Shown here piece after piece: positions 1 to 5,287 of a DNA stretch of 5,287 bases. Made by a program: the position numbers and the translations under genes. How positions within the stretch are numbered: position 1 is the first letter of the stretch; each line of letters begins with the position of its first letter. Source of the DNA: a virus (taxonomy: Duplodnaviria > Heunggongvirae > Uroviricota > Caudoviricetes); IMG/VR virus record IMGVR_UViG_2693429774_000006, one strand, 5' to 3'. The notes below the pieces were generated by a model. That model was not told the origin of the DNA and searched no databases. It saw only the letters and a list, made by a program, of their open reading frames with translations.

Positions 1-43
1 AACTCCGCAATGTGATTAAGTCCATTCAGGCGTTCACCGGGGC

Positions 44-244
44 TTAATGGAACAGTCGCCGCAGTGCCTTCAATAGCCATTTGTTCCCCCGTTTTTTCGT
101 AGATAGTTCTGCCAGCAATTCATCTTGTGAACGGCACGGATGCCAGCGTTTACCATCCTCCCCCATGATCCAGCCGTGACCGTAATGCATTGCCGGGCTT
201 TGTTTAACCAGCAGCGATGCAAATGATGGTTCTTTCGTCAGCAT
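44..244 (-). CDS. Small hypothetical phage early protein, immediately downstream of the cII-like gene on the minus strand
   Basis: ORF in the supplied track (44..274). I prefer the internal ATG at 244 because it is preceded by GAGGTG about 4 nt upstream, whereas 274 is a GTG start overlapping the cII-like gene by 23 nt. Same strand and position as the early-operon genes that follow cII in 186-type phages. No recognisable domain; product unknown. Confidence 0.45.
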   Translation of the reverse strand: MLTKEPSFASLLVKQSPAMHYGHGWIMGEDGKRWHPCRSQDELLAELSTKKRGNKWLLKALRRLFH

Positions 245-251
245 AAGCACC

Positions 252-761
252 TCACAGCAAACCAAATGAAGCACCGAGGCCAGTCACGGTATCAACTGCA
301 CTCGCCATCGCAGGATTAGCCTGTAAACGGGCCTGCAATGAAACAGCCGCCAGCGCCATCAGTCGTGTTACAGAATTAATGCTGCTGATAGCATCACGAC
401 GACCGGCACAGGTTTTTACATCGCCAGACACCGCACCTGCAGCAACACGCCCGATCTCTGCGGTTGCACTCATGACGTAATGTGGCAGTTTCTCTTTTGC
501 CACCTCATTAATCGGAACACATGGCAGACAATGAATCTGTGCCAGAAAACCGTCTACCAACGTTGAATCTTCAGTCAGATCGGTAAGCAACCAGATTTCT
601 GGTGCGGTGAGCTGATGCGGTTGATCTGGATTGAGTTTGTTTCGCAGTGTCTGAACATTCATTCCTGCACGTTCTGCCAGCTTTGCCATATTGTGACGTA
701 GTGCAAAAGCTCTACAGGCTTCATCAAAATGCGGATGTTTGGAAATCTTGTAATCAAACAT
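252..761 (-). CDS. cII: Phage CII-like transcriptional regulator (186 CII / CP76-type)
   Basis: 169-aa ORF with start preceded by AGGGGG about 6 nt upstream. Length matches 186 CII as I recall it (169 aa), and it sits immediately downstream of the Cox/Apl-like gene in a 186-type early operon. Family assignment is from memory, not a search. Confidence 0.75.
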   Translation of the reverse strand: MFDYKISKHPHFDEACRAFALRHNMAKLAERAGMNVQTLRNKLNPDQPHQLTAPEIWLLTDLTEDSTLVDGFLAQIHCLPCVPINEVAKEKLPHYVMSATAEIGRVAAGAVSGDVKTCAGRRDAISSINSVTRLMALAAVSLQARLQANPAMASAVDTVTGLGASFGLL

Positions 762-793
762 GCTGCCCCCTTAGAAAGTTCTCATAATTGAAC

Positions 794-1042
794 TTAGTCA
801 CCAACGATGACATTAAAGTTGAAATTGGATTGGCCCATGTTTTTCCTGACTTGTTCCTTTTTGTACTCAAGGTAACGTATACATACTCTGTCTTTCGATT
901 TTTCTTTTCTTTCCAAGAATTTAGCGAGTTTACCATTATGAATCATTTGATATACCGAACCGCGAGAGCGGCCTTCCCATTCCGCGAACTCAGCTGGTGT
1001 CGCCATCACTTTTGGTACACGAATTGAAATGTCGTTGCTCAT
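794..1042 (-). CDS. Cox/Apl-like excisionase and early-promoter regulator (small HTH protein)
   Basis: 82-aa ORF. The segment VMATPAEFAEWEGRSRGSVYQMIHNGKLA resembles the P2 Cox N-terminal HTH region as I remember it (…AIPYQEFAKLIGKSTGAVRRMIDKGKLP…). It is divergently transcribed from the CI-like repressor and is the first gene of the rightward-type operon, as apl is in 186 and cox in P2. Confidence 0.7.
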   Translation of the reverse strand: MSNDISIRVPKVMATPAEFAEWEGRSRGSVYQMIHNGKLAKFLERKEKSKDRVCIRYLEYKKEQVRKNMGQSNFNFNVIVGD

Positions 1043-1161
1043 AGTGCAGTATCTCTCGATTAAGGTTTGGTTTACGTCGTTTTATCTTGTTTTATTTGAT
1101 TCAATATTTGATACACCAAGATACTACGATCCAATATTTGATACGTCAACAGGATTAAAAA
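1043..1161. promoter_or_regulatory. Divergent lysis/lysogeny switch region (pR/pL-type promoters and operators) between the Cox/Apl-like and CI-like genes
   Basis: 119-bp AT-rich intergenic region between divergent genes. It contains the 13-bp direct repeat CAATATTTGATAC at 1102..1114 and 1132..1144, and ATTTGAT also at 1094..1100. AGGA lies about 7 nt upstream of the cI ATG. Exact -35/-10 elements could not be assigned confidently by eye. Confidence 0.5.
1102..1144. repeat. Two copies of the 13-bp direct repeat CAATATTTGATAC, 30 bp centre to centre, in the switch region; candidate operator sites
   Basis: Exact match seen directly in the sequence at 1102..1114 and 1132..1144. Confidence 0.6.
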
Positions 1162-1794
1162 ATGATACAAGTAAAAGCTGGCGAGAATACAGGGGGAAGA
1201 GAGGCTATCCATAGGCTAATGGCAGCCTATGATTTCAAGTCCAGACAGCAACTTTGCGATCACTTGGGCGCATCAAAAAGCACTATGGCAAACAGATACT
1301 TAAGAGATAGTTTTCCTGCAGAATGGGTGATTCAGTGCGCTTTGGAAACAGGAGTTTCTTTACTGTGGCTAACTACCGGACAGGGCGATCCAGGTTCAAA
1401 CATTGACCCTAAAAAAAATATCAATTCCGTGAACTCTAGCAAAGTTAAACCTCTTTCGGAGCTTGTATCTCCTGAAATTGACAAGGCAACTCTCAACGGA
1501 GGTTTGCTGATCGATGCTGGAAAAGCAATCATTGATAGCAGCATACTCCCCTCAGACTCAAGCAACCTGCTGCTGGTGACTACTTCTGGTGATTCTTATT
1601 TAATAGATCGCAACCAAACACCACCAGTAAATGGTACGTGGTTAGTGGACATCGACGGGATAAAAAGCATTGTAAAATTGACACGACTCCCGGGAAACAG
1701 ATTAGTAGTGCATCAGGATGATTCATCGTTTGAGTGCGAACTGGATGACATTGAGGTAATAGGCCGCGCACTGAAAATCATTAAGAGCCTTTGA
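1162..1794 (+). CDS. cI: CI-type prophage repressor (186 CI-like N-terminal HTH domain, with an S24/LexA-like signature in the C-terminal part)
   Basis: 210-aa ORF. The N-terminal segment …RYLRDSFPAEWVIQCALETGVSLLWLTTGQG resembles the 186 CI HTH domain as I recall it. The C-terminal part contains GDSY (Ser145) and VKLTRLPGN (Lys172), resembling the Ser/Lys motifs of LexA and UmuD. Its stop TGA (1792..1794) lies 1 nt before the integrase ATG. Confidence 0.85.
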   Translation: MIQVKAGENTGGREAIHRLMAAYDFKSRQQLCDHLGASKSTMANRYLRDSFPAEWVIQCALETGVSLLWLTTGQGDPGSNIDPKKNINSVNSSKVKPLSELVSPEIDKATLNGGLLIDAGKAIIDSSILPSDSSNLLLVTTSGDSYLIDRNQTPPVNGTWLVDIDGIKSIVKLTRLPGNRLVVHQDDSSFECELDDIEVIGRALKIIKSL

Positions 1795-1795
1795 T

Positions 1796-2809
1796 ATGAC
1801 CATCAGAAAACAGCCGAACGGAAAGTGGTTATGTGAATGCTACCCAAACGGGCGAGATGGCAAACGCGTACGCAAACAATTTGCGACGAAAGGCGAAGCC
1901 ATTGCGTTTGAGAATTTCACCATGGACGAGGTAAACAAGAAACCTTGGCTGGGAGAAAAGGAAGATCGGCGACACCTATCAGAATTAATTGAGCTGTGGT
2001 ATTCCCTGTATGGTCAAACACTCGCAGACCCCAAGCGACTCATGGCGAAACTTGGAATTATCTGTAATGGTCTGGGCGATCCCATCGCTTCAGAGCTGAC
2101 TGCCGGTGACTTTACGAAATACCGCGAAGCACGGCTAAAAGGTGAAGTGCGAAATGAAGATGGCACGCTGATGTCGCCCGTTAAGCCCCGCACGGTAAAC
2201 CTTGAACAGCGCAATCTATCATCTGTGTTCGGTACATTAAAAAAACTAGGACACTGGTCAGCACCAAACCCGCTGGCAGGACTTCCGACCTTCAAAATTG
2301 CCGAAGGTGAGCTGGCTTTTCTTTCCACGGACGAAATCAAGCGCCTGTTGGCGGCATGTGCTGAATCTCAAAGCCCTAGCTTACTAATGATTGCAAAAAT
2401 ATGTCTGGCTACTGGCGCACGGTGGAGTGAAGCCGAAAATCTGCAGGGCCATCAAATATCGAAATACCGAATTACTTATACAAAAACAAAAGGCAAGAAA
2501 AACCGTACTGTGCCGATATCTCAGGATCTGTATGATGAACTCCCCAAAAACAGAGGAAAGTTATTCACGCCATGCAGAAAAGCCTTTGAGCGGGCAGTAA
2601 AGCGGGCCGGTATTGACCTACCGGAGGGCCAATGCACCCACGTGCTTCGCCATACATTCGCCAGTCACTTTATGATGAACGGCGGAAACATACTGGTACT
2701 GCGTGATATTTTGGGTCATGCCGATATAAAAATGACCATGATTTACGCCCACTTTTCGCCCGATCACCTTGAAGACGCGGTGACTAAAAATCCTCTTTAT
2801 AATTTGTAG
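1796..2809 (+). CDS. int: P2/186-family tyrosine integrase (site-specific recombinase)
   Basis: 337-aa ORF, the same length as P2 Int as I recall it. N-terminus MTIRKQPNGKWLCECYPNGRDGKRVRKQFATKGEAIAFE parallels P2 Int MAIKKLDDGRYEVDIRPTGRNGKRIRRKFDKKSEAVAFE. C-terminal catalytic signature is present: ATGARWSEA, HVLRHTFASHF (HxxR) and MIYAHF (Tyr nucleophile). Tightly coupled downstream of cI. Confidence 0.92.
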   Translation: MTIRKQPNGKWLCECYPNGRDGKRVRKQFATKGEAIAFENFTMDEVNKKPWLGEKEDRRHLSELIELWYSLYGQTLADPKRLMAKLGIICNGLGDPIASELTAGDFTKYREARLKGEVRNEDGTLMSPVKPRTVNLEQRNLSSVFGTLKKLGHWSAPNPLAGLPTFKIAEGELAFLSTDEIKRLLAACAESQSPSLLMIAKICLATGARWSEAENLQGHQISKYRITYTKTKGKKNRTVPISQDLYDELPKNRGKLFTPCRKAFERAVKRAGIDLPEGQCTHVLRHTFASHFMMNGGNILVLRDILGHADIKMTMIYAHFSPDHLEDAVTKNPLYNL

Positions 2810-2821
2810 TGGAGACCTATT

Positions 2822-4342
2822 GTGATTCAAAAATTAGATATTCAATCTGATGCGGTTGCAAAGTTAAGAATGGATGCTATTCGTTCAGAAATCCAAGGTT
2901 ATTCCCCTGATTTATTTATCGAATTCTGTATGCAATATAACTTACAAAAATTTGAAGATAATATCCACATGTTACGACACATGCCTTGGATTGTTAATTT
3001 ATGTCTAAAGTGGTCTGCGTCAGTAACTGGCAAGAATAAAAAATTCAAAATCCTCGATAAAAATCAAGCAATAAAACTCTTCCAAAAAACTTATGAAACC
3101 TTGAACATTATTCCTATCGGTCTTGAGAGGAAGAATGGCATGCATTTCTTCATTAGAAATAATCTATACCAACAAGGAATCTACCAGAAAATTGACGCTC
3201 TAAACACAATTAGCAGACAAGTCTTTCTATTTTCAGAACTTGAAAAAAACCATAAAATAAAGAAAAGTTTTTTTACTATCACGAATGTATCTATCGAAGA
3301 CTTTCTTAAGCTATCTTACATATTAATAACTCACATAACAGAAGAGCATCCCGTGAGAAAAATGAATGTAGATACATTTACTATATTATTTGACATCATT
3401 CCTAGAAATACCATTGAGAAATTTCTTGATGCAATATCAATAAATTACAATGAACTATCTACATTTTGCAAATCAAAAACCTATGATAAACCTTTGCTTG
3501 AATACTACTCATCATCACCTTTTCTTGAAAAACCATTAATAAAAAAAGGTTCAGAGTATTTTCAGATACACACACAACTGACTTCAACAAGCATACAGAC
3601 GTTCATATATGATCTTTTAAGAAGAACTGATGCCGAGAAGTTCATGGATAGCTTTGGAAATGTATTTGAAAATGCACTGGAATTAATACTAAAAGAAAGC
3701 GAAATTGATTTTCATAACGAAAAATACCTTAAAGAACGACTACCTAAAGATAATAAAGTAGTTGATTATTTCATTCCACATACTGAGGCAAATATTTTCA
3801 TTGATGCTAAAGGCGTTGAGATACACCAAAAAGGCATGGTAACATTACGCCCTGAGGATATTGCAGGAAAAATAAAGAAATCGGTATTAAAAGCAATCGA
3901 ACAATCTCACGAAGTTAATCGAGAAATATACTCTAATGAGCGAATAATAGCTCCATTCAGGGCTAACTCATATATCATTTGCATTACATATAAAAACCTT
4001 TTCTTAGGCAATGGTAGTATCCTAGCTAATACTTATGCTAAAGATGAGATGAATAAGATATATGACAAGTTTAAACATAACTATCATATCCCTACAGAGA
4101 ATATTTTTTGTCTATCATTTGAAGAGTTTGAATATCTCATTGCATCATGCAAAAGGTTTAAAATTCCGCCTCATGAAGTCTTGCAATCTGCAGTTGAAAA
4201 GAACAAAAAACCATCAAGTGCTGCTTTCCTATTTTCCCACCATATAGAGGACTATTTTGATAGAGTAGTCAATTCAGTCATAGTCAATGAGGCAGGCATT
4301 AAAATGGTAGATTCTATTATCAATAAATTAAAGCCTGAATAA
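2822..4342 (+). CDS. Large hypothetical cargo protein (506 aa) between the integrase and the attachment site; candidate defence or lysogenic-conversion protein with a putative PD-(D/E)xK-like nuclease motif
   Basis: Uninterrupted 1521-nt ORF with GTG start at 2822 and GGAG at 2811..2814; it begins 12 nt after the integrase stop. Strongly AT-rich: hand counts of sampled 60-nt lines give about 23-35% G+C, against about 62% in a sampled integrase line. The AT richness makes long chance ORFs unlikely, since random AT-rich sequence is stop-codon-rich. Motif E283 (FENALELIL), D315 (VVDYFIP) and D328-A-K330 (IFIDAKG) has PD-(D/E)xK-like spacing. No Walker A motif and no family I recognise. Confidence 0.85.
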   Translation: MIQKLDIQSDAVAKLRMDAIRSEIQGYSPDLFIEFCMQYNLQKFEDNIHMLRHMPWIVNLCLKWSASVTGKNKKFKILDKNQAIKLFQKTYETLNIIPIGLERKNGMHFFIRNNLYQQGIYQKIDALNTISRQVFLFSELEKNHKIKKSFFTITNVSIEDFLKLSYILITHITEEHPVRKMNVDTFTILFDIIPRNTIEKFLDAISINYNELSTFCKSKTYDKPLLEYYSSSPFLEKPLIKKGSEYFQIHTQLTSTSIQTFIYDLLRRTDAEKFMDSFGNVFENALELILKESEIDFHNEKYLKERLPKDNKVVDYFIPHTEANIFIDAKGVEIHQKGMVTLRPEDIAGKIKKSVLKAIEQSHEVNREIYSNERIIAPFRANSYIICITYKNLFLGNGSILANTYAKDEMNKIYDKFKHNYHIPTENIFCLSFEEFEYLIASCKRFKIPPHEVLQSAVEKNKKPSSAAFLFSHHIEDYFDRVVNSVIVNEAGIKMVDSIINKLKPE

Positions 4343-4474
4343 GTCTCCCAAGCAAAACCAGTGGCGGCATTTTGGCGGCAGAGCATTAAAAATGCGTAAA
4401 ACAGACAAACACAAAATAATACTAACACACTGATTTTAAACATAAGTTCATGTTTTTGTTATAGTAAAAATGGT

Positions 4475-4519
4475 ATGTAGGAATTTCGGACGCGGGTTCA
4501 ACTCCCGCCAGCTCCACCA
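4475..4519 (+). other. Partial copy of the 3-prime end of tmRNA (ssrA), about 45 nt ending in CCA; att core repeat at the prophage/island junction
   Basis: ATGTAGGAATTTCGGACGCGGGTTCAACTCCCGCCAGCTCCACCA matches the 3-prime terminus (T-arm and acceptor stem) of enterobacterial ssrA as I recall it. Sequence upstream of 4475 has no resemblance to the 5-prime part of ssrA, so this is a fragment, not a full gene. Confidence 0.8.
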
Positions 4520-4554
4520 ATTTTTGATATATTGAAGTTCAGTGAAGTCTATCA

Positions 4555-4587
4555 AGCCCGCATGGAACCAGCCTTGCGGGCTTTTTT
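4555..4587 (+). terminator. Rho-independent terminator-like hairpin with T-run, downstream of the ssrA 3-prime fragment
   Basis: AGCCCGCA (4555..4562) pairs perfectly with TGCGGGCT (4575..4582) across a 12-nt loop, followed by TTTTTT (4582..4587). Confidence 0.6.
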
Positions 4588-4641
4588 ACGTCTATAGTAG
4601 TCTACCGAGAATTGCTAGAATCTACTCGTTATGGCACCCTT

Positions 4642-4688
4642 TTTGGGACCCAACACAAAGGGTCCAAAACATGAGGGTCCCAAACATG
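4642..4688. repeat. 10-bp perfect inverted repeat (TTTGGGACCC at 4642..4651 and GGGTCCCAAA at 4675..4684) plus a 15-bp tandem imperfect repeat (4659..4673 and 4674..4688) overlapping the P4-type integrase start
   Basis: Seen directly in the sequence. The tandem units AGGGTCCAAAACATG and AGGGTCCCAAACATG differ at one position and each ends in an in-frame ATG. Confidence 0.6.
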
Positions 4689-5258
4689 GCAAAAATCGCT
4701 AAGAAGCTCACTGACACTGAAATCAAAAGCACCAAACCTGCCGAGAAAGAGGTTAACCTTTTTGACGGCGATGGTTTGCTCCTGCGAATCGCCCCCTTAG
4801 CGAAGGGAGGAAAGAAAAATTGGTATTTCAGATATGCAGTGCCTGTGACCAAAAAGCGAACTAAGGTGAGCTTAGGAACCTATCCTCACCTTACACTTGC
4901 GAAGGCACGAGCTTTACGTGATGAGTACTTGTCGTTGCTTGCAAATGGTATAGACCCACAAGTTCATAACACCCACAAAGCCAATGCCCTTAAGGATGCA
5001 ACGGAACATACATTTCAAGCAGTAGCCAAGAAGTGGCTTGATGAGAAAGTCAAAACGTCAGGCATCTCCCAGGATCATGCTAACGACATCTGGCGAAGCC
5101 TAGAGAGAAATATCTTTCCAACGTTGGGTGATACCCCCATTAAGGAGATTCGCCCTAAAATGCTTAAACAGCATTTAGACCCCATAGAAAAACGAGGTGT
5201 CCTTGAAACACTTCGCCGCGTCATTGATCCTACCCACGTAATATGGACACAGGCCTAA
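4686..5258 (+). CDS. P4-type (CP4-57 IntA-like) integrase, N-terminal arm-type DNA-binding and SAM-like region only; apparently truncated
   Basis: Translation from the ATG at 4686 (MAKIAKKLTDTEIKSTKPAEKEVNLFDGDGLLLRIAP…WYFRYAVPVTKKRTKVSLGTYP…DIWRSLERNIFP…) matches the conserved N-terminal pattern of P4-family integrases as I recall them. Start is preceded by GAGGG; an alternative in-frame ATG lies at 4671. The frame ends at a stop at 5256..5258 after about 190 codons, and the other two forward frames also hit stops nearby. The longer 4542 start in the track runs across the terminator and is rejected. Confidence 0.7.
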   Translation: MAKIAKKLTDTEIKSTKPAEKEVNLFDGDGLLLRIAPLAKGGKKNWYFRYAVPVTKKRTKVSLGTYPHLTLAKARALRDEYLSLLANGIDPQVHNTHKANALKDATEHTFQAVAKKWLDEKVKTSGISQDHANDIWRSLERNIFPTLGDTPIKEIRPKMLKQHLDPIEKRGVLETLRRVIDPTHVIWTQA

Positions 5259-5287
5259 GCGAGGTTCTTGTTTTCAAATTGTTCCGG

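Follow-up and report, generated by a model that had tools for sequence, protein, structure and literature searches.

The window analysed here, a stretch of 5,287 nucleotides, represents that end of an intact ~34.5 kb prophage where immunity and integration are encoded; the prophage is of the 186/Fels-2 type (P2-like) and lodged in the 3' end of ssrA (Table 1). On its plus strand, cI, int and an ORF of 506 amino acids follow one another in the same direction, separated by 1 nt and 12 nt, and the opposite strand encodes CII (CP76), Fil and an Apl/Cox-like excisionase, as identified with Pfam and the excisionase PHROGs. The ORF list and the sequence bear out the spacing given in a preliminary description of this DNA: the cI stop (TGA, 1792-1794) is followed after 1 nt by the int start (ATG, 1796), and the cargo ORF opens 12 nt past the int stop (TAG, 2807-2809), running from a GTG at 2822 to 4342. 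That description had also seen no terminator-like hairpin between int and the cargo, and here too our results agree, as the terminator scan lists no plus-strand site at this junction or elsewhere between 1162 and 4342, and the RNA of 2740-2860 folds with no greater stability than shuffled sequence (z = -0.07). We call the cargo gapS1, the PGAP/RefSeq name of its orthologue in Escherichia coli E308, for which NCBI PGAP annotates the same GTG start. This start, with its Shine-Dalgarno sequence 7 nt upstream, is favoured over the ATG at 2870 because homologues without the internal Met17 still keep the N-terminal 16 residues at the protein level. At gapS1 the G+C content drops abruptly, from ~48% before it to ~31%. 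The cI-int-gapS1 arrangement is beyond chance: a 1.5-kb open frame at this low G+C is kept in hundreds of genomes, and the same tight, same-strand junction is found in about 20 unrelated families of cargo.

Table 1. Features of the cI-int-gapS1 locus (positions in the window).
Feature	Position	Strand	Description
CII half-sites at putative establishment promoter pE	735-741 and 755-761	+	ATGTTTG and CAAACAT; near-identical to annotated 186 CII site/pE
pL homologue (predicted maintenance lysogenic promoter)	1024..1052	+	TTGAAA, 17 nt, CAGTAT; straddles apl start codon
22-nt direct repeat	1098-1119 and 1128-1149		overlaps pR homologue
pR homologue (predicted lytic promoter)	1121..1149	-	TTGACG, 17 nt, TAGTAT; faces pL; from promoter scan
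cI	1162..1794	+	186-type immunity repressor, 210 aa; Pfam Phage_CI_repr (6e-31), Phage_CI_C (5e-28)
int	1796..2809	+	tyrosine integrase, 337 aa, targets ssrA 3' end; Pfam Int_N and Phage_integrase
Exchangeable cassette	2796..4354	+	last ~4 int codons and stop, 12 nt with GGAG, gapS1, 12-nt trailer
Shine-Dalgarno sequence	2811-2814	+	GGAG
gapS1	2822..4342	+	single-protein anti-phage PD-(D/E)xK nuclease, 506 aa
GapS1 catalytic codons	3764-3766, 3803-3805, 3809-3811	+	D315, D328, K330
Arm-type Int-binding-like repeats	4362..4380	+	two copies of TGGCGGCA, 11 nt spacing; repeat search; first conserved phage DNA past cassette
attR core	4475..4519	+	displaced ssrA (tmRNA) 3' fragment, ends CCA; partial Rfam tmRNA match, E 1.4e-9
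Native ssrA intrinsic terminator	4554..4588	+	terminator scan; stable hairpin and T-run in fold

The region ahead of cI holds homologues of the promoters annotated in coliphage 186, to which the CI and Int of the window are 32% and 54% identical, respectively. We located pL by comparing positions with the promoters annotated in 186: the predicted element stands at the same offset from the apl ATG as 186 pL (TTGCGA, 17 nt, CATGAT), and the block is kept in Cartapus, L002 and L097 despite their diverged operator region. The -10 of this homologue is poor (3/6 consensus matches), and it was not picked up by a consensus promoter scan of the window, which worked at chance level (13 sites against 12 expected). 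The 22-nt direct repeat that overlaps the pR homologue probably forms a set of operators for CI, and in 186 itself pR and pL form a face-to-face pair (186 annotation; PMC7498355). The pE homologue is oriented rightward, into cI-int-gapS1. In the 186 reference annotation, the lysogenic operon reads pL-cI-int-orf69-attP-terminator, with pE also listed; orf69 begins 14 nt after int, with a GGAGG, and the "predicted terminator of lysogenic operon" lies beyond attP. In 186, an int-lacZ fusion has served as a reporter for leftward (lysogenic) transcription (PMC7708051), and transcription of the repressor and integrase genes of BTP5, a 186-like prophage, is seen under all conditions examined (PMC7067206).

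The comparison with relatives that carry another cargo, or none, delimits the unit that has been exchanged. Homology to these relatives ends after ...ACnAAAAAyCC and returns at the first TGGCGGCA, and since the cassette so defined includes only 12 nt on each side of gapS1, it has no room for a promoter or a terminator of its own. In a survey of 80 IMG/VR loci with an Int 91-100% identical, which are non-independent samples with mechanically called ORFs, a same-strand ORF begins at most 30 nt from the int stop in 49, the slot is empty in 17 and the cargo lies on the opposite strand in 5. The filled slots of these 80 close relatives hold about 8 families, and distant relatives hold more; in all, ~20 unrelated families lie on the same strand within -45 to +30 nt of the int stop, some of them overlapping int by an ATGA or TAATG stop/start. 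The sole opposite-strand family, a dCTP deaminase, has a 5' leader of ~100 nt. The slot holds GapS1, a dCTP deaminase, HNH, Old-like, PDC-S49, SMEK and others, known defence genes among them; the two commonest families are phrog_7835 and phrog_17460, and a TM protein together with gapS1 is an example of stacked cargo.

The preliminary description had assigned the cargo to the cI-int lysogenic operon. Our analysis supports this through 186 orf69, the promoter homologues, the terminator-free junctions, the cassette boundaries and the cargo orientation, with promoter use deduced from these. Because the slot matches that of orf69, the cassette limits leave out any promoter region, the families lie on the same strand and the opposite-strand family has its own leader, co-transcription of gapS1 with cI and int from pL/pE is strongly, though indirectly, supported by sequence and literature. 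Being a gene without a promoter region directly behind cI-int, gapS1 is most likely switched on with the repressor. We consider it likely that gapS1 is a promoter-less and terminator-less defence cassette in the third-gene slot of a 186-type lysogenic operon, driven from pL/pE, and that it protects the lysogen. The low G+C (~31%) of the cargo could lead to attenuation of this read-through by H-NS or Rho.

It is unlikely, though worth weighing, that the main driver of gapS1 is a constitutive promoter in the 3' third of int (e.g., 2647-2676, with a start near 2684), in which case expression would be independent of the CI/pL switch and the tight junction would reflect compact packing beside attP. 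The sequence concerned (TCGCCA, 18 nt, TATGAT; 9/12 matches) is promoter-like, lies 140 nt 5' of the gapS1 GTG, and has a -10 that is found in nearly all relatives. However, it sits in the conserved catalytic motif LRHTFASHFMM of the integrase, the 17 empty loci carry it to the same extent, and its -35 drifts at synonymous positions, down to 3/6 matches; we saw no difference in this site whether the cargo was on the same strand, on the opposite strand or missing, and promoter-like matches occur in the window at chance frequency. In other cargo families, the stop/start overlaps with int point to translational coupling with int, and a leader of its own accompanies the opposite-strand cargo but never the same-strand cargo. 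The native expression of gapS1 in strain ZH142-A (see below) is silent on promoter identity and to that extent accommodates an internal promoter. This weak, cryptic site could be the source of some or all gapS1 transcription, coding constraint masking sequence tests.

In E. coli ZH142-A, deletion of the native gaps1 led to loss of protection against Bas21, and no inducer was used (bioRxiv 10.1101/2023.03.28.534373). The published 3' homology arm of this deletion is identical to window 4343-4392, and its sequence was found only in loci with a gapS1 allele at least 99% identical. As the supplement gives the same primer sequence twice and the 3' homology arm alone is legible, the comparison is one of 3' flanks, and the identity of the ZH142-A int-gapS1 junction is extrapolated from it; the native ZH142-A locus appears identical to that of the window. 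Because the deletion ended defence without inducer, it shows that the gapS1 locus is expressed in lysogens, by way of a locus matched by its 3' flank.

Past the cassette lies the end of the prophage. The TGGCGGCA repeats are present in all relatives, and the same motif recurs at the same position after 186 orf69, where the 186 reference annotation names the repeats Int arm-type sites. ARAGORN found no tRNA or tmRNA gene in the window, and the ssrA 3' fragment was revealed only by Rfam at a relaxed threshold; in E. coli E308, the complete ssrA lies at the opposite prophage end. Beyond the core, the ssrA terminator is the first strong plus-strand terminator downstream of pL and is where transcription of the operon probably ends in the prophage, by analogy with the terminator predicted beyond attP in 186. 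Next to gapS1 lies a second integrase, of the P4 type, interrupted by an IS3 end. It is very improbable that the cargo ORF is not a phage gene, whether as part of the neighbouring ssrA-linked island or as a silenced or decaying acquisition useless to the lysogen. The AT-richness of gapS1, the abrupt change in G+C and the adjoining broken P4-type integrase would fit such an origin, but gapS1 lies within deposited phage and prophage records that stop at window 4474, and within IMG/VR viral contigs; its reading frame is unbroken, with 99-100% conservation in E. coli, Klebsiella and Enterobacter; and its deletion at the apparently identical ZH142-A locus abolishes defence. Membership of the P4-type island was rejected, because the cargo is on the phage side of attR.

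The cargo is an anti-phage gene of the GapS1 family, as its match to NCBIfam NF047931 is well above the cut-off (E 3e-128; 428.5 bits against 320; residues 20-474 of 506). The protein has a restriction-endonuclease fold, and D315 and D328-x-K330 are invariant, with the spacing of D313 and K328 of Vibrio GAPS1, which are both essential (bioRxiv 10.1101/2023.03.28.534373). Pfam and PADLOC v2 gave no match for the protein, whereas NCBIfam and PHROGs did. In the same study, the tested E. coli GapS1 homologues protect as single genes without a methylase (bioRxiv 10.1101/2023.03.28.534373); they are 58% and 77% identical to GapS1 of the window. Such proteins are encoded in the same slot: the 380 nt available for the tested EJP5250929.1 match, at 100% identity, the gene that lies 8 nt after int in loci L111, L113 and L115, and WP_152927281.1 is 98.7% identical to the gene of locus L159. 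The suggestion that the cargo benefits the lysogen through defence is thus upheld by its family, by same-slot homologues that protect E. coli and by the requirement for the native gene in ZH142-A; defence by the window allele itself would follow by analogy with these published homologues and with the ZH142-A gene. That the cargo should instead act as a conventional restriction endonuclease or as a phage integration/excision factor is scarcely credible: its best structural matches are indeed restriction or nicking endonucleases, and Pfam and PADLOC v2 are empty for it, but the curated GapS1 model matches over its full length, its homologues are methylase-free single-gene defences, and empty-slot relatives keep cI-int-att intact, so gapS1 is dispensable for integration.

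Based on these results, we propose the following course of events. In the lysogen, transcription of gapS1 would start at pL, which would be active because CI represses the opposing pR, and during the establishment of lysogeny an additional start would come from CII-activated pE. The transcript would pass through cI, int and gapS1, then over the arm sites of Int and the core of attR, to stop at the terminator of the host ssrA; for translation, gapS1 would use its own GGAG-N7-GTG site, 12 nt past the int stop. Vibrio GAPS1 is triggered by the T7 capsid protein Gp10, with growth arrest as the outcome (bioRxiv 10.1101/2023.03.28.534373). From the published homologues, the capsid protein of an infecting phage may likewise trigger the GapS1 nuclease, upon which growth would stop and the infection would be aborted; this would shield the lysogen population, and thereby the prophage.

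A broader and more tentative reading, which we hold possible rather than probable, is that, in phages of the 186/Fels-2 type, the segment from int codon ~333 up to the first arm site of Int is a dedicated, integron-like platform for promoter-less defence cassettes tied to the CI switch. Unrelated defences of one or two genes would then be swapped in together with a new C-terminal tail of int and would rely on pL/pE for expression. Defence would be on during the establishment and maintenance of lysogeny and transcriptionally off once pR fires at induction, and this shut-off could spare the lytic cycle of the prophage from capsid-triggered sabotage by GapS1. If this reading is true, phrog_7835 and phrog_17460 are uncharacterised defence genes. 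We saw no attC-like or target-duplication repeats at the cassette boundaries.

The gapS1 family and the int-att hotspot of P2-like prophages are known, and the unit described here is an ordinary prophage defence moron that fits known patterns; what our study adds is the orientation, the cassette boundaries and the view of transcription for int-att defence cargo. The regulatory point is that, in this lineage, such cargo would be a structural part of the repressor-integrase transcript. On this view, the level of defence should track CI autoregulation, CII should induce defence while lysogeny is being established, and fresh transcription of the defence gene should cease upon prophage induction. 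It also offers a rule for finding defence genes, namely to look for a same-strand ORF abutting int in 186-like prophages, which the abundant phrog_7835 and phrog_17460, with no function assigned, already fit. Such genes, when cloned "with native promoter", would need cI-int or a surrogate promoter on the clone to work.

Among known systems, coliphage 186 is the closest in layout. The two share the gene order, the divergent apl-cII-fil module, near-touching cI and int, the facing pR and pL and a pE with CII half-sites (in the window as positional and sequence homologues), a third ORF 12-14 nt after int with a Shine-Dalgarno sequence in the gap, and arm-type TGGCG repeats, beyond which stand the 3' fragment of a t(m)RNA and then a terminator. 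They differ in the third gene, which is a 506-aa defence nuclease in the window and the 83-aa orf69 in 186, with no function assigned and no match in PHROGs, and in the attachment site (ssrA against ileY); as the CI proteins are only 32% identical, the immunity type also differs. The protein resembles GAPS1 of the GMT island VPaI-6 of Vibrio parahaemolyticus, likewise a single protein of ~500 aa with a C-terminal PD-(D/E)xK motif and a D-to-K spacing of 15, but GAPS1 is cargo of a GMT island, while the gene of the window is on a 186-type prophage and joined to cI-int. The word "prophage" is absent from the main text of the GMT paper, and the portions consulted hold no passage on the orientation, promoter, transcription or operon of int-att cargo (bioRxiv 10.1101/2023.03.28.534373); the accessions of the cargo protein were not found in the paper supplements. 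P2 and P4 hotspots were described by Rousset et al. in 2022 (PMC9122126), where a K139-type cI-int hotspot is mentioned, and an int-att defence hotspot of P2-like prophages, with 3% of P2 systems, was reported in 2026 (NAR 2026, PMC13586616), in a paper whose searched passages do not treat the orientation, cassette boundaries or transcription of this cargo. Like that hotspot, the slot studied here has conserved flanks, a variable and often defence-related content, and empty alleles.

Purely as an analogy, the cassettes resemble those of integrons, being promoter-less, exchangeable single-ORF units that use an upstream resident promoter, with a tyrosine-recombinase gene and a recombination site alongside. 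They differ from them in lacking attC-like boundary repeats and in having the recombinase gene upstream and co-directional, and exchange catalysed by Int is unsupported. Another parallel is found in lambda cI-rexA-rexB, in which the defence genes are co-transcribed with the repressor from pRM, and in glo of K139, a defence gene beside cI/int. As in these phages, an exclusion or abortive-infection gene would be carried on the lysogeny-maintenance transcript, although phage lineages and proteins are different and gapS1 stands after int, at the end of the operon and beside att. The logic common to rex, glo and gapS1 would be that the gene rides the lysogeny transcript and is therefore on exactly when the prophage needs protection.

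The cargo gene behind cI and int belongs to an already known family, its RefSeq name being gapS1. Its product matches the NCBIfam model antiphage_GapS1 over its full length (428.5 bits; cut-off 320); searches against Pfam and PADLOC v2 gave no match, and no relative was detectable by sequence among solved structures. In an alignment of 18 homologues, with identity down to 28%, residues D315, D328, K330 and E333 are invariant, and the distance from D315 to K330 (15) is the same as that of D313/K328 in Vibrio GAPS1, where alanine at either position leads to loss of defence (bioRxiv 10.1101/2023.03.28.534373). At the level of sequence, family membership and catalytic residues are established, as are the gene order, junctions and cassette limits described below.

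The preliminary description had placed this gene at the end of a cI-int operon with no visible terminator-like hairpin between int and the cargo, and its coordinates for all three were exact when checked against the ORF list and the sequence. The plus strand of 1162-4342 contained zero terminator-like sites in our scan, and the RNA fold of the int-cargo junction was no more stable than shuffled sequence (z = -0.07). The PGAP annotation of E. coli E308 gives gapS1 the identical start, GTG 2822, and this upstream start is the real one because the first 16 residues are kept even in homologues without the internal Met17. G+C is ~31% in the cargo and ~48% in int, and the low value of the cargo could attract attenuation by H-NS or Rho.

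Features of the immunity and integration region
Feature	Position	Strand	Detail
CII half-sites	735-761		ATGTTTG + CAAACAT; nearly the same as 186 pE half-sites
pL homologue	1024-1052		TTGAAA, 17 nt, CAGTAT; straddles apl start codon
22-nt direct repeat, first copy	1098-1119		GATTCAATATTTGATACACCAA
22-nt direct repeat, second copy	1128-1149		GATCCAATATTTGATACGTCAA
pR-like promoter	1149-1121		TTGACG, 17 nt, TAGTAT; faces pL homologue; promoter scan
cI	1162-1794	+	TGA stop 1792-1794
int	1796-2809	+	ATG 1796; TAG 2807-2809
Best promoter candidate inside int	2647-2676		TCGCCA, 18 nt, TATGAT; promoter scan
Shine-Dalgarno	2811-2814		GGAG; 7 nt 5' of GTG 2822
gapS1 (cargo)	2822-4342	+	GTG start; 506 codons
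Two TGGCGGCA repeats	4362-4380		11 nt apart; right of cargo
Promoter-like site	4437-4465	+	TAAACA, 17 nt, TATAGT, with TG
IsrM-like match	4444-4587		Rfam; weak, partial
tmRNA 3' fragment	~4475-4519		ends CCA; Rfam
ssrA terminator hairpin	4554-4588		terminator scan and fold
P4/CP4-57-type integrase gene	4686-5224		beside attR; truncated after 190 codons by apparent IS3-family end
Apparent IS3-family end	5225-5287		interrupts the integrase gene

When the window was aligned with relatives carrying other cargo or none, homology ended past the int codons T-K-N-P (~2795) and restarted at the first TGGCGGCA (~4355). What is exchanged is therefore the tail of int with its stop codon, plus the ORF with 12 nt on either side, limits which, as read from these alignments, leave the cargo no room to bring its own promoter or terminator. 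We surveyed the same slot, between int and the arm-type Int sites, in 80 IMG/VR loci with Int 91-100% identical. A same-strand ORF starts at most 30 nt from the int stop in 49 of the 80 and farther off in three (L140 and L164 also have transposase-like ORFs in the cargo space); five carry opposite-strand cargo and 17 are empty. Counting 75 more distant Int relatives as well, some 20 families unrelated to one another in sequence sit directly against int in the same orientation, and in several independent cassettes the start codon overlaps the int stop (ATGA or TAATG), an arrangement typical of translational coupling. Only one family lies clearly on the opposite strand; it is an anti-phage dCTP deaminase with ~100 nt from its start codon to the arm sites, a stretch that includes a TGnTATAAC-like element. 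Cargo unable to use read-through thus carries a leader, and cargo able to use it, none.

We consider read-through from pL (the maintenance lysogenic promoter) and pE (the CII-activated establishment promoter) to be probably the main expression route of gapS1. It is unlikely that a promoter inside int drives the gene: the best internal candidate may be a weak, cryptic promoter, but it codes for the catalytic LRHTFASHFMM motif, its -35 drifts at synonymous sites, and it scores 8-9/12 alike in cargo-bearing and empty loci, hence is not cargo-specific.

The two commonest cargo families of the slot are phrog_7835 (~400 aa; 24 loci, e.g. L108, L133, L167 and L006; annotated 'RES' in phage Cartapus) and phrog_17460 (a multi-pass membrane protein of ~350 aa; 16-17 loci, e.g. 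L142, L170 and L132). Neither matched Pfam, NCBIfam or PADLOC, and both are candidates for uncharacterised defence genes. Further cargo includes HNH, SMEK, Old-like ATPase-TOPRIM, PDC-S49 and a HEPN-like protein. Two loci (L176, L179) carry, on the int strand, a dCTP-deaminase/dUTPase-like gene with a C-terminal membrane segment together with a ThyX thymidylate synthase, a pair that may serve for defence or counter-defence by way of the nucleotide pool. In L099-L104 and L152, cassettes are stacked on one strand, a phrog_17460-type membrane protein (ATGA over the int stop) preceding a gapS1 variant of 70-78% identity that starts ~1.1 kb from the int stop; serial accumulation of cassettes therefore appears possible. 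GapS1 alleles only 49-78% identical lie behind ~94% identical integrases, and all share the arm sites and ssrA core that follow (L007, L097, L111-L118, L159); this cargo diverges or is exchanged far faster than its flanks.

Published experiments bear on function. Three E. coli homologues were assayed from plasmids and the native homologue of strain ZH142-A was deleted; close GapS1 homologues protect (bioRxiv 10.1101/2023.03.28.534373). Compared through the partial gene sequences that the supplement supplies, EJP5250929.1 shows 100% identity across 380 nt with the gene beginning 8 nt past the int stop in L111, L113 and L115, and WP_152927281.1 is 98.7% identical to the L159 gene. The 50-nt homology arm of primer TM644F, used for the ZH142-A deletion, corresponds exactly to window 4343-4392 in reverse complement and, among 184 fetched loci, is restricted to those with a >=99% identical gapS1 allele, which argues that the ZH142-A gene is very probably the present allele at the present locus. 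TM644F and TM644R are printed with identical sequence in Supplementary Table S5 of that paper, and the 5' homology arm is therefore unreadable from the supplement. On inducer-free plates the deletion strain was no longer protected against phage Bas21 (bioRxiv 10.1101/2023.03.28.534373), so the lysogen expresses the gene, the responsible promoter being left unspecified by the experiment. Need for the native locus and protection by homologues are established experimentally, and the suggestion that expression follows the pattern of a lysogen-benefiting gene is supported, the native ZH142-A gene (very probably this allele) being required for defence.

E. coli E308 has a complete 34.5 kb 186/P2-like prophage with the window sequence as its right end and intact ssrA-smpB adjoining its other end, and deposited Klebsiella phage records stop at window 4474; the cargo is therefore phage DNA between int and attR. 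The E308 prophage has a second accessory gene (L185 12373-14025), for a P-loop NTPase-fold protein, in the classical P2 hotspot from the replication gene region to the portal gene. The promoter-like site of the phage arm is directed at the ssrA 3' fragment, and its equivalent in relative L122 (9969-9998; TTGAAA, 18 nt, TATAAT) matches at 11/12; it might be a source of short RNA across attR. At the far right, alignment to insertion-free genomes stops at 5224, and it continues through 5287 in one genome for which an IS3 transposase is annotated.

Taken together, transcription would run from pL during maintenance, and from pE along the same path during establishment, through cI, int and gapS1 to the ssrA terminator. 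GapS1 would be translated from its own Shine-Dalgarno and activated by the capsid protein of an incoming phage, resulting in growth arrest, as for Vibrio GAPS1 (bioRxiv 10.1101/2023.03.28.534373). What we add is modest: the cargo is structurally fused to cI-int, and a strong orientation rule applies. Defence genes on the repressor transcript are classic, lambda rexAB being an example. K139-like phages have a hotspot between cI and int (Rousset et al., PMC9122126), and the passages of the int-att hotspot paper (PMC13586616) returned by term searches hold nothing on orientation or transcription of hotspot cargo.

The comparison with phage 186 is close in layout. In the left half, minus-strand genes for Fil, CII (CP76) and an Apl/Cox-type excisionase face plus-strand cI and int, which is the 186-type switch; identity to the 186 counterparts is 32% for CI and 54% for Int. 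The 22-nt direct repeats, spaced 30 nt, lie over the pR -10 and -35 and probably serve this immunity type as CI operators. The pL-like block is kept among relatives with differing operator regions, and 186 pL (TTGCGA, 17 nt, CATGAT) straddles the apl start codon in the same way. An int::lacZ fusion has been used to report leftward transcription in 186 (PMC7708051), and BTP5, a 186-like prophage, transcribes its repressor and integrase genes under every condition examined (PMC7067206). The curated 186 record lists pL, pE, cI, int and orf69, the last beginning 14 nt past int with GGAGG within those 14 nt. Past orf69 come arm-type Int sites and attP, which is embedded in a 3' fragment of a tRNA, and on the far side of attP a 'predicted terminator of lysogenic operon' is annotated; the window matches this layout element for element, its putative promoters being positional homologues.

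Follow-up and report, generated by a model that had tools for sequence, protein, structure and literature searches.

A gene of 506 codons lies between the integrase gene and the attachment site of a prophage in the stretch of DNA analysed here (5,287 nucleotides, hereafter the window), and this locus raises the question of what the encoded protein does and whether its function is new. A preliminary description, made from the sequence, had regarded the gene as an AT-rich, evidently recent acquisition and as a candidate novel single-gene system of anti-phage defence. We consider it very likely that the gene is gapS1, a single-protein anti-phage defence cargo in the slot between int and attR, and that the system and this location are both already known.

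The open reading frame (2822-4342, plus strand; the end coordinate counts the stop codon) has a GTG start and encodes 506 aa, and RefSeq gives identical coordinates for it in E. coli FJ_Ec_21 and E308. The long GTG start is supported by homologues that lack a Met at position 17 and nevertheless align with residues 2-16. The window carries a module of 186-type lysogeny genes, in the order cII, apl/cox-like gene, cI and int, followed by gapS1:

252-761, minus strand: cII
794-1042, minus strand: apl/cox-like gene (PHROG excisionase and Cox-like families)
1162-1794, plus strand: 186-type CI repressor (Pfam Phage_CI_repr and Phage_CI_C), the first gene of a presumed lysogenic cI-int-gapS1 unit
1796-2809, plus strand: 186/Fels-2-type tyrosine integrase (Pfam Int_N and Phage_integrase; PHROG integrase), directly 5' of gapS1 and co-oriented with it
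2810-2821, plus strand: 12-nt int-gapS1 spacer, TGGAGACCTATT, with a GGAG Shine-Dalgarno sequence 7 nt 5' of the GTG, as read from the sequence
2822-4342, plus strand: gapS1 (open reading frame; NCBIfam NF047931; RefSeq 'gapS1'; PHROG 14259; AF2 model with a pLDDT of 87.9)

Direct reading places the int stop codon TAG at 2807-2809, the GGAG at 2811-2814 and the GTG of gapS1 at 2822, in agreement with the earlier statement that the gene begins 12 nt past the integrase stop with its own GGAG. The annotation of the minus-strand gene at 794-1042 appears to be inconsistent, since RefSeq calls it 'hypothetical protein' or 'Rha family transcriptional regulator', as opposed to the excisionase and Cox-like families of PHROG.

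gapS1 is the last gene ahead of attR in a ~33-kb prophage of the 186/Fels-2 type (Peduoviridae) at ssrA. Over the window, the chromosome of E. coli FJ_Ec_21 shows 99.7% identity, and it has an intact ssrA beside smpB at the opposite end of the ~33-kb prophage. The similarity of SEN8, MLG42 and Cartapus to the window is lost at 4520, and the Klebsiella phage records end at 4474. The end of the relatives' similarity at 4520, together with the intact ssrA at the far end, identifies gapS1 as the last gene before attR, and the following features lie beyond it:

4362-4474, no strand: phage-side attP arm, 97% conserved in a sister prophage with other cargo, its end being that of the Klebsiella phage records
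4475-4520, plus strand: attR core, the duplicated 3' end of ssrA (tmRNA), with a partial Rfam tmRNA match at 4430-4519 and the sequence ...GGACGCGGGTTCAACTCCCGCCAGCTCCACCA

The core reads ...ATGTAGGAATTTCGGACGCGGGTTCAACTCCCGCCAGCTCCACCA, and the partial tmRNA match (RF00023) has an E value of 1.4e-9. With int ending at 2809 and the attR core at 4475-4520, the position between int and the att core given in the preliminary description is correct. ARAGORN reported no tRNA or tmRNA in the window, because ssrA is present as its 3' part only. A match to the Rfam model of IsrM, a Salmonella sRNA, at 4444-4587 was rejected: its score of 44.8 bits is below the gathering score of 376, and its extent is limited to the ssrA 3' end and a terminator hairpin (~4557-4587), so that there is probably no IsrM gene here. 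The match suggests that the ends of the IsrM model resemble ssrA-derived att and terminator sequence.

Downstream of att, a P4-type integrase gene starting at 4686 is part of a separate island. The window closes with 63 bases (5225-5287) that form the terminal part of an IS3 element, which has inserted into this gene (RefSeq start corresponding to 4686). The insertion introduces a premature stop at 5258, and the IS3 tail explains why the E. coli matches to the window all stop at 5224 while the tail alone matches thousands of genomes. Farther along the downstream island of E. coli FJ_Ec_21 (L001 12198-17224) are genes for a recombinase-family protein, two ParB/RepB/Spo0J-like proteins and a RelA/SpoT-domain protein, which may form a further module for defence or addiction. 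In the E. coli genome with the validated 77%-identical allele discussed below (L028 6885-11530), a P4-like satellite follows the prophage in tandem and encodes an integrase, a 913-aa protein with Mrr_cat and nSTAND1 (Avs-like) and Psu; two mobile-element defence hotspots thus adjoin at ssrA.

The preliminary description could match the protein to no named family and called it uncharacterised, which is contradicted by a full-length match to a curated model. Against NF047931 ('antiphage_GapS1', NCBIfam release 20), the protein scores 428.5 bits with an E value of 3.1e-128 (curated cutoff, 320 bits), residues 20-474 aligning to profile positions 1-455 of 455. Most current RefSeq records of E. coli with the identical gene name it 'gapS1: GapS1 family protein', as does UniRef. 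The single-protein architecture is also that of the family, whose representatives are uniformly ~500 aa long with one full-length match; the genes neighbouring gapS1 vary with the context and include no obligate partner gene. The family comprises about 1,550 representatives at the level of 50%-identity clusters, and a profile-based repeat of the homologue search yielded one weak extra match only. Pfam returned only a sub-threshold TPD match for the 506-aa protein, and PADLOC v2.0.0 (2023 library) returned nothing for gapS1. Both results are uninformative because neither library contains a GapS1 model, as fits a family described at a later date.

The GapS1 family goes back to Mahata et al., who defined it as a single-protein defence of the PD-(D/E)xK type (bioRxiv 10.1101/2023.03.28.534373). 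In that study, GAPS1 from a Vibrio GMT island protected E. coli from several coliphages, its PD-(D/E)xK domain was found toward the C-terminus, and the substitution D313A or K328A abolished the defence. T7 escaped the Vibrio GAPS1 through mutations in its capsid protein Gp10, and co-expression of GAPS1 with Gp10 led to a non-lethal growth arrest, a capsid trigger shown only for Vibrio GAPS1 with T7 Gp10. Three cloned E. coli homologues also protect, and for one endogenous homologue in E. coli native expression is sufficient for protection; at high MOI this homologue likewise shows growth arrest. For the cloned E. coli homologue genes, the first ~400 nt are available in the supplement of the study (10.1101/2023.03.28.534373). 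The fragment of WP_152927281.1 is 100% identical to homologue P0018, and that of EJP5250929.1 to homologue P0031. Over the full length, P0018 shares 77% identity with the window protein; the identity of P0031 to it is 58%. The validated WP_152927281.1 fills the same cI-int-gapS1 slot as the window gene. The founder from Vibrio parahaemolyticus (WP_005477165.1) is only ~24-29% identical to the E. coli homologues and is located on a GMT island, whereas the window copy is located on a 186/Fels-2-type prophage at ssrA. Like the founder, the window protein is a single protein of ~500 aa with a C-terminal PD-(D/E)xK domain, an identical 'IFIDAKGVE' block and the same 15-residue spacing from D to K. 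The window allele, which diverges by 23% from the nearest validated protein, may differ in specificity. GAPS1 is already among the systems that surveys based on DefenseFinder list for phage genomes, with Peduoviridae ranking first among the families in diversity of defence content, and the Phold paper displayed a protein of Klebsiella phage ST437-OXA245phi4.1 as GAPS1-like; this protein is 48.6% identical to the window protein. Our literature search found no biochemical target reported for GapS1.

Two groups of conserved residues were located in the window protein:

3155-3187, plus strand: R112-x4-Q117-Q118-x3-Q122 motif of the N-terminal domain (RNNLYQQGIYQ), conserved in family representatives
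3719-3820, plus strand: PD-(D/E)xK core, consisting of E300 (3719-3721), D315 (3764-3766), D328 (3803-3805), K330 (3809-3811) and E333 (3818-3820)

The five core residues are invariant in an alignment of 18 sequences. Among 180 diverse family members, D315 and K330 are each present in 180/180 and E300 in 174/180, and position 328 is occupied by D in 140 and by E in 40. The peptides DNKIQGKVV[D313]FLHQRNGT and NGTSIFIDA[K328]GVEPNQKI, translated from the published mutagenesis primers on which this equivalence rests, align to NKVVD315YFIPHTEANIFID328AK330GVE, so that D313 and K328 of the Vibrio protein correspond to D315 and K330 here. A search of the genome contigs with the Vibrio GAPS1 cloning primer sequence gave no match. 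In the AlphaFold model (pLDDT as listed above), the C-terminal part is predicted to adopt a restriction-endonuclease-like PD-(D/E)xK fold. Its best matches among solved structures include BspD6I, HindIII, Bse634I, Cfr10I and FokI, at the level of the fold with 6-14% identity, and NucS and the nuclease modules of Avs3, Can2, Card1, Shedu and McrC are matched as well. A family-profile sequence search of the PDB gave nothing meaningful, the best match being PilX (E = 0.12). Residues ~331-350 (~3812-3871), right after K330 and E333, have a pLDDT of ~55-57 in the otherwise confident model and may be a flexible lid or a regulatory loop.

The R112-x4-QQ-x3-Q motif is also invariant in the 18-sequence alignment, and among the family representatives with a residue at the respective column, R112 is conserved in 150/166, Q117 in 154/166, Q118 in 167/167 and Q122 in 153/167. 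Q361 is conserved too over ~180 diverse representatives. The main text of the GAPS1 paper contains no discussion of R112, Q117, Q118 and Q122 or of Q361.

The extent of the cargo was mapped by comparison with a sister prophage that carries a dCTP deaminase:

2794-4361, no strand: variable cargo cassette, delimited by blastn against the sister prophage (L003)

Homology between the window and this prophage covers 1-2793 (91%) and 4362-5224 (97%), with none in between, and in the slot of the sister prophage an anti-phage dCTP deaminase is encoded on the opposite strand (L003 4817-6574). Other occupants of the slot are a 331-aa protein with an HNH motif (L014 3362-4357) and, in the sequenced phage Cartapus, a 401-aa RES-domain protein (L015 4317-5522), which places the slot inside the phage genome; in Salmonella phage SEN8 and Yersinia phage MLG42 the slot is empty. 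The slot is therefore dispensable for the phage life cycle. These alternative cargoes and the 91% and 97% identical flanks bear out the earlier view that the gene is accessory cargo in a variable part of a 186-type prophage. The int-att slot has been published as a minor defence hotspot of P2-like (Peduoviridae) phages, with 3% of the systems in P2 (PMC13586616), in a paper whose main text does not mention GAPS1, and the main P2 and P4 hotspots were described by Rousset et al. in 2022 (PMC9122126). The window locus belongs to this int-att hotspot, and its cassette boundaries at 2794-4361 were mapped in this analysis.

The exact allele (at least 99.8% identical) was found in 15 of 5,426 complete E. 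coli genomes, with one copy in each, and a protein of 99.4% identity is encoded in 12 Klebsiella phage records. Divergent alleles also follow a 186-type int:

E. coli (P0018), 77% identical: right behind a co-oriented 186-type int, from which the same 12-nt spacer with GGAG separates it
K. pneumoniae (P0036), 49% identical: in the same slot, its start overlapping the int stop
Salmonella (P0033), 50% identical: in the same slot, after a co-oriented 186-type int
Klebsiella megaplasmid: also after a co-oriented 186-type int

The GGAG-N7-GTG arrangement is shared by the E. coli locus with the 77% allele (L028), and gapS1 overlaps the int stop in two Klebsiella loci (L004 and L016). The integrase proteins are 94-95% identical across these loci, whereas the adjacent GapS1 proteins are only 77%, 49% and 50% identical. 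gapS1 is under purifying selection, with a dN/dS of ~0.07 relative to the E. coli 77% allele. Outside prophages, more distant members (~28-33% identical) are present in Photobacterium, Nitrosomonas, Planctomycetota, Chloroflexota and other taxa.

The GC content of gapS1 is 0.314 (GC3, 0.278), compared with 0.478 for int and 0.439 for cI. The contrast noticed in the preliminary description is thus real, although its figure of about 62% for the integrase was overstated. The recent acquisition which it read from this contrast finds no support here: GapS1 genes have a GC content of 0.29-0.35 in all hosts and contexts examined, and the slot is shared by alleles of only 49-50% identity. Since low GC is a trait of the family and deeply diverged alleles share the slot, a recent arrival of gapS1 is doubtful.

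In phage 186, int is on the leftward lysogenic transcript (PMC7708051). This fact, the 12-nt spacer, the stop/start overlap in Klebsiella and the lack of an intervening terminator-like site lead us to infer expression from the lysogenic transcript, and co-transcription of gapS1 with cI and int is plausible. Promoter-like matches were at the level of chance (13 found versus 12 expected), as was the terminator scan. The dCTP deaminase cargo lies on the opposite strand, and read-through from int is therefore no general property of the slot. On the basis of family membership, the catalytic residues, the nuclease fold, the position, the conservation and the purifying selection, gapS1 functions in all likelihood as a phage defence. 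For the mechanism, we propose that the lysogen produces GapS1, probably from the cI-int transcript, and that its largely helical N-terminal part (residues ~1-295) would be the sensor or contribute to it. A structural protein of an infecting heterologous phage (the T7 major capsid protein in the case of the Vibrio founder) would be the trigger and would activate the C-terminal PD-(D/E)xK phosphodiesterase with E300, D315, D328 and K330. The activated enzyme would cleave some nucleic-acid target, and the cleavage would lead to growth arrest (dormancy) of the infected cell, by which the propagation of the phage may be blocked. Such a block would protect the lysogen population and with it the prophage. 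Protection, capsid trigger and dormancy are taken in this scheme from the literature on the homologues.

Three other explanations of the gene have to be weighed. The proposal of a genuinely novel, uncharacterised single-gene defence system has in its favour that the protein matches no Pfam family or PADLOC-2023 model, that PHROG 14259 is labelled 'unknown function' and that older RefSeq records give 'hypothetical protein'. However, the full-length match to the curated GapS1 model, a published and validated family, excludes it; the tested homologues are 77% and 58% identical, the current RefSeq name is gapS1, DefenseFinder finds GAPS1 in phages, and Phold had flagged the 48.6%-identical Klebsiella homologue. 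We thus give novelty next to no probability. Of the preliminary proposal of a novel single-gene defence, the defence part stands as by far the best explanation, while the novelty does not. Hardly more probable is that the protein is an orphan restriction or nicking endonuclease, or a DNA-processing nuclease serving the prophage in excision, replication or sequence-specific restriction without activation by a sensor. Type II/IIS restriction or nicking enzymes are indeed among the best structure matches and a Dam-type methylase is encoded upstream in the prophage, but the structural similarity is confined to the fold at 6-14% identity, and Dam is a conserved backbone gene whatever the cargo. No cognate methyltransferase, the mark of a Type II restriction-modification system, is adjacent, gapS1 being flanked by int and the att site only. 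Furthermore, the emptiness of the slot or its unrelated cargo in sister phages means that the gene is dispensable, and members of the family work through capsid-triggered growth arrest.

It could also be supposed that gapS1 is a decaying or silent AT-rich acquired gene without current function, such as H-NS-silenced junk at the end of a prophage, in view of its GC content of 0.31 against a background of ~0.48 and of the lack of a convincing promoter of its own. Against this, the 506-codon frame is intact with all the catalytic residues kept, the dN/dS is ~0.07, and the gene is near-identical in 15 E. coli genomes and 99.4% identical in 12 Klebsiella phage records. It is also tightly coupled to int by a conserved Shine-Dalgarno sequence or a stop/start overlap, and the native level of expression is enough for the endogenous E. 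coli homologue to act. We therefore regard a silent relic as highly improbable, and the identification as the GapS1 defence is preferred.

Compared with other single-protein defences, GapS1 resembles CapRel(SJ46) and Lit, which are encoded by prophages or islands and are likewise activated by the major capsid protein of the infecting phage. The effectors differ: CapRel acts by tRNA pyrophosphorylation and Lit by cleavage of EF-Tu, whereas GapS1 has a PD-(D/E)xK phosphodiesterase. Another relevant system is Upx (PDB 9wuf), an anti-phage nuclease with a dual PD-(D/E)xK arrangement in a single protein, which senses the phage terminase (PMC13099982, PMC13601566). With 1212 aa, two nuclease domains, terminase sensing and direct immunity, Upx differs from GapS1, which acts by growth arrest. 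The two are related at the level of the fold, with ~10% sequence identity and no sequence-level match, and are separate families.

The GapS1 system was published in 2023-24 and has a curated NCBIfam model, a RefSeq gene name and detection by DefenseFinder, and the hotspot was catalogued in 2026. The locus therefore serves as a calibration case, in which reasoning from context, from an AT-rich moron at a prophage end to defence, got the function right. One speculative possibility, which we consider rather unlikely, is that the 77%, 58% and ~49% alleles, which all occupy the int-attR slot of 186/Fels-2-type prophages at ssrA, form a natural series of capsid-sensor specificities which are swapped by recombination and tolerate the resident capsid, the kinship with Upx hinting at a single-stranded nucleic acid or a replication intermediate as the target. 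If true, the allelic series or the target would extend the mechanism of a known family and would not constitute a new system. The modest additions of this analysis are the cassette boundaries, the recognition that a validated E. coli homologue is an orthologous cargo of this slot, and the divergence of GapS1 at a far faster pace than that of int. These additions could guide work on the specificity of the sensor.

Follow-up and report, generated by a model that had tools for sequence, protein, structure and literature searches.

The GAPS1 (GapS1) family of anti-phage proteins was defined by Mahata et al. (bioRxiv 10.1101/2023.03.28.534373). Its representative from V. parahaemolyticus (WP_005477165.1) consists of one protein, the C-terminal domain of which is a PD-(D/E)xK phosphodiesterase, and the substitutions D313A and K328A abolish defence against T7. 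Mutants of T7 that escape GAPS1 map to the capsid protein Gp10, and the combination of Gp10 and GAPS1 leads to a reversible, non-lethal growth arrest that is bacteriostatic and not bactericidal. Three E. coli homologues (EJP5250929.1, WP_152927281.1 and WP_194242909.1) protect against coliphages, and deletion of the native homologue from the chromosome sensitised the E. coli isolate ZH142-A (bioRxiv 10.1101/2023.03.28.534373). Biochemical data on any GapS1 protein were not found in the literature. A second single-protein defence system with a PD-(D/E)xK nuclease, Upx of Salmonella enterica (PDB 9wuf; 1272 aa), senses the phage terminase and degrades ssDNA, and a second minimal nuclease site and a middle domain have been reported for it (PMC13099982, PMC13601566).

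The DNA analysed here (the window, 5,287 nt in full) is the left end of a P2/186-like prophage. Its ORF at 2822-4342 very likely encodes a GapS1 single-protein anti-phage defence, carried as a moron between int and the ssrA attachment site, in which E283, E300, D315, D328-x-K330 and Q361 form the catalytic centre of a C-terminal PD-(D/E)xK phosphodiesterase domain. The layout of the locus is as follows.

Prophage left end, minus strand: Fil-like ORF.
252-761, minus strand: CII.
794-1042, minus strand: Apl/Cox-like gene.
1162-1794, plus strand: cI repressor (Pfam Phage_CI_repr and Phage_CI_C; RefSeq annotation).
1796-2809, plus strand: tyrosine integrase, int (Pfam Int_N and Phage_integrase; RefSeq annotation).
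2811-2815, plus strand: Shine-Dalgarno-like GGAGA, 6 nt 5' of the gapS1 GTG and 2 nt past the int stop, read from the sequence.
2822-4342, plus strand: gapS1 CDS from the ORF list, 506 aa with a GTG start, stop codon included.
4475-4520, plus strand: prophage attachment-site core, a 46-bp copy of the ssrA (tmRNA) 3' end (partial Rfam tmRNA match, 3' end only).
About 4553-4587: native ssrA terminator, 3' of the attachment-site core.
4686-5287: start of a second integrase (Arm-DNA-bind_3 and Phage_int_M), cut off by the end of the window.

The gapS1 gene starts 12 nt beyond the int stop codon, and the position of the GGAGA behind int suggests transcription of gapS1 together with cI and int. A scan around the gene start did not reveal a convincing promoter of its own, as 11 weak promoter-like sites compared with 9.1 expected, no better than in shuffled sequences. 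The GC content of gapS1 is about 31% versus 45-50% in its neighbours (as ranges, 28-35% versus 45-53% in the flanking prophage genes), which indicates a foreign origin of this cargo. The gene is typical moron or lysogenic-conversion cargo of a P2/186-like prophage. Elsewhere in the window, two 22-nt direct repeats (GATYCAATATTTGATACRYCAA; 1098-1119 and 1128-1149), 86% identical and with a 30-nt spacing, lie between the divergent apl/cox-like gene and cI, and may be operators or binding sites for Apl or CI.

In E. coli E308, the intact ssrA gene (L002, 27185-27547) ends in the same 46 bp as those at 4475-4520 of the window; it lies at the opposite end of a complete 34.5-kb P2-type prophage, and this strain carries gapS1 DNA identical to that of the window and annotated as gapS1. 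Given that the copy of the ssrA 3' end downstream marks the end of the prophage, no further prophage gene lies between gapS1 and the junction. No partner gene was present between int and the attachment site in either the ORF list or the RefSeq annotation, and ARAGORN identified no intact tRNA or tmRNA in the window. The second integrase, from 4686, is part of another, neighbouring island in tandem insertion at ssrA; the flank past the attachment site is shared by only 3 of the top E. coli matches, and the rest diverge after 4521. At 4444-4587, the Rfam model of the Salmonella island sRNA IsrM gave a match below threshold (44.8 bits, gathering score 376), which covers the two ends of the model only and skips most internal positions, the terminator hairpin included; it is most likely just common ssrA-flanking sequence. 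The E. coli E308 prophage also carries a second cargo gene (L002, 2873-4525), the product of which is annotated with a P-loop NTPase fold. It occurs in the interval from the replication genes to the portal gene, the region of the old/tin defence hotspot in P2.

The window protein is a member of the GapS1 family, which has already been described, mutated and annotated in public genomes. Its residues 20-474 match the complete NCBIfam profile NF047931 (antiphage_GapS1; positions 1-455 of 455), scoring 428.5 bits where the cutoff is 320 (E 3.1e-128), and it also matches PHROG 14259 (E 2.5e-165), a group without known function. In RefSeq, the identical gene is labelled gapS1 in 15 of 5426 complete E. 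coli genomes, the cluster at 90% identity comprises 285 members from Klebsiella, E. coli and Enterobacter, and Klebsiella phage records carry gapS1 at 99.4% identity. Like the tested members of the family, the window protein is a single chain of about 500 aa (506 aa, with the PD-(D/E)xK domain in its C-terminal half) that matches the whole profile above the curated cutoff, and it is encoded on a mobile element. Two protective E. coli homologues are close to it, at 58% and about 77% identity: the lower value is for EJP5250929.1 (P0210), shown experimentally to protect, and the higher for P0004 (77%), to which the first 125 residues of WP_152927281.1, the portion given in the supplement of the paper, are identical. 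Unlike the founding GAPS1, which lies in a GMT island, this gapS1 is in a P2/186-like prophage next to int.

A 49%-identical GapS1 allele is located directly 3' of int in the Klebsiella phage ST437-OXA245phi4.1 (Peduoviridae; L003, 3983-5533). Across phages of Klebsiella and E. coli, the alleles in this slot span 49-100% identity, and the presence of strongly diverged alleles in one post-int slot suggests a conserved cargo position.

Other resources gave no assignment. Pfam returned nothing significant for the GapS1 protein or 17 relatives, only sub-threshold hints of TPD and SfsA, and PADLOC 2023 had no matching model, which fits the family having been described later. When the PDB was searched by HMMER, using the single sequence as well as two family profiles, neither a deposited GapS1 structure nor a solved relative was identified, and the matches (tropinone reductase, PilX, DivIVA) were noise. 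A profile search of 1.84 billion representatives at E<=0.001 recovered 1554 family members, almost all of about 500 aa (490-530 aa) and aligning end to end. Starting from a Photobacterium homologue, a search retrieved other GapS1 proteins of Vibrio, but not that of V. parahaemolyticus.

The original prediction had placed a putative PD-(D/E)xK signature at nt 3668-3811. Counted from the GTG at 2822, E283, D315, D328 and K330 fall exactly where it put them, and the spacings it gave, 32 residues from E283 to D315 and 13 from D315 to D328, are correct. Two further residues, E300, which was absent from that prediction, and Q361, are added here to the site, which is composed as follows.

3668-3670, plus strand: E283 (FGNVFENALEL), conserved acidic residue on helix alpha1.
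3719-3721, plus strand: E300, further conserved acidic residue past beta1.
3764-3766, plus strand: D315 (KVVDYFIP), putative catalytic Asp at the start of beta2.
3803-3811, plus strand: D328-A-K330 (NIFIDAKG), the (D/E)xK motif on beta3 (D328 at 3803-3805, K330 at 3809-3811).
3902-3904, plus strand: Q361, invariant Gln on helix alpha2.

Such a pattern might arise by chance in a protein that is not a nuclease, such as a structural or regulatory prophage protein. A core of a hydrophobic stretch with D followed by a hydrophobic stretch with (D/E)xK appeared in 16% of 5000 shuffles of the GapS1 protein, and in 13% of 5000 when the upstream E was also required, so that 13-16% of shuffled proteins contain the motif; the lack of a Pfam match above threshold points the same way. 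As a pattern alone, the motif is thus statistically unremarkable, and it is conservation that makes it real. Among 153 full-length relatives with a median identity of 26%, D315, K330 and Q361 are present in all 153, position 328 is D in 118 and E in 35, and E283 and E300 are E in 95% and 97%, respectively, the latter being invariant in alignment A1. In a second full-length set of 286 sequences, K330 and Q361 are again without exception (286/286), D315 is found in 285 and E283 in 278, position 328 is occupied by D in 248 and by E in 38, and the D-to-K spacing is 15 residues in 283. Q361 probably belongs to the active site. The invariance of three residues and the restriction of a fourth to D or E across highly diverged relatives, together with a predicted fold whose matches are nucleases (below) and the loss of function on mutation of the equivalent residues in Vibrio GAPS1, leave a chance motif with next to no probability, and conservation and fold effectively refute it.

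We infer, on strong grounds from the alignment, that D315 and K330 correspond to D313 and K328 of the Vibrio protein, as no other invariant Asp and Lys show the 15-residue spacing seen across the family. In 16 members of the 286-sequence set, the invariant Asp and Lys lie at exactly 313 and 328; the clusters of ten members with this numbering comprised Pseudomonas or unnamed proteins only. The window protein therefore shares with GAPS1 the same invariant D...(D/E)xK site and its 15-residue D-to-K spacing.

An AlphaFold2 model of the GapS1 protein, built on 18 homologues, was confident (pLDDT 87.9, pTM 0.88) and divides the chain into three parts.

2822-3631, plus strand: all-helical N-terminal domain, about residues 1-270.
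3632-4159, plus strand: PD-(D/E)xK nuclease core, about residues 271-446.
4160-4339, plus strand: poorly conserved C-terminal helical tail, about residues 447-506, with AlphaFold2 helices at 450-460, 471-478 and 486-503.

Elements of the core are, in order, alpha1 at 271-293 (E283), a short beta1 at about 298-299, beta2 at 316-318 (D315 at its N-terminal edge), beta3 at 325-330 (D328, K330), alpha2 at 344-371 (Q361), beta4 at 384-389, alpha3 at 398-414, beta5 at 428-432 and a helix at 433-446. In the model, residues 271-446 thus form a canonical alpha-beta-beta-beta-alpha-beta core with the residues that characterise the superfamily, namely an acidic side chain from alpha1, an Asp at beta2 and the (D/E)xK motif on beta3. 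The model therefore contains a nuclease core around the residues originally singled out and supports the PD-(D/E)xK interpretation, with corrections. The C-terminal region of about 170 aa, previously left unassigned, is for the most part the remainder of the nuclease fold, and only the helical tail of about 447-506, in which mean column conservation was 0.19-0.41 in the 153-sequence set, is extra in the AlphaFold2 model. The N-terminal helical domain is presumed to be a sensor or regulatory module.

A Foldseek search matched the model to solved PD-(D/E)xK nucleases. The best matches to the nuclease half were N.BspD6I, R.BspD6I, HindIII, Bse634I, Cfr10I, FokI and PspGI, and the PD-(D/E)xK effectors Can2 and Card1 were weaker matches. 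These matches belong to the C-terminal half, as they vanish when residues 1-250 alone are searched. The core most resembles the catalytic domains of FokI/BspD6I-type Type IIS enzymes, at a sequence identity of 10-14%.

The dominance of restriction enzymes among the best matches, and the name 'Restriction endonuclease' given to one family member in UniRef, would be consistent with an orphan sequence- or modification-dependent endonuclease (Type II/IIS/IV-like) that cuts incoming phage DNA directly and is not a capsid-triggered sensor-effector. However, a likeness in fold among PD-(D/E)xK enzymes does not point to a common mode of regulation, and GapS1 differs from the FokI/BspD6I-type enzymes in having neither such a DNA-recognition domain nor a partner methyltransferase. 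No methyltransferase adjoins gapS1, the neighbours of which are the integrase gene and the attachment site; the sole methylase nearby in the RefSeq annotation is a Dam-like prophage gene of the early operon, at a distance of about 3 kb. A restriction-modification enzyme was accordingly rejected, as an adjacent cognate methyltransferase is absent. Moreover, escape mutations from the family lie in the capsid gene, and the capsid protein alone arrests growth without phage DNA; these experiments on the family suggest that a phage protein acts as the regulator. Direct restriction of phage DNA is therefore considered improbable, and a GapS1 sensor-effector is preferred. Membership in Shedu (SduA, DUF4263) was likewise rejected, given that there was no Pfam or PADLOC match to a DUF4263/Shedu profile; the likeness is limited to the superfamily core, and the N-terminal domain is different.

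When residues 1-250 were searched, the N-terminal domain of GapS1 was found to resemble Upx (9wuf) structurally, although the method does not report which Upx residues are matched. At the sequence level, no similarity between the two was detected, as PADLOC gave no match and the HMMER profiles did not hit the 9wuf sequence at E<=10. GapS1 also differs in size (506 aa versus 1272 aa) and in the phage protein sensed, the capsid for Vibrio GAPS1 versus the terminase for Upx. Assignment to Upx itself was rejected, since both the N-terminal/middle/C-terminal architecture of ~1270 aa and a sequence match are lacking. The N-terminal helical domain may be truly homologous to a module of the much larger Upx; both proteins would then belong to a broader lineage in which a single chain joins a sensor of phage proteins to a PD-(D/E)xK nuclease, and GapS1 would be a compact form of it. 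Such homology is plausible but unproven, and is put forward here as somewhat less probable than its converse. The connection may be unreported, as a full-text literature search for GAPS1 returned neither of the Upx papers.

Taken with the published work, these features suggest how the window protein may act. A lysogen would express GapS1 together with cI and int. By analogy with T7 Gp10 and Vibrio GAPS1, production of the major capsid protein by an infecting phage would activate GapS1, probably via the N-terminal helical domain, though the trigger for the window allele may be different from T7 Gp10. The metal-dependent nuclease site would then cut nucleic acid, with E283, E300, D315 and D328 predicted to bind the metal and K330 and Q361 to complete the site. 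As judged from Vibrio GAPS1 and the E. coli isolate, the cell would enter a non-lethal growth arrest and phage propagation would be blocked.

The same family and active site may instead act on RNA (e.g. tRNA, rRNA or mRNA) and not on DNA, which would explain a reversible dormancy instead of death. Can2 and Card1, the weaker fold matches, have been reported to cleave RNA. The bacteriostatic and not bactericidal outcome of GAPS1 activation is in line with such a substrate, and Mahata et al. call the domain a phosphodiesterase and state its target as unknown. On the other hand, the top nuclease-fold matches are DNA endonucleases, and the structural relative Upx degrades ssDNA. An RNA substrate is the less likely case, but a serious alternative to DNA. 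Either substrate is compatible with the preferred assignment of the ORF as GapS1.

Previous publications cover the family with its PD-(D/E)xK site, the mutants that lose function, a phage trigger and the dormancy, and the NCBI pipeline already names the gene gapS1. A reading of the nucleotide sequence alone was able to find a genuine catalytic site, and little new biology is added. The remaining value lies in the location of gapS1 as cargo directly 3' of cI and int, within a P2/186-like prophage that sits at ssrA and in a slot occupied by diverged alleles, and the specific structural resemblance of the N-terminal domain to Upx suggests where the sensing mechanism of the family should be sought.

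Follow-up and report, generated by a model that had tools for sequence, protein, structure and literature searches.

The junction of a 186/Fels-2-type prophage and a P4-type island at ssrA: a probable attR built on a displaced tmRNA gene end

The 343-nt non-coding stretch at 4343-4685 of the window (the whole stretch of 5,287 nucleotides analysed, IMG/VR record IMGVR_UViG_2693429774_000006), which separates a 506-aa cargo open reading frame from a second integrase gene starting at 4686, is very probably the attR of a 186/Fels-2-type P2-like prophage (Peduoviridae) integrated in ssrA, beside a pre-existing and decayed P4-type (CP4-57-like) island. The tandem arrangement at ssrA is already well documented, and its kind, its mechanism, and this particular phage are all in public records; the value of the locus is mainly for annotation, with the prophage boundary placed at 4474/4520 and 4521-4685 assigned to the neighbouring island. 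It is also a clean example of ssrA collecting mobile elements, here a complete P2-like phage with a GapS1 anti-phage gene stacked on an island with an IS3-inactivated integrase (Table 1).

We envisage the following sequence of events. In the attP of the circular phage, a 46-bp copy of the ssrA 3′ end would be preceded by two 186-type arm repeats and an A/T-rich spacer and followed by a terminator hairpin and a second pair of arm repeats; the N-terminal domain of Int would bind the TGGCGRCA arm repeats and its central and catalytic domains the core, probably with assistance from IHF; and recombination by Int would then join attP to chromosomal ssrA across the 46 bp in which they are identical. 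The predicted products are an attL in which a complete ssrA has been rebuilt with its last 46 nt and terminator derived from the phage, and an attR to which the original ssrA 3′ end would have been moved by about 33 kb, still attached to its former downstream neighbour, in this case the leader, terminator, and integrase gene of a P4-type island.

Table 1. Features of the window, with coordinates, strand, and the basis for each assignment
Feature	Position	Strand	Basis
Fil (phage 186 filamentation protein) gene	44..274	-	Pfam Phage_186_Fil, 85 bits
CII-type regulator gene of 186-like prophage	252..761	-	Pfam Phage_CP76, 151 bits
Apl/Cox-like excisionase and repressor gene	794..1042	-	PHROG 6912 excisionase, 2.2e-32; PHROG 575 Cox-like excisionase, 9.5e-24
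CI repressor gene	1162..1794	+	Pfam Phage_CI_repr and Phage_CI_C
Prophage 186-type tyrosine integrase gene, 337 aa, intact	1796..2809	+	Pfam Int_N and Phage_integrase; PHROG 1 integrase
Cargo gene, GapS1-family anti-phage protein, 506 aa	2822..4342	+	NCBIfam NF047931 antiphage_GapS1, 428.5 bits (cutoff 320)
Phage attP P arm, now the phage half of attR	4343..4474	+	Alignment of five attPs; phage BLAST
Two direct TGGCGGCA repeats, 11 bp apart	4362..4380	+	Conservation in five phages; paired pattern; 186-type consensus
IHF-consensus match (AATCAGTGTGTTA) between arm sites and core, weak candidate	4423..4435	-	Pattern scan
Displaced ssrA 3′ fragment, att core: 45 nt through CCA plus one A	4475..4520	+	Exact 46-bp repeat; partial Rfam tmRNA match
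Left arm and leader of P4-type island	4521..4685	+	Same segment and integrase after ssrA in other genera
Rho-independent terminator hairpin	4554..4587	+	Inverted repeat I5 followed by T run
GGGTCC(C)AAA repeats: inverted 4643-4651, direct 4659-4673 and 4674-4688	4643..4688	+	Repeats D1, I2, I12
P4-type (IntA-like) integrase gene, N-terminal 180 codons, truncated	4686..5224	+	Pfam Arm-DNA-bind_3 and Phage_int_M
End of IS3 copy within P4-type integrase gene	5225..5287	+	Homology break; IS3-family matches

Two copies of the ssrA 3′ end

Nucleotides 4475-4519 are identical to the final 45 nt (ATGTAGGAATTTCGGACGCGGGTTCAACTCCCGCCAGCTCCACCA) of the annotated 363-nt ssrA gene of E. coli FJ_Ec_21, as a first-pass annotation of this DNA had claimed; the identity extends one base further rightward (A, 4520) and 0 nt leftward, in agreement with the same annotation's view that the DNA upstream of 4475 is unrelated to ssrA. 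The Rfam tmRNA model (RF00023) scores 30.5 bits on the window, below its gathering score of 47, and aligns only the T-arm and acceptor 3′ end at high posterior probability, while the number of tmRNA genes that ARAGORN reports in the window is 0; because the Rfam match is partial and sub-gathering and ARAGORN finds no gene, 4475-4519 is a fragment rather than a gene. A second tmRNA gene or a pseudogene duplication was rejected on the same two grounds and on the exact repeat in FJ_Ec_21. A displaced core accounts for the presence of a tmRNA-like fragment within an intergenic region.

The window stops short of the far end of the prophage, and attL is known from close relatives. FJ_Ec_21, the closest complete genome, matches window 1-5224 at 99.7%, and its gene order is smpB, complete ssrA, a P2-like prophage of 32.8 kb, the 46-bp fragment, and a P4-type integrase island. 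The prophage has the full P2-type gene set (ogr, D, tail, capsid, terminase, portal, replication, switch, int, and gapS1), and past the 46-bp fragment come an intact 409-aa P4-type integrase gene and then recombinase, ParB, and RelA/SpoT genes. It had been predicted from the window that a complete ssrA would lie at the far prophage end, and proposed that a second copy of the core be sought there. Both are found in FJ_Ec_21, where an exact 46-bp direct repeat, its copies 32,849 bp apart, occupies the two prophage ends, with ssrA complete at attL and a co-oriented fragment at attR, the direct-repeat pattern of a tDNA-integrated prophage.

A comparison with prophage-free strains, also proposed at that stage, was made with an empty-site query, a 500-nt chimera in which 200 nt of ssrA and the core precede 255 nt of island flank. 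The chimera is contiguous at 100% identity in some genomes, ML35 for example, and is found at a coverage of at least 80% in 967 of 5426 genomes, so that ssrA abuts the same island flank and integrase in strains that lack the prophage; ssrA joined directly to the island flank is the predicted pre-insertion allele. The phage-island junction (4343-4700) is present at a coverage of at least 80% in 64 genomes, and the P arm together with the core in 209. Yet another context is seen in strains XJW9B263 and MFDS1019527, where the same phage (20 mismatches over 4521 nt, 99.6% identity) is followed by ypjA and no island. Homology of these strains to the window ends at 4521, and because it ends there, where the phage abuts ypjA, the end of the phage must fall within the core; the DNA beyond the core is whatever came after ssrA in that host.

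The phage attachment site and the prophage genes

The first-pass annotation had taken 4343-4474 to be the phage attP arm, and from about 4359 this sequence is indeed conserved among related phages and contiguous with core and P′ arm in free phages; BLAST homology to phage genomes begins at window 4362 (query position 20). We rebuilt attP by joining the P arm and core of the window to the P′ arm taken from attL. The rebuilt site is contiguous, with both arms spanned, in Cartapus (90.6% over 288/307 nt) and in SEN8 and MLG42 (226 nt), and the Fels-2 record annotates the same attP. When the attPs of five phages are aligned, similarity starts at the first TGGCGGCA, upstream of which stands the stop codon of int or else a cargo gene.

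The two copies of TGGCGGCA noticed in the first reading are confirmed at 4362-4369 and 4373-4380, and the P′ arm holds a matching repeat pair, GTGGCGGCAAAATGGCGACAG, conserved in all five phages. Several observations support an arm-type role for these repeats: i) in the five-phage alignment the P arm reads rTGGCGrCA-N3-TGGCGGCA and the P′ arm GTGGCGGCA-N3-TGGCGrCA, and the four TGGCGRCA repeats have one orientation and fixed distances from the core in every phage of the five; ii) TGGCGRCA is observed 4 times in the window against 0.24 expected, a count reached by 0 of 200 shuffles, and the paired form TGGCGRCA-N3-TGGCGRCA occurs exactly 2 times in 49 kb of the reference locus, once per prophage end, against 0 expected; and iii) in 186-type phages the core is flanked on either side by two or more direct arm repeats, whose consensus is tgccGCCActt (Nilsson et al. 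2011, PMC3448106), and the reverse complement of this consensus, AAGTGGCGGCA, matches cAGTGGCGGCA here, the repeats being cAGTGGCGGCAtttTGGCGGCA in the P arm and GTGGCGGCAaaaTGGCGACA in the P′ arm, conserved in 5 phages. The TGGCGGCA pair is therefore a probable set of arm-type binding sites for the N-terminal domain of Int, a role that had been raised earlier as a possibility and that the 186-type consensus and five-phage conservation support well, with binding itself predicted from sequence comparison. Two further single copies of TGGCGRCA, at 998-1005 (minus strand) inside the apl-like gene and at 2349-2356 (plus strand) inside int, are unpaired and probably reflect chance. The candidate IHF site at 4423-4435 is only partly conserved in the attP alignment, and the 3 matches to the IHF consensus in the window, against 0.97 expected, are not significant alone.

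The first-pass annotation had placed the core between a P2/186-family prophage and a P4-type integrase, and the gene identities obtained with Pfam and PHROG agree. To the left of the junction lies a 186-type switch module with CI, Apl, CII, and Fil. MLG42, SEN8, and Fels-2 have homologues of the 794..1042 product under the annotation apl or excisionase, and this Apl/Cox-like protein is expected to be the directionality factor for attR/attL. The prophage integrase gene (1796-2809) is separated from attR by the cargo gene only. The integrase N-terminus contains W11-x2-E14-x-Y16, which in our own reading appears to fit the W/E/Y N-terminal signature of 186-type arm binders (PMC3448106). With int, the Apl-like gene, and the two cores all intact, excision appears feasible, and the prophage is probably inducible.

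The gene at 2822..4342 is labelled gapS1 in RefSeq genomes, and a search of its protein against PADLOC (2023) gave no matching model. SEN8, MLG42, and Fels-2 have no gene in the int-attP slot that it fills, and Cartapus has a RES-domain gene there; because the slot is empty or holds a RES-domain gene or gapS1 according to the phage, we regard it as a variable cargo hotspot. A 160-aa open reading frame at 39056-39538 of the FJ_Ec_21 locus, between ogr and ssrA on the P′ arm side by attL, is annotated as hypothetical in FJ_Ec_21 and as a putative exonuclease in Cartapus, is absent from SEN8 and Fels-2, and may mark a second variable cargo slot flanking attP. The phage is also found under another host name: 12 Klebsiella phage records (OK490395 and 11 similar, such as Kp4845-2; 35,561 bp) match window 1-4474 at 99.5% identity and stop exactly at 4474, which points either to a phage that crosses genera or to a doubtful host label.

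The neighbouring island, the junction, and the order of arrival

To see what lies to the right of the core in other bacteria, we scanned one genome per species with a pattern from the shared 3′ segment (4531-4558), which yielded 8 Enterobacterales loci. The segment adjoins ssrA in Leclercia, Enterobacter, Phytobacter, and other genera; at 5 of the 8 loci a full-length integrase with 98% identity to that of E. coli comes next, and the other 3 comprise a full-length Photorhabdus copy (89%), a Raoultella copy ended by the locus edge, and a disrupted copy in E. sichuanensis. Where the same phage abuts ypjA, the 4521-4685 segment is absent. Because the segment travels with the integrase across genera, it is the island's own arm and leader rather than core chromosome, and an island abutting the ssrA 3′ end without a prophage is found both in E. 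coli and in other genera. The 4686..5224 product matches residues 1-180 of the 409-aa integrase of FJ_Ec_21 at 100% identity, and this full-length homologue is 48.6% identical to K-12 IntA over 395 aa; the CP4-57-like layout beside ssrA that had been recognised in the first reading is borne out by this homology, by the Arm-DNA-bind_3 domain, and by the same position relative to ssrA.

The last of the GGGTCC(C)AAA repeats in the leader overlaps the ATG of the P4-type integrase gene, and the repeats are kept in the diverged leaders of the Raoultella (L010) and Photorhabdus (L014) loci. K-12 CP4-57 has a different motif at the same position, TAGGCCCA twice and an inverted copy. From their placement, we think that the GGGTCC(C)AAA repeats are probably arm-type or autoregulatory sites of the P4-type Int. 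The repeats at the int start co-vary with the integrase, GGGTCC(C)AAA here and TAGGCCCA-type in K-12 CP4-57.

The island looks degraded. Homology to genomes with an intact integrase ends at 5224/5225, after codon 180, and 5222-5287 matches features annotated IS3-like element IS3 family transposase in 3584 genomes; an IS3 insertion at this exact site was found in no genome of the collection. Because IS3 cuts its integrase, the island is immobile on its own in this strain. A search for a distal ssrA-core copy belonging to the island covered about 50 kb downstream in FJ_Ec_21 and gave nothing above 15 nt; the island accordingly appears old and fixed, and because a distal repeat is not recognisable within 50 kb, its status as a once-integrated element rests on its integrase, its position, and its spread across genera.

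Both elements bring a terminator to the site. The hairpin at 4554-4587 follows ssrA in prophage-free strains, where it would serve as the ssrA terminator, and in the window it stands behind the displaced fragment only; K-12 CP4-57 has an equivalent hairpin after ssrA. The phage P′ arm likewise has a conserved hairpin and T run (AAGGGGTTACGTGAAAACGTAGCCCCTTTTT), and because this hairpin directly follows CCA, the ssrA of the lysogen is both completed and terminated by phage DNA.

An arrangement of this kind raises the question of whether the junction doubles as a small RNA gene, in which a P-arm promoter would drive transcription through the ssrA fragment to the island terminator and produce a regulatory RNA of about 115 nt in an isrM-like position. 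We consider this unlikely, and each of the observations that suggest it has a counterweight: i) a promoter-like site with a TG-extended -10 at 4437-4465 faces the fragment, with a strong terminator at 4554-4587, but the promoter scan found 3 such sites against 1.3 expected, which is not significant; ii) a 119-nt segment folds better than 200/200 shuffles (z = -2.66), but the tRNA-like T-arm and the terminator account for this signal; and iii) the Rfam IsrM model (RF02763) aligns at both its ends to 4444-4587 (E = 2.9e-10), but with 44.8 bits against a gathering score of 376, using the first 21 and last ~60 model positions with the central 210 nt absent. Within that alignment the IsrM 3′ ~60 nt, including the terminator, are homologous to 4531-4587, and the match of the 5′ 21 nt to the phage arm (4444-4464) is weak; the IsrM-like 3′ part is generic, being the leader and terminator found ahead of this P4-type integrase family everywhere. 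If the junction RNA were real, it would be a hybrid of about 115 nt present only in strains with both elements, an E. coli positional counterpart of isrM, and IsrM-type small RNAs might then arise at the junctions of tandem elements in the ssrA array.

The leader variants of Raoultella (L010, 568-645) and Photorhabdus (L014, 2657-2734) equal the IsrM consensus over this 3′ part. The resemblance suggests that Salmonella isrM may itself sit at an analogous element junction in an ssrA array. No Salmonella enterica locus with the shared 3′ segment was among the 8 loci of the one-genome-per-species scan; an S. houtenae contig has ssrA, then an IS, and then iro genes.

We return to the reading of 4343-4685 as the attR of a prophage inserted beside an existing island, and to the order in which the two elements arrived. 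The first-pass annotation had proposed that the phage inserted between ssrA and an older island; the empty-site allele that this requires exists, and the order of arrival is strongly suggested by the comparisons rather than proven. In the opposite order, the phage would have lysogenised an island-free ssrA, and the island would later have entered the 46-nt fragment already displaced to attR, not the intact gene. Either order would leave one and the same sequence, both cores being the same 46 bp; island-free lysogens in which the phage abuts ypjA exist as possible recipients; and the P4-type island is mobile across genera, its 98% identical integrase lying by ssrA in Leclercia, Enterobacter, and Phytobacter. 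Nevertheless, an island directly against intact ssrA (967 genomes) outnumbers the phage-island junction (64 genomes) about 15-fold; the island shows decay in its IS3 insertions and missing distal repeat, in contrast to a prophage that is complete and has perfect repeats; and the 46-nt fragment may not hold every attB requirement of the island integrase. Integration normally targets an intact gene. Because the island-only allele is commoner, the island decayed, the prophage complete, and the intact gene the normal target, island first and phage second is the order we favour, and we judge the reverse to be very improbable.

That the junction is not real, the fragment being a chimera of the assembly or a resemblance by chance, can be dismissed with near certainty: an identical junction occurs in independent complete genomes (64 with at least 80% of 4343-4700), on which ground misassembly was rejected, the same architecture recurs with other phages in other taxa (L011 and L014, below), and a 45/45 match is far beyond chance.

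Comparison with known systems

The tandem layout recurs with different partners. An Enterobacteriaceae MAG (L011, ~5800-7040, minus strand) has the same layout with a different P2-type phage, whose int is 68.5% identical and whose arm repeats are TGTTARCCAT twice, not TGGCGGCA; an ssrA fragment of ~49 nt is followed by the same P4-type integrase. At a Photorhabdus locus (L014, ~1332-3735) a 28-nt ssrA fragment (GCGGGTTCAAC...CCA) marks the end of another element with an integrase, and a related P4-type integrase, 89% identical, comes next; the 28-nt length implies a different crossover sublocation in ssrA.

Among characterised phages, SopEPhi and Fels-2 integrate in ssrA (PMC3448106, citing Pelludat 2003). 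Fels-2/SopEPhi and the relatives SEN8, Cartapus, and MLG42 share with the present prophage the same core (the ssrA 3′ end) and the same int-CI-Apl-CII order. They also agree with it in how attP is laid out, each arm bearing a TGGCGRCA pair and CCA being followed by a terminator hairpin. The prophage described here differs from them in its host, E. coli, in an attP at ~82-90% nucleotide identity, and in its GapS1 cargo, which occupies the int-attP interval that is vacant in Fels-2, SEN8, and MLG42 and taken by the RES-domain gene in Cartapus. Coliphage 186 is alike in its arm repeats (consensus tgccGCCActt; here AGTGGCGGCA on the other strand), with two direct repeats per arm, in the W/E/Y signature of the Int N-terminus, and in a long core by which the target RNA gene is rebuilt, but its core-binding specificity differs.

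K-12 CP4-57 occupies the same chromosomal place, between ssrA and ypjA, and likewise has its P4-type integrase gene ~165-200 bp after the ssrA CCA, behind a terminator hairpin and short start-codon repeats. It differs from the island described here in its integrase (IntA, 48.6% identical), in its repeat (TAGGCCCA as against GGGTCCMAA), and in its cargo, which here (in FJ_Ec_21) consists of recombinase, ParB, and RelA/SpoT genes; the present island also has no distal repeat that could be found and an integrase cut by IS3.

A regenerated tDNA with a displaced fragment, including tandem arrays of such elements, is the standard signature of genomic islands, and the tmRNA gene is the most enriched integration target (Islander paper, PMC4383910). 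A strict Islander call at this locus would report the prophage only, because the distal element has lost its own displaced fragment. In other respects the locus resembles the tandem arrays of Islander/TIGER, with a regenerated tDNA, an integrase in each element, the newest element beside the intact gene, and a displaced tDNA fragment carried by the prophage.

Follow-up and report, generated by a model that had tools for sequence, protein, structure and literature searches.

The 190-codon open reading frame near the end of the window, by which we mean the whole analysed stretch of 5,287 nucleotides, is very probably the 5' portion of a 409-aa P4/CP4-57-type tyrosine integrase gene that is interrupted by a copy of IS3 after nucleotide 539. 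In the assembled sequence, the IS3 copy adjoins the integrase gene directly after this nucleotide, with its right inverted repeat towards the 5' part of the gene. Translation would enter IS3 for 10 codons and then stop; the product thus retains the arm-binding domain together with the greater part of the core-binding domain, and is without the catalytic domain. Of the element, 63 nt are visible, and the copy is presumably complete. If the event is a simple insertion, the far side would carry the IS3 left end (...GGGTAAGATCA), then a repeated CAT and then the integrase sequence ATCCCGCCTGAATG....

IS-interrupted island integrases are commonplace, and the event is of an already known kind. For annotation, this means an integrase pseudogene that IS3 interrupts at the end of a contig, and neither a novel short arm-binding protein nor a frameshift; more generally, when an ORF stops within a few dozen bases of a contig end, an IS terminus is the first thing to look for. 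Beyond the correct annotation, the case matters little.

The break point and the IS3 end

The reading frame runs on the plus strand from the ATG at 4686 to the TAA at 5256..5258, as the initial annotation had noted, and encodes 190 residues. Its start codon is common to all homologues (MAKIAKKL...). A longer ORF of 238 aa from the GTG at 4542 was rejected as a mechanical artefact of ORF listing; it overlaps the ssrA terminator. The 190-aa product is the Escherichia coli protein CTX31658.1 / WP_220540589.1 in GenBank, and a look-up with the exact protein identified the window as a complete draft contig, CYDV01000055.1 (5,287 bp), of the E. coli assembly GCA_001284905.2.

A megablast search against 5,426 complete E. 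coli genomes found a collinear strain, FJ_Ec_21 (NZ_CP143627.1). Positions 1..5224 of the window align with it without gaps and with 18 mismatches, none of them after 3264; in a base-by-base alignment the two are identical from 3265 to 5224. At 5224|5225 the similarity is lost, and from 5225 on there is none in any frame. The integrase gene of FJ_Ec_21 is intact (1230 nt, 409 aa, WP_001384082.1, 'integrase domain-containing protein', at 6287..7516 of the extracted locus L003), and its nucleotides 1-539 are 100% identical to 4686..5224 of the window. The identity extends over another 1,421 nt upstream of the gene; in contrast to the window, where IS3 follows nucleotide 539, the gene of FJ_Ec_21 continues uninterrupted into its catalytic domain.

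The frame is thus composed of two parts. The native 5' part of the island integrase gene (4686..5224, plus strand) comprises codons 1-179 and two bases of codon 180; it covers the arm-binding domain and, to about 70%, the central, core-binding domain. The remainder (5225..5258, plus strand) is encoded by IS3; it completes codon 180 with its third base, adds ten foreign codons (DPTHVIWTQA) and ends in the TAA stop. Codon 180 still reads Ile although its third base already belongs to IS3, and the native sequence ends with this residue, the first 180 of the 190 residues being identical to the intact protein. The segment ...RGVLETLRRV, which had been described as conserved-looking, is indeed native integrase sequence, and the DPTHVIWTQA tail is not integrase.

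The last 63 nt of the window (5225..5287, minus strand, TGATCCTACCCACGTAATATGG...) are the outermost part of the right end (IRR) of IS3, counted from the terminal TG. They are identical at 63 of 63 positions to 7350..7412 of the locus L002 from E. coli YZ_2_2, starting at the first base of the element (TGATCC...); this reference element is 1258 bp long and is annotated as 'IS3-like element IS3 family transposase'. The window tail therefore begins, at its 5'-TG, with a terminal inverted repeat matching the end of IS3. The terminus at the junction is the right inverted repeat, while the left one reads TGATCTTACCCAGCAATAGTGG; in this orientation the transposase genes would run antisense to the integrase. 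The same stretch matches 1560 plasmid records under IS3 annotations, and the element is found on E. coli chromosomes and plasmids. Unlike these copies, the window contains only the terminal 63 nt, with orfA/orfB, the left end and the target duplication lying off the contig; complete IS3 copies were seen in other genomes only. A full IS3 is about 1258 bp long, produces its transposase from orfA/orfB by programmed frameshift, and duplicates 3 bp of its target. The CAT at 5222..5224 is the presumed 3-bp target site, as judged from the near junction, the far one being off the contig. Insertion targeted to inverted repeats is known for some IS3-family elements, and we considered a target that resembles the IS3 inverted repeat; by eye about 6 of 13 positions agree, which is not convincing.

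The exact position of the break bears on how the gene was truncated. A frameshift or nonsense mutation in a continuous integrase gene, with the catalytic domain following downstream in another frame, had been suggested earlier, and the early stop together with stops in all three forward frames near the end would agree with it; the other two forward frames do each contain stops within the last 140 bases of the window, as reported. However, neither a mismatch nor an indel separates the gene from the intact allele up to 5224, similarity then ends in every frame, and the downstream 63 nt are IS3 at 63 of 63 positions. It is the IS3 end at 5224|5225 that cuts the frame, and, if the IS3 copy is complete, about 1.26 kb of IS3 occupies the place where a catalytic domain just downstream was envisaged. 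Because the break coincides with the terminal TG of IS3, it bears the signature of transposition and not of a frameshift or nonsense mutation, and we regard a point-mutation pseudogene as next to impossible.

An assembler could also have joined an IS3 end to the integrase by mistake, in which case the gene would be intact in the real genome. The junction is that of the assembled sequence and lies 63 nt from the contig end, where assemblies are least reliable. Nevertheless, the break coincides with base 1 of the IS3 inverted repeat (TGATCC...), which does not look like a mis-join at a shared k-mer. No long word is common to the native sequence (GTCAT|ATCCCGCC) and the terminus of IS3, and equivalent IS3 junctions in this gene occur in finished genomes. 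A chimera is thus very improbable. In place of the sequencing error that had been considered, the end of the window is better explained by a break of the assembly, as the sequence is a whole contig that ends in a repeat. Short-read assemblies typically stop inside multi-copy repeats. Among the 5,426 complete E. coli genomes, those with any match to this IS3 end have it at a median of 3 places per genome; the contig stops 63 nt into IS3 because a multi-copy repeat is not passable by a short-read assembler. The opposite, left end of the contig (1..60) lies inside the prophage described below, within or upstream of its fil gene, and this break may be at a second repeat, for example another P2-like prophage in the genome.

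Domains of the shortened product

The domain content of the 190-aa product agrees with an interrupted integrase. In Pfam searches, Arm-DNA-bind_3 (PF13356) matches residues 8-95 (E 5.9e-24; 84.4 bits against a cut-off of 27), and Phage_int_M (PF22022) matches residues 110-180 (E 1.2e-17). The second match covers positions 1-69 of the 96 in the profile, compared with positions 1-93 in the intact allele, so the central domain of the product is incomplete. The catalytic Phage_integrase domain (PF00589), which carries the R...HxxR...H...Y residues, was not found by Pfam in the 190-aa product. In the intact allele, the arm-binding, central and catalytic domains span residues 8-95, 110-204 and 219-383, respectively, and about 229 residues of this 409-aa protein are missing from the product. 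The NCBIfam model NF007246 gives the same picture, matching residues 1-180 at profile positions 1-175 of 413 with 177.5 bits, below its cut-off of 434 bits, while the intact allele scores 445.1 bits. The window gene is therefore a truncated derivative of a member of the P4/CP4-57-type integrase family, not a functional member. Both the family assignment and the truncation after about 190 codons had been proposed in the initial annotation, and both are borne out.

A known relative is IntA, the integrase of the cryptic prophage CP4-57 in E. coli K-12 (b2622, 413 aa). Like the integrase studied here, IntA lies directly downstream of ssrA; it shares the three-domain architecture, and it is 49% identical to the intact allele over 401 residues. 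At this level of identity it represents a separate integrase lineage, and, unlike the window gene, it is intact. An alignment of the intact allele with IntA places its tyrosine-recombinase motifs at VRPGE (252-256), HGMRS (342-346), ALAHS (366-370) and AAYNR (377-381). The catalytic residues R253, H342, R345, H369 and Y379 are all past residue 180. Tyrosine recombinases need these residues for catalysis. With every catalytic motif lying past the break, the window product would be unable to catalyse recombination; as predicted from its sequence, the 190-aa protein cannot cut or rejoin DNA.

Alternatively, selection might maintain the short form as a conserved arm-binding protein in its own right, which could serve, for instance, to regulate or to inhibit excision. 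Its arm-binding domain is complete, and databases contain many N-terminal fragments of this integrase with a length of 172-199 aa. Against this, a single contig carries the exact protein in a collection of about 15 billion proteins, the IS3 inverted repeat supplies its last 10 residues, and the central domain is cut at position 69 of the 96-position profile. The other short forms end at varied positions, being produced by IS3 in either orientation, by IS1, by internal deletions or by contig ends. Moreover, of the 1281 complete E. coli genomes in which the gene or a relative is present, 1188 (93%) have at least 80% of its length, and among these carriers the intact form is the norm. Selection for such a stand-alone protein is therefore hardly credible, and we retain the interrupted integrase as the reading of this gene.

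Other breaks in the gene and the fate of its 3' half

The 3' half of the gene may have been lost through an IS3-associated deletion or rearrangement, or it may survive beyond IS3, as in a simple insertion; we lean slightly towards loss. In four complete genomes IS3 adjoins the 5' part of the same integrase gene without a target duplication, and the 3' part is absent. These junctions lie at nucleotide 539 in O68:H12 97.3 (L004), 540 in GCA_946401875.2 (L017), 1138 in YZ_2_2 (L002) and 1012 in PigCaeca_2 (L005); their structure points to IS3-associated deletions or rearrangements. They are events independent of the one in the window, whose exact IS3 junction is present in 0 of the 5,426 complete E. 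coli genomes. In O68:H12 97.3 and GCA_946401875.2, in contrast to the window, it is the left end of IS3 that faces the gene, and the integrase alleles of these two strains are about 95.5% identical to that of the window.

The protein collection offers a further view of the 3' half. The predicted reciprocal junction would yield ORFs of 194 or 139 aa. The exact C-terminal ORFs of 194, 139 and 131 aa are in the collection, with none under GCA_001284905.2 among the accessions listed (at most four per protein), and the neighbouring 518-aa recombinase of FJ_Ec_21 is likewise present with no accession of this assembly among those listed. For comparison, CTX accessions of GCA_001284905.2 are listed for two control proteins encoded in the window. 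Contigs with the 194-aa ORF include none from this assembly among the 10 of 20 listed, and a homologue search with residues 181-409 returned cluster representatives only, none of them assignable to it. This absence of accessions hints, weakly, at a loss of the 3' half; another start call or a difference of one residue would hide the fragment just as well. Draft contigs do exist in which the left end of IS3 adjoins 3' parts of the gene, at nucleotides 480 and 604.

In other E. coli strains, several breaks, with IS junctions of independent origin among them, fall within nucleotides 510-546 of the integrase gene, which correspond to 5195..5231 of the window. They comprise IS3 in the opposite orientation at nucleotides 539 and 540, IS1 at nucleotides 529 and about 534, and a 37-bp deletion of nucleotides 510-546; on the extracted loci the nearby breaks are at 5060|5061 (L004), 3540|3541 (L017), 25|26 (L012), about 3533 (L016) and 3901|3902 (L008). 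These cases came partly from searches that were seeded on this position or on the fragment length, and the sampling is position-biased. For this reason we judged the claim of a statistically supported hotspot to be unsafe, and a genuine fragile spot or insertion hotspot at about nucleotides 510-546 seems unlikely to us. If there were one, a target preference could explain why the gene is repeatedly truncated just behind the arm-binding and partial core-binding region, as could, more speculatively, selection for fixing the island in place while the arm-binding fragment is kept.

The ssrA site and the older island

Upstream of the integrase gene, a 45-nt fragment of the 3' end of ssrA, the tmRNA gene, lies at 4475..4519 (plus strand); it ends in CCA and repeats the final 45 nt of intact ssrA without a difference. 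Rfam gives a partial tmRNA match here that, at 30.5 bits, does not reach the gathering score of 47, and ARAGORN found no complete tmRNA gene in the window. The fragment lies 166 nt upstream of the integrase start codon, which places the integrase adjacent to tDNA; integrases of this type lie beside the 3' end of the tRNA or tmRNA gene that they target. The fragment is followed by a hairpin and T-run terminator at 4554..4587 (plus strand), with a terminator-like site at 4570..4582, and about 100 nt separate this terminator from the integrase gene. The same region follows intact ssrA in YZ_2_2. A partial Rfam match to IsrM at 4444..4587 (plus strand), which overlies both the ssrA fragment and the terminator, does not represent an IsrM gene; with 44.8 bits it is far below the gathering score of 376, and it matches only the ends of the model and skips most of the internal positions.

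The DNA before the fragment (1..4474) is the end of a P2/186-like prophage. According to Pfam it carries fil, cII, an 82-aa gene, cI and the prophage's own intact integrase (1796..2809). The GapS1 cargo gene (2822..4342) comes next. FJ_Ec_21 has the same setting of prophage, GapS1 gene, ssrA fragment and integrase; its locus starts with smpB and intact ssrA, continues with the P2/186-like prophage, which measures about 33 kb, and ends with the 45-nt ssrA fragment and the integrase. In strains without the prophage, the integrase directly follows intact ssrA, and the intervening sequence is identical, including the terminator hairpin. On the basis of this order with and without the prophage, we assign the truncated integrase to an older inner island directly downstream of ssrA, a place where many E. 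coli strains have this island; the prophage inserted into ssrA later. The fragment at 4475..4519 is the att repeat, the boundary at which the P2/186-like prophage ends and the older island begins.

The arrangement fits the rule by which islands regenerate the tDNA, displace a fragment of it and can stack in tandem (Islander criteria, PMC4383910), and it may be such an array. Here the outer element is the prophage with its integrase at 1796..2809 and the fragment at 4475..4519; the inner island has the truncated integrase, and its distal ssrA fragment is off the contig. The initial annotation had proposed an island remnant that cannot excise on its own. The absence of the catalytic half agrees with this, and the island has probably lost self-excision unless a helper recombinase is supplied; a related integrase could act in trans. 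It is plausible that the inner island is a decaying remnant, the rest of it being off the contig.

The collinear strain shows what can follow an intact copy of this integrase. In FJ_Ec_21, the inner island (7799..11134 of L003) carries a gene for a 518-aa serine recombinase and two ParB/RepB-like genes right after the integrase, where the window has IS3. This cargo is unlike that of CP4-57 in K-12.

Two minor observations concern the prophage. No Pfam model matches the 506-aa ORF at 2822..4342 (plus strand), which separates the prophage integrase from the att site; the NCBIfam model NF047931 'antiphage_GapS1' does, with 428.5 bits, above its cut-off of 320. The GAPS1 system consists of one PD-(D/E)xK protein and acts against phages when a phage capsid protein triggers it (bioRxiv 10.1101/2023.03.28.534373). 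In the window, GapS1 is a cargo gene of the P2/186-like prophage. Furthermore, 17 of the 18 mismatches to FJ_Ec_21 lie in the part of the prophage with fil and cII, at 12..483 and 898; their placement suggests a mosaic exchange in the prophage early region.
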